Source: Minutocellus sp. GHC0000111 (taxonomy: Eukaryota). Taken from it: DNA of 64,000 nt. The stretch is from positions 2,294,001 through 2,358,000 of the forward strand of contig OZ361260.1 of the NCBI GenBank assembly GCA_977018835.1. Reading direction: 5' to 3'. Position 1 is the first letter of the stretch. Every line of letters begins with the position of its first letter. The position numbers and the translations under genes are program-made. Under the pieces are notes generated by a model. The model saw nothing but the letters and a program-made list of their open reading frames with translations. It did not search any database and was not told where the DNA came from. This document shows positions 1 to 64,000 of the stretch, piece by piece.

Positions 1-1
1 T

Positions 2-514
2 GGCCCCGCCCGGGGCAGCACGAGAAAGCTTGCCTCCCTCTTCCTTGTTGGCTGATGCCGATTCTTCGTTGGCTTCATCTTCGCCTGCATCATCGTTATT
101 CTTGGCACTGCGCTCAAAGCCAAAGGAGAGCGGCAAGCTGTCCTCGGCCATCATCTCTCTGGCCTGCCGCAGGTTGTCGGACTCGGGATTTTGTTCCTTG
201 TCGAAGAAGTCGTCCATCTTGCCACCCTTGCGACCACCGTTGCCGCCGCCGCCACCTCCAGGTGGAGGCCGATCACCCAAACCGCCGCCGACGTCGTCCG
301 ACATGAATCGTCTGGTCAGAGGCACATTGCAAGTACCTTGCGACGACGGAGACGCACATGATGCGAGGGGATGGGAGGGGACAAAGGCCAGGGCGGGATC
401 AGCCGAAAGGCAGCAGGATGTCAGGGCCACGGCAGCAGCGGCTGCGACGGTGCCACATGTCAAAGTAGCGGCCGTGGTTCTTTGTCGTGCCGGTCGTCTG
501 CTTTGCTTGCCCAT
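2..514 (-). CDS. Plastid-targeted protein of unknown function, N-terminal part (runs off window start)
   Basis: ATG at 514 opens MGKQSRRPARQRTTAATLTCGTVAAAAAVALTSCCLSADPALAFVP, a signal peptide with an ALA-F motif, followed by a transit-like and an acidic region. Not in the ORF track because it is truncated. Confidence 0.7.
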   Translation of the reverse strand, partial: MGKQSRRPARQRTTAATLTCGTVAAAAAVALTSCCLSADPALAFVPSHPLASCASPSSQGTCNVPLTRRFMSDDVGGGLGDRPPPGGGGGGNGGRKGGKMDDFFDKEQNPESDNLRQAREMMAEDSLPLSFGFERSAKNNDDAGEDEANEESASANKEEGGKLSRAAPGGA

Positions 515-868
515 ATCTGGCCAAAATGAATGTATTTTTAGTCACAAGAGGAGCTCCGAATAGCGAGGATGATGGGCCAGGAGTGAAAGCTGCCGACGTA
601 GGAGAGAGTAAGGTTGAAGCGGAAGATGTGGCGCCGTCGGATTGGATGTGCCGGCATCGTCTTCGATCGAGATCATGACGGGGTTGTGCGTCACTACTCC
701 GTACGTACGAGTACGAAGCAGCACTGTGAGTCGAGCGACTCGGCTCGATTGATTCTCGCTCCGTCCGAGAACAAGGCAAGAAAGCCTGCTCAAGAAGCAA
801 ACGCTGGAATCTCGAGACAATCATGTACACGTTATTATGTATTATATTCTAATTAAAGATCCTCTGAC

Positions 869-1789
869 TTAAACACCCTCTTCGTTGCTGTGGGTTCCGC
901 TGCTATCATCGTTCGGTTCCTCCTGCATCATCATCTTCTTGCCTTCTCCATTTCCCTCTGAACCCTTCTTGCTGCTGCACTTTTTCCTGAAACAAAAGAA
1001 GGCAAAGAGAAGCACAAGGAAAGAACCGACCGTGGCCGCTGCGATCGTAACCTTGCGCTGCCAGTCATTGTACTTGCCGCTAAACTGCTCGGCAGATGAT
1101 TCGTATGTATCGAGTTCCAATTCGTCCGCGGTGATAACGCCATTGGAATTGCCCATCTCGTTCTCTCCATTCATGTCGTTATCGTCACCATTATTTTCTT
1201 CCATGCCCACTGGATCTGCAACCGCAATCGGAGCGCCGGCCGCAACCAACGACTTGTACATGGCATCATCCGTCGTCAAGGGTTCTCCAGCGATGCACAC
1301 CAAGTCGATGCAGTATCTGTCGACGCCACCCTTGGGCAAGTTGTGACCGAGATGCGTCAGGCACTTGGATTCCATCCTCCCATCATCGTGAATAATAACA
1401 TTCTCCGAGATGATCTCGGCAGGACGGAAGCTGGGCCACCCATGATGGATGCTCTCCTCCTTGAATTCGTCAAAGGTACGACCGCGAGGCGCCACGAAAA
1501 GTGGAAGACCACACACGGAATCGTACCAAACGTGTTCTTTACTGGGATCTAGTCGGTCAAAGAGACGGACCTCTGGTGCCTTCAGGTAACCCTTGTATTC
1601 GGCGAAGCGATGATTGTGACAGCAGATGCGATCGGCCGTACTGTAGTCCAGCTCGGCACCCAAGAAGTTGACGAGATCAGGCTGGGGATCGAAACCGTAG
1701 CACTGCTGCCGCTGACCGGCAGCAGACGCCGCCAGAACCTCAGCCGAGAGCACGGAGAGGTAAAGCGCGGCGGAGAGGTCAGTTTTCAT
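869..1789 (-). CDS. Signal-peptide, single-TM protein with an algal MsrB/SelR-like domain
   Basis: 306 aa. N-terminal signal; ICCHNHRFAE, YDSVCGLPLF, HGWPSF, THLGHNLP, RYCIDLVCIAG motifs; C-terminal TM helix followed by RKK. Confidence 0.75.
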   Translation of the reverse strand: MKTDLSAALYLSVLSAEVLAASAAGQRQQCYGFDPQPDLVNFLGAELDYSTADRICCHNHRFAEYKGYLKAPEVRLFDRLDPSKEHVWYDSVCGLPLFVAPRGRTFDEFKEESIHHGWPSFRPAEIISENVIIHDDGRMESKCLTHLGHNLPKGGVDRYCIDLVCIAGEPLTTDDAMYKSLVAAGAPIAVADPVGMEENNGDDNDMNGENEMGNSNGVITADELELDTYESSAEQFSGKYNDWQRKVTIAAATVGSFLVLLFAFFCFRKKCSSKKGSEGNGEGKKMMMQEEPNDDSSGTHSNEEGV

Positions 1790-2075
1790 CTTGGTGGTCT
1801 CTTTACGAATGGAATCAATTCCTTGTTATTCGCGGCCCCGGCAACCTTCGAGAACATGCTTGCGCAGCTTTCGCCGTTTCCGAAAAGTGCTTGAGCAGAA
1901 TTATGCTCTTTCTCAAAAGCTTTGGCGAAAGGAGAGAGTTGAGAAATTATGGTTTCGATTTCGCGTGATTCAGAATGGCTATCAAAAGATACGAGTTGCG
2001 CTAAGCAGAGGCGAGGCCAGCAACACATCAACACATCTTGTGCAGAAAAGAAGCAGAATAGCTAACTGAATGCTG

Positions 2076-2926
<851 letters not shown>

Positions 2927-3361
2927 TGAACCTCGTTCGCAGAATAATTCCGTGAAACGCTTCTTTCTGATGCGGTTGTTCGGTGAAAAACTGCGGCCGC
3001 ATCCGCAAAATCTGGTAGTTTGTCTTGTATTGAAGTGTCAAAAAGAAACGTTTTGGCTAATTATTAGTCTAATCGTCACAACAGTCACAACAGAGTCTGT
3101 CCGCCTCCGTAACCTCGCCCAAGTGGCTGAGTGCGCGAAGCAGCACATACGAGTACTAGTACGAAGTCCGTTTCGCGAGAAATCGAGCGCAGGGTCGGGA
3201 CCAAAACAGCGACTTTTTGGGCCCGCAACCGCCTGAATCTTAGATCTACCGGCATTGAATACATGTACAATGCAAAGTACATGTATTGCAGCAGCTAGTA
3301 TCCAGATCTACAATCCAATCTAGTATTATTAAACACAATATAACTTAAAAGCACCGCAGGA

Positions 3362-5086
3362 CTAATTATCCATGGTTGGATCAGCAGGAGGAGGAGCGAT
3401 AATTTTCCCATCTATCCGAACCATGCCATTTTCAGTCGGCCTGAAATCCTTTCGCACCCCAACATGAATGCCTTCACCGTTTCCAAGAAAATCATTGTTG
3501 CCTTTTGCAACGATTACCTTCTTTGCAATTCTATGAGCCTGGATGTATGCCGATGCGATCTTCCAGTTTTCCAGCCCCATCCAAACTTCCTCCGCTGCAT
3601 CCCAAGTCTGATCCTCTGTCAAAACCTTCAGCCCTTCCCGATCGCGGCACAACATTGTATGCTGCTTTGACATGCAAGGGAAAACAGACAGATCAAGAAC
3701 ATTCATATGGGGCATTTGCGGGGCCTGAGGTTCCCAACGCCATCCCTTGTCCCGACAGTATCCTTCCACATATTCCACAAATTCAGTCTCGGCATGGGGC
3801 CCAGCATTGTCGCCCTGGAAAATAGGGACATAGCCTTCAAACTTTCCGGCAGGTCCGACCAAAGCCTCAACATCCGGAAATATCTTGTTCTCAAACAAAG
3901 CTTTCAGTGGGAACTTGGGATTATCAAGGGTGCCATGGCTGCATCCAGTCACCGCGCAATCCACAAGGTATAGATCGTCTTTCTTCCGAACCACCGGGCC
4001 GCAATATTTGATTCTACCATCTGCCTGCCGCACCGCCTCCCTTACCATCTGCCTCGCAATTTTATGCGCCTGAGCCCGAAAAAGTCCAAGCTTGAACGCA
4101 ATGCCGCCATTCTCAATGCTGTCAATAAAAGCCAAGGCAGTGACAGCCACCACCATGCACTTGTTGATGTGATTTCGGTGATATGCCGAGAAGGACCGAG
4201 GATCAATACCCAATTCTGCAACTTGCTTGGCATACGATCGAAGAACCAAGCCCCAAAACCACTTCTCATCGAACATAACAAGGAGAAACTTGCCACCGCC
4301 GAGCCCCCAATTGTTTCGGAATTTCCGCGCAAATGCCAAATGTTTCTCCATCTGATGTGTAGTAAGGAGAGGGATGATCCTTTCGGCATAGTACCGGAAC
4401 CCTTCCCGCGACATTATCCACCGCCGTATTGCCGAGTAGGAACACCAAAAGTTGACATCCACCTCCAGCTCCCGCCAAGATTCCCGAGGATTTCGTATCA
4501 GAGCATCAACAATAACATCTCGAATGTATGGCTGCATAGCCAGATGAGATCTCCTCTTCATCTCCCACATCGCCTTCTCAGATGCAGGTAGAGCACCATA
4601 CGCCTTCATCCATCCCGAAAATCGTGCACCATGCTCTGCGCTGGACAGCACCGAATAGTCCACCTTTGCCTGCTCCCTGCACTTGGCAATTGCAAAGAGA
4701 CATGGTGCAGCATACCGCCGGGTCGCCGTTGCAAGATCGTCGATGACAGAACGGAAGGCGGCCGAATCAGATGAATCATCGGCACTCGTTGGGAAGCAGT
4801 ATACAGGTCCAAGTATGCCGATCGCGTCATCGAAATGCTCAGCTTCGACTTCCGCCCGAGACACAAATGGATTGAACACATACTCACCGCTGTCTTGGCC
4901 ATCATCATTGACCAGGAGAAAACTCTCAAGATTGACGGGCCCGAGGATTTTGAGAAGCACATGCTCCTCAATGTCGTCAGTCGACTCGTCTGCCGGGCGA
5001 TAAGGGCCGAGAACATGCCCCTCGACATGGATGATGTCGTGGCAATAACTGAATCGGTGTACGACAAGGCCGCGGAGATGTTCCAC
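3362..5086 (-). CDS. Mariner-type transposase (plant-mariner-like, DD38D)
   Basis: Motifs MFDEKWF, FQGDNAGPH and QAPQMPHMNVLDLSVF; 38 residues between the second and third Asp. Start codon uncertain. Confidence 0.9.
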   Translation of the reverse strand: MEHLRGLVVHRFSYCHDIIHVEGHVLGPYRPADESTDDIEEHVLLKILGPVNLESFLLVNDDGQDSGEYVFNPFVSRAEVEAEHFDDAIGILGPVYCFPTSADDSSDSAAFRSVIDDLATATRRYAAPCLFAIAKCREQAKVDYSVLSSAEHGARFSGWMKAYGALPASEKAMWEMKRRSHLAMQPYIRDVIVDALIRNPRESWRELEVDVNFWCSYSAIRRWIMSREGFRYYAERIIPLLTTHQMEKHLAFARKFRNNWGLGGGKFLLVMFDEKWFWGLVLRSYAKQVAELGIDPRSFSAYHRNHINKCMVVAVTALAFIDSIENGGIAFKLGLFRAQAHKIARQMVREAVRQADGRIKYCGPVVRKKDDLYLVDCAVTGCSHGTLDNPKFPLKALFENKIFPDVEALVGPAGKFEGYVPIFQGDNAGPHAETEFVEYVEGYCRDKGWRWEPQAPQMPHMNVLDLSVFPCMSKQHTMLCRDREGLKVLTEDQTWDAAEEVWMGLENWKIASAYIQAHRIAKKVIVAKGNNDFLGNGEGIHVGVRKDFRPTENGMVRIDGKIIAPPPADPTMDN

Positions 5087-6000
5087 TCCTCAGTTACCTT
5101 CATCTACAAGTTCAACGGCGTGAAGCGGGAGCTAAAGAAGCTCAAGCTCATCCCGGATTGGCTGTGGTGCGAGATCCGGGACGAATGCATCGTACTGCCG
5201 ATCCGAGGCGAGTATCATGCCATCGTTCAAGATGAAGACGAGATGGAGGCCGAACCGTCGCGTCGCACGAACCACAGCCCCATCTCGTCTTGTTTCGCCG
5301 GTCGGATGAAGCGTTTTTCGGCAGAAGACGAACACGTCACGAAGAAACCCACCAAAACCCAATCTCGTTCGTCACCCATTCTTTGACCGTCCAACACCAT
5401 GGAGGTCCGTCGGCGTTGCGCCGGCGTATAACTATGTTTTCGTACCAAATACGCATTCATTATCATGTTTGGATATAGTTGAAGCTTACTGTGTCCTCAG
5501 ATTGGCCTCCGCTGCGTGTCAACGCCACGAACCATCGGCCTGCTTTTCCTCCATCTGTCGGCCGTTCGTTTCTCTGGGCTGGTGCCATTGCTCCGTCTTT
5601 GTGCTCGTCGTGCTCCCGTTGTGATGCCCCAGACCCTCTGGTACTTTCCCACGTTGTTGTTGATGATAAACTGCCGGGATTGCGCCGCACCCCCCGTATG
5701 ACCGACTCTCGCTGATCCCGACCGATCGCATCCCCACTCGACCTCCCGGAGTTCCGACGACAACAATTTTGCGCCCGAGGAGAGACAGACAGTGCTGGGA
5801 TAAGTTTATGCAACAATCAACCCGACAAAGGGACTTTTTGGTCTGGGAGATAAATGGGTGAGTTAAGAAGGACGTGATGTGTTTGTTTGGGTGTGCCATT
5901 TACTTTTTTGCTCAATCGCGACATGCTGTTTGTAAAAGTTGATTGGATCATGCAATTCATTTGTTGTTGTGTAGCAGCAGTGTAATTTCATTTTCTAATT

Positions 6001-6990
6001 TTATACATGCCCTGCTCCCATCTCTACATCCTCATCTCCATCGGTGGCCATCATGATCATTTGTTGGCGCTTGTCATCAGTTTCTGCTTTAACAGCTTCG
6101 GTCCTTGTCCTTTTCCTTGTTCTTGCCACCCGAGAGTTTCGCTCCCGCCTCTCCTCGACCTTTGGATTGGATGCCCTCTCCTCAGCCTTGAACTGCGCCG
6201 TCTGTTGGGCCTCATGTCCCTTGACGCCCTGAGTCCGACGATCTTCCTTAACGCCCTCTTGGTGGTGGGCTCGCTCTACAAACGATTCGTCGAGCCAACA
6301 GATGCCGCCCCATCCATTCTTCACTAGCCAAATGTGTTGGTCCAAGATGTGATCTTCGAGTAAGTGCCACTTGGGCGTTGTGCTAATGCCGATTGCCCGT
6401 GCTTGCTTGAGGGCACTTGCAATCAATGCTTCAAGCTCTCTCACAGCCTTCTTTGCCTCATCATCCCATTTCATGTGCCATTTCAGAAACCTGGAATGTG
6501 TTGCGTCAAGAGTGTGGAGCAAATTAGAGCAAGCTTTGCAGAGCTCTTTGATGTCGTCATCCGTCATGCCATCTTCCTCGCGATTGTGCTCTAGGAGAGC
6601 TCCTTTGGTGGAGGTGTCATGGTGGATGAACTCTGTTGTCCTTGGTTTCTTCTTGTTGTTGCCATCAGAAACATTAATGGACAAAGCTCTCCAGCATTCT
6701 GCCAGCACTGCCCTTATTTTACCTGAGTCGGCCGCCTCAATGCCGGCCTTTTTCAGGAAATGGAAGTGAGGGGCATCGTCGTCCTCGGCATCATCGACAG
6801 CTCCCATCTCTGGCTCGCCATCACCGTGCTTCTGACGACTCTTCTCAAAGCACTGCTGCATGCATGCTTCAAGTGCAGCGTCCTCTCTTGCAACATCAAC
6901 TTCGTCCTCATAAATGGGCACATAGTCCTCGTCTTCGTCGTCATCGTCCTCACTGATCTCGCCGGCCTCCGTCGTGGTCAGGGTGCCCAC
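6001..6990 (-). pseudogene. Transib/Chapaev/RAG1-like transposase C-terminal remnant
   Basis: TPKWHLLEDH...GGICWLDESFVERAH resembles the KxHxxxxH...E-x-x-ERxH C-terminal signature. No N-terminal catalytic region is recognisable; 6990-7800 holds only broken ORFs. Confidence 0.6.
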
Positions 6991-9483
6991 CGTCCCAACA
7001 TCGTCGTCATTGTCCCACCCATCGTCCTGGCCATTGTGTGCCCACCAGGGAGCTTCTGGGCCTCGAGCAACATCTGCCTGTTGATTTCGTAGTCCATCGC
7101 CGCATGTCCCACCGACACATGTGGTGCGACCGACTTGAGGAATGCATTACATGCCTTCGTCAAATTGAGCCGCGGCGGCGGTGTTTCGAGGCGAAATTGT
7201 TGCTCGACCGTGACCACGCATGTCGAAAGCCAGCCATCCATCCATCATCATGGAGAGCGTCGGCTGCACGAGGATTGACAGAACCGAGGCGAACAAACAT
7301 GCTCTCTTTTTGCATGGGGTTCGCTGAACGTCGTCGGCAAGGCAGTGTCTTGATGCCATTTCATCCCATCCATTCTGGTTGTCTGTCCTCACAAAAAACA
7401 CATCGTGGTCAGTCTTCTTCGTGTTTCTTCTTCTTCAAACCCAAGATGCCCGCAGTGTGCATGACGGCGCCGCACATGATGGGACTGCATCCCAACACAT
7501 TCATCAAGGAGTCGTTGTTGCCGATGAAATTGTAGTAATGAAGTTCCTTTCTGCGAAGACGGACGAGTGGTTCAGCCAGGGCGTCCTGCACCGCAACTCT
7601 CTGTCTGCGGCGTTGACCGCGGGATTGCGGCCGTTGTTTTTTTTGCTCATGGAGAACCATGGATCGAGACCAACTGGAACATCACCAGGATGTCGGGAGC
7701 ACCTGGTTGGTCTCGTGCCGTAATTCTCCCACACCAGCGCGAGATATCGCCTTCGTTCTGCACGTAGCGGCGGCAACTTGAATTTTTGCCGCGCCATGGT
7801 GGCTCGCGTTGGGCGCGCCGGTCGGTTGCTTCGCGCGCCGGCCGGCCACCGAAAGTGCGACCAAAAGTATGCGAGTCATCCGGCTGGCAGATGGTGCTGT
7901 GGAACGCGTCCATTTGATTAGAGCCGCTGAAATCTAAAGTCTTATCCGAATTATTGTTTCACATGAAGATAAATCAAAATTAGAGTAAAAATAGCCATTT
8001 TCTTAAATATTTCAGCATGACTATTCTTCGAGGCGCTTTTCAATCCCCTCGAAAGCAGTCAAAAACCGGGCGCTCGATTTCTCGCGAATCTGACCTCGTG
8101 CTGCATGTAATGAAAAACAAAGCAAACAGCCAAAATGGAACTATCAACTCGCGGTATCGGCTGCTCCGCTGTCTCCGGCAGCGGCATCGACACATTCCGA
8201 CATCATCGCCGGTTCAAGCGTGGCAACATGCGCAACGAATGTCAATGCATCCTCACGGGTCGTGCTTGATTTGCTGCACATCACGCGAGTCCACGTTCCA
8301 CGCTGGTGCTTGCTTTTGCGTCTGTTTCATCATGTGCCAAGATACAGACGAACCGCTTGCGCCGCCGCCTTGGCCGCCACCAATGCTGGTCTCGTCGTCG
8401 CGCATCGTTACATTAGCTGTGTCTTGTATCTGATTGCCGCCCATTGGGTGCCGTATCTGATGTTCCTTGCTCGGCTCCACGGCCATGGCTCTTCCCGGCG
8501 AACTGAACGACGAACGGACCGTACTTAGGGGGTGTGCATTGCTGTGACATCCAAGACTGTTTTAGTAAGCAATGTTGTTGACTCCACTCCCCTAGCTTTC
8601 TGTTTGTCAGAATTTCTGTCTGAATGATTTTTGAAGTTTCTACGTCGACTACGTGACGTCATCATCTCACCCAAAAGGCCTTTTGCATTCTCACTCGCTC
8701 GACATCCAACAGAGCAGCAGTCCCTCCACTTTCATCGGCAACGGTATCTACCACCGCGCCGCCTTGACCAACAAACCACCGCCGCCGCTCGACGCCGCGT
8801 CGGAAGAGGAGCTCGTACAGCGCGCGAATACGTTCGCTCCCGCGCACGTTCTGGTGAGTGCTGTCTTTCTTTTCGTTTTCGCTCTGTTCCATTTTGCTGT
8901 TTCTTCTGTTTGGAATTCATCTTTGGTTCTCCTCCCACCTCTCACGTCCCAACCTACCACCCATCGTCCTCAATACCATACCCCATGCCCCACACCATCC
9001 ACAGGCCACAGCTGCCATATCACTGTCGTCCGTCGGTCCCGTTCCTTCGTACGGCCCGACCAACCACCCCACGTCCGTTCGGTCCGGCCGCGTATCCAAA
9101 AGTCCCCACCGGTATTCAACTCGCCGACCATCTGCAACTTCTGTCCGACTGTACAGCGTCAACGCCGCCGTCATATCCGATACCTCCTCGGTAAGTTGTT
9201 GATGGAGGGAACGACCGCGGCATCGCACCGATGGCTGTATTGATTGTCTGTGGTGCTAGTACGCGTCGGCGTCTGCGTCGGCAGTCTGCCGTGGTCCATC
9301 GTCGGCGGCCATCAACGTCGTTGCTACATTCTCGGTGATGGCCAAGAGATATTGCAATAGTCGTCTCATTGTCCAGCCCGTTTGCTCTTCGTCCCTCGTC
9401 GACACCCTAAACTCCTATCCCCTTTCTCCAACAGACAAACTGGTTCCTCATCACGCCGCATCATCACCATCACCACCATCACG

Positions 9484-11331
9484 ATGAAAAACAACATCTG
9501 CTCAGTTTACATCAGTCAGCAAGGAATTGGCGGCAAGAAGTCGACTGGTGATGATTCCACTGCAACATTCGTTTCGGACGACACCAACCGAGAAAGCCAC
9601 AAGTCACCGGCCTTCACCCAAAAGGCGATTCGCGATGCCGTCCCGTGCCATCCGAACTCCAGTGAGGACACTGCCCTTCTTACTTTGGTCACCGGTTGTA
9701 CTCCGTATTATCTCAGCATCCTCGACCCCAAGAATCCTGGATCGTCCACCAACCCAGATAGGTTCAAGGCATCGTGCCATGGCCCAACAGCCAACTGCCC
9801 CTACGCCGACCTCAAGAATCTTCCGAGGGTGCAGCCCGGCCTTGAGTTTGACTGGCCGAGGGAATTTGAGTCCGCCCTCAATGCGCTGTTTGTAGCGGAT
9901 ATGCACGGCACCGGCACCGGCAACGACCCCCGCCCCGAGTACCACCAGATCGTCTACCTCCGAGGCCCCGACAACGTCCTAGGAGTCGGTCCTCATTTTG
10001 ACTACGGTCGTGTTGCCTCGTTCATGCTACGTGTCAATTTTGAACTGAGCGCGGTATCGGGCAAGCTAGTCTTCCACGCCCACAAGGCCGTTGCCAAGAA
10101 GGGCTCCACCGAGGAGGTGGAGGAGGAGGAGAGGGTTGATTCTGGATATGAGCTGGCCTCAAGGAAGTTGATCACCAAGGTCGAAATCGATCGTCCTCAG
10201 GGATCCAACCAATATGGAATCTCCCCAGGCCCCAACGGATCTGGTCTCTTTGTCGACTCGGGCGACGGCACGGGCATCCTCCTCAAGCACTCATTCGAGA
10301 TGGACGAGCGCAATGGCCAGCGCGTCATTTTTGTCGCCGACTTTCGCTACCGCCGCATCGAGTCCCTCCATTCAGCTATCGAGAGGCTCAAGAAGGGTCC
10401 TCTCTGTATCGCCAATCACCTCTCCGACAAGGCCAAGGCCAAACTGCAGGACTACATCGGTGGTCGGTCCCCGCGCGAGACGCTCGAGGCAGCCATGGAG
10501 GCGGCCAACCGCATTCGAGCCACCCCCATCTCGGATGCGATCCCTCGCTGCGAGAATCACGGCACGTGTGGTGGATTCGCCCTCACCTACAGCCCAGATG
10601 ATGACAAGATCAACGGGAAGTACGTCCCTCTCCGCTGCCATGAATGCAGGAAGGAGGGGGATTTGACCCGCCCCTGCCGCGGTGGTTGTGGAAAGAATTC
10701 CCGTCGGTCTGGTCACGAGTGGTGCAAGGAGTGCGGCAATGCGGGCGAGGGGTACAAGTGCAGCGGAGCTACCTGCGGTGTTTTGTTGACAAGTGAGAAC
10801 AGTAGTCCCGGAGCGAATTACTGCAGGGAGTGTCAATCAGCCTACAAGAAGAGAAAGCATGATAGCGACAGGAGTGCCGCGGTGGAAGCTGGTGCAAAGT
10901 TGCAAGAGTCCGGACGCTCGAGAGATTCCCTCATTGGCTACCAGGACATGCGTGCCATAGTCAAGGCCGTCTGCGAGTGCCGACAGGAATACGGCACTGT
11001 TGGTGTCACAAAAGAGGTCATGACGAGGCTTCTGGGACAGGCGGGTTTCCCACGCACACTCACCATAAAGCAGGTACAACACGCTTGGAATGGCAAAACG
11101 GGAAAGCCCGAAACATACGAGCAGTACGAAGGATCGGCCCAGGATTTGGCGAACGAAGCATTGGGGGATGTAGTTGAAGCCAAGTGCCCAACGTGCGGAT
11201 ATGAGAAGGATATCTGGTCTTTCAAGATCGACAAGAATCAAAGGTGCAATGGGTGCAAGAAGCCAGGCAATATCGGAAGTTCATTCCAAAGTGATGCAAT
11301 GCTACGTAGACATGGCTTTCTGCTACTGTAG
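9484..11331 (+). CDS. AlkB-like 2OG-Fe(II) dioxygenase fused to multiple Cys zinc-binding motifs (insertion cargo)
   Basis: Uninterrupted ORF. HQIVYLRG-VGPHFD (HxD), LKHSF (distal His), RVIFVADFR (terminal Arg pair), then about eight Cys pairs (CHEC, CRGGC, CKEC, CREC, CPTC, CNGC). Upstream donor-like sites at ~8853 and ~9191 and an acceptor at ~9434 suggest 5' exons. Confidence 0.65.
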   Translation: MKNNICSVYISQQGIGGKKSTGDDSTATFVSDDTNRESHKSPAFTQKAIRDAVPCHPNSSEDTALLTLVTGCTPYYLSILDPKNPGSSTNPDRFKASCHGPTANCPYADLKNLPRVQPGLEFDWPREFESALNALFVADMHGTGTGNDPRPEYHQIVYLRGPDNVLGVGPHFDYGRVASFMLRVNFELSAVSGKLVFHAHKAVAKKGSTEEVEEEERVDSGYELASRKLITKVEIDRPQGSNQYGISPGPNGSGLFVDSGDGTGILLKHSFEMDERNGQRVIFVADFRYRRIESLHSAIERLKKGPLCIANHLSDKAKAKLQDYIGGRSPRETLEAAMEAANRIRATPISDAIPRCENHGTCGGFALTYSPDDDKINGKYVPLRCHECRKEGDLTRPCRGGCGKNSRRSGHEWCKECGNAGEGYKCSGATCGVLLTSENSSPGANYCRECQSAYKKRKHDSDRSAAVEAGAKLQESGRSRDSLIGYQDMRAIVKAVCECRQEYGTVGVTKEVMTRLLGQAGFPRTLTIKQVQHAWNGKTGKPETYEQYEGSAQDLANEALGDVVEAKCPTCGYEKDIWSFKIDKNQRCNGCKKPGNIGSSFQSDAMLRRHGFLLL

Positions 11332-11402
11332 ATGCGTAGCAGCTCCCTAAGTTAGACTCACTCTCTTTTGTTAACTTCATATTCAATTGAGCAAACGAAT
11401 AG

Positions 11403-12532
<1,130 letters not shown>

Positions 12533-12599
12533 TTTTTACATAACTTATTATTATATAAATATTTGTACATTGCATTTTATGCCTAAATGAGTAGCGTGG

Positions 12600-13283
12600 C
12601 TATGCATGCTTCTTTGATTCATGTGCCCGTGTATTCTCGGTCGAGCACAAAGTATCTTCCATCTTTACCACCTTTGTTTTGTAAGACAATAGCATATCTA
12701 TCATTTTGACCCACCATCCTACCTGCAAACACTGTAAAACGAGAAGGATACCAAATACGATGTTTTTCACCCCGATTATGCCGGCCACTTCTCGCAATAT
12801 AGATATTGGAAGATACATTATTCTGGTTGCTGTAAACAGGGCAACAAGGAAGGCGAAATCCTGGCGAGTCTTGGTCTTCTTCCATCGATGAATGTTACTT
12901 AATTCGATCATGTAGCCTCGACTCATGAGACGAACACCTCGAAAGGGACCGGACACATATCCGCAACATCCAAGAGCAATGGCTGCCATGGCATGTACAA
13001 GGAACACCCCGTCTACTCTCACAAGACAGTCCACAAAATCCATGGCAAAGTAGCTTGTTGAGAACAGGATAGGTATGCTCTCGGAAAATTTTGCATCGTC
13101 ATCGTGGTAAAGGGATGTTGCCGAAAGACAACACACAATAAGAGCATGACCCTGGTGGGCAGACGAAGATCGCGCAAACGTCTCAATCCCCCCTTTGTGA
13201 AAGCAGTAGGCGTAAACGAGAGCCCATCCAGCAAGGAAGGGAATAAGAAGCCATCCGTGTGGATCGGCCTGATATTCTTCCAA
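12600..13283 (-). CDS. TLC (TRAM/LAG1/CLN8) domain membrane protein
   Basis: Multiple TM helices; SYFAMD, FLVH, MIELSN, FTATRI motifs. No in-frame ATG upstream, so the start is uncertain. Confidence 0.75.
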   Translation of the reverse strand: MEEYQADPHGWLLIPFLAGWALVYAYCFHKGGIETFARSSSAHQGHALIVCCLSATSLYHDDDAKFSESIPILFSTSYFAMDFVDCLVRVDGVFLVHAMAAIALGCCGYVSGPFRGVRLMSRGYMIELSNIHRWKKTKTRQDFAFLVALFTATRIMYLPISILREVAGIIGVKNIVFGILLVLQCLQVGWWVKMIDMLLSYKTKVVKMEDTLCSTENTRAHESKKHA

Positions 13284-13713
13284 GAGAAAGGATGGTGTTA
13301 TCTGGAATGATGACAGTGGAGCTGTAGATAAATTTTGGTGACTGATCAGGATTTATGGCCTCGATCAATTTGTTGCTACTGTTGTTTGGCTCATTCGACG
13401 AAATGCAGCACGCCTGGTTCGGCCCGGCAATTGGAATATCGATGAATCGAATCTACCAATGGTGCTGATCGAATCTCTTTTCGCGGTCTTCGCTTCGCGC
13501 TTGGGCTTCCTTTGACTTTGCTCGCGGATTTTCCGTCGTACGTACGTATTCCTATAGACTCACTCGAGTCAATTGACTTACTCGACAGAACGAATCGCGT
13601 GGTCACTCCAACGACCTGACTGGCTGATCGATCGTTTGGATGATGTTCATTTTTACTGTTGGACTGTTGGCACCTGAAGCTTTCAGTTGCTTTGAATAGT
13701 AGTAAAACGAAAG

Positions 13714-15219
13714 ATGATGTTTCGTCCCTTTGTTATCCTCGCAGTTGCGCTGTGCGCATCTTCTGCCATCGCGCAAGTGCGTCTGGAGGGTCCCAATGGG
13801 CCTCTCGTCGGCGATACCAGCACATGCGCCGCAAGAGGGGATAGAGCGGTTGTGTGCGGTTCATCCAATACCGGCCGCCCTGACTTGTGTTGGTAAGAGA
13901 AGATTGATACATATGGAATTTATAATATTTTGTTGCTCTACCGCTCGTATATTCCTATTTGAAGTGCGCTTATGTGAATTGCTTGCTCACGACGATTCCA
14001 ACACAACACGTGCCGTATCTTCGCTTCGACCTTTCTTGGCAACCGCCAAAATTTAATTAAAAATGTGCAGCGACGGACTGGAATGCAGTAAGCGATCCGG
14101 TGGCAATCTGCATATGAGATGCTGGACGCCGGAGGACATTGCCGAGCAGGAGGCCGGAGAAATGGGCGTTCCCCCGCCGGCACCGTCGGCATCGACAATG
14201 ATCACATCCCCAGTCTCTTCGCCTACTTTCCCCGTCCCCATGCCAACTTTTCCGGTGCCAATGCCTACTTTCCCTGCCATGACAGGGGCAATTGATCCCA
14301 ACAATTGTGCCGGTGAGGGAGGACGGGCACAGCAGTGCGGTGCGTCTGCCAATCGGGCACCAATGTGCTGCGAGGGATTTGTATGCATGCCAGGGAACGC
14401 CAAGGTAAGTTGTTGCAATAGATGTCATGAAAAAAATAGGAATCGTGTGAAATGTATTCAATTGTATCTCTTTAGCTGTCCACTCACTGTTCGCCCACTA
14501 CCCGTTATCTCCTCTCACGAACCATTGCACAGGTCACCTGCACAGCTGCCGCGAATGCAGCTGCGGTTGAAGAGGAACAGGCGGAAGCGCAGGCCTGCGC
14601 TGGAGATGGAGGACGTGCCATGGAGTGCGGTGCTGCCGCAGGTCGTCCTCCGGTGTGTTGCCCCGGTTATGAATGTGTTGAAGGTGCTGGAGTAAAGTGC
14701 GTGGCGATAGCGCCGCCTACTCCACCTCCTGTTTTTGGTCCGACTTTGCAGCCCACTGACAGTCCTACTCGTGACCCGTCCTTTTGCGCTGGGGTCGATG
14801 AGCGTGCGATTGATTGCGGAAGCAATAATGCGGAACATCCCAACAAATGCTGTCCTGGACTCATCTGCCGACTCAATCAGGGCGGCGTGAACAGACCTAT
14901 TTGCGTGGAGCCTCCTGCTGGATACGTCTTCCCAACAGCCTTTCCTACTCAATTTCCGACCATGTCGCCTACAACTCCTCAACCAACACCCTTCCCGACG
15001 ACTTTCCCTCCCACTATGGAATTTATGGTTACAACTCCCGAGCCCAGTTCGGTTGCGGGAGATTCTGACAGCAGTACTGGTTCTGGAGAACCGACCATGA
15101 GTGGAACTGTAGATGAAGGTGATGTTGCCCCGCCAAGTTCTGCTTTGGCTTTGACGGTCGCCTATCGATCTGCGGTTATGGGTACTGTTGGTGTCCTGTT
15201 GGGAGCACTGCTTATTTAG
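13714..15219 (+). CDS. Secreted, C-terminally anchored surface protein with four 6-Cys modules and Pro/Thr linkers
   Basis: Exons 13714-13892, 14071-14404, 14533-15219. Signal peptide, repeated CA..G.RA..CG....RP..CC.G..C...C modules, PTFP repeats, hydrophobic GPI-like tail. Confidence 0.85.
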
Positions 15220-15634
15220 ACGGACGGACGGGTTCAGATTGGACTTGACATATATTTGTGCTCTTCGTGTACCTTTAGCGGTGAGGGGGACTGTTGCAAA
15301 TTTCGAAAGGAAGAAGATAGGCCTACCTCTACCAGCATTGCATCAGCCCTGTTGCCCTCATTTTTGTTCGGGTACAATTGTATCTATCTACGTAAATTAT
15401 CAATGTTTACAAATGAAACACACTAGAAAATACTTGCTATGATCGTTAAGATTCGATTCTTTACATTGTAGCATGTCTAGCTAAGTAGCTAGATCTAGTA
15501 GGCTTGTAGAATGATTAGAGCATCCACAATGTGCCACACGCATTCAGGAGGATTAGATACATGCACAGTCTCAAACTGCGATGCAGAAATAAGTATTCGT
15601 CATACTAACGTAAATAATACTCGTACATTACCTC

Positions 15635-16683
15635 TCACGCAACCCTTTCAACGTGTTCCAATTCTGTCGACTTTCCAACAAAGGACGCGGAATAGACCCT
15701 TACTTCGCAATTCTTAAACTCCGCCGCATCCGCTTGCCCAAACGGCCCACGCTCAAGCTCACGCAAGAAACCCTTAAATATCATTTTGTTTTCATAAAAA
15801 GGATATATTGTGAGTTAGAGGAGGACACTCGTGATAGGAGTGTAGAACCGCCTTTCAATCAATCATAAGCTATTTCAATACTCACCTTATGGGTAACGAC
15901 GGCAATAACATCATGCTTTGATTCGGCTATCAAATCAAACAGCTTCCGAGTACGCTCTCGAAGCATCCCCTTGTCTTCGACAACATGCTGAGACATCCTC
16001 AGCGATGTTGACGAAGTTTTGCCGGTCTCGCTTGCAGCACCCGATTCATTGGCACCGTCTTCATTGCTCCCTCGCCGATCAGCAAAGAAGGAGCGAAGGC
16101 TGGCGCTCTCTGGAAGCGATCCCAAAACTCGTTCGGGCAGTGCCCTCGCTCTCTGCTTGAACGAATCGCGCAGCTGTCGTTTCATGTTGAAGTTGCGAAA
16201 TGTATCCCTCCGTGCCATCTTGAAGGCCGACGTTTTGCGATCGCATGCCTTGCCGGTGAGGCGTTCTCTCACTTCTTCTCGTACCTTGACGTTTTTGTGA
16301 TTGGGAAACACAATATTGGCCGTCTGCAACGCTCGTTGGAGTGGCGACACCAACACCTCAGTCGGGGGAGGTAGCTTCTTTTCCTGGATGATGCGCTCAA
16401 TGTCTCTCCTCGCCCCCTCGGCTTCCTCCATACCAGCCGGCGACAGCGGTGCGTCGAGAAGCGACTCATTATTCAAAATCTCTTGCCTCGCCAATTCCAT
16501 CCGCTTCTTTGTTTCCTGCGAGTCTTCCGCATATCCCTCGGCTACCGCCCCCTCTTTTGCCTTTTTGATTGCCGCCTTCTCAAGGATGTTATGCTTCGCC
16601 TCCCCGTGTCTGATGAAATAGACACACAATGTTCGATGGCCGGGAGTGCTGGAAGCTTCTGCTGTTGATGGGCTGCCGTTCAT
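15635..16683 (-). CDS. Histidine phosphatase / phosphoglycerate mutase-like protein
   Basis: FIRHGEA, SPLQRALQTA and VVTHK|GFLREL across an intron (~15773-15885), FKNCEVR. Confidence 0.85.
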
Positions 16684-16996
16684 GTTTCGCCACTGTCACT
16701 TTCATCGAATACCAAGATGCAAGGGCATCAGCAATAACGCTAACAAAGTACGCTATCCTTTTGGATTTTATTATGAAGTGCTTGCGATCGATGTTGCGGT
16801 GGAACGAGCGCGCTGTCTGAACGTCTGAACCTGACGGCACGTCCGTCGAAGGGCTTCCGCTCTACTCGTACGTAGCTGACAGCACCAAGAGAGAGAGAGA
16901 GAGGCAGCATAACCTTGCAATTCAGCTTCATCAGAAAGGATAGAATGTTTTCAACTAATTCTAAGTACACAAAATTTTAATGCAGGATCCCTATGC

Positions 16997-19900
16997 CTAC
17001 TCTTCTACCGCGCCGAATCGAGTACTTGCGGTGCTGGCCTCATCATCGGAGGCGGTTGTGGGCTCACCGTCTAATGTACCTGTACCTTCCTCTGTCTGCC
17101 CCATCTCTCCCACATGCAAAGATGATGCCGCGACAGATTTACTTGCTGTGCTGGCGTCATCATCTTCGTTGCCTTCTACTGGCGCTACTACTCCCGATGT
17201 TTCTGCCGATGGCCCTTGCTCAACACTGCTCCTGGCTGTGCTGGCCTCATCGTCACTGGCGGCTTCCGGCTTTCTATCTTCAACTTGTTCCGGCAAGCTT
17301 TCATTATCCGTCATCATGGTATTGTTGACGAGATCTTGAGCTTCTTCGTCGTCGGTCGACTCTTCCTCCCTTTTCCCGACGAGAGAAGTTGTTTCTCCCT
17401 TCTTCTTGAGAGGGCCAAGGGTGTCGTCGTCGGTACCTGCTGCAACTGCGCTAGCCTTGTCGCTTGGCCGAGGTCCTCGGCGACCACGGATGATGAGAAA
17501 GGCGGAGATGGCAATAAGAGTGAGTCCGCCAACAATCGAACAGGACAAGATAACGATGGTATTTGACCCCATTGAATCGGACGACTTTCCCTCGTTGTCA
17601 GCACTACTGCTTGAAACGGAACCACTCGGCTCAGTCGGCGATGCAAGGTTGTATAGCTTGGCTGGAACATCCGAGCTAGCAAGCACAGTTGCAACACGCG
17701 CATCTGGTACATTGCTCTTTATGTCGTAAAATACTTGATGACTCAATTCATCCATCGCCTGCAGCTGCATGGACTGAACAGCGGCTTCGGATGGAAGCTG
17801 CTGATTTTCTTGCTTTCTTTTGAAGGAAGCGACGCCCCCAAAGACTGCCTTGTAGTTCTTGCCTTCCCTGAAGGTCCTACCCTTGAGGGTAAGGCGCACT
17901 CTATTCGGCTTGGCGTACGAGTTATCTTCAGAAGCTGCGAATATTGCCTTGAGCTCCTTCTTCAGCGTCTGCGCAGTGAAGCTTTTGAGATTATCGTCCA
18001 GGTATGATATCAGCTCAGCCTCAGAAAGATGTCTCCGGCGGACGGTGGAATCGTTACCATTGAGCCGAATGGCAACGACAAAGTCAGAGAGGTCGGCAAT
18101 GCCTTCGTCTTTCTCGAGGGCAGCGAGTTCTCCCTCGTCCTCGTCTTCATCAGACTCGGTTGGCTTCATCGTAACAACATTGGCCTCATCGGAAGGAAGC
18201 TCGGTAGCAGTGCTGTCATCTTTGACTGGGAGTCCATCCTTGGAGAATCTAGTGATGATCACATTCTTGGACGCGATACCATCTTCACGAACTTCGCCGT
18301 TTCCGACGGGCAGGGCTTCAAAGTCATGAGTTTGCTCACCCCCATCGTTCCACGAGTCAAAAGTGTAAGTCGAACCATCCATGGTCTCATCATACGCCTC
18401 GACTTCAAAGATATGGTTGTCCCACGTGATGACCTTCTTTGGAGTCACATGAACATCTCCATAGGCAATGACCTCTAGACCTCTCGGAACGGAATCGATT
18501 AGAACTTCCACCTTGCGAGGATAAATCTTGCGACTGACAGTTGTAGAAAGACCCTGAGAGTCAGTTGCTGTGAGCAAAATCTCGAGATAGCTCGTCAGTG
18601 ACGCGTCAAAGTCTTCTGGTTCGGGTGCCTTGATGATTAGGTTGTTACCGGGCGTCTCAGGATCGACCCAAGGGTGATAATGAGTATTGTGATGCTGTCG
18701 AACCTCCCAAGTGAGATGGGAATCATCCAGAAATACTTCCTCGCCATCGGTTGCGGTGCCAATGAGCTCAAATTCTTGGTCAACATAAAATGTAGTTCCC
18801 TCGGCGGGGGTCAAAATGACAGGTGTAGGAGGGGTGTTTTCGACCTCGATGCGTATCTCCGTCTGCGCTTTTCCACCCTTCCCGTCCTTGACGGTAAGGG
18901 TGGCGTAGTGAGTTCCGGCTTCGTTGTATTCAAAAACGGTTTTAGACGAGGTAGAGTCAACGTCACCATCGCCATCAACATCCCACTCATAAGTCAGCTC
19001 GTCGCCGTCGGGATCAATGGAACCTGTACCATCAAAGTTGACTCGAAGAGGCTTGAAACCGAAGGTTGGGTCAGCGTAGATCTCGGCCTTTGGTCCGCGG
19101 TACCGGTAAACTCAATTTTGTGTACACCGCGCATATCGCCGTCGCGGGAGACATAATACAGAGCCTGTTTAGACTGTCCGGTCTTCTTATCGACACCGGA
19201 TGGGCCAAACTTCATATAGATGACGGCTTCGTGGGCCGAAAGAACCTTGATAGTCTCGGCGAAGGGGGAGACGGGCACTTTACACTTAGGCCACTCGCAC
19301 CCCTCACCATTCGGAGTCATCACATAAAAGCCACCAATGGCATAGTCGGCTGCAGGTGCATCAAAAGAGAGAGTAAAGTGAGGAATATTGATATAGAAAT
19401 GCATGAAAATAGGCATCACTTTCCTGTCCTCTGCACATACCATAGATATAAGCATCCTGAAATGCTGCAGGCCATCCAGCGTCATTGGGGACAAAAGCAC
19501 CGGCGGTGACACAGCCACCATGCTCCTCGTCGTGGTGATACCAGTGCACAGGGTCGGTATACCCCTCCTCTTCCGTGGGCGGAGTACACTTGGTCTCCGA
19601 GTCCTCGATGCACTTGCCCGTTCGGCGAGGGTATCCATAATTTGCTCCGGCGTAGCCAGTACCACCTCTGTTGATCTCTTCCCAAACGGCTCGGCCCACT
19701 TCGTTTATGTAGTACTCCGTAACACCATCGGGCGTGTTGGGATTGAAAGCAAATCGAATTGGGTTGCGATGTCCCCGGCTGTAGATCTCCTTGCACTTCA
19801 TGGTGGCCTTGGGAGCCAAGCCGTCCTTACCACAGACGACGGCATCGTCATCGTTGGCGTAGGGATTGTCTGAAGGAATCTCACCATCATCGGTCAAACG

Positions 19901-20568
19901 AATGACCTTTCCGAGGAGCCGATCCAATGCCTGGGGAAATACCACCCCGGCATCATTCTCATCGGTCCGACCACCGCCATCGCCGACGGTCACATAGACC
20001 ATGCCATCCTTCCCGAACGCAATGTCACCGGAATTGTGCAGCTTGGCGGGCAATCGGGGCGTGTCGAAGAACACCTTCTCGCTATCGGGATCGATCATGC
20101 CGGTGCGCTCGTCAAAGTCCCAGCGGGAGAAGCGATTGACGGGACCGGTGTTGACGTCCTTGGCATCGTCGCAATCATCAAACTTGTTGTAGGTGTAGTA
20201 CAGATAGACCCAGTTGTTTTCCGTTCCGAATTTGGGATGAACAGCCACGCCGCCCAGAGCCCGTTCGCCATTGCTGCACATAATGTCCACCAGATCCAGG
20301 ACGGGCTTCGAGGAGGGGTTGGACTTGGTCTGAAAGTCCTCCACGAGATGCAGCAAACCCTCCTTTTGCGTGACGAACATCTTGCTCCCATCGGGCGTAA
20401 TGGCGAGGGACATTGGACTTTTGATCTTGACTACCTCCGTGTCGTCGAATCCGGATCGACTTTTGGGAGGCCGCCGAGTGCCATGGCATCGGCACCGAAT
20501 GGAGCCAAGAATCCCAAAAGGGCGGCGACGAGCGCCAACGAGGGTAATCGCATCTGCATATTGGGCAT
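16997..20568 (-). pseudogene. PQQ-dependent glucose/sorbosone dehydrogenase-like beta-propeller + PKD + TM protein with two apparent frameshifts
   Basis: Signal peptide; GERALGGVAVHP, HNSGDIAFGKDG, GHRNP, WEEIN, NYGYP; intron ~19350-19440; PKD motif DPDGDELTYEWD; C-terminal TM. Frame breaks near 20452 and 19095-19105. Confidence 0.75.
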
Positions 20569-21724
20569 AGGTGTATCTTGCTTTCGCTTATTGCCGCAGA
20601 GGTTCGTGGGAACGCGGAGGCGTGGGCCTAAAAGTCGCTTGGTATGGTGTTCTTCGCTGATACAATATTTTATCAACTTTCAAGCACGAGACAATATGTA
20701 TGTGCAAACCAGTCTCAACCCAAGGAGACGGTCAAAGATCAGAAGAAAGCTTGCGATTGCGAGCTGGTTACCTACGTTGAACGGGGGCTGTTTGCCAGAT
20801 TCGATTCATTCATTCGCAAGTACCGACCCTCACGAAAATGGGGGCGCCAAGTCAGGTGCTCGGCGCGCCCAAATCTCAAAATTTGATGCTTGGCGGAATC
20901 GGGGCCGTCTGGCTTCAAACGACTGGCCGGCTTTGGCCTTGCGAGATTTTTTTAATGGTAAAGGTTTTATGTACTGTGGTGTTGGCGATCCTTTTCCTCT
21001 CAACGCATCCATCTTTGTTGGCCTCTGCTCCGCGCGGCTACTAGCACGTGAAGTAGCGCAATGCGCCAACTGCCGAGAGGAAATGCCAATGTTTGGCTTC
21101 CAATTCCAGCGGAAGTTGGTTGACTTATACCAACCCACCACCAAATATTGACAGTCTACTATGTGTTTATCGCGCGGTTGGTTCCCGCGCCCGATTCTCG
21201 TCCGCGATGAGGCGGGACGGTTCGTCAAAAATGCGATTTGGCGCAATTTTCCTACAGACTTGCGCAGAAAAAACAAAGGGAAAAATAAGATGAAATGTCC
21301 CGGTATTTTCTTGACGCAAAATTTAAAATGAGAAATCTTCGTTCAGCCGAGAAGGCGAGCAACCATCATCATGCAGCGCCCAGCACACATCTGCGCCGCC
21401 GGTGCCGACCACCACCACCACAACCGCCCCCGCCGCAACAACAACTGGCAACTACCGGGCACCATTTGTCCACCCTCGTTGCCACCTCCGTCATCGCGTG
21501 GTTCCGATCTTCGCCATCGGCTTATCAGCTGTGCGTGTCCTGGAGCCCCTTTCCAATTTCTGTTCCAGAATCCCGACCGACCATCAGATGCGGTCTTTGC
21601 AGCAATCGGTTCTAACAGCTTCATTGCGGCCTCACCCAAACAATGAGCGGATCCAAAAATCAGCCCACGTTGTCGCCGCCGGCACCACAGAATCTGTCGT
21701 CGTCGAGTTTGGCACCGCCGACTG

Positions 21725-22249
21725 GTGTCACCCACATCACACCAAACTCAGGTGTGCTTCCTCCCCCTGCGCTACACCACCAGCAGCAGTTCCGACCGGC
21801 CCCCGGATCGCCGCCAATTTTTCCCGGCCAGAGGAGTGATGCATCCCATGGGAATGTCATTGAAGGCTGGAGGAGAGCGAACGTTGAACGCCATTGAATT
21901 GTGGCCTGTGGTCCAAAGCGCTCTTAGTGCCCACTGCAGTTTGCTGCAAATTCCGAAGGAAGAAATCTCCTCTGGGAAGCAAGTCCTTGAAATTGCCAAG
22001 CGCATCGATTGGCTGCCAACTCAACGCTGTTCGAAGCACCTGAACGACGGCACTCGGATAGATGCTGCTGTTGCCGAAATGAAGAAGCAAGGGGAAGCGG
22101 AGGGCGTTCCAAGTGCCTATCTCAAGTCTAGCTCTAAAGGCACTCTTGCCTTCACCAAGTCCGGATTCAAATGGAACGGGAAAGTGGAAACCTTGAAGGA
22201 GATTCTCGTCAACAACAAACCCATCCCTTTGGTTTCTTCACAGATTTAG
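21725..22249 (+). CDS. Hypothetical protein fragment, possibly TE-derived
   Basis: Protein-like composition in the 3' two thirds, no recognisable motif, followed by a repeat cluster. Confidence 0.3.
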   Translation: MSPTSHQTQVCFLPLRYTTSSSSDRPPDRRQFFPARGVMHPMGMSLKAGGERTLNAIELWPVVQSALSAHCSLLQIPKEEISSGKQVLEIAKRIDWLPTQRCSKHLNDGTRIDAAVAEMKKQGEAEGVPSAYLKSSSKGTLAFTKSGFKWNGKVETLKEILVNNKPIPLVSSQI

Positions 22250-22268
22250 ACTGCCCTAATCATCACAG

Positions 22269-22380
22269 AAAACCTATGGCATAGATTTTGGGTCTGAGAT
22301 AGTCATAGGTTTTGCACCAGGCTAAAAGATAGGCATAGGTTTTCTATTGGGCATAAGTTTTACTATTGGGCATGGGGTTT
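22269..22380. repeat. Cluster of six CATAGGTTTT-like motifs (one inverted)
   Basis: aaaacctatg 22269, catagatttt 22280, cataggtttt 22304, cataggtttc 22334, cataagtttt 22351, catggggttt 22371. Confidence 0.7.
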
Positions 22381-22882
22381 ACTGCCGATGCTGCTAATTT
22401 GTCTTGTCTTTTCACCTTCACTCTCTTCCTCGAGGTCTTTTCCTTCGCATTCGTGCAAATCTATGGCGTCCTCAAACTTCTTAAAGTTCATATCTTCTTT
22501 CAATCCAGTGTTCCGTCTACATGCTCAACAATTTCTTCATCATGCGTGATAGATCTAGTCCAGACTGTAAATTTTTCCCCATCCTCGGAGCGTGGGCCCT
22601 TCTCGGAGCGTTTGCACTTCCGACCCGGCAGGCTCGCAAACAACTTCGCCTTTCGGAAACATCGCCGACATCAGAAACTTGCCGCGGCCATCACAAAGAT
22701 CCATACTCCGCACGAAGAGCGAGGCCGCAATTGAGAGATCATGAGGGCTACGTCTTTGTGCTGTGCGTTGCGCTTACGCCACTTGCGCATGCAGCGATGG
22801 AGACCATGGCCATCTACAACCCATCACACATTTCGAGCCACTTCAGGGATAGGAGCATTATAGAAGTGAGACATCGGCCAAC

Positions 22883-25222
22883 ATGACGACCAGCGAAGCC
22901 TACTACGACGACGATGGGTTCGATGCCGACTACATCTATCAGGTAAAGTCAGTCAACCCAGGATGGCCGCTTCTTGTGTTTACAATCGGATACGGGCTCG
23001 CTGCGGTGTACTTCATCCCGATTCTGGTGTTTATCCAGCGAAGGAATGAATGGTACAAGAAACTCAAGACGAAAGTTAGAAGGACGCGGAAGAATTTGAG
23101 GGAGAGGAGAGAAAAGGCGGCAGCTGAGCGGGAGGCAGCCAAGATGAGTACATGTATGACTGTCAACTCCCTAGAAGATGCTACACCCTACATACTGGGG
23201 ACCGAGGATGAAGCCAAAGAAGTTCCAGAAGCAAAGCACAGTCGAAAAGTAGTCCGCAAGGGCTTGAAGAAAGGACGCCGAGGTAGGCAAACTACTCCTG
23301 CGAAAAGGGCTCTGAAAACAAAAGGTAGATTCATTGCTAATGATGACGCCAGTGTTGATAGTTACAGCAGCGTGGCCAAGTCTCTCTTTCTTGGAATCGA
23401 TGAGGGGCGCATGAAAGCACATAAGGCAACAAGGGGGCGGCATACGAATGGTCTTCCCATCATCAGTGAAGGTGGGACACCTCCAGAACAGCACATGCAG
23501 AACCACGCGATGATACTACGCCTAAAGTCAACAGTTCCAGCCCACAGATGGAAGAGGCTACCACCAATCAAAACACGGCAAAGCAAACTTTGTCGTTCTA
23601 CGACGTATTTGATGAGCGGGTGACACTTTGGGACATGTTGAGACCGGACGAGAATATTGCGCAAATCAATAAGACAGCTGCGCCCTGGATTGTGCAAAGA
23701 CTCGGCAATGATGCCAATGAAATCATCGTGGTGGCCTTTTTATCAAGATTTGTCGGGAACGACGCCATGCTCGCGTATGTGGCTGTAGAGCTCGTCCTCG
23801 GCATATTTTCTTCTCTCTGTGAAGGGATATATTCTGCTTCGTATCGCCATTCATCGATTGCTGTGAACGCAGGTGATCATTTTCTTGCGGGCCAATACTG
23901 CCAAATTGGCATTCTCTACAACTTACTCGCAGGGATACCCACCGTGGCTTTCGCTATTCTATTTATGGACGAGGCCTTGACCTTTCTTGGATTTTCACAG
24001 CATGTCGTGGACATTGCGCATAGCTATTCGTTTGTTTGGGCCATATCCAGTATTGTTGAATCGTTCGATGAAAGCTGGTCTCTTCTGTTAGACGTGTGCG
24101 ATGATGGAAAGTTTGGTGCTATTCTAGATTTCTACCACGTGGCCATAGAGCTATCAATATCAATACTGGCATTTGCCGTGTTCAACGTCGATTCTCTCTT
24201 TTTTGTGAGCTTAATGTGGTTAGCAGGCACAGTATTTTTCGTTTGGAGAAAGATGAAAATTGTTCACCGCTCGGGAAAGCTGTGGCCATTGTACGAAGGG
24301 CTCAGTAGCAACTCTCTCAGAAAGGCCAACGCAGTAAAGGCCATGACCAAGGCATGCATTCCAGCGACTGCCCAATGTTTCTTATTTGATATTGAGTGGA
24401 GAGTATTCACACTGATTGCGTCGTTTATTGGCCCTGCCGAAGCAGCATCTTGGATCCTCCTCGAGAGAGTCTGGATGCTGTCTGAAATAGTTGTTGAAAA
24501 CTTCAGCGAAGCAGTTGCTCCAACAATTTCGTCCTTTCTTGTGGCTGGCGAGGTCGTTTGGGCACGAGCCCTGGCATACAAGTCTCTTTTTGTGGGGGCT
24601 TTGCATGGCACCTTAAGCTCCTGCATTCTCATTGTATTGGGCCCGCTCCTTGTAAAATTTATGACGACGGACTCTACACTTCAGGCACTACTACGGTAAG
24701 CCTCAAAACATCGCCCATTGCATTTCTTACCTTCAGAAACTTTGTATTATCAAGTTAGTCTGGCTCACAAATCATCATTTCCCCTTTCGCGACATGCACA
24801 GAGAGCTGCTACCCTATGTTATCGTTTCGACTCCTTTTATATCAGTTGGCACAGTGGCATCAAGCCTCACAGAGTCCCAAGGGCAATTATGGGTTGTGCT
24901 ATGGACCTATTTGGGAAGTCTTTGTTTAGTCTCACTTCCACTTGCAGGGTTTTTCACAATCGTTATGGACTACAATGCGGAGGGGCTTGCTGCCGCAATG
25001 GTTTGTGGATATTGTACGTCTGCATGCATCCAGCTCAACACATTCATCGAAAGCGATGTGAACAATGCCGTGGAGAGAGTCCAAGCATCAGCGGAGGCCG
25101 GAGAAAAAGATATAGAATCGCTCTTCTCCGCCGAGAGTCTAGTTGAGTGCAGCACGGACAGCGGCGATACATTTGGCAGCGACGACCATCCTACTGTTGA
25201 AACCGGCAGGTCTGTTGTGTAG
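22883..25222 (+). CDS. MATE-family transporter with N-terminal extension (one apparent frameshift)
   Basis: Many TM helices; FLSRFVGNDAM, EWRVFTLIASFIGPAEAASW; intron ~24696-24800. Frame switch at ~23480-23545 with no usable intron. Confidence 0.75.
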
Positions 25223-25336
25223 TTTCGAGATAAACCAAAGAAGGAAATTTCATTTAATTGCTTTAATTTGTGATCATTTATTGGTGGCATATTGTTACGC
25301 AAAAGAGTTCTGAGAGCAGTGCCAGTCTACACAACT

Positions 25337-26379
25337 CTATCCTGAAATGCTCACGGCGAAGATGCTACCGATGCTTTCATTGAGCTTGGCGTCGAACTCT
25401 GCTGCAGTATCATTGGCAGATAGTCCTTCAGTAAGAGCTCTGGAGAAGCTCGCCACCATACCCTTGTTCTTGGCAAGGTATGCATTGGCCTCGGCACGGG
25501 TGTAGCCACCACTCAGAGCAACCACACGCAGGCAGTTGGGATGATTGATGCACTCTTGATAGAAGTTGTCCACCGAGGGCAAAGTGAGCTTCAGCATAAT
25601 CTTCTCGCCTGGACCGAGCTTATTCAGCTGATCAAGGAGCTGGGCTTTCAGCAACACTTCGGTCTCTTTCTTCTCGGGACTTTTGATGTCAATCTCAGGC
25701 TCGATGATGGGGACGAGGCCGGCCTGGATAATTTTCTTGCCAATCTCGAATTGCTGTTCTACATTGGCCTTGACTCCGTCTGCGTCGGCCAGTTTGATAA
25801 CAGAGCGCATCTTGGTACCAAAACATCCGGCAGCTTTGCCCTTCTTGAGGAGTTCGCCCAGATTGGAAATGGGTTGCATGAGCTGTACACCATTTTCTTC
25901 GGGGGCAAGACCTTTGTCGACCTGATGAGGAGGAGGAGGAGAAAGAGGAAGATAAGAGAAGTGACCGCAAGGCCGTGACGATTAGAACTTAGATCGACAT
26001 CGACGTACAAGCACATGCGTCCCTTTATGAGTATGATGCAAAATTATTGTGATCTACTCACCTTGAGGAATGGCACGACGTTCTTCTTTTTCCAGAGATA
26101 CTCGGCGGTGGGCATGCCGCCGACCTCGCGCTCGACTGTGTTCTCGAATAGAATTGATCCGAGAATACGATCGCCGTTGAATCTATCGGAGGTCATGATG
26201 CGAGAACGCATTTCGTGCACGACATCGAACATACTGTCTTCGCCAGCGACGTATGCGTCGTTGGGGATGCCATAGAGGCGAAGCGCCTTTGGAGTGGAAC
26301 CACCGGACTGGTCGAGTGCCGCAATGAATCCATCGGCGGTCATGATCTTGGTGAGTTGCTGGTCGAATTCGGAAGACAT
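25337..26379 (-). CDS. fba: Class I fructose-bisphosphate aldolase, bacterial type, cytosolic
   Basis: Exons 26379-26062 and 25921-25337. FIAALDQSGGSTPKAL, VPFLK|VDKGL, GTKMRSVI, PIIEPE, VALSGGY, ASFSRAL. Confidence 0.95.
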
Positions 26380-26503
26380 GGTGGGTGGGGTGGTATCGGT
26401 TGTATTGTAGTTTTACGATTGTATCGATGTGTTATTCTTATGGTTCGGTTTGTGAAAGTCAAACAAGCCAATGAAGATTCCTCCTGATTCTCGCTCATTT
26501 CGC

Positions 26504-26638
26504 TGGCACCAGTGTCAACCAACCCGAACGCTTGAGCATGTATGGTGCGAACTCTTTGTTATTCAGCCCAGTGGCGATGGCACCAGTGTCAAGCAACCCG
26601 AACGCCTCGGCAGCATTCCAGTATTGTATGGTGCGAAC
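26504..26638. repeat. Imperfect direct repeat in the FBA / RPT5-copy divergent intergenic region
   Basis: tggcaccagtgtcaa(c/g)caacccgaacgc...tgtatggtgcgaac at 26504-26552 and 26578-26638. Confidence 0.85.
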
Positions 26639-26805
26639 CCTGGATTTCCGTTGGATTTCTTGCGAACCCAACTCGACACATGACGCCTTCAAACAGAAGC
26701 CCGTGTCATGCCACCAGAACTACGAACTCGTCGGTCAAAGGCAGCAGCAGCAAAGCACGCCCTCATAAAAAATACAGCCAAATAATTATTCAAAACAGAT
26801 ACGAA

Positions 26806-28326
26806 ATGCCCAAGATTTCCAGGAACAACAGTCTCGAAGGCGCAGACATTTGGGGCTCCAGTGAACAAGATGCTGGCGGCGGCGTCGACCCTTGTCAGTC
26901 TCGCAACAGCAGCAGGCCGCCATCTCGAAGCGGCAGTAGGATATCACTTTCAGGCCAGAAACGCCCAGCTGTGCAGGATGAAGACATGATCCTCGGGGAC
27001 GAGGCAAGTCACATGACAACGGGCGAGCTTCGTAATCTCTGCCAGCTGCTCGACAACGACATTCGAATCATGAGGAGCGACATGAATTTGATTTCATACC
27101 AACAAGCTGAGCAGAGGAAGAAGATCAAAGAATCTTAAGAAAAAATATTGCAGAACAGTCAACCGCCGCTCCTCGTGTCGAATGTGGTGGAGATATTGGA
27201 TCCTGCAGAATTCAAAGATGAGATGGTGTATGAGTTCGACTCCGATGACGGAGGAGATTCCCGCGATCTCGGCGAAACCATGCGCAATCGACCCTCCGCT
27301 GTGATCAAAACATCGACACGGCAAACCATATTCCTACCCATACCAGGATTGATCGATCCAAGAGATCTCCGTCCCGCCGACTTGGTTGGTTGTAACAAGG
27401 ACTCCTACCTCATCCTTGAGAAGTTGCCCGATGAACACGACCGGCGAGTGAAAGCTATGGAGGTAGCCGATAAGCCCACAGAGAGCTATGCAGACATTGC
27501 CGGGTGCGATGCTCAGATTCAAGAGCTCATTGAGGCTGTTGTCCTACCTATGACTCACAACGACATGTTCAAAGCTGTTGGTGTTACTCCTCCCAAGGGC
27601 GTCCTCCTGTACGGACCGCCCGGCACCGGCAAAACTTTGCTCGCGCGGGCCTGTGCAGCTCAGACCAATGCGACGTTTCTCAAATTGGCCGGCCCAGAGC
27701 TCGTGCAAATGTACATCGGCGATGGATCAAAAATGGTCAGAGATGCATTCCAACTCGCCAAGGAAAAGTTCAACGACGGCGATACAGCCGGGGTCATCAT
27801 CTTCATCGATGAGCTGGATGCCATCGGAACCAAACGCGAAGGAGGCGACCGATCCGGCGAGAGAGAGGTCCAACGAACACTCTGTGAGCTACTAAATCAG
27901 CTCGATGGCTTTACCTCCAATGATATGATCAAAGTCATCGCCGCTACAAATCGCCCAGACATACTTCACCCTGCCCTTCTACGCTCTGGGCGCCTGGACC
28001 GCAAGATTGAGCTTCCGATGCCTACCGAAGAAGCTAGAATCAAGATATTAAAAATCCATTCCAGAAAGATACACTTGGACAAGGGCGTAAACTTTGAAGA
28101 ATTGTCAAGGACATGCGAAGATTTCAACGGTGCGCAGATCAAGGCCGTTTGTGTAGAGGCCGGGATGCTTGCACTTCGCAGAGAGGCAAAGGCGGTGCAC
28201 CATGAGGACTTCGTCGAGGCTATCGGCTACGTTGCAACCAAGAAGAAAGGTTGCTTGGACTACTTTGCCAAAATATGCTTTAGCTCTACTTTTTTTAATA
28301 TAGGTAGCGCGCGTATACTCGAATAA
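26806..28326 (+). pseudogene. RPT5: Intronless RPT5 (26S proteasome AAA-ATPase) paralogue with a premature stop
   Basis: [48 protein letters not shown]. In-frame TAA at 27136-27138; the normal stop position after LDYFA reads AAA. Confidence 0.9.
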
Positions 28327-30457
28327 CTTGGGAGTCGTCTTTTTTGCCGAGTCCCAACGCAGACGCATTGGTGAATTGCTGAAGGGCGACACTTGAAAGA
28401 GGAATGGGGCACTTGAGACCCCTCGCCTCGTCAGCAACAATGCCCAGATCTTTGACAAAAATATCCACCACGCTCAATACCTTTGGCTCCTTTTCGCCAA
28501 TCATGCGCGGTCCTCTGTTTTCTAGCATCCAACTATGCCCTGCCGCTCCACATACGATTTTGAAGAACTGGTATACATCGAGGTTTGCCCTGAGTGCCAG
28601 CGCAAATGCCTCGGCGGCGGCTACGATATGAATACCAGCAAGACTTTGGTGGATGTATTTGACAGTCTGGCCCATGCCGGCCCCTCCATCGATAAGATGG
28701 ACTTCCTTGCCAGCAGCATCCAAAATAGGCATTGCAATGGCCAGGCTCATTTCATCGCCAGACGCCATCATTGTTAGTTCTCCAGACAACGCCTTTGCAG
28801 CCCCTCCGCTCACGGGACAGTCGACAAAGTGTATGCCCTTGGATCCAAATCTTTCTTTTGCATAACGTGCCCATTGGGCCGAGACCGTCGAGCAAAGAAT
28901 TACGCACGACCCTGCCGACAATCGAGACAAGAGGTTATTGCCGGAATCGCCGCCAAAGCACACCGATTGGCACTGCCGTTCATTCACCAGGCTTAGGATT
29001 GCAATATCCGTTTCTTTGGTGATGGCTTCTCCCATATTTGTCGGCGGCCAGGACGATGCAGCTTTGCCAGCCTTTCGTGCTTCTTTGTGAAACGCTGAGA
29101 CGAGATCTGACGCCATATCATGCGCTGCAACAGTCGCAGTTGCCGGGGAGCGTAGTAGCGCCCGTGCCATGCCGCCACCAATATTTCCAATGCCAATGAC
29201 AGTCGCGTGGATTGCTTTTCGCTTGATAAGGGGCAATTCATCGCGTAAACTTTTCACCGGAGCTTCTGCTTTTGCACCATCGTCGTTATCATTTCCACTT
29301 ACAATTTTGATATTGACCGACGAAACCTTGACTCGCTGATGATTGTCTGTACTCGGGTATTCGATGAGAATAGCGTATCGCTTCTCTTCCTTGAGATATC
29401 CTTCGATCTGTCCTCGGCGACCGTTCCACAATTCGCCAGGCTTCCCATTGAGACCAACAATTTCACATGCAAGACCATTCAAATTGTCACCCCCGTCACC
29501 TCTTTCAACCTTATCCACTGGCTTGGCCGTAATGACCTCGTACACCTTGACCACCACGGAATCGTCCTTCCGATCCAGCCCCATTGCTTGCGCCGTTAAG
29601 AGCTGCTGTAAAGCGGCACTCGCCAATGGAATTGGGCAGCGCAACTCCTTGGCGGCGTTGTAGACAATGTCCATGTCCTTGACAATGATTGGAAGCGCGC
29701 TCATCACTTTTGATTCTCCTCGTTCAATCATTCTGCTACCTCTGTCCTCGAAGAACCAGGACGCACCCGCGGCACCGCACACAATGTCGTACATTTGCTG
29801 CACGTCCACCCCAGCTCTGGCAGCCAACGCCAACGCTTCTGCCGCTGCCACGAGATGAACCCCGGCAAGCAACTGATGGGCCATCTTGGTGGTCTGCCCA
29901 GCACCGGCCCCACCTTCAATGATGTGTACCTGCGACCCACATGCATCGAGTATTGGCCTGGCCTTCTTGAGCGCGTTTGCATCTCCACTCGCCATCATGG
30001 TCAGCTCCCCCTTGACCGCCCGGGCGGCACCGCCGCTGATGGGGCAGTCGACGAACAGAATCTTTTGCGCCTCGAAGCGTTGCTTGGCTTCCCTGGCCCA
30101 TCGCGGATTGACGGTGGAGCAAAGGACAACGACCGAGCTTGGTCTGAGGAGGGTGCACACATTGGCACCGCCGCTGCTTCCGCCGAAGCACACGGCCTCA
30201 CATTGGGCCTCATTGACCAGCACAAGGACGACCGCGTCCGTGTTGGAAGTCACCGCCTCGGATAGCGACGAGGGAGGGCCAGCAGCCGCCGCATCGGCCT
30301 TGCCACATGTGCTGGCCTCGGCAAAAAACTCGGACGCAAGATGTGCCGACTTGTCGTATCCGACGACGGCTGTGAGTGCAGAAGAGCGGAGGAGGGAACG
30401 GGCCATCCCACCTCCCATGGCCCCGATGCCGATTACGGTAGCATTCATCTTCGTCAT
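28295..30457 (-). CDS. Tandem 3-hydroxyisobutyrate / L-threonate dehydrogenase-family protein (two complete units)
   Basis: Two copies each of IGIG(A/N)xGGGMA, FVDCP(I/V)SGGA, GAGxGQTxK and KDDSxV. Start codon uncertain (30457 or 30472). Confidence 0.9.
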
Positions 30458-30719
30458 TGCATGTGGCAGCATGTGCTCTTGGCAACTTTGACCGACTTGC
30501 ATGCATACGTGTTCCGTCTGGCCGTCGCTTTTGAATGTTTTCCTCTTGCTTGCGAATCGAATCGAATCCCCCCCCCAGCGGAAATCATTATGGTACATGT
30601 ATTGATACTCGTTAATGTAGTTATTCAATGTGATTGGATACGTATCACAATATTAAAGTAGTGACTTTCGTCTATATTTATTCATCTCGTGAGGAAAGAT
30701 GATCTTGTACGTTGACGAT

Positions 30720-30737
30720 ATGTAGGAATTCCTACAT
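30720..30737. repeat. 18-bp perfect palindrome ATGTAGGAATTCCTACAT
   Basis: Self-complementary; the same core recurs at 35982-36011. Confidence 0.85.
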
Positions 30738-30816
30738 GTATAATATCATCATCTCTCAATCGCCACACCAGCTTTTCCAGCACCAATCATGTATCTTCAA
30801 TGAAATGGAGTTGCAT

Positions 30817-31618
30817 TCAATTATCATCGGCATGCCGAATAAAAGTTACTTGTCCTCCATCATTGTATGCCGACTCCTCGTCCTTGTTCAGCTTGAGAGA
30901 AAGGAAGATGCTCAAAAAAGAAGACGCAGTTGAGGAACAGTACTCGAAGCACGGGAGGGCAGAAGGCGATGTTGACAGCCGTTGCCGGAACCCACAGCTT
31001 CCAATTGGCCCACATGGTGTCCACGTAGTCATCGTCCAGCTGCTTCTTGATGGCATCCACATTCTTTCCCTCGAGCGCTCCGAGGAATACAAATATCAAT
31101 ACTGTGAAAATGGGCGCTTGGATGAATTGATCAATGACAACCTTGATCCCAGTGGTGGCCGTGAAGGGATCCTCCGTCGGCGGGAGTGCACCGTCCAACA
31201 AGAGATAATAAAAGTGATTCCATGGAGCCTGAAGGACCAGGCCGAAGAATGCAAACCTTGCCACTCGAGCAATATCAACCCCCTCGTCACTGCCGGCTTC
31301 CTCTCCCTTGTTGGCCTTCTCGATGAACTGACCGGTAAAGTCGGCGGCACCGAGGATGACACTGGCGGTAACGCTCTTGACCAGCAACGGATTGGATTCG
31401 AGGGCATCGTTGTAGCTGGACCATGCCCCCGTTAGGCTCTCCACCACTCCACCATCGGCCATTTGCAATTTTGGACATGTTGACGAGGCGGTTCGAACAT
31501 TATTATTTTGTGCTAATGGTAGAACCCGATGAACTGACGATCTGGGAACGAACGCAGCGACGGGAACTGCGGCGAAGAGCGAAGCGATCAATGCGGCGAT
31601 GATATTGGAGCGGCTCAT
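30817..31618 (-). CDS. Plastid-targeted Mpv17/PMP22 family protein (frameshift near the C-terminus)
   Basis: VAAFVP targeting motif, PLLVKSVT, KVVIDQ, ANWKLWVPA, LRVLFLN. The expected WSIFLS ending is out of frame at the homopolymer 30913-30919. Confidence 0.9.
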
Positions 31619-31945
31619 TTTATGAAACACCAGCCACGTACGCAAACAAGGAGTGGGAAATGCCGCCGTCAGAGCCGGCCGGAGCAGAGCACGCACGAGG
31701 GACGCCACACACGCTGACTCACTCTGATGCACCAAAAGGTCAATGGTAAACGCGTTAAGGATCGGAGAAATTTTCAGTGGATGGATCTGGAGAATGAATG
31801 CTCATCATCATGGCACGAGCCCCTTCCCTTGGAACGTCTTGAGATACTGGTATAAACACCTGCGGTTCGGAAATGAAATATTTTATAAACAAAAATTATC
31901 GGTTACTAGCTAGCACCTCTTTTTTTCTATCAACCGTTACCATTC

Positions 31946-33096
31946 TCACTCATTCACAAAGGGAAAGAGCGGTGCCTTCACGTCCTCTCGCCAGCTCTTG
32001 TATGCCATTTCGGATTCATAGCGATCTGCTTGCTTCTCGTCCAATCGCTTGGTCGCACCGGTCATGATACTGACGATGCCCCACAAACCGATCGATCCCG
32101 TCAACCATGCCACCACGTTCTTGCCAAAGGCCGGGAGGCCGCCCAAGAACATACCCGCCCAAAACAAAATCTCACCGGCATAGTTGGGATGTCTCGACAG
32201 ACCGTACAGACCTCCCGTCGGCCCGACGAAGCTGCTGGTGTAATCGTAGTTGCGCTTGACGAGGAACTTTTGCGTGTCCGCCGTGGCCTCCACGCCGAGG
32301 CCGAAGAATGCCAATGCCACGCCAACCCACTGCACCTTGGTCAGTATTGCCGCCGAGCAGATTCCCACCGGGCAGGACAGCTCGGCACCGGCCCGGATGG
32401 CATACAGGACGGGAGACACCATGAAGGCGTAGAACATCCCCACGGCCGCCGCGAAGGGCACACGGGCCGGTTTGGACGTCTTGTCGAGCTTCTTGATTTG
32501 CTCCTTCTTTGATTTGCTCCTTCTTGGAGGGGACCGCCACCTCCCTCAGAAACAAAAAGTTAGGCGCCGTAGATCAGTCCGGCATATGCCAACAGTTGAG
32601 GAGGAGCAGCACCAGCTCCAGTCCAAGCCGCCTTGCTCGTAATGCTGGGCAGGCCAAAGATGCCAATGAGAGAGGCGCACATGGCCGAGAACGAATAGGC
32701 CTGGCGGATCAGCGTGAGGGGGACGACCGTGGCGGCCGAGATGGCCGTGAGGCCTGCTACGGGCAGAACGTGCGGTCCGGTGAGGATGGCCGATTTGACG
32801 GCCGCTACGGCCGGCGCGCACGACGATAGGGCCGTGGTGACGGCGGCGGGCAGGGCCATGGCAGTTGTTGTTGTCGTCGTCGTCGTGCTTCTGTTCTTTG
32901 CGGGCGTATTGTAGCCATTGGAGATACCGAACGCATCCCATGATGATGCACTGCTCGTCATGCGATCGAACGCGTTGGTCCTTTGGCCTAAGCGATGGAC
33001 CGCATTTGCATTTCGAGACGGCACCATAAAGGCCTGGGCGGACGGGCACGATGCCGCCGCCGCGAGGAGCAGGAGGAGGGCTGCTGGTCGGTTCAT
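31946..33096 (-). pseudogene. Plastid-targeted DUF1295 / steroid 5-alpha-reductase-like protein, disrupted
   Basis: AQAF motif, IRQAYSFS, EATADTQK, SRHPNYAGEILFW. Stop at 32560-32562 and a 16-bp tandem duplication at 32493-32524. Confidence 0.85.
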
Positions 33097-33426
33097 CGTT
33101 CCTTGTGTTATGTTCCATCACGTGGTGTGCTTCTTTTTTGGCGACTGGACTTTCAGATCGCTGGCGTGAAGTACGTACTAGTACGTACATGCAGAACACC
33201 GAATTTTGATGCAGAGGGACTTTCAGCGTGCGTGTTTTTTGTATTTTTCGCTCGAAGGAACCCGGCTTGAAGTTGTGCTCTTTTTGCTTGCTTGCTTTGG
33301 CTGCATGCATCCATCATCATCATTTGCTTCCATCGAACATGCAAGCCAAGGCGAGGTTTGGATCCTTGTGAGCTCTGTGTGGTAGATACTGCGCAGTATA
33401 CCAATTGCATAAGAAGGCAATATACA

Positions 33427-35706
33427 ATGGTCAAGTTTGGCGCTCTCGCTCTGGCCGTCGCGGCTCTCTCGGCCTCGAACGTCGATGCCTTTGCCGGCCC
33501 TCGGTCCCATGCCGCCGCCTCTGGCTCCTCTGCCTCTGGCTCGGCCCTCCGAATGTCGACCAGCAGCTACCCCACCACCGCCGAGGACATCCTGTGGACA
33601 CCCTCGTGGAAGACCGGAGAACGCGACGAGGCCCTGGGCCCCATCGGCAAGTACTGCGAGGACCTGTACCGCGTCACCCGCCGCAAGACCCGGACCGTCA
33701 ACTGCGGCCCGGTCAAGTTTGGGTCGGACCATCCCATCGTGAGGCAGACCATGGCCACCACCGCCACGGCCGACGTCGACGGGACGATCGAGCAGGTGAT
33801 GCGCTGCGCCGACAAGGGGTTCGATCTGGTCCGCATCACCGTCCAGGGCAAGCGCGAGGCCAATGCCGCCGACAAGATCCGGGAGGGACTGTTCAAGAAG
33901 GGATACGACATTCCCCTCTGCGCCGACATGCACTTCCAGCCCGTCGTGGCGCAGCTGGTGGCCGACGCCGTCGAGAAGATTCGGATCAATCCGGGCAACT
34001 TTGCCGACGGGCGGAAGGACTTTGAGGAGAAGGTGTACGAGAGCGAGGCCGACTACGTCCAGGAGCGAGAGTACCTGGTCGAGGCCATGCTCCCCCTCGT
34101 CGAGAAGTGCAAGAAGCTCGACCGGTGCATGCGGATCGGCACCAACCACGGTTCGTTGTCGAGCCGCGTCCTGTCCTTCTATGGCGACACCCCCCGCGGC
34201 ATGGTCGAGTCGGCCATCGAGTTCGCCGACATCTGCCGCTCCCAGGACTACCACAACTTCGTCTTCTCCATGAAGGCGTCCAACCCCCTCGTCATGGTCC
34301 AGTCCTACCGCCTCCTGGCCGCCGAGATGTACCGGATGGACTGGGACTACCCCCTCCACCTCGGCGTGACCGAGGCCGGAGAGGGCGAGGACGGACGGAT
34401 GAAGTCGGCCGTCGGCATCGGCACCCTCCTCGCCGATGGCCTCGGCGACACCGTCCGCGTATCCCTCACCGAGGATCCCGAGTTCGAGTACGAACCCTGC
34501 AACCGCCTCGCCGAGATTGCCACCGATCGGTTGGCCGATCTCAACCCCGAGGCCGCCCAGCGCCAGGCCGCCGTCCCCACCTACGTCGACACGCGGGACA
34601 TCACCACCTTCTCCCGCCGACAGGGTGCTCTTCCTGAGAAGAAGGAGGCCGACACCATCGACGTCAGCGGCATCCTCAACGAGAACGGCAGCGTCATTTC
34701 CGCCGTCACCCCCGAAATGCTAAAGGAGGAGAACGTCCAGTACCTGTACCAGGAGCTGGGATGCAAGACCGCCGTCGGCATGCCCTTCAAGGACGTGGCC
34801 ACCTCGGACTCCATCTTCCTCCGGTCCGTCCCCTCCTCCGACGATGCCGCCGCCCGCACCGCCCTCCGCCGCCTGGCCGAGGTCAACATGGGCATCATCG
34901 TTCCCGCCGAGGAGTTGGAGAAGGATCCCCTCCCCAACGCCATCGCCCTCATGGAGCTCAAGGACGCCATCGCCAAGGACGGCGCCCTGCCCGCCGGTGC
35001 CATCCGCCTCGCCGTGACCATCCACGGCACCGAAACCGAGGACGAGCTCAAGCAGATCCAGGACCTCGACCCCGCCCTCGTCCTCCTCCGTGCCTCCGAC
35101 GAGGTGTCCAACCTCCACGCCTCCCGCCGGGTCTTTGAGATCCTCAAGGCGGCCGACATCACCACCTCCGTCATCCACCACTTCCAGACCGACACCGCCG
35201 AATCCGACGAGCTGGCCCTCCAGATGGGCATGAAGATCGGTTCGCTGTTGTCCGATGGTGCCGGAGACGGCGTCCTCGTCGAGCAGACCGGGGATTCCAG
35301 CCCCTTCTCCGTCGACTTTGTCCGACGAACGTCCTTCTCCCTGCTGCAGGGGTGCCGCATGCGCAACACCAAGACCGAGTTCGTGTCCTGCCCCTCGTGC
35401 GGCCGCACCCTGTTCGATCTGCAGGAGACCACCGCCAAGATTCAGGAGTCGACGGGACATTTGCCGGGAGTTACCGTCGCCGTTATGGGTTGCATCGTGA
35501 ACGGACCTGGTGAGATGGCCGATGCCGACTTTGGATACGTCGGTACCCTGCCCGGAAAGATCGACCTTTACTACGGAAAGGAGGTTGTGCGAAAGAACGT
35601 TCCCGAGGCAGAGGCTGTTGAGGGGCTTGTTGATCTTATCAAGGAGTATGGAATGTGGAAGGAGAAGGACGAAGAGGAGAGCGAGGTCGAGGCCGTTGCT
35701 GCATAG
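33427..35706 (+). CDS. ispG: 4-hydroxy-3-methylbut-2-enyl diphosphate synthase (plastid, three-domain type)
   Basis: VDAF targeting motif; ADMHF, RINPGN, RIGTNHGSLS, PLHLGVTEAG, RVSLTE, SCPSCGRT, VMGCIVNGPGE. Confidence 0.98.
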   Translation: MVKFGALALAVAALSASNVDAFAGPRSHAAASGSSASGSALRMSTSSYPTTAEDILWTPSWKTGERDEALGPIGKYCEDLYRVTRRKTRTVNCGPVKFGSDHPIVRQTMATTATADVDGTIEQVMRCADKGFDLVRITVQGKREANAADKIREGLFKKGYDIPLCADMHFQPVVAQLVADAVEKIRINPGNFADGRKDFEEKVYESEADYVQEREYLVEAMLPLVEKCKKLDRCMRIGTNHGSLSSRVLSFYGDTPRGMVESAIEFADICRSQDYHNFVFSMKASNPLVMVQSYRLLAAEMYRMDWDYPLHLGVTEAGEGEDGRMKSAVGIGTLLADGLGDTVRVSLTEDPEFEYEPCNRLAEIATDRLADLNPEAAQRQAAVPTYVDTRDITTFSRRQGALPEKKEADTIDVSGILNENGSVISAVTPEMLKEENVQYLYQELGCKTAVGMPFKDVATSDSIFLRSVPSSDDAAARTALRRLAEVNMGIIVPAEELEKDPLPNAIALMELKDAIAKDGALPAGAIRLAVTIHGTETEDELKQIQDLDPALVLLRASDEVSNLHASRRVFEILKAADITTSVIHHFQTDTAESDELALQMGMKIGSLLSDGAGDGVLVEQTGDSSPFSVDFVRRTSFSLLQGCRMRNTKTEFVSCPSCGRTLFDLQETTAKIQESTGHLPGVTVAVMGCIVNGPGEMADADFGYVGTLPGKIDLYYGKEVVRKNVPEAEAVEGLVDLIKEYGMWKEKDEEESEVEAVAA

Positions 35707-35981
35707 AGCGATAGATACCAAGCATTGAATGAATAAGATAAGCTTAAAATTGTGCATTACGAGTCAAAATTGGCCGCCGACGGATGATGTTTCAAAAAGG
35801 ACCGAGAAGAATCCTTGAAGCCAGGCGGCCATTCACGTGACTGCACATGCATTGCTGCACGGTTGTTTGTTGTTCTGCTGTGCAGAGAAGGTTTCCTGGG
35901 AGAGAAATGATTGGCCGGTTGGAAGGATGTGCTGATGATGATGCCGAAAATTGGAAAAAAAATCCCATCATAAAAACACCG

Positions 35982-36011
35982 GTAGGAATTCCTACATGTA
36001 GGAATTCCTAC
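35982..36011. repeat. 30-bp perfect palindrome: GTAGGAATTCCTAC-AT-GTAGGAATTCCTAC
   Basis: Read directly from the sequence. Confidence 0.9.
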
Positions 36012-36127
36012 ATGTTGACAGCGAAGACAGACAGCTAGGCACAACTCTACGTCTCAGAGCATCGGTACATGCATCAATAGATCTACATATAGTCTACCGG
36101 ACCGGTGTTACTGTTGCCTGCCACCTG

Positions 36128-36166
36128 GACTCGACTCGACTCGGACTCGACTCGACTCGACTGACT
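36128..36166. repeat. (GACTC)n-like microsatellite
   Basis: gactcgactcgactcggactcgactcgactcgactgactc. Confidence 0.85.
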
Positions 36167-36313
36167 CTTGCTGTGAGTCAGCAGCCGCGCAGAGCAGAGC
36201 GAGCCGTCACCGGCCGCCATGTCATTTCGACGTATTTTAGAAACCATTTTCTGACGCACGAAGCGACACAGCGCAGAGCCAACCATTTCTCAACCGTCTT
36301 ACCGCTCTTCAAG

Positions 36314-38446
36314 ATGGGTTGCTCTTCTGCTTCCCCCCTCTTGGCCATCCTGGCCCTGGCTGGACTAACATGTGCGTTCGTCCCGCAGCCTTCGACGCAG
36401 CACCAAAGCATGAAACAGCATGTGCCGCAATTTGCGGAATCGGCACAAGCTCTGCATGCGACGATACCAGATGAAGACGTTGCCTTCCTTGATTTTGACG
36501 CCGAGGGGTTTGAGGATGATGGTGGCGATTACGATGACTTTGACGAGGGTGGCGCAATGTACGAAGATGAAGCTGATATCGATTTGGTATCTGGCCGTGG
36601 ACTTGTGGAGATTGACGGCATGACGTTCGATGACGACGACGAGGATGACAGTGCCGCTAGTGACGCTCCTGCCCAGCCCATCCGCCGTCAGCGCCGGGAG
36701 AAGAAGGTTCCCATCCTTGCCATCGTTGGTCGGCCCAACGTCGGCAAATCGGCGCTTGTCAATCGCATTGCCGGCACGCAGTCTGGCGGTGCCATCGTGG
36801 CCGATGAGGAGGGCATCACCCGCGATAGGACGTATCGGAATGCCGAGTTCTTGGGCGAAAAGTTTCAGCTCGTGGATACCGGTGGTCTGGTCTTTGATGA
36901 CAACGACGCGCTCTTTGCCAGTGAGATCCGTGAACAGGCCATGGTGGCCATCGAAGAGGCCGCGGCTGTCATCTTGGTCGTCGATGGGCAGGTTGGTCCG
37001 ACCATTATGGACGAGCAGCTTGCCAGTTTCCTCCGGAAGGAAATTACCAAGCAGATTCCCGTCATTCTGGCCGTCAACAAGTGTGAGAGTGAAAAGACCG
37101 GCGGCGTTGCTGCCGCAGAGTTTTGGGGGCTGGGTCTTGGTGAACCTCATCCTGTTTCGGCTCTGCACGGTGTCGGCACGGCCGATCTGCTCGAGGACGT
37201 CTTTGAAAACATTGTTGAGAAGGGATCTGCCATCAAGGGCTTTGGTACCAAGGTGAAGGAACTCGAGGCGGCCAAGGAGGCCATTATGAATCAGTCTGAT
37301 GAGCCTCTCGAGGGTGAAGACGAGACGAACGTCCTACTTCGTCAATATGGACTGGGAAGAGACGAGAAAGATGTCATTGAGCGATATGAAAACGCCTTGG
37401 CTGCCTTTGACGACGAAGAGAAGCAGGTAAGTTTTGGCTGGCAGCTGGCGAATTAGAGCATGTGATTTTGTATTGAATTTGTGTCCTTCCAAATAATTTA
37501 CTCACCCACCCTTTCTTTCATTATCAATCTATAGGAGGAGATCAACATTGCTATCGTTGGCAGGCCCAACGTCGGCAAGAGTTCCTTGCTCAACAATATC
37601 TTTGGTGGAGCTCGTGCCATTGTAAGTGATGTGGCCGGTACTACACGCGATTCGATTGATGCGGTCATGGAACGTCCTGCTCCTCCTGGTAGCGATAAGG
37701 CCCCCACCATCTATCGGTTCGTGGATACTGCGGGCATTCGTCGAAAGGGAAAGGTTGAATTCGGACCCGAATTTTTCATGGTTAATCGGGCTCTGCGTGC
37801 CATTCGTCGTGCCGATGTTGCGCTCCTCGTAATGGACGCTACCGCCGGCGTTACGGAACAAGACCGGGTTCTTGCGCAAAAGATTGCTGACGACGGGCGG
37901 GCATGCGTCATCATCTGTAACAAGTGGGATGCTGTAGTTGACAAGGACGAGACCACATACGACAAATCTGTGAAATATTTCCGTTCGGAGTTGCCACAGG
38001 TTCGTTGGGCTCCCATCCTTTTCATCTCGGCGGCGACGGGCCAGAGGGTGGGAAAGATTTACGGTGCCATCGATGAAGCTCTCAAGGCACATCGCAAGAT
38101 CATCTCAACAGCCATTCTGAACGAAGTGCTGCGTGATGCCATCCTTTGGCAGCCTCCCCCGGCCAAGCGAAATGGTGCTCAGGCCAAGATTTACTACTGC
38201 AATCAGGTGTCGACCCGACCACCGACTATCGTTGTGTTTGTCAACGACCCCAAGCTTATCAATGATAATTACCGGAGGTATTTGGATCGCAAGTTCCGAG
38301 AAAGTTTGGACGGCTTCGAAGCGACACCTATCCGTTGGATCTTCCGCGGCCGAAGGGCCCGTGATATTCGCCGGGCACGAAATATGAATGGTGATCCTGG
38401 CGATGGCGGTTCCGGCGTCAGTACACCTTTCCCCCATGCATATTAG
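36314..38446 (+). CDS. der: Plastid ribosome biogenesis GTPase Der/EngA
   Basis: Exons 36314-37426 and 37535-38446. Two GRPNVGKS P-loops, DTGG/DTAG, NKCE/NKWD, C-terminal KH-like domain; TCAFVP targeting motif. Confidence 0.97.
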
Positions 38447-38521
38447 GCGAATGAGTATCAATAGTAAGAAATCCTGTTGTTTAGTACATGAAAATACTTT
38501 TTCTAGCTACGTAATAGTCAC

Positions 38522-40555
38522 TTATTCGTAGCCCCGAGCTGGTACGATGTTCGATTTTGTGCCAATGGATGGCCAATCCTCTATCTTCCCAGATTTTTTG
38601 TTCTTGACCCTGATGAATGGACCCATGTGTAGAGATTGAACCTCCCAAATTTCATCCATTCGATCCTCGGTCGTTATTAATCTGCCCTTCTTGATGCCCC
38701 TCTCTGAACTACCAAAGCTATTTTCACATAAAGTAATCGCCCCAAGCTCCAACGACGCCAATTTCGTTTCCAGTTGAGGGCTCATTGTTTTTGGAGGTGA
38801 AAACCTCACACCGATTTTATAGCCTTGGGCTTGAACCTGCTTCAGAATTTCGTCAAAGCATTTCTTCTGCGATTCGGTGTCATCCATTGGAACTGGCACA
38901 CTTGTCAATTGAGCATTGTATTTCGGAACCTTGCTGCATCCTAAACTCTTGTACAGCTTATTGAAATCAAGCTTGGGGCGAGGACGCATTAGTCGATCTT
39001 CTGTGGAGGATTCTTTGCCCTTTGGAACCTCCCATACCGGGACAAAAGAGAAAGGCTTATCGCTGCTCTTTGGATCATACGATCGTCCCCAATATAAACG
39101 ACCACTGAGAGGTCCAGAACCATCTTTGGGCGGAACAGCTATCCGACGTAGAGTGGGATCCCGCTTCCTAAAATCTTTCTGAAGATTGGTAAGCGTGGTC
39201 GACTGTTGGACGGTCACTAGACTGTCTTTTGCATCGCTGCCTTGTTCGATTGCAGCGTCCCAAGCATCAGCGCCCTGGTGGGCAGAGAAATCTTTGCTCG
39301 AAATATTGCAAAAGTCTAAAGGCGATGCTTCCCCTTTAGCCCACTTTGTTTCCTGGTACTGCTCTTCGTCAATAACGTCGACGCATCTTCCCACAACAAA
39401 GACCGTGTCGAGGTAACATTCGCGAATATTTATAGAGCAGAATAGAATTATTGATCCAACCGGGAGCGTGCGCATCTTCTTCAACAGGAACTGCTTGCAC
39501 AGTCCATATCTGAATTCTCCACCAGTCAGTACGAGTGGGTCATTATCACGGATGATTGCTTCCACTGGATACTTGGGACAAAGAAGAGGCGCATATACAC
39601 GTGTCCAAGGTTTGTCCAGTGTAGCAGCTGGCACATCGGTTGATCGAGCTATTTCAGTTGCATATCCAGCATATTCCGCAGCATACCGCACAAGTTTGGT
39701 ACTAGGCTTCTCCCCGACCTTCTTAATCACATGAGCTTTCGTCTGCATTAAGTACCTTTGATCACCTTTTGGTGTTGAGAACACACTGCCCTTTCCTCGC
39801 CAGACGTTCCCATCTTTCAGTGTCAATTCGATGTTCAGAGGATTTTCAATAATATTCGCAGTGTTGGCATTTTGAGGACCCTTGAATGCATCTCTCTCTA
39901 TGCCCGGATGACCAAATATAACACATTTCGGGGTTTCCTGCAATTTTCTCCTGCACTCCAATAGTTCCTCCGCCTCCATCATTTCTTCCTCTCCATTATC
40001 ATACTTCACTCTCCAATGCTCCTTAGAGTTCCCACTGCCTTCGTCTGCATCTAACATTGCCAGGTAGTGTGTCTTTACTTCGCCATATATCAACCCGCGC
40101 CCGTCAAAGAATTTTGCGACTTGGTCGTCAACGAATCTTCCCTTTTTCGTCTTCGCCTTTCCTTTTGCCTTTGCTTTCTTCGATCCGGCCTTCTTTGGCT
40201 GGGGCTTCTTCGATTCGTCATCTTTCTCTGAATTAGTAGACTTCTCTTCCCCCTTCGCTTTATACGAATCATCAATCTTCTTCACATTTGTCGCATCTTG
40301 TTCCTCTTCCAAGGCGATTGCATGCAACAATTCCTTTCGCTCCATGTCTTCGGAATCTCCGTCATCGTAGTCGATCCTCCAGAACTCGAGGTCGTCATTG
40401 CTATCGTAGCGAATTATTGTGCCAAAAAACTTCGTCAATTCTCCATTCTTCCGGCCGTCGTCAAAGAAATACTTTGCCACCCGTCTGCCCACGAATTGAT
40501 CCCCATCCCGTGGCTCCATCTTGATGCGCTTCGCAGCTCGTCGCGGTGATTTCAT
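38522..40555 (-). CDS. Two PTM/DIR17-type Tudor domains fused to an uncharacterised bacterial-like domain
   Basis: VGRRVAKYF...FFGTI...WRIDYDDGDSEDM and VAKFF...WRVKYDNGEEE; Lys-rich linker; then DNDPLVL-FRYGLCKQ-LPVGSIILF-LDTVFVV-FSFVP. Confidence 0.75.
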   Translation of the reverse strand: MKSPRRAAKRIKMEPRDGDQFVGRRVAKYFFDDGRKNGELTKFFGTIIRYDSNDDLEFWRIDYDDGDSEDMERKELLHAIALEEEQDATNVKKIDDSYKAKGEEKSTNSEKDDESKKPQPKKAGSKKAKAKGKAKTKKGRFVDDQVAKFFDGRGLIYGEVKTHYLAMLDADEGSGNSKEHWRVKYDNGEEEMMEAEELLECRRKLQETPKCVIFGHPGIERDAFKGPQNANTANIIENPLNIELTLKDGNVWRGKGSVFSTPKGDQRYLMQTKAHVIKKVGEKPSTKLVRYAAEYAGYATEIARSTDVPAATLDKPWTRVYAPLLCPKYPVEAIIRDNDPLVLTGGEFRYGLCKQFLLKKMRTLPVGSIILFCSINIRECYLDTVFVVGRCVDVIDEEQYQETKWAKGEASPLDFCNISSKDFSAHQGADAWDAAIEQGSDAKDSLVTVQQSTTLTNLQKDFRKRDPTLRRIAVPPKDGSGPLSGRLYWGRSYDPKSSDKPFSFVPVWEVPKGKESSTEDRLMRPRPKLDFNKLYKSLGCSKVPKYNAQLTSVPVPMDDTESQKKCFDEILKQVQAQGYKIGVRFSPPKTMSPQLETKLASLELGAITLCENSFGSSERGIKKGRLITTEDRMDEIWEVQSLHMGPFIRVKNKKSGKIEDWPSIGTKSNIVPARGYE

Positions 40556-40703
40556 TTTCCGGTTACTGTGCGTGGACGGGACGTGTTGCCTTTTTTAATG
40601 GCCGCGGCGCCCATGGCAAAAAAAATGACGTCGCGCCCGCTGCTGGCGCGAGAGGGCGACGGCCAGACTTCGAAAACAACATTCTGCCTTCATTGTCGGC
40701 AAG

Positions 40704-41567
40704 ATGGATACAAGGAAGGACCTGGTCGGAGCCGTTGTGCTCTTGTGTGTGCTACTGATCCAAGTGTCATGCGCAGCTGCGTTTTCCGCTGCCACAAGGC
40801 GTGATGTGCTGAACAAGGCAGTGGTAGTTCCAGCGGCTACTTTCGCTGGTGTTCAACCGGCAAATTCCGCCCAAACGACGGCCGAGGCGATTCGAAGGAC
40901 GGCGGCTGGTATTCCTGGCTACGGCCAGCCCGATGTTTACTACCCAACCTCATATCTGGGACGATGGAAGGCTACAAAGACAATCGTGGTCAGTGACAAC
41001 CCGTATCTCAACGCAAATGGCTTGCTTCCCATCTCCCTCAACTTCGAGATGAAATTCATATCGGTCGATGGAGATTCCAAGGAGGAGGCGGAGAACGCCG
41101 TGGGTGGCAAGGTGGTGGCAGACCGCGCATTCAACGAGCAATCGTATTATGAAGCTTTTCGAAATGCAGTGTCGTCAAATGGCAGGGGGCCACCCGCGTT
41201 GAGATCAGCTGTCTGGGTGCCAACCAACCCGAATGTACTAACTTCAACCTATGATGATGGCACATCACAGGAAATAAAGGTGACGAAAAGAGCAGCCACG
41301 TTGGAGCAAGACGGTGAAGGGACCGTGTCTTCTTCTGAATACCGACGAATTAGTGACGTTGGAGCAAATGGCATTCCTGTTCTTTCGGCGAGCAGATCAC
41401 TAACGAAGTGGAGAAGGGACGGGTCATCTATTGAGGCAATCGAAGTGGTCTATGCAGACGGAGTGATGGGAGATCCCATGGGTGGAGTCGGCGGTGGTGC
41501 AGCTGGCAAGCAAGGTGCTCCGACAGTCAGTTCCAAGTCAAGATTATCGCTGCAGAGAATACAATAG
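40704..41567 (+). CDS. Plastid (probably thylakoid-lumen) conserved protein, DUF6816-like
   Basis: AAAF motif, RRDVL twin-Arg-like segment, IPGYGQPDVYYP, VADRAFN, NPNVL, SEYRR. Confidence 0.75.
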   Translation: MDTRKDLVGAVVLLCVLLIQVSCAAAFSAATRRDVLNKAVVVPAATFAGVQPANSAQTTAEAIRRTAAGIPGYGQPDVYYPTSYLGRWKATKTIVVSDNPYLNANGLLPISLNFEMKFISVDGDSKEEAENAVGGKVVADRAFNEQSYYEAFRNAVSSNGRGPPALRSAVWVPTNPNVLTSTYDDGTSQEIKVTKRAATLEQDGEGTVSSSEYRRISDVGANGIPVLSASRSLTKWRRDGSSIEAIEVVYADGVMGDPMGGVGGGAAGKQGAPTVSSKSRLSLQRIQ

Positions 41568-41625
41568 TTAATTGATCAACCTCCTACGATCGTAGCTACG
41601 TAGTTTATCGATTGCATATTCACCA

Positions 41626-42891
41626 TCAACTGCTTGTCATCGTCTCCCCCACCAAGTTTTGAAGCGCAGCGCTCATTTGCTGGAGAGGCAGTAGTGGGAA
41701 GGGGTTCTCTACTTCCATTCCGATTTCGTCTACGCCTATGAGCACGTACGAGACAATAGCGCTGGCAATCATGCTTCCGAGAGAAGGCATGCCACTTGCT
41801 ACGCTCGAGAGGGGCAATATTGCCAGAAAGAGGCACATGATTCTACTCAAGTGCCTCGAATAAGTCGGGGGGATCGGAGAACCCAAAAGTCGCTCACAAC
41901 CACCTGTACTTGCATCCAAATCGTCAAGGGCACTCTCCATGGACGAATGGGGTGTGAAAAAGTTCGAGCTCTTCATCGACACTCCGGCTATCAAACATCG
42001 GATTCTATGCACAATTGCAATCGGGGTTTTCATTGTCTGCGCTTGCAACCAATCTGCTTCCTCCTTGCCCAGCATCAACACATAAACTTCCCTCTGGCTA
42101 TTGATACTTTCGTTCCTAACCATGGCCTTGATTGACCAGCCAAGTATTGAAAGATATCGTGCAGCCAATATCGCAGATTCCGGATCTATGGGCATCACAT
42201 AAACCTTCAATGTAGAAGCCAGATTACGCCCTCTCAGAATCAGACGACCCCAAAGTATCCTCGCCTCATTCAATCTCCCCAGACTTGCATTCGCCCGCAA
42301 CGTAAGTAGGAGTGCGAGTGGTGCACTCAATGATCCCAGCGCAGCAGCAGCGCCTTTGGTCGCCGCATTCAACTGATACTCACCAATCTTGGCGTGTCGG
42401 AATATGTACGTCATGACGAGCGAGTAGGTCGCAGAGATGATTACAGCTGGGAGAATCTTCCTGGCGGATGTGCTTAACGGCCATTTGGAAATGTGTCGGG
42501 TGTATCGCACATGAGGTGGGTCGGCATGTTTAAGCCACGTCAACGGTGTCCACAACCGAGTGTAACTTGAGCCGGCCGATATCATGGCAATGGGAGCACT
42601 CTGATCAGCAGAAGGGTCTGGCGGCCGTATGGCAGAAAGCTGCATCAGATCCTTGGAAAAGTTCGATAGTAATTGTTCGTCTACCCCAGGAGCTCTAGAA
42701 GGCGATTCTCCAGATGATCCGGATGCCGATCCAAAAAGGGCCGCATCATGAGCGGCATGTACATGAAGCCGAGATATGCTCTGGGGATCTGGAGCGAATG
42801 CTAGAACGGCACTTTGATTGCACGACACAAACAGCGGCCACAAGAGAGCAACAAATGTGCATTGGGTGGGAGTAGAGAGATACCACGCCAT
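41626..42891 (-). CDS. Plastid-targeted bestrophin-like (UPF0187/VCCN/BST) anion channel
   Basis: VLAFAP motif, LLTLRANASLGRLNEARILWG, CERLLGSPIPPTYSRHLSR, GVDEIGMEVENPF. Confidence 0.92.
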   Translation of the reverse strand: MAWYLSTPTQCTFVALLWPLFVSCNQSAVLAFAPDPQSISRLHVHAAHDAALFGSASGSSGESPSRAPGVDEQLLSNFSKDLMQLSAIRPPDPSADQSAPIAMISAGSSYTRLWTPLTWLKHADPPHVRYTRHISKWPLSTSARKILPAVIISATYSLVMTYIFRHAKIGEYQLNAATKGAAAALGSLSAPLALLLTLRANASLGRLNEARILWGRLILRGRNLASTLKVYVMPIDPESAILAARYLSILGWSIKAMVRNESINSQREVYVLMLGKEEADWLQAQTMKTPIAIVHRIRCLIAGVSMKSSNFFTPHSSMESALDDLDASTGGCERLLGSPIPPTYSRHLSRIMCLFLAILPLSSVASGMPSLGSMIASAIVSYVLIGVDEIGMEVENPFPLLPLQQMSAALQNLVGETMTSS

Positions 42892-43034
42892 TATCGGCAC
42901 CTGCTCTAATCTTCGGGGAGTTGTGAATAAAATGCGGCAGGTCGCGGAGGAAGGAGGAAGTTCAGTTGTCCAAGCACCCCGAGTCTTTCGATAGGATACC
43001 CTCCAAGAAAGATCGGCGGGGCGCGCGGTGCAAC

Positions 43035-43072
43035 GCAGGCGAACCCACAGCTTGTGCAGGCGAACCCACAGC
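43035..43072. repeat. 17-bp direct repeat GCAGGCGAACCCACAGC x2
   Basis: Copies at 43035-43051 and 43056-43072, in a divergent intergenic region. Confidence 0.85.
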
Positions 43073-43194
43073 CTTTTACCGCTCATTATTGGACAAATAT
43101 CATGAATTCTGCTGGCGCTGTGGTGAGACGATCGAATCTATCTACCCATTGAGAACTATCCAATCACAATGCAAATGGCAAGGCCAGCAAGGCG

Positions 43195-44385
43195 ATGAAA
43201 ACGCGAAAGAGAAAAGCTCTCGAAATCACTGATGACTCCGAAGCGCCAAGCCTCCCAGCACCTGTGTGGGGACAAATTCTAGACTTCTTGACGTACAAGG
43301 AGGTCCGGTCCGCTCTTCTGGTCTGTAAAATGGTTGGCGCAGTGGCTGTTGAGCATATTAGCCAGCTTACACTTCTAAGATCTTGCGAGCTTGAGGCACG
43401 CTGTGCACGCCGCTTTAAAAACGTCAGGACGGTGAAAATTAACTGCCTCGTCAACAATATCCAGCCAGCTCAGCAATATGATGATTGTACTTGCACCCTC
43501 GATGTGGAGGCAACGAGTAGAGTGGTGACGTTTCTCGCCATCTTTCCCAAACTTTCCTTTGTGAGACTCTGTGGCTACCATGCTCCCACAAGGCGCCTCT
43601 ACCCTTACAGACCAGAGAATTGCAACAGCCCACGTGATCATCGCGATGTCCTCCGAGGCTTCATGATCTCGCTTTGCGGAGCGTTTCGGTCCGGTGCACT
43701 TCCTCAGAGTCTTCAGATAGAGGGTCTTTTAAACGCGTATCAGTGTGAAGATGTCCCTCCTACTAGTGATGATAATCAGAGTGGACAATGCAGCTTCTGT
43801 CGAAGTATTTGTCATAGTTTCCCACTGAACTACTTGCGATGGCTCGTTGCGAGGGAGCAGTCCTGTATCCCAACAGATGAAATCATTCGGATCATCAAAG
43901 GACGAGATTGGAGCGACAAATGTGTGCGAGTGTCCCTCAGTTCGACCATTATGAAATGCTCTCACTTTCGGCTTCGGGATCAGAATGAGTTCGTTGCATC
44001 ATTTGTTGAAGAAATGCGGAGGAGGGGATCGATCTCGCCGGACACCATCTACTACATACCGGGTACTCGATTGAAGATGGTTTTGGCGCTTCTAGAGCTA
44101 GACAATGGCAACATTATCTCTGATGGGGAGGCTCTTCTGCCCCTATTAGTTCCAAGCCATCCTAATGGAGGGTATACTATTGCCAATACGACCCTGGTTG
44201 CCCTTCAGTCTGTCATAGATGTTGGTGGGCTAAAGGACAAGCTGGTTGTCGTTGACGACAAGAACGAACCGGCCTTGGCCCATCTAAAGCTTGACGTTGA
44301 TACCGCTCTGTATAATGAGCCAGGACATGAAAGTTCTAAATTGATTGCGTTTGCTTGCTCCCTTGAACTACTTGATGAATTTTGA
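43195..44385 (+). CDS. Protein with an N-terminal F-box-like motif
   Basis: SLPAPVWGQILDFLTYKEVRSALLVCK; 396-aa intronless ORF. Confidence 0.7.
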   Translation: MKTRKRKALEITDDSEAPSLPAPVWGQILDFLTYKEVRSALLVCKMVGAVAVEHISQLTLLRSCELEARCARRFKNVRTVKINCLVNNIQPAQQYDDCTCTLDVEATSRVVTFLAIFPKLSFVRLCGYHAPTRRLYPYRPENCNSPRDHRDVLRGFMISLCGAFRSGALPQSLQIEGLLNAYQCEDVPPTSDDNQSGQCSFCRSICHSFPLNYLRWLVAREQSCIPTDEIIRIIKGRDWSDKCVRVSLSSTIMKCSHFRLRDQNEFVASFVEEMRRRGSISPDTIYYIPGTRLKMVLALLELDNGNIISDGEALLPLLVPSHPNGGYTIANTTLVALQSVIDVGGLKDKLVVVDDKNEPALAHLKLDVDTALYNEPGHESSKLIAFACSLELLDEF

Positions 44386-44791
44386 TTGATTTTGAATTGC
44401 TTGATACTAATATTGCAGAATTAGAAAAGAAATAATCTACGTAGATTATGGTTTGATTTTTCCAACGCTTCGGTAGTGTGATCAGAGTATCAGAAAGAAC
44501 TCTTTACCCCACGCCACCGAATGATTCGCAGGAAGTAATAGCCAAACCACAGAACTAGTGCTCAACCCGCACGTGAAACGTAATAATCGCTCGACCAACA
44601 AAACGTGTGTGTACAGTGTTTCTAAACCCCGGCCCAATATGTTGCACGCGCGCATCCAATCATCAATCGTTTGTTGCTCGATGGTTCCGTCCTCTCCGGT
44701 TCGGTATCGGCCGGCCGGTCGTCCCCATCTAACAACGTCCAACGCCCGACTGGACTCTATACAAGCTACGCGGCAATGTACAGATAAATGA

Positions 44792-45805
<1,014 letters not shown>

Positions 45806-46105
45806 CTTTGCTTGTCTTTTGGTGTTGGTTTGGTGGTATCTCTTTCGAGTTGATTGTGAGCCACCGCCGTTGCCTCGACGCCAGGACTGGCACGGCTGGA
45901 CTGGACCCGTTCGATTGGATGTGACTGACTCGACTAATTTCGATGGATGTCAATATGACGTCAGGTAGAAAGTCCGTGCGTGCTTCGCATCGACCGACCG
46001 CACAAACTCGGCCTCATGCGTCTCATCCGTCTCATCCGTCACGCTACCAGAAAGCTCGAAGGTGACACTCAAATATCTTTCAACTCGCAACAAATCAACC
46101 AAATA

Positions 46106-46939
46106 ATGAGCTCTACCGAAGTCACATTCAAGCAAGGCGAGGACTGCTGCGGCTGCAACTGCACCGACGGTAAGTGAAATGACCAAAGAACTGCGCAGTG
46201 TGCTGACGAACCGACTTCGCATCGGCAAAAGTAGCATCCAAGCTTTTTGGATTCGGCTTCCACGGTCGTTGCGAACCCATTGTATTTGATTCGGCTCATT
46301 GCCGACGTTTTCCAATGGTCACCATATGCATCAGCGTTCGCTACTTCCGCGACGACTGTATCATCGTCCATTTATTTGTGGTTGTTCGATTCATTCCTTC
46401 GAAATTCTCTCACCTACTTTCCTTTTTCCCATCACCTGTGCATCCACCCTCATTCATCGAAAGAGCCTCTCGGAACCGGCGGCTGCTGCTTCACATTCTG
46501 GTGCCCCTGCTTCGCCTTCTGCACGGCCAGTGACAACGCCAAGGTCGACGACTTGGGCATCCTGTACGCGGTCTTGGGATTCATTCCCGTTGGTAATCTC
46601 ATTTCCGCCACCATCCTGAGCATGCACGTTGAGGAGAAGCGCAATCTGAAGAAGCATGGTTGCGTCTGGGTGGGTACAATTCAATTCAGCTGCAGTCAAT
46701 TATGACGCCTTTCTATTCTCGTATATATCGTTTGCTAAGCTTGTGCCGTCATTTGTTTTCTTTCGGTCCATTCGCAATCATGTATATACACATACCAGCA
46801 CTGCTGCAACTCCTACTTCAATCTTTGCACTTGCCACACGTGCCGCATCGTCAATGAGTGCAAGGTCTACGAGGCCGAGGGAGCCGTTGGTGCTTCTGCA
46901 CCTACCTCCAGCAAGATGGTTCGCGCTCAGGCTGAATAA
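46106..46939 (+). CDS. PLAC8-like Cys-rich small membrane protein
   Basis: Three exons; CCFTFWCPCFAF, HCCNSYFNLCTCHTCRIVNECK. Confidence 0.8.
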
Positions 46940-47273
46940 ATTCGGTGAATCGATTATGATTGGTGGGAGTGATATGCAACTGCAAACAGAAGGCGAGAAG
47001 GCATCTTATGAGAAATCCAATTCCAACCTCAATTTTTTCTCACAAATACTAAATGAATGAAGCAGCTTTTCTTTACGAGCAATAAGCAACAGGCACGTAA
47101 GTTGCTTTAGTCCCATAGCAAGATAGTAGTCTACTATAAATGTAAAAATAAACGATAACGGTCATGATGATATTTATTAGCGAATTGGACTCCGTCATCT
47201 CGTACAATCATCCTCTGCCGTGTGCGCTGAACCTTCCTGCCTTGATAATTTCATTAAAATGCGCAGGATCTAG

Positions 47274-48227
47274 CTAGTTTACGCCAGGGATCGGGTGGTA
47301 AAAGGTGTAGCTCGACCACATCGTCACCAAAGCCACGACGATGCCGATCCCCAATCTTGTACCGACCTGAGCAACCCACTCGGATCGGAGTGCTTCGTCG
47401 TCGGTCACCATCTCATCTCTGTAGATATCATTGCCCGAATTGAAGAAGAAGAAATCGATGAGAACCGATGCAAACGCAAGCATGGGGAGGCGGCTCATAA
47501 TGTCTGCATCGTGCGCAATCTCGTCCAGGTCCTTGGCCGAGAGCGGGGCATACATGGCGTTGGGGTCAACTCCGGGAGTTTTAAAGAAGGTTTCTGGCTG
47601 CCCAGTGGGTAGCCGATCGCGCAGCATTTCGGAACTGAGAGACGGTTCCCCCATAGTGGCCGCACTCTGTCGTTTGATGGCGTTCAGTGCTTCCTCCTTG
47701 TCATATGGGAGGAAGAAATCTTTGACTTTAGCTGCCTCCTCCATCTGCTTAGTGTCACCGAAACCAGGAGGGACGGATCCGTCAATTTTGATTCCATCAA
47801 TTGTCACATCTCCCTTCCATTGCAAGAAGTCAAGTCCGTACTGTACACTGTGCTCTTTTCCGAACTGGCCGAAGCTCTTGAATATTTCGGGATGATATTT
47901 TGCCTCCGCCAACGATGAAGCGGAGGTGGTGATGGATGTGAAGGCGCTCTCCACCTGAGACGTGACGTGATGTCCATGATCCTGCAGAAGATCGGCCGCT
48001 GCCTGAGCATGAGTTACGGCATCAGAAGGGCCCATCACCATCCCCAAAGGCCCGACCACTGCATTGGCTCTCCCATTCCATTGCTGCTTCGGCTGTTGTC
48101 TGGCTTTTGTAACGGTAGCTGCTTTTTGTGCCATCGGCGATGACAACGAGGAAGGCCCAAATGCCACCACTTCTCGTGCCGCTGGCAATACCAACGCTAA
48201 TAGCAGGAACATCTCGTTAGAAACCAT
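47274..48227 (-). CDS. Plastid-targeted membrane protein of unknown function
   Basis: Signal peptide + VVAF motif; two C-terminal hydrophobic helices. Confidence 0.75.
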   Translation of the reverse strand: MVSNEMFLLLALVLPAAREVVAFGPSSLSSPMAQKAATVTKARQQPKQQWNGRANAVVGPLGMVMGPSDAVTHAQAAADLLQDHGHHVTSQVESAFTSITTSASSLAEAKYHPEIFKSFGQFGKEHSVQYGLDFLQWKGDVTIDGIKIDGSVPPGFGDTKQMEEAAKVKDFFLPYDKEEALNAIKRQSAATMGEPSLSSEMLRDRLPTGQPETFFKTPGVDPNAMYAPLSAKDLDEIAHDADIMSRLPMLAFASVLIDFFFFNSGNDIYRDEMVTDDEALRSEWVAQVGTRLGIGIVVALVTMWSSYTFYHPIPGVN

Positions 48228-48607
48228 AGTTTATTCTCGGCTGGGGGGTAGCGCGTATCTATGTTTGGTCGCTGGGATGCACTTCCAACGCAACGTTGGT
48301 CACTGACGTCTGGACTTGGAGAAGTTCAACCGAGGAGGAAATAGGTACTGAGCTCATTGACTTTTTTGTGACCCGCTCGACTGGATGTGCGAGACAGCAG
48401 CAGCAGAATGAATGAGCTACAGTGCACGCATGGCTCAGTTTGTCATGCTTGAACCCTACTGTTTATCTACTACAACATATCGATGAGGGTGTTGGTCGCA
48501 AAAACTCTGGAAGCAGCATGGTCTCTCATTCACAAAGACTCGTCTCCCTCACGTCACCACATCCCTATCGAAAATAAATCAGATCTCTTCTGGCAGGATG
48601 AATGAAA

Positions 48608-50415
48608 TTAGGCAAAGTAATCCAGACTGCCCTTCTTCCTTGCCGCAACTACGCTTGTGGCCTCAACAAAATCTTCATGAGAAATCTCGCTGTGTTCGTT
48701 TCGGAGGGCAAGCATACCGGCCTCGACACAGACAGCCTTGAGCTGTGCTCCGTTGAAATCCTCGCAGTTGCGAGCCAATTCCTCGAATACCACGTCCTTT
48801 CCGACGTTCATCTTCCGGCTGTGGATGCGCATAATCTTGGATCGGGCCTCCTCGGTGGGGTGCGGGAGCTCGATCTTACGATCCAACCGTCCCGAACGGA
48901 GCAGGGCAGGATCGAGCACGTCGGGTCTGTATTGTGGAGGCGAGAAAGGTTGAATGTTCTGTGTGAGTAAAACAATATCAATGCTAAGCTAAACTAAATG
49001 CACATGGCCCCTTAGTATCAGACCGCACCCAGGTACTTACCGATTGGTCGCCGCAATGACCTTGATCATGTCGTTCGACGTGAAGCCATCAAGCTGACTA
49101 AGAAGCTCGAGCATGGTCCGCTGCACCTCGCGATCACCGGACTGGTCACCACCGAACCGCTTGGTACCGATGGCATCGATCTCGTCGATGAAGAGGATGG
49201 CACCCTGGCTGGTGCCGTTCTCGATCTTCTCCTTGGCCAGATCGAAGGCATCGCGGATGAGCTTGGCACCGTCACCGATGAACATCTGAACGAGCTGCGG
49301 TCCCGCGAGCTTGAGGAAGATGGCATTGGTTTGGTTGGCGCAGGCACGGGCCAGCAGGGTCTTGCCGGTACCGGGCGGTCCGTGAAGGAGGACGCCCTTG
49401 GGAGGGCGGATGCCAATGGTATCGAACATGTCCTTGTGCGTCATGGGGAGGACGACGGCCTCGATGAGCTCCTGAATTTGCTTGTCGGCTCCGCCGATGT
49501 CGGAATACTCCTCGGTCGGCCGCTCGTCGACCTCCATGGCCTTGACGCGGGAGTCGAATTCGGTGGGAAGCTTCTCGAGGATGAGGTAGGAGTCCTTGTT
49601 GGTGCCCACCAGGTCGGAGGGTTTGAGGTCGTCCACCTCGACGAGGCCGGGAACGGGCAGGTAGATGGTTTGTCTGGTCGATGTGCGGATGACGGCGCTC
49701 TTGGTCTTGCGGGTAGCGTTGGCGTCGGTGGCGGCACCCTCCTCGTCGGCCTCTTCGGCTTCAAGGCCTGGATGGATTAATAGATGTTAAAGAAGGGATA
49801 AGGGATCTGTTTGGTGAGTGGCATATACGACAAGCAATAATAACTTCTTCAAGCCATAACAATCACAAAACTCCAGGCAAAACAAAAATGAGCACGACCA
49901 TTTGCATGCGTTATTTATTTGTGCATTTACGCCGCGCCTGTCTTTCTTCAACCAAAAAACTCACCATCCTCGGCCTCCGGATCGAGGACCTCCACGACGT
50001 TGCCGACCAGGTACGGCAGCTGCTTGTTGACCTTGACCTTCTCCTGGTTCTCCTTGATCCGCTCCCGCTGGCCCCGACTCTCGTGGGCGATGCGCTGCAG
50101 ATCGCTGCGCATGATGCGAATGTCGTTGTCGAGGAGGTGGATGCGCTGCCGGAGCTCGGCGGTCGACATATGGCGGGTCTCGTCCTCCAACTCGGCGTCG
50201 AGGGCGGCCTCGGCGGGATCCTGCTCGGGGGGCTCGTCGTCCTTGGACTCTTCGGCACCGCCATTGCCGGAGGAGGAGGCGGACGACGAGGCGGCCGTGG
50301 CCTCGCTCTTGTCGTCGTCCTTTCCTCCTCCGCCGTTATTGCCGGAGCCGGATTCGCCGGCGTCGCCGCCTCCCCAGATGTCGGCTCCCTCGAGGTCGTC
50401 GTTGTCGTTGCTCAT
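48608..50415 (-). CDS. RPT5: 26S proteasome regulatory ATPase RPT5 (PSMC3)
   Basis: Exons 50415-49965, 49767-49041, 48926-48608. [41 protein letters not shown] followed by a stop. Confidence 0.98.
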
Positions 50416-50842
50416 GGCTGTGTACTTGGTATCTGTCTGCTACGTGTACCGGAGCGGCAGATGTGACTGTTTTTGGTGCGTATCCTGCCCCTCCTCATCG
50501 TTCCAGCCCCTTCCATGAAAATCGGGATCAAATCAAATCAAAATTCGGGATCAAATTCAATTAACGTGATATACCAATGTCCGAGCAGCTCCTGGCCGTC
50601 CAATCTCGCTCGAAAGCTTCAACTCGGCCTCTTCAACTTCCACCTCGACCACCCAGGCAAAGAGGCAAGGCAAGGGTCTCTCTTGTTCTAGCTATCTCTA
50701 CCAGCTTCGTCGTCTTACTTAGTACCCATTGCTTTCGGGGAGGTGAAAATCGATACGTCGTACCTCTCGCCATACTGAGACATATTTGTGTTCTTTCTGG
50801 TTTGCAATCTTGAACTACCATTGCCACTGACCTTGATGATCA

Positions 50843-51823
50843 TGAGGATGCATCCCAATACTACATGTACAATTACGCATGCGCCGATACTACTGGTAGT
50901 TGCCACATTGGCAATGGCCAGCGGTGCCAGCGCATTCCTTTGCGGTGACCATTCTTCTACCGGTGGAGTCGCGTCCCAATCGATCCGACCCAGAGCAACT
51001 TTCGGCACAAGATGTGCTTCCGCAATGCATCACGTACGTGGAGTACCGGCAATCGCAAAAGACCTGCATCCTCAGAGGGCTGGGTGTAGTAGTAGCAGAA
51101 CAGAACGACCCAATAGACGAGTGGAATTGACCCTGTTTGCCCGTCGGCGTCGTGGATTCAACAAAGGATCTTCTTCGGCGAATGACGACGACGTGGACGA
51201 GTACGACGACGAATACATTGACAATCTCATCAATGAAAAATTTGACGATGTCGATTATGACTTGGACGACGATGATGACGACGATTTCATTATTGATGCC
51301 GAGGTGGAGGATCGGTCGATTGACGACGATGAGGATGACCGAGAGTACGAGTATGCACGAGTGGGACGGCGCAGAGGACGTGGTGCCGAACGAAGATGGT
51401 AGAAGTGCAGGTGCAGTATCCTCATCGTCGTCGTCGAGGAGGGAACAGCGCCGGAGTCGGCAAGGAAGTTATGGGGACGACGTCGATGAATACGATGGGT
51501 ACGACGCGGAATTTGACGAGGAAGATGATGACTACGAGGAAGACTACGAGGAAGATTATGACAGCGACGATGAGGACAAGGACGAGGACTTTGAGGAAGG
51601 GATACTTATACCCAACCCCATCCTGGACAGTGTCGATCCTGAGGGCGCGTCGGAACGAATTGGCGAATTGTTTGAAGATCCGAAATTCTGGAAGGACATG
51701 GCCGTAGTTGCTCTTGTCGTTTGGACCGTGTATTACTTGACGTATGATCCCACAGATCTCATTCCGTGGGACTCCGTCACTCCGAATGATTTCAATCTTG
51801 AGGGCCTGTATCAGAAGAGGTGA
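50843..51823 (+). CDS. Plastid-targeted highly acidic protein with C-terminal TM (apparent frameshift ~51355)
   Basis: ASAF motif; the D/E-rich tracts continue in a second frame to IPNPILDSVDPEGASER and a TM helix. Confidence 0.7.
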
Positions 51824-52040
51824 TGAACTGGTGAGCTGGTGACAGATCATATGTATGGTGAGAAGCATAGGGCGTTTCTCAAGACCTCGATGAGGTTGGC
51901 GAGGAAAATATGAAGGACGACGAAGAGGCTCTAGCTAGATTTTATATATAAGTACGAAAATTGCATTATTTTTAGATGTGAGAGGATCAGAATAGGTAGT
52001 GCTAGTGCGTGGTACTACTCTACCTAGCTAGATAATAGTT

Positions 52041-53306
52041 TCAATATGTATACATTTTGGTTTCCGATAAAATGCCATCCATGTAGCCTTCACCTAGGAA
52101 TCCTCGGTTGACCAACTGGCGGATGCATTCATAATCAACTCTGTAAAATCTGCGAAGAAGATCTACACTTTTCTTGCTGAGAAATTTCCCTTTCCTCCCT
52201 GTCGTATGTGTATGAGGAAGACTGATCCTTGGCAATCGAGGGTCGATTGTTTTATCAAGAAGTGCCTCGAAGTCGTCTTGAAAATGTTCCGTTCTCCCTA
52301 CGAACCAGAGGGGAAGTGATCCTTCGGCAATCACTTCACAGTTGGTGCTTCGTTGTTCCCAGGTTCTTGCCTTCACTTTTGAGTTGCCAAAGAAGAAGGC
52401 CATATCGCTCGTGGCGTGAGAAACCTTGACAAATGCATCAAACATATCGCTGAGACGGGTCTCCTCGTCAACCTGTTTGTCTGCGATGGCTTCAAATACT
52501 GCATTCAGATCGTCCAAAAGCGGTTCATTTCGATCGGCTTTTTGCTGGTCTGCAAAGTTCCAAACACTGACGAGGCGACTGACTGGATCTCGGACCCAAG
52601 TGACTACATGGCCGGTTGCCGGACAATACTGGGCGCTCTGACGAGTCGCATTGCTGAGGGGACCACCAAAGCGACGAAAGTGCCTCACCATTGTTGCAGC
52701 CTCGGCATAGAAACCGCTCTCTTGTGACCACCAATGCCTTCCCTCGTGGGTTGCGTTTCTGTTGGCCATGTTCCTTGGAGACATTCCAGAAGAAATTGTT
52801 TGAACCGTCTCCTCATCGGATGGCATGACAACATCTTTGTAATGACTGGGCCAGTCACGTGATGTATGTACTTCGACAGCTCCGCCAATACTTCCAAGAG
52901 CTTGGAGAGCATGCATGGAAGCTGCTATGGAGTCCCCACCGGTCTTTCCTACATGTACAAAACATATGTCCCGCACCGGCGGTATCGGCGGAAGTGTTCC
53001 TGTTGGGGAGCTAGTAGTAGAAGACCGACGACGAAGGCTGTGTAGTTGGAGGAGAAGGTGAATACAAATAGCCGAAACGACGACGAGAAGTATCTTGACA
53101 ATGAAAAATGACCGGGAAATTACATTTTTCGTGGAAGCGGTGGGATTTGGTTTGCTGGTGTTTGATGATGAAGGCGTCGGCAAAGCAACGTCTGAGTCTA
53201 CATGTATGACTTTTCGATCAGAGGACAAGGACGCTTCGCCCTCATGCACGTATGTGTGCTCATCAGTGAGTATTATTTTAGTTTCGCCGTCGTGAGGAAG
53301 AGTCAT
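52041..53306 (-). CDS. Type II membrane sulfotransferase-family protein
   Basis: TM anchor, FVHVGKTGGDSI (5'-PSB), VRDPVSRLVSVW (3'-PB), VGRTEHFQDD, FYRVDY. Confidence 0.85.
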   Translation of the reverse strand: MTLPHDGETKIILTDEHTYVHEGEASLSSDRKVIHVDSDVALPTPSSSNTSKPNPTASTKNVISRSFFIVKILLVVVSAICIHLLLQLHSLRRRSSTTSSPTGTLPPIPPVRDICFVHVGKTGGDSIAASMHALQALGSIGGAVEVHTSRDWPSHYKDVVMPSDEETVQTISSGMSPRNMANRNATHEGRHWWSQESGFYAEAATMVRHFRRFGGPLSNATRQSAQYCPATGHVVTWVRDPVSRLVSVWNFADQQKADRNEPLLDDLNAVFEAIADKQVDEETRLSDMFDAFVKVSHATSDMAFFFGNSKVKARTWEQRSTNCEVIAEGSLPLWFVGRTEHFQDDFEALLDKTIDPRLPRISLPHTHTTGRKGKFLSKKSVDLLRRFYRVDYECIRQLVNRGFLGEGYMDGILSETKMYTY

Positions 53307-53809
53307 GGTTGGAGAGTATCAGTACCAGCTACGCAGCTCTAGCTAGTTCCTGCGGAAAGTTCCTGGTTGCTCGTAAAAATGACTATGTAACATAAATGAC
53401 CAACGCAAATGGACGAAAATGCGGACCTATCAACCGCCAATCGTTTGGTGCCGTTTCGCCGCCGAGAGGACAGTCGCACGGCAAGCAGCCTCAACAAGAA
53501 AAACGTCACTGACCATTGCCGCCAGCGCTCAAGACAATAGCCAATTATTCACTCAGCTCACCGGTCATTGATCTGGCAATAGTCTCCTCGTCAGGCAGTG
53601 AGATATCCGTCGAGAACTTGCTACTACGGTGTACGTTGCTACTAGCTAGGAGATACCTACTACGTAGGCAAACGCATTGCTCACTCACATCGCCACCACA
53701 CCACTCACCTCTCTCTGCCAAAGAAACGGTGGTAGGAGCAAAACAACTGCAAAGGAGAGCATCTGTAGCGACCCCACATCGAACGGCACAAACAATCTCA
53801 GACCCAAAC

Positions 53810-56800
53810 ATGACGAATGCCGACAACACTCGGACGCGATACTCGAACTCGAGGTCATTTACTACTGGTACCGGCATCGGCGGCACCAGCGCGACCGGCC
53901 TTGTCCGAAGAGCGCGATCGTGGCACGGAATTCATGACGACTTTGACGACGACAGTGATGATGACTCATTTTTCAACTCTTCCCCTTCAATCTCCGCCTC
54001 CAGATCCTTCTGCGAAGATGACCTCGAGTATTCGTCCTCCAGCAACCTCAACAGTCTTTAGCTGGCGACGACAAAGACACAGCCATCTGCGACACCTCTG
54101 GTCCGGGCAGTCAAATTGGGCTGCCGATATTTGGTCCGCATTTCCATCGTTGCACTTGCTCTCCTCCAGCTCACGGCATCCCTGAGCACATGGAAGGCGA
54201 AGATGGGCCTGGGCAATTCACTCGACGTCGAGAAAAGACCGCTGGTATCGGCATCAGGTGACTGGTCGACAGCAGGCGCTGGCAGTGTCCGAGGAGCGTT
54301 ACCTCCAAGTCCATCGCAACCAACAAGAAGAAGCACGACAGAGCGCTCGGCGTTGCATCAAGTTTCCTATCAGGATCATCGTCAGCAGCAGCAACATCGC
54401 CAGCTTCGCTCCAGCATCGGCTTGTGGGAATTGTCCTCGACGCCTCTGCCATCGAGAGCAACATTCTCAACTTCCTTGTCGACATCGCCTGCCGTCACAA
54501 TGTAATGTCCCATGTATTGTCCAGCAAAGGTGCTTCCGAGGCCAGTAGCGCCGTCCGCATTTTGATGGAGGAGAAATATAATTCAAATTCATCAGAAAGT
54601 GCAGAGCAGTGCGCTGAAATTGTCTTTGCTACCGAGCCACCGCAGCTCATTGCGGGCATTGACAACCGCATCGATCGAATTTCGAGATTGAGAGACTACC
54701 AGCGTGATATGCTCATGACCGATGGAGATATATCTCCAATCGATGGCGGTAGCAGCAACAGCAACGGTGTTGTGATTGTTGCCGATTTGGATTTGCATAA
54801 GCTCCCTACAGTGGAGAAGGTCATGCAGGAGGTTCACTATGCAATCCATTCCGATGATGGAGCTGACGTAGTCTGTGCAGCAGGGATTATGCACCGCCCT
54901 TTTGGATACTACGATACATTTGCGTGAGTAGAATAGTACCTTTTGATGAGTCAGTTGGACAATCTCTCATCTATTTACATTTTGGGCATGGAAAGCCACT
55001 CAACTATCCTTCTTATCTTTGGTTTTTCTGTCTACTCTTTGCCCAGGACTGTCTTGCTTCCCAGCACCTTCGTTTATCCAGTATCTGGCCGTTTTGATGA
55101 AAGCATACACGATGATGAAGAACGGCAATTCATCGTTTCGTCCGATGGGTCTTTTAGCCAAGAAGATTTGCTTCGTCACTTTGAGCAGATCAGCCAAGAA
55201 GAATTTGGTGGGCGCCCTGTTCCAGTACGATCCTGCTTCGGTGGATTAGCCATTTACAAATCCGAGGTCTGGCACGAACCCAAGTGCCGCTACTCGTCCT
55301 GGCAAGACCAATGCTCGCCGGATGCTGTACGCTATGCCAACATCGAAGATGGACGTGCGTGCGAGCACGTCACGTTTCATGCTTGCCTCAGAGAGCACCG
55401 GAAAGGTCTCGCCGTTGCAGTCCAACCAAAGCTCATGCCGATGTGGGATTCTGCTGCTCAAAGTCTTTCGTCGAGTCTTCGATCTGGGGAACATCTCCTC
55501 ACCGTTCATTCTGATACGAATGGAGATAATGGTAGCCAAGGGGGTGGTAACTTCAATTCCACCGAGAGTGGTCATCAATTTGACCACGATCATCTATCAA
55601 GCTCAGATGTCAGATATCGAATGAGAATCCACCCAGTGACTGGCAATGTCCTTCTTGAAGAAATGGGGGCAACTTCGGCCGGCGACAACAAGATCATTTG
55701 GAGCGCCCTTGACAATAGCAACACCACAAGCTTAATTTCCACCGCCAACACTCCTTACACTGAATGGATGAATATGCGCCACGCCATACAGTCAGTCCTC
55801 GTCCTTCGTGATGATGGCAAGCTTGTCCTTGAGAGAGAAGTCCACAACACAGCTCAACAGATATGCAATCCATTGGATATGGCCTGCCGTTTCGAGGTTT
55901 GGTCCTCCACTACTTCGGCGATAGGCGATGGTAACGGCTCGAACAAGAATGCGTTTCTCCATCTTTCGGATCAAGGGACTTTGACTCTCCAAGATCGAGA
56001 CAGTGGCGAGCTTTTATGGTCGGCAACGCAAGAAGATACCTGGTCTGAATGTCCGTCGTATATTCCATCAGGCTTTCAACTGCACGAGGGCGACATACTC
56101 TGCTCTCCCGGCGACACCTACCGCTCAGGGATTGACTCCAACGGATTCTTTGTGCTCAGAAATGACGCAACGACGAAAAACGAGAAGGCTTACATTCCAC
56201 TCACAGGTCTCGACGAGATCGCCTCAGACTCGTCTTCGAGTACGATGACAGCGCACATTCAAGGCGACGGAAATCTTGTCATTCATAGTTTGAGTAATGA
56301 TGGAGAGGATCGCGATATTGTTTTGTGGTCATCGAATTCTGCCTTTCCAGGATCTGAGGGATCCCGCGTTGCATTGCATGATGATGGAATTCTTCGCATT
56401 GTGACAAGAAAGGGGATCGTACTGCGTGAACTCATCCCTAAAGGTCCATCGCCTGCTTGTCCCACCATACTTCCAAGCGGTGGGCGGCTCGAGGCTGGCG
56501 AGCACTTGTGCTCACATTCTGCCGTCGCGCCTAGCAGCAATGTTCCCATGTACAAGTTTGGTCTATCATCTTCTGGTATCCCTGTACTCGTTGTCACAAA
56601 AGAAGTCGAGCAATCTCAAGTTGTCTGGGTCGCCAGCGTCAATGTCACCAGTACCAGCACATCTCTGACATTACAGGACGATGGCAATCTCGTCCTCTAC
56701 GATGAAAGCTCCGTCGCTCTTTGGTCGTCCAGTACTGCAGCTTTCGGCGCAGTCGTTTCATTTTCCACTGATGGCGGTCTTCAGATGATCACTCCTGATG

Positions 56801-59800
56801 GTTCGGTCGTCGCGTTGTTATCTGAAACTAGTGGTGAATTTGAACGTCCTCCTACAGAAAGGGTCATTCTGGAAAGCAATGATGCCTTGACTCCAGGAGA
56901 AATCATTTGCTCCCCAAGTGGAAACTTTTGCTTTGGATTAGATGCTGATAAGGATCAGCTGTGCCTTTGGAAGGTCGCTGGTGGGGATAATTCTGCATCG
57001 TCCACTTCTCTTACCCCCGACAAGGATTGTATCTGGTCAAAGACCTTCCAAGATATCGATGAATTCTCCGCATCATCTCTGATTATGCAAGGTGACGGCA
57101 ATTTAGTCCTCGTCGCCGATGGTGGTTCTGACAGGACTTTGCACTGGTCCAGCGAGAGCCATGGCAGCGCAAATGAAGACTCCTATATCGTCATTCGCGA
57201 TTATGGAGCTGCGGAGATTGTCAACAAGCAAGGAATTACCACGTTCAGTATCGCCGGAAGTGATGTTTGTCCCCGATGGCTTCTTGGCGGTCAGTCTCTG
57301 CGAAACGATGGAGAATTTGTTTGCTCGGCCGATTCTCGGTATCGATTGGGCTTGGGTTCCGATAGTAGTCTTGCCATATATGACCTTCGTAGCCAGGAGA
57401 AGGTGTGGGAGACGAGCACGTGTTGCGACGATGTCTCTGCATTTCTTCAAGCAGATGCCAACTTCATCGTTCGTGGTTCCTTTGACGACCTATGGTCTAC
57501 CGATGCAACGACCAACGCCACCAGTGGAGTCGCATTGAGGCTATCCGACAATGGCGATGCTGAAATTTTGGACATGGATGGGTCTCTCGTTTGGAGTTCT
57601 GCGGCAGCCAAAGATGACAACAAAAGAACTTTGCGCGCCGCTTCACCTCTTCCAGGTTGCGATGCCGTAAATTTCAGGCCAGAAGACGACGATTTCCGTA
57701 CATTCGCATTGCCCAAGAGGTCCACGAAGCACCATCGCATTGTGTTCATGTCTGAGTCATTTGCCAGTACTAAGCGGAATCGAGTACTTTCTCATCGTTG
57801 GGACTTTGGTGACGCTCCCCAAATCCATCACAAAACGATAAAGGCACAGGACAATGTCCCGTCAGCTTCTCTTGGCGATGATACTAACATTACTGAGCAG
57901 TGCGAGTACGATGACTGGCAGAGTAGATCATACTTGGCCTGCAACTCGGTTCACGAGAGCACAGCCTTCCGAGAGACCACCACATTCCTTGGCCAAGGGG
58001 CTAACAACCAAGGATGGGCAATGTCTAGCAGCACGTCCTCTCCAGGAGTCACCGACGAATTTGTTCTCAAGAGACAGGTCGTCCACAATACATTCTCCCC
58101 AAAATACTACGAAAGAGCTCGTCTTGAGTCATTGGTTATGCAGAGAATGACTTCTTCCAGAAGAATCCTTGATACTTATGGGTACTGTGGTACGTCAATC
58201 ATGAACCAGAAGGGATGGCGAGAAATGTCATCTCTTGGAATAGAACAACAAACTATCTCCCCGAAGCAAATGCTCCAGTACGGACTTGGTGTTTCGCAAG
58301 CCCTCGCAGACCTTCACGAGGGCGGCATTTTGCACACGGACTTGTCCGCGTCGAATGTTTTGATTGGGCCCAAAATGGAGGTGATTCTGCACGATTTTGA
58401 TCAGGCAGCACTTTTAACTCACGGAGAAGGTTCAAGATCATCTTGCGGTGTCCGCATGCACGACGAGAAGTGTGATCACTACCGTTCTCCTGAAAAGTGT
58501 CATTTCGATAATCAAGTTTTGACAACCAAGTCGGACGTGTATGGTCTCGGGGGGTTGTTATATTTCCTTCTATCCGGTGCCACTCCGTATTCGTTCCCCG
58601 AGATTGACGATCTAGAAGTCGTGCGCTCCAAGATTCGAAGAGGGACGCTACCGCAATATCCTCTTCATATTGAGTTGAGCAAGAGCAAGTCCATTACAGC
58701 ACTCAAGGAGATCGCTCATCAATTCCTAAGGTACGAACCAGAAAATCGACCGGAGGCTAGAGAAGTGGCGAAACTCATCGAGGCAGCCCTTTTGAATTAT
58801 GACGAGGAAGAAGAGAAGGAGTCGTCCAATGAGATCCTTGCCCCAGGAAGTGTACTTGACGGGAAGTCATCGCACCTTCAATCATCCAACTCCAGTCACA
58901 CCTTTGGCTTTGACCATGCAAGCGGTGATCTGTCGATCTGGCATAATGATAAGATCATTTGGTCCCTGGGCCTGTGCTGCCAGGGCGATGAAAAACTCGC
59001 TACCTTCAACTTCGACGGCAACTTTGTCGTTGAAGGCAAAGGCGATGTCATTTACGATACCGGAACAGATTACGGTGGCCAATGGGTCGGTGCCGTGATG
59101 TTCGTCGATAACGATGGCAAAGTCAAGCTCAAGAATTACCATGGGTATGAGACAATTCTCTTTGATCCATATTCAAGGTTCCTCCGCCGAGGCGATATGC
59201 TGAATCAGACATCTGAGCGTCTCAATTCAGCAGAATCGAATCATACCTTTGGTTTCGATCTTGCAACAGGTGATCTATCGATCTGGCATAACGATCAGAT
59301 CATTTGGTCACTTGGATTGTGCTGCCAGGGCGACGATAAATTTGCCACCTTTACTTCCGATGGCAACTTTGTCGTTGAAGATAGAGGCGGTGTCATTTAC
59401 GATACCGGGACGGACTATGGCGGCCAATGGGTCGGGGCTATAATGTTCGTCGATAACGATGGCAACGTCAAACTCAAAAATAATCTCGGCCAAGAAACTA
59501 TCGTATTCGGTCCTTCTGAAAGCAACGCAGGTACCAGCAATTTCAAGGAATTGAGCAGCGAGCCTTGGTTCCCACCTGCCATAGTTGATTCCAGCACAAT
59601 GCACGGAAGGGTCTTCACAGGCTACCAAGGTTGGTTCACAACGCCCTGTGATGACGGTCTGAAGCGATGGCATCACTGGAGTGATCGGTCTACACCGGAC
59701 AATGAAACGCTAACGATTGACATGTGGCCTGACTTGGATGAATACGACGACGACGAGCTATGCGAGACTGATCTTTTGTATGGAGACGGCACAAAGGCGT

Positions 59801-61729
59801 CAGTATTTTCTTCCTATAATCCAAGGACGGTCGATAGGCACATCCGTTGGATGTCGGAGTATGGCATCGATGGGCCTTTCGTCCAGCGATTCGTCACCGA
59901 CATAAAAGTCTTTCGTCACATGAGAGATCACGTTCTAAAGCTTGTTCAAGCTTCATCGGAGCGTTATGGCCGTGTCTTCTCCAACATGTACGACCTCACC
60001 GGAGCCGAGAAAGGTATTCAGACATTGGAAGATATCAAGAGAGACTGGAAGTTCTTAGTCGATGGCCTCAAGGTTACAGAAAGTTCACGTTATCTCAATC
60101 ATAAAGGCCGACCGGTTCTAGGCCTGTTCTTTGGCAAGCCCAGCAAGAGTCCTCTCTCGGCCAATGAGGCCTTGGAGCTGATTGATTGGCTTCAAAACCA
60201 TGATGAAGAACGATACCGAGTCACCGTGATTGTTGGTGGTTTGGAGAAATCATGGCGGTCAGATCCTGATGAGCAGTGGATGCCTGTTTTCAACCAGGCT
60301 GATGTGATTAGCCCATGGACTATTGGTCGGTACTTCGATCAGGAATCTGTTGACCATCATGGCAAGCGTTATCTGATACCGGATGTTAATCACTGCCACG
60401 AGAATGACCAAGACTATCTACCGGTAGTATTCCCAGGATTTTCGGCCAAGAATATCATGCCGGGCAAGCCGTTGAATGAAATTCCTCGTAACGGAGGGCA
60501 GTTTCTCTGGCGTCAATTACTACATGCCTCCCGATCGAAAGCAAATATGATCTTCGTTGCCATGTTTGATGAGGTTGACGAGGGTACGGCAATATTCAAA
60601 ACCGCAAGCACCGCATCTAGAGCCCCGTCAAATACTAACTTTGTTACGTTGGATATTGATAAGGATACATCCCACGAGATGAACCTTCCGAGCGACTTTT
60701 ACTTGCAACTTGTCGGAGAAGCGAAGAGGCTTCTCAGCGAAGGGGCAGAATTCCCATACACATACGAATATCTTTCGCGTCCCCAAGGAGATGACAACGC
60801 CACAAGCAAAGACAATAATGGCTGGAACGACGTTTACAATCTTTCTGACCCGAGTGACATGGCGCCCTGCGGGGCCCACAAGTGCTTCTTTTTGTCTGCG
60901 TCCAATCCAAATCGAACTGGATACCTAGTGCAGCAGGGCGATCCTTTCCGCCGTAGCGAGAACCTACAATCGCAATACGAATCCACCGTGTATCTGGAAT
61001 CAAAGTATGGGACGCGCCACTTCCTGCTGGGTCCACCTGCCAGCGTGGATGTTCCTGACAGCTTAGTGTCCCAACTCAACAAACAAGTTGATAGGCGCCA
61101 CAAGTACTCAGCCCTGGAACCTATCGTCGTCCAAAAAGTCAAAGTTGCCCCAAGACAATCAATGATGATGCTGGGATGCCACCTCGATAGACAGCCACAA
61201 ATACGGGAAGACATTCAAAACTTCCTCGAGACCAATATTGACAATATCACGGAGTTTTCTTTGCAATTTGAAAGGGAGCTCTCTTCAATTATCCAGGTGA
61301 TGGAAAAGGAGCCGTGGTACGCGCGGGACTGGCAAGCTATGGTTGACCGGCACGGCCACCTATACAGTATTGATATTGCGCCCAGACTTAGCAGCACCGA
61401 TGGCAAAGGAGATAAAATGGGATACACCACGTTAGATTGGATCGACCTCTGCTACGAAATGTTCCAGGACTTTGTTAAGGTGGCGACGGAGCGTGGTGCT
61501 CATCATCCGGAAGGAGAACTTATCGCAGCAGCAGCAAGGAATACCTCGTTTCATTCATTTCGAGGTGGAAAGGATTTTGATTTGCTTGCCCTCGATCCTA
61601 CTAACGATTGTGCGGCGGGTGCTTGCACTGTCGCATCAGCTGACAATCCATATATTGGGTACGAAGTAACCAGCACAGAATCGCCGAAACTTACCGAGAG
61701 TTGGGAAGTTGCCAGGACTCTGACAAACA
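53810..61729 (+). CDS. Giant multidomain protein: TM anchor, CAP59-like glycosyltransferase, bulb-type lectins, protein kinase, lectins, GH71/99-like hydrolase, C-terminal domain
   Basis: Open from 55047 to the gap; intron 54924-55046. DLDL, VRSCFGGLAIY, CEHVTFH; repeated QGDGNLV; HTDLSASN/DFD; GYQGWF...MFDEVDEGTA. The 5' part has TAG at 54059-54061 and a frame break at ~54420. The 3' end lies in or beyond the gap. Confidence 0.85.
58831..59514 (+). repeat. Intragenic tandem duplication of a lectin domain (345-bp period)
   Basis: HTFGFD..GDLSIWHND.IIWSLGLCCQGD...YDTGTDYGGQWVGA occurs twice (His codons at 58897 and 59242). Confidence 0.92.
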
Positions 61730-61929
61730 NNNNNNNNNNNNNNNNNNNNNNNNNNNNNNNNNNNNNNNNNNNNNNNNNNNNNNNNNNNNNNNNNNNNNNN
61801 NNNNNNNNNNNNNNNNNNNNNNNNNNNNNNNNNNNNNNNNNNNNNNNNNNNNNNNNNNNNNNNNNNNNNNNNNNNNNNNNNNNNNNNNNNNNNNNNNNNN
61901 NNNNNNNNNNNNNNNNNNNNNNNNNNNNN
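61730..61929. other. Assembly gap (200 N)
   Basis: Run of n characters. Confidence 1.
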
Positions 61930-62272
61930 CCATGCAGTAATTGGACGGCGCGTTGAGCCATTCCTGCAGTACGATAAGAACGCGTTGCTTGTGTGACGTC
62001 CAACCCACACACACGGACCCCAGAGGATCAAAGCCTACGACAGCAGCTTCCCTTCCTTCCAGGAACTTCCCGCCGCTTGGTCGAGAAAGCAAAGAGGGTG
62101 AACCAGACGTGCGTTGTTCTTGGAACGAACATTGGGTGCACACTCCAGTTCCCTTGATAATTGTCATCATTTTGCATTCCGTATCTTTCAAAGCATAAAA
62201 CGAGCAAAGGGCGGCCCAACTTTTTGCACTGTACAACACAAGGACGTGACATCCAACAACACAACGTCAGCC

Positions 62273-64000
62273 ATGACCATTGCCGACGAGTTTGGCCTCA
62301 CCGATTCCAGCAGCGAGAGCGGCGAGCAGCAGCAGCAGCTACCAAATGGCGGCGGCCGTCCCGGCATGTCCACTGGTCGTCCCTCCGCCAGGGAAATCTA
62401 CGAGGCAGGACTCAATCGGCAGAGTCACCGCAACGTCAACGCCGGTAACAATACCAATGTGCGTCGCGACCCATCGCAGCGCGGAGGTGGACCGTCCCGG
62501 GCGGCGTCGCAGCGGGCTCGGTCGACTTCCAATCCTCGAGGTGGCGGCCGAGGAGGACAGCAACAGATGCAGCGAGGCCCGTCGAGCCGCCGCCCTGGTC
62601 CTGGTCCTGCTCGAGGCGGCGCCTCCATGAGACAGCAGCAGAATGGCGCCGGATCGAGCCGGCGCGCTGGTATGGGCAGCAACGTGGAAGGTCATCCGTC
62701 GGCCAGGAGGGGTACCTCGTACCGTGGAAGCGGCGGTGCAGCTGATCTCGAGGCCGGATTTCACAACGAAGGCAATACTAGTATGGTGAACCGCGTCCCC
62801 AATTCTGCCGCCATGCGCAAGAGCATGTCGCGCCGCTCCTCTATGGATCGGGCTGACGATCCTTTTGCAGAGCGAGAGGGTAAGACCCTGACGTGGCGCA
62901 ATATCAACATGACTTTGGAGGCGGGACGGAACGAGGAGAAGAATCCCGCCAAGCAGCTCCTCACCGACGTGTGGGGGGAGGTACCCCAGAAGGAAATCAC
63001 TGCCATCATGGGCCCAAGTGGAGCGGGCAAGACTTCGTTGCTCAACATATTGGCCGGCAGAGCTCGCAGCCGGGGACGGTTGACCATTTCGTCCGATGTT
63101 CGTCTCAACAACTTTGAGGTCGACCCCACCAAGCTGTCGGTGCGGAAGCAGATCGCCTTCGTCGCGCAGGACGACAGCCTTCAGGTCACCTCGACGCCAA
63201 GGGAGGCCATCCGCTTCTCGGCCAAGCTGCGGTTGCCCCGGTCGACGACCGATCGCGATTTGGACCGGCTCACCCGCCGGATGATCCAGGAGCTCGGTTT
63301 GGAGCACTGCGCCGATACCATGGTGGGAGGAGCCCTCATCAAGGGCATCTCTGGCGGCGAGCGGAAACGCACGTCCGTCGGTGTGGAGCTGGTTACCAAG
63401 CCGGCTTTGGTCTTTCTTGATGGTGAGTGAAATACGAATACTAGTACATTTGGTATGATATTTATTTCTTTGTTGACCACGCTTGCACTCACCACCATTT
63501 CTTTGACATATATTTCTTCTCTGATACAGAACCAACATCTGGCCTGGATTCATTCAGCGCCATACAGCTTGTCAAGTCCCTCAAGAAGGTGGCCAATGCA
63601 GGCTCGTCTGTATTGTTCACCATCCATCAACCGGCATCCGAAATCTTCAATTCGTTCGACCATCTCATCCTGCTGAACAAGGGCAGGGTTATGTACGAGG
63701 GTGAAGTGCGCGATGTGCCTACCTTCTTCGCCGATCGCGGTCAGCCAGTGCCCCGTCTCTACAACCCATCCGATTGGATCATGTCGGTGGCCCAGCGAGT
63801 GCCGGTGGAAGAGTTGGACGCGGCGGGATTCTTTCCGCAGGACAACCGAAAGATGATTGAGGCGTTCCACGTAGAGGAGGGAGACAGGGGACACGATTCT
63901 TTGGGGATAACCCGCCGAGAATCCAAGATTGCCGAGACCGATTCTCGTCCTGTTTCCATGCTTACCGAAATTGGAATGTTGTTTTCGAGAGAAATCAAAA
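62273..64000 (+). CDS. ABCG-family transporter (runs off window end)
   Basis: MGPSGAGKT, ISGGERKRTS, FLD|EPTSGLD across intron 63423-63529, TIHQP, YNPSDW. Confidence 0.96.

Follow-up and report, generated by a model that had tools for sequence, protein, structure and literature searches.

A transcribed gene for a likely oxygenase with predicted zinc ribbons, set in an insertion that splits a diatom CDPK gene

Introduction

In a stretch of 64,000 nucleotides from Minutocellus sp. GHC0000111 (hereafter the window) a CDPK gene is interrupted by an insertion, and the insertion contains an open reading frame of 615 codons. A sequence-only reading of this DNA proposed that the frame encodes an AlkB-like dioxygenase fused to zinc fingers, with which a mobile element counters its own silencing. 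In diatoms, transposable elements (TEs) are silenced by CG methylation via DNMT5 (PMC9998398), and an eraser of the TET, AlkB, or DEMETER type is not mentioned in the main text of that study. The locus raises three questions: is the gene real, to which class does its product belong, and did a transposon bring it into the CDPK?

Results

The insertion and the two CDPK alleles

Four RNA runs were available, two of which (X7 and X8) represent one sample. The CDPK and its insertion are laid out as follows.

2132 to 2893, + strand: 5' half of the CDPK with the N-terminal part of the kinase, frameshifted by small extra stretches (frames, Pfam, RNA contigs)
2894 to 11419, no strand: the whole insertion, in the activation-loop codons of the CDPK (joint 2893-11420 in three of four runs; right border placed to within about 12 nt)
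11420 to 12532, + strand: 3' half of the CDPK with the C-terminal part of the kinase, two introns, and EF-hands, with 7 extra bases at 11970 (Pfam, RNA contigs)

The insertion of about 8.5 kb is real, since RNA contigs from three of the four runs connect 2893 to 11420 and thus join both halves. This joined allele differs from the window by four substitutions in about 850 nt and is free of the window's extra bases, a net 15 in 2204-2893 and 7 at 11970. Because the extra bases are missing from the joined allele, the window carries the dead one. Several of the extras resemble short tandem duplications (TA, 3-6 nt) and are possibly excision footprints from local hopping.

Only 5 bases lie between the CDPK halves in the joined allele. 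A paralogous kinase contig from the same runs has a longer loop, L-S-R-H-D-D-A-N-R-G-V-M (translated from a loose contig end). Taken together, these two observations mean that a clean target site survives in neither allele and that both have lost loop codons there. Since the site is short in the other allele too, it was likely broken and then repaired in two ways. The joined, expressed allele is in frame, with an activation loop much shorter than that of the paralogous kinase.

A spliced and transcribed gene

The gene at 9484-11331 is real, spliced, and transcribed, and consists of two parts.

8779 to 9483, + strand: 5' leader; its GT-AG introns 8854-9004 and 9191-9434 are spliced out (RNA contigs)
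9484 to 11331, + strand: intronless 615-codon ORF encoding protein P0001 (stop-free translation to 615 amino acids; RNA contig pieces)

Intron 9191-9434 was spliced out in all four runs and intron 8854-9004 in three, and it is these spliced joints that demonstrate transcription. After splicing, the leader measures at least 310 nt and is free of ATG, and the start Met of P0001 is aligned in register with both of its full-length relatives. Overlapping contigs of the RNA libraries, drawn from two studies, span 9434-11307 and differ from the window by one substitution and no indels. No RNA contig cover was found at 8101-8700. A loose contig end at 10111, which appeared in one run and did not recur, was not taken to indicate a second copy. 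Because the libraries also contain DNA-like contigs, the depth of RNA cover was not used to rank expression.

The proposal of an intact 615-codon ORF inside a CDPK-splitting insertion was thus borne out, and the RNA check suggested with it located the gene, leader spliced, in contigs from both studies. It had further been claimed that the ORF stayed intact while its neighbours decayed. This is correct for the ORF and for the CDPK halves with their extra bases; the transposase frame of the mariner described below, however, is open over 575 codons and shows 4 differences in 1936 nt of RNA contig. The joined CDPK allele and the oxygenase transcript, found in the same runs, fit heterozygosity, and the intact, transcribed gene appears to be on one allele only.

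A small protein family

A word-indexed protein search returned a single relative, P0003 (52% identity), and HMMER over 1.84 billion representatives matched P0001 itself and one fragment, P0004. The P0004 cluster also contains P0005, a full-length protein from an MMETSP1322 transcript, with the taxon id of Minutocellus polymorphus (Cymatosiraceae). Two full-length relatives, P0003 and P0005, were thus found, 52-53% identical to P0001; the pairwise identities among the three members are 53, 52, and 63%. A search among shorter proteins yielded 0 relatives from 2990 candidates, scans for related loci in viral, metagenome, and prokaryote contigs found none, and an exact look-up of eight other frames gave no match, which is uninformative. 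P0001 is a member of a tiny, lineage-restricted protein family of the diatom lineage.

P0005 diverges from the family right after HxD (residues 177-181), the exact point at which fragment P0004 stops, and P0006, from the same cluster, ends earlier than P0004. In the relative, introns or local frameshifts may account for these breaks.

The N-terminal domain and its class

9916 to 10359, + strand: likely Fe(II)/2-oxoglutarate oxygenase domain, residues 145-292 (PF13640-type motif order, invariance, block test, Atlas features)

The motifs of this domain run in the order H171, D173, R176..N185, G193, H269, and R280, with an acidic insert of low conservation at 201-228. The H-x-D...H...R order expected of the Fe(II)/2OG dioxygenase superfamily is present as an order along the sequence. 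The H-x-D (H171-F-D173), the distal H269, and R280 had all been pointed out from the sequence, and they are invariant in the three full-length members. As only three sequences are available and column invariance in the core is already 0.55-0.57, these four residues are weak evidence; the corresponding values are 0.32 in the acidic insert and 0.20-0.37 in the C-terminal half.

The spacing of the motifs fits PF13640 better than AlkB. P0001 has R176-x8-N185, G193-x-L-x-F, and R280-x7-R288, where R288 is replaced by H in one member and the sixth position after R280 is an invariant Asp (D286). PF13640 proteins have R-x8-N after HxD, a GGxL strand, and a terminal R-x7-R, whereas the AlkB proteins fetched for comparison end on R-x5-R. 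Both the AlkB R-x5-R and the N-x-Y before HxD are missing in P0001, which has no Asn before Y158.

Library searches did not recognize the domain. Pfam and NCBIfam gave no oxygenase match even at E 10, PHROGs no match at E 1, and PDB sequence searches and phage tblastn nothing significant; neither PF13532 (AlkB) nor PF12851 (TET/JBP) had a Pfam match in P0001. Two AlphaFold models reached pLDDT 34 and 40, too poor for fold searches to carry meaning. In an Atlas feature search with residues 40-305, viral clusters scored 0.93-0.94, with only 137 of the 256 features in common; shuffled proteins attain 0.9 in 4-10% of cases. One of these clusters is auto-named 2OG-Fe(II) oxygenase, and another near cluster carries PF13640 on 25% of its members.

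Direct comparisons were made with fetched sets of AlkB (PF13532), PF13640, and PF13759 proteins. From the alignments we left out 9 of 25 AlkB rows (two wrong frames, seven redundant) and six PF13640 frames (five wrong frames, one long fusion). Neither hhalign nor hmmsearch against the AlkB, ALKBH2/3-like, bacterial PF13640, phage PF13640, and phage PF13759 sets rose above shuffles, with hhalign E values of 0.2-0.54 overall (0.43-0.54 for AlkB) and hmmsearch ranks of 80-308 among 600 shuffles. Against a mixed phage and bacterial PF13640 alignment, hhalign gave E 0.057 (0/25 shuffles) and placed HxD, R..LN, and GxLxF in register, while the other four sets stayed at chance level.

We also applied an ordered ungapped-block test with free spacers, devised post hoc once the resemblance had been seen. 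At profile level the PF13640 blocks scored 30.6 against a null of 7.0±4.4 (0/200 shuffles), while AlkB blocks were equalled by 25/200 and PF13759 blocks by 72/200 shuffles. For single sequences on bacterial PF13640 blocks the counts were 0/150 for P0001, 0/150 for P0003, and 14/150 for P0005, and 0, 0, and 4 of 76 natural control segments. The best PF13640 block chains leave H269 out of register.

The post hoc nature of the block test and the misplaced distal His, together with the missing Pfam family match and the unmodelled fold, hold our grading of the domain at likely. On its sequence the N-terminal domain is probably an oxygenase, and the motif comparisons put the PF13640 (prolyl-hydroxylase/phage-oxygenase) class well ahead of AlkB. 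The AlkB/ALKBH2-3 order claimed for it gave way on two counts: the terminal R280-x7-R288 has PF13640 spacing, not AlkB R-x5-R, and the profile-level score on AlkB blocks was no better than that of shuffles.

Two other readings of the domain were weighed at this point. It could be another beta-rich domain in a zinc-ribbon nuclear factor, its H-x-D...H...R pattern being coincidental; the empty library searches, the mostly non-significant profile comparisons, and the low weight of four invariant residues in three sequences would all agree with that. We consider it unlikely, as two independent kinds of evidence, language-model features on the one hand and motif order and spacing on the other, agree on the oxygenase class. 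The second reading, in which an AlkB/ALKBH2-3-type repair demethylase acts on 1mA/3mC and is targeted to DNA by its zinc fingers, draws on the motif order, on the score of P0001 alone on AlkB blocks (2/150 shuffles), and on AlkB fusions to DNA- and chromatin-binding domains, the latter covered in a review (PMC4738411). It appears very improbable, given the missing PF13532 match and diagnostic motifs, the chance-level profile results for AlkB noted above, and the scores of the two relatives on the same blocks, which are at chance (47 and 97 of 150).

The C-terminal half

10549 to 10833, + strand: six invariant Cys pairs, residues 356-450, predicted to form three C4 zinc ribbons (alignment, invariance)
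10843 to 10857, + strand: basic KKRK motif, a possible nuclear localisation signal (alignment; KRKR in both relatives; the signal function is predicted)
10939 to 11118, + strand: helical segment, residues 486-545 (helices in a low-confidence model)
11185 to 11256, + strand: C-terminal CxxC..CxxC, a predicted zinc ribbon (invariant Cys)

P0001 contains eight Cys pairs (356/362, 385/388, 398/402, 414/417, 426/431, 447/450, 568/571, and 588/591), and all 16 of these Cys are invariant in the three full-length members. Zinc-ribbon matches of residues 356-450 to Pfam were all sub-threshold, and the C-terminal CxxC..CxxC matched PF12760 at E 0.0024 and eS27 at E 0.085, the former below the cut-off. 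The helical segment, which by eye we take to be HTH/Myb-like, matched HTH_59 at E 0.07, likewise below the cut-off. Of the arrangement proposed earlier, about eight Cys pairs followed by a helical segment, the pairs are confirmed and the helices come from the low-confidence model only. Features, motif blocks, and invariance likewise make the fusion of a 2OG-Fe(II)-type domain with Cys ribbons plausible, but on AlkB blocks the profile did no better than shuffles.

PF13640-type enzymes are known mostly as protein or small-molecule hydroxylases. The only pointers to a DNA substrate are thus the fused ribbons of paired Cys, the basic KKRK, and the helices, with Pfam matches that are all sub-threshold.

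Two nested transposable elements

3162 to 8098, no strand: multi-copy Tc1/mariner-type element (terminal inverted repeats, TIRs; TA on the left, TG on the right; differing flanks in contigs)
3362 to 5089, - strand: mariner transposase frame (PF01498 at E 2.6e-6, below the cut-off; 575 codons open)
5273 to 7901, no strand: second element, lying within the mariner (ends CAC...GTG, a 12/15 inverted match; 4-bp GAAC duplication)
6001 to 7146, - strand: transposase-like frame of the nested element, with no Pfam match

The mariner element spans about 4.9 kb of the insertion and is multi-copy, as several different flanks at about 3160 and at 8099 in RNA contigs show. In three of the four runs there are contigs that lack the nested element and join 5268 to 7902; we presume this element to be CMC/Chapaev-like, with RAG1/CMC-like His and Glu motifs in its protein. 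Its gene has 260 members in 19 protein clusters, and one cluster has 57 members, spread over many Mb-scale contigs among the 15 listed. Among the 32 differences listed between copies of the adjacent elements (best-supported rows), 16 are CpG-type transitions, as expected if TEs are methylated here.

The mariner also holds a second open frame, 4775-5386 (+), head-to-head with the transposase and broken by the nested element, with no Pfam or PHROG match. GT-AG joints on the + strand at 5857-6080, 5857-6185, and 6360-6486 in RNA contigs run antisense to 6001-7146 and suggest a possible spliced antisense transcript.

Is the gene transposon cargo?

With the mariner-type element subtracted, 3.6 kb of the insertion remain, and the oxygenase gene sits there, outside the TIRs of both elements. 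The outer ends of this segment have no TIR: their inverted match is 8/15 against a null median of 9, compared with 12/15 for both inner elements. No target site duplication (TSD) beyond chance, no Helitron-type ends, and no transposase frame were found in the segment, and an Rfam search gave no match. A 5-bp CACTT repeat at two insertion junctions is at about chance level among 750 comparisons. The cluster of the oxygenase protein consists of a single member from one contig, against the 260 of the nested element's gene, and a second copy at ≥90% identity is not on record (protein cluster). GC3 of the oxygenase ORF is 0.66, compared with 0.50-0.63 in six neighbouring host frames.

That either recognisable transposon carries the gene as cargo was not supported, as the gene lies outside both sets of termini and has no shared-end copies on record (protein-level count). 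The wider claim that a mobile element carries the gene fared unevenly: the insertion is polymorphic, a presence/absence difference being observed at the CDPK site although no clean target site is preserved in the empty allele, but the gene is outside both elements in a segment without TIR or TSD and its cluster has one member. The sequence-only reading had regarded a single-copy gene with TE-unlinked syntenic orthologues as evidence against itself, and the single-copy half of this appears to apply (protein level).

The 3.6-kb segment could still be an eroded low-copy mobile element, its PF13640-type cargo enzyme oxidising methylated bases against silencing by CG methylation. The presence/absence difference, a gene that looks hemizygous and mobile with no second copy on record, a sparse and divergent family, the elevated GC3, and the CpG-type differences in the adjacent elements are all in line with this, as are the CG methylation of diatom TEs (PMC9998398) and precedents from fungi (PMC12730594) and an orchid (PMC9289625). 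Nevertheless, we regard it as doubtful: the outer segment has neither element ends nor a transposase, the gene lies outside the two real elements with one cluster member, and the full-length relative P0005 is an ordinary transcript of a cultured diatom.

In the left outer piece, 2910-3094 holds nested imperfect inverted repeats, and one contig that follows the window from 3075 has another flank upstream of that point; this may be a small MITE-like unit.

Other repeats in the window

Two inverted paralogues of an AAA proteasome-subunit-like gene, 26997-28326 (+) and 48702-50185 (-), are 21 kb apart with 70-75% DNA identity. A palindromic 20-nt repeat occurs in three copies at 30710-30740 and 35980-36023, flanking an ispG-like gene region; these are possible MITE ends or footprints.

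Discussion

Our preferred, if tentative, explanation, to which we give a little less than an even chance, is that an apparently single-copy gene for a likely nuclear PF13640-type oxygenase was pasted into the CDPK during break repair. In the enzyme, H171, D173, and H269 would hold Fe and R280 would hold 2-oxoglutarate, while the four predicted zinc ribbons would bind Zn and, with the helical domain, tether the enzyme to chromatin. There it may perform O2-dependent hydroxylation of a nuclear substrate, with a DNA/RNA base and a chromatin protein about equally probable. The 3.6-kb passenger fragment would have been captured at the repaired chromosome break and not brought by the adjoining transposons; the mariner probably landed later, since it occupies a TA inside the passenger. 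One observation counts against capture: repair should leave a source copy, and with none recorded at the ≥90% level the data fit a gene that was moved rather than copied.

A more far-reaching scenario would make the gene a hemizygous mobile passenger of Cymatosiraceae-type diatoms. Its phage-like PF13640-class oxygenase, directed to its target by an HTH and the four zinc ribbons, would oxidise 5mC or another DNA base, outside AlkB and TET/JBP, and so shelter the surrounding transposon nest from CG-methylation silencing. We hold this combination to be improbable.

What the gene would mean depends on its substrate. As a putative nuclear oxygenase that the libraries do not recognise, with predicted zinc ribbons, it is a concrete candidate contained in a single ORF. 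If its substrates are DNA bases, P0001 would represent a new class of base-oxidising enzyme, and if they are proteins, a lineage-specific chromatin hydroxylase.

A literature search returned no description of the P0001 family or of a diatom TE-borne oxygenase, although supplements, outside the search, could name such proteins. Related arrangements are known from other lineages. Fungal DNA transposons encode TET/JBP genes that lack terminal motifs and TSDs of their own and are termed passively transferred (PMC12730594; the words diatom, stramenopile, and algae are absent from its main text). There, as here, a putative 2OG dioxygenase gene is found near DNA transposases, but the fungal gene lies inside defined elements, whereas the gene for P0001 lies outside both, is the only member of its cluster, and lacks a PF12851 match. 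Ty3/Gypsy elements of the orchid Phalaenopsis encode an AlkB-type 2-ODD that was tested as an active m6A RNA demethylase (PMC9289625). It provides a precedent for a TE-borne 2OG dioxygenase, yet this enzyme demethylates m6A in RNA, is closely related to AlkB proteins of plants, and is encoded inside LTR elements, none of which holds for the P0001 gene. Giant DNA transposons of Ectocarpus hold extra transcribed genes and nested TEs (PMC12477816).

At the protein level, AlkB/ALKBH2-3 (PF13532) and P0001 have the superfamily H-x-D...H...R order in common, but P0001 is without R-x5-R and N-x-Y. The closer likeness is to PF13640 (2OG-FeII_Oxy_3), that is, to prolyl-4-hydroxylase-like and cyanophage oxygenases, with which P0001 has H-x-D, R-x8-N, G-x-L-x-F, F-x-x-S, the distal His, and R-x7-R in common and which supply its nearest Atlas clusters. 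P0001 departs from PF13640 proteins in scoring below any Pfam threshold, in its acidic core insert and about 140 extra N-terminal residues, and in the parts fused to it: zinc ribbons, of which four are predicted, a basic motif, and a helical domain.

Follow-up and report, generated by a model that had tools for sequence, protein, structure and literature searches.

The closest described systems are bacterial. The available part of the published account (bioRxiv 10.64898/2026.02.25.707755) describes BapA (GenBank PX942695) as ORF2 after Brig3 in an anti-phage operon. BapA is a glucosyl-5hmC hydrolase, modelled as ASCH-like with ZmASCH as the structural comparator; it requires D101 but not Q252, and its authors leave open whether D101 serves in recognition or in catalysis. 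The same part of the account names residues N50, S52, E55, W100 and D127 of Brig3. Brig1 (PMC11078745) is a related glycosylase acting on glucosyl-5hmC. PUA-like domains (EVE, YTH, ASCH and kin) are modified-base binders in the portion consulted of PMC7641849, and Nmad2 is given, in the consulted part of PMC13092281, as part of the validated defence system DS-4. Here we describe what is most likely a Tudor-fused eukaryotic form of the bacterial anti-phage base-deglucosylase family of BapA, the family itself being already known. Our literature search, whose scope ended short of the BapA-plus-diatom pairing and of the figures and homologue tables of the preprint, returned no eukaryotic BapA relative; the word stem 'eukaryot' occurs a single time in the preprint text, on another matter.

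The window, that is the whole 64,000-nucleotide stretch of Minutocellus DNA that was analysed, contains a reverse-strand reading frame without interruption that encodes a protein of 677 residues, here called the window protein (ORF list and translation; Table 1). The gene is flanked by an EngA-type GTPase gene on one side and a DUF6816 gene on the other (Pfam); these neighbours have introns and signal-plus-transit-like N-termini, which makes a diatom or close heterokont a likely host. Three full-length homologues (P0002–P0004) are 90–92% identical over the domain. The GC3 of the BapA-like domain codons is 0.44, slightly under the range of 0.46–0.65 seen for 14 other frames in the window, and gives no clear sign of recent transfer. 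In the two matching runs, window 38404–40765 is covered by two haplotypes at similar depth, with about 8–11% of letters differing between them. The second haplotype has single-base losses at 38921 and 40133 (codons 545 and 141), thus one copy of the gene looks broken; the end of the homologue P0005 is as expected from such a frameshift. This haplotype also lacks 40556–40709 (154 bases upstream), which is the short region that the gene has in common with the divergent DUF6816 gene. Two metatranscriptome runs hold only 151- and 163-base pieces of the gene, and we do not count these as evidence of expression.

Table 1. Features of the gene for the window protein (positions in the window)
Feature	Position	Strand	Remarks
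Single-ORF gene	38522..40555	-	Tudor, basic linker, Tudor, BapA-like PUA/ASCH-fold domain (predicted), beta-rich tail; 677 aa
Tudor domain 1, PTM/DIR17-like, residues 23-77	40325..40489	-	best PF21743 stretch (Pfam)
Lysine-rich tract, residues 116-140	40136..40210	-	K/R count; may be a linker that binds DNA, or a nuclear signal
Tudor domain 2, about residues 142-201	39953..40132	-	second PF21743 stretch; limits estimated from sequence
BapA-like domain, residues 208-593	38777..39934	-	matches family profile positions 2-281 of 286; ~50-residue insertion near 424-476
D339 codon	39539..39541	-	putative counterpart of BapA D101
Beta-rich C-terminal tail, about residues 601-677	38525..38755	-	aligned in 6/11 rows of the eukaryote-type alignment

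Two parts of the window protein match PF21743 (PTM_DIR17_Tudor), with E 7e-11 and a score of 42.2 bits where the curated cut-off is 27.2, in agreement with the two PTM/DIR17-like Tudor repeats proposed in an earlier sequence-only reading of this DNA. That reading also listed basic NLS-like tracts. A K/R-rich tract is present at residues 116–145, with 9–11 K/R in every 20 residues, and may serve as a nuclear signal. Tudor domains generally bind methylated histone tails or chromatin, and the Tudor pair together with the basic tract would tie the window protein to chromatin. The motif series given in the same reading for a domain of ~380 residues is present in full and in order: GHPG.E (215–220), EY (294–295), NDP (338–340), FRYGLCKQ (348–355), GSIILF (367–372), LDTVFVV (382–388), LYWG (487–490), FSFVP (502–506) and RP (524–527), the gap from NDP to F.Y being longer than written. 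A C-terminal tail of ~75 residues, common to distant homologues, had been overlooked. It has no Pfam match and appears, by eye only, to resemble SH3/Tudor domains. In several distant homologues the N-terminal segments give sub-threshold Pfam matches to Tudor families (Agenet, E 0.028 for P0023; Tudor_2, E 0.045 for P0140), which suggest Tudor-likeness; a profile of the window-type Tudors did not pick these segments up.

None of the Pfam, NCBIfam and PADLOC families searched was assigned to the BapA-like domain, and a PADLOC match in 1 of 83 family members (E 0.008) was disregarded. Word-based searches found close relatives at 67–94% identity plus a few distant ones. Against 1.8 billion representatives, the profile search returned 91 matches at E ≤ 0.001, mostly proteins of ~300 residues; 95 homologues were scanned against Pfam and none scored above a cut-off. 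Bacterial and archaeal genomes were scanned from an alignment of 14 sequences; 183 of 199 pattern matches were confirmed and 80 loci kept, spanning Chloroflexota, Actinomycetota, Bacteroidota, Bacillota, Cyanobacteriota, Myxococcota, Planctomycetota, Pseudomonadota and others. A profile made from these 80 bacterial-genome proteins alone recovers the window protein with E 7e-15 for a database of 1.8 billion and reports none of 11 reversed control sequences. In view of this score and the silent controls we regard the link of the domain to a bacterial family as solid, as the sequence-only reading had supposed. Searches of PDB sequences with the family or partner profiles gave no match, and a PDB sequence search gave one weak match (8zen, E 0.005, 93 residues). 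The plasmid search yielded a single match. Among viral sequences there were no matches with the algal profile, none among annotated phages, and only two loci with the bacterial profile; a viral origin of the domain was rejected on these counts.

The eukaryote-type homologues group together. In a FastTree tree of 152 rows, the ten sequences labelled eukaryote-type and P0077 share one branch (support 95); in an IQ-TREE tree of nine eukaryote-type and 31 hand-picked bacterial-type rows, the eukaryote-type rows are one side of a branch (SH-aLRT 99). Both trees of the domain are unrooted and no donor lineage stands out. Identities drop to 22–30% in the eukaryote-type rows, whose named members are from Triparma verrucosa, T. 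strigata and two transcripts of the MMETSP collection. An ORF adjoins the homologue P0031, and its product resembles what we take to be a green-algal plastid enzyme. The simplest reading would be one old transfer from bacteria to eukaryotes. Horizontal acquisition, as previously proposed, is hence plausible and apparently old, and the accompanying idea of recruitment to chromatin draws solely on the Tudor domains. We note that in one eukaryote-type sequence (P0140, L126:4891-6492, in the 15-member cluster of P0032) the halves of the domain are swapped, the C-terminal part preceding the N-terminal; this is possibly a circular permutation, or two misread exons or genes.

A gene of ~250 residues recurs next to the bacterial members, in most cases immediately upstream, with the two genes overlapping at stop and start. 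Of the 80 genome loci, 28 contain it and 52 do not; in 26 of the 80 it is adjacent and on the same strand, two of these being fusions. The 78 metagenome loci, gathered separately with a different pattern and including near-duplicates and three eukaryote-type loci, carry it in 36 cases (adjacent in 33, absent from 42). The background frequency is 2/401 sampled genomes and 0/39 unrelated loci, and the two partner genes from the genome sampling have no family gene within 1.5 kb. The partner profile, built from 21 of the 28 genome loci carrying the partner, found no such gene within the 64-kb window. The partner model (pLDDT 92) has UDG-superfamily structures as its top 12 VIA matches (best Z 9.6, rmsd 3.9, 176 aligned), and Foldseek places it in the uracil-DNA glycosylase superfamily with probability 0.99 at E 0.0035. 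The invariant columns of the partner include N50, S52, E55, W100 and D127 (L014 numbering); these five coincide in identity and numbering with the Brig3 residues named in the available account, and the alignment was made before the Brig3 paper was seen.

The glycosylase and BapA-like pair occurs in many phyla and has been fused at least twice independently, which makes the bacterial survey useful in itself. Two in-frame fusions are found in Peribacillus (L027:7164-9584 and L035:2842-5166), where the Brig3-type glycosylase and the BapA-like domain are followed by a C-terminal domain of ~200 residues without a Pfam match; P0121 is a further fusion. In one subgroup a second small, unnamed domain is encoded alongside the glycosylase and BapA-like genes or in the space separating them (L081:1460-2608, L078:7280-7960 and P0121). 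Upstream of the fusion in L027 lies an ADP-ribosylglycohydrolase gene, a reported neighbour of Brig1 in the consulted sections of PMC11078745. In a Methylococcus genome an SRA-domain gene is located directly 5′ of the BapA-like gene (L059:6938-7975).

The AlphaFold2 model of the algal domain, from an 83-row alignment, has a pLDDT of 82 and a pTM of 0.87. A VIA-align comparison with 48,161 chains returned 23 matches with Z ≥ 2, and all 23 were read as PUA-like, of the EVE/THYN1, YTH, ASCH, McrB-N and VcaM4I types. The scores are low: the best match has Z 4.5 (rmsd 5.2, 133 aligned), THYN1 EVE bound to 5mC DNA has Z 4.2 and ZmASCH (5guq) has Z 3.7. Foldseek against the PDB and viral models found nothing at E ≤ 0.001. 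The domain is predicted to adopt a PUA/ASCH-type barrel, the weight lying in the uniformity of the low-scoring matches. The BapA family is marked by two beta-barrels; the model of the algal domain has additional strands outside the barrel that was matched. This predicted fold and the base-modification biology of the bacterial gene context keep the modified-base theme of the sequence-only reading in place. The algal domain shares the barrel of its model with EVE (THYN1, VcaM4I), YTH and ASCH domains but is two to three times longer. Neither the window protein nor its homologues have a Pfam match to EVE (PF01878); an EVE profile gave a weak partial match over the Q...LR.L..GS.ILF stretch (E 0.007), which was not reproduced with a genome-only profile (E 0.14). 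Tudor and SRA readers of the UHRF1 type offer a parallel, with a tandem Tudor next to a PUA-like DNA-base domain in one chain. Unlike UHRF1, the window protein has no PHD, RING or ubiquitin-like domain, and its PUA-like domain is of another, probably enzymatic, family.

The D339 column is Asp in all rows that cover it (72/72 bacterial-type and 10/10 eukaryote-type). In the bacterial rows (67/67) this invariant Asp sits at a median position of 105 (range 75–139; 43/67 within 95–110), and 36 of the 67 have a late Gln at a median of 148 residues past it, against 151 for the D101–Q252 spacing in the available account of BapA. By position, D339 would be equivalent to D101. Nine positions (H216, E220, E294, D339, C353, Q355, D383, Y488 and Q549) do not vary among the eukaryote-type rows that cover them. 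A His of the bacterial type (65/65 rows) is replaced by Asp 265 in the window protein and is His in 0/8 eukaryote-type rows; a near-invariant bacterial Trp and a near-invariant bacterial Glu (67/70 rows each) correspond to Ala 292 and Ala 296.

To judge from the available account, the algal domain thus resembles BapA in its predicted ASCH/PUA-type barrel, in an Asp matching the essential one near domain residue 100, in a late Gln at similar spacing and in having bacterial relatives encoded directly after a Brig3-type glycosylase. It differs in that the window protein is eukaryotic, carries two Tudor domains, a C-terminal tail and the ~50-residue insertion, and lacks both an adjacent glycosylase gene and the conserved His, Trp and Glu. 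We infer, with high confidence, that the bacterial pair is of the Brig3–BapA kind and that the algal domain is a BapA relative with D339 in the place of D101. This family identity derives from gene order, fold and residue numbers and not from comparison with the BapA and Brig3 sequences; the Brig3-like partner, the ASCH-like fold and the position of the invariant Asp are what make a eukaryotic Tudor-fused BapA relative the most likely interpretation.

In the mechanism we favour, with confidence about evenly balanced, a likely BapA-family enzyme mounted on a Tudor pair would act on nuclear DNA, flipping out a modified pyrimidine that bears a sugar and releasing the sugar with Asp339. The Tudor pair and basic linker would hold the protein on chromatin in the nucleus. 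As substrate we propose a hydroxymethyl-pyrimidine that is glucosylated, or glycosylated in another way, and that belongs either to host DNA or to the DNA of invading viruses. The Brig3-type glycosylase would receive the uncovered base in bacteria; its role in the alga may fall to a glycosylase of the host, or the stripped base may stay. The main rival to such an eraser is a non-catalytic reader of the same ancestry with catalysis lost, which would bind a flipped modified cytosine (5mC, 5hmC or sugar-carrying) and link a DNA mark to a histone mark, like SRA or EVE; we consider this somewhat unlikely. A reader would suit the best structural matches, which are themselves readers (THYN1 EVE with 5mC DNA, YTH, McrB-N and VcaM4I; roles from the consulted portion of PMC7641849), the replacement of the His, Trp and Glu seen in bacteria, and the lack of a glycosylase partner nearby in the window, but it sits less well with the D101-matching Asp and eight other polar or aromatic positions being unchanged even in divergent eukaryote-type rows. 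Since the role of D101 is left open in the available account of BapA, the conserved Asp leaves the choice between reader and eraser unsettled. We think it improbable that the domain works like ASCH or YTH on RNA or a different nucleic acid, with no relation to glucosyl-DNA, or that the gene is dispensable, lineage-restricted and decaying. In favour, the YTH and ASCH matches score no more than 1 Z unit away from EVE, one haplotype carries frameshifts and lacks the 154 upstream bases, and eukaryote-type homologues are few among the 1.8 billion representatives; against this, the bacterial partner has a DNA-glycosylase fold, and intact versions of 659–680 residues occur in several clusters, in addition to the MMETSP transcripts.

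It is very improbable, in our judgement, that the domain belongs to Nmad2 (or Nmad3), the label attached to it in the sequence-only reading. Nmad2 and Nmad3 are likewise patchy bacterial families in a base-modification or defence context; UDG genes share operons with Nmad2 too, being annotated in 4 of the 10 plasmid regions viewed, the motif order P..F.G / C[KR] / G[DS].[ILV] is shared by eye, and a cluster of the ESM Atlas in which 26% of the members are Nmad3 scores 0.84, which we treat as a lead only. However, PF18753 (Nmad2) and PF18754 (Nmad3) match neither the window protein nor any of the 95 homologues (Pfam). Profile–profile probabilities are 0.1–0.8% when three family profiles are each compared with the Nmad2 and Nmad3 profiles, six comparisons in all (0.1% for Nmad2 and 0.5% for Nmad3 among them); the Nmad profiles, of 13 and 7 sequences respectively from fetched loci, are too thin to speak against a remote shared fold. 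The UDG neighbour of Nmad2 also differs from the partner of our family (E 0.024), and the operons are unlike. The Nmad2 label was dropped on the Pfam and profile–profile results, and BapA is likely the closer relative. On plasmids, Nmad2 genes (L097–L106) recur in a TIR-Nmad2-MazG-UDG operon arrangement, which in some cases also includes SIR2, kinase or radical SAM genes.

A fuller evolutionary account is tentative and, we think, on the doubtful side: a bacterial anti-phage deglucosylase would have been taken up by marine algae, lost its glycosylase partner and been fused to chromatin readers as an eraser of a sugar-on-DNA mark. If this is true, an undescribed glycosylated base would exist in algal chromatin or in viruses infecting these algae, algal nuclei would contain a sugar-modified DNA base together with its eraser, and eukaryotes would have reused another bacterial defence enzyme. 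Eukaryotic sugar-modified DNA bases are mainly represented by base J of kinetoplastids, and we know of no described enzyme that removes its sugar. Glycosylated bases in the DNA of diatoms did not come up in our literature search, which was aimed at other questions. BapA has been described only recently, and a eukaryotic version with chromatin readers makes the sugar-on-DNA idea directly testable.

Other frames in the window were also annotated. A frame of 2339 codons (54937–61956, +) combines a protein kinase with a mannose-binding B-lectin and has a sub-threshold match to glycosyl hydrolase 99. A frame of 704 codons (16997–19111, -) contains a PKD domain, the rest of its body being unannotated. 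Remains of mobile elements are suggested at 3362–5089 (-) and 6001–7146 (-) by a sub-threshold transposase-like match (Tc3 HTH) and by weak similarity to gag.
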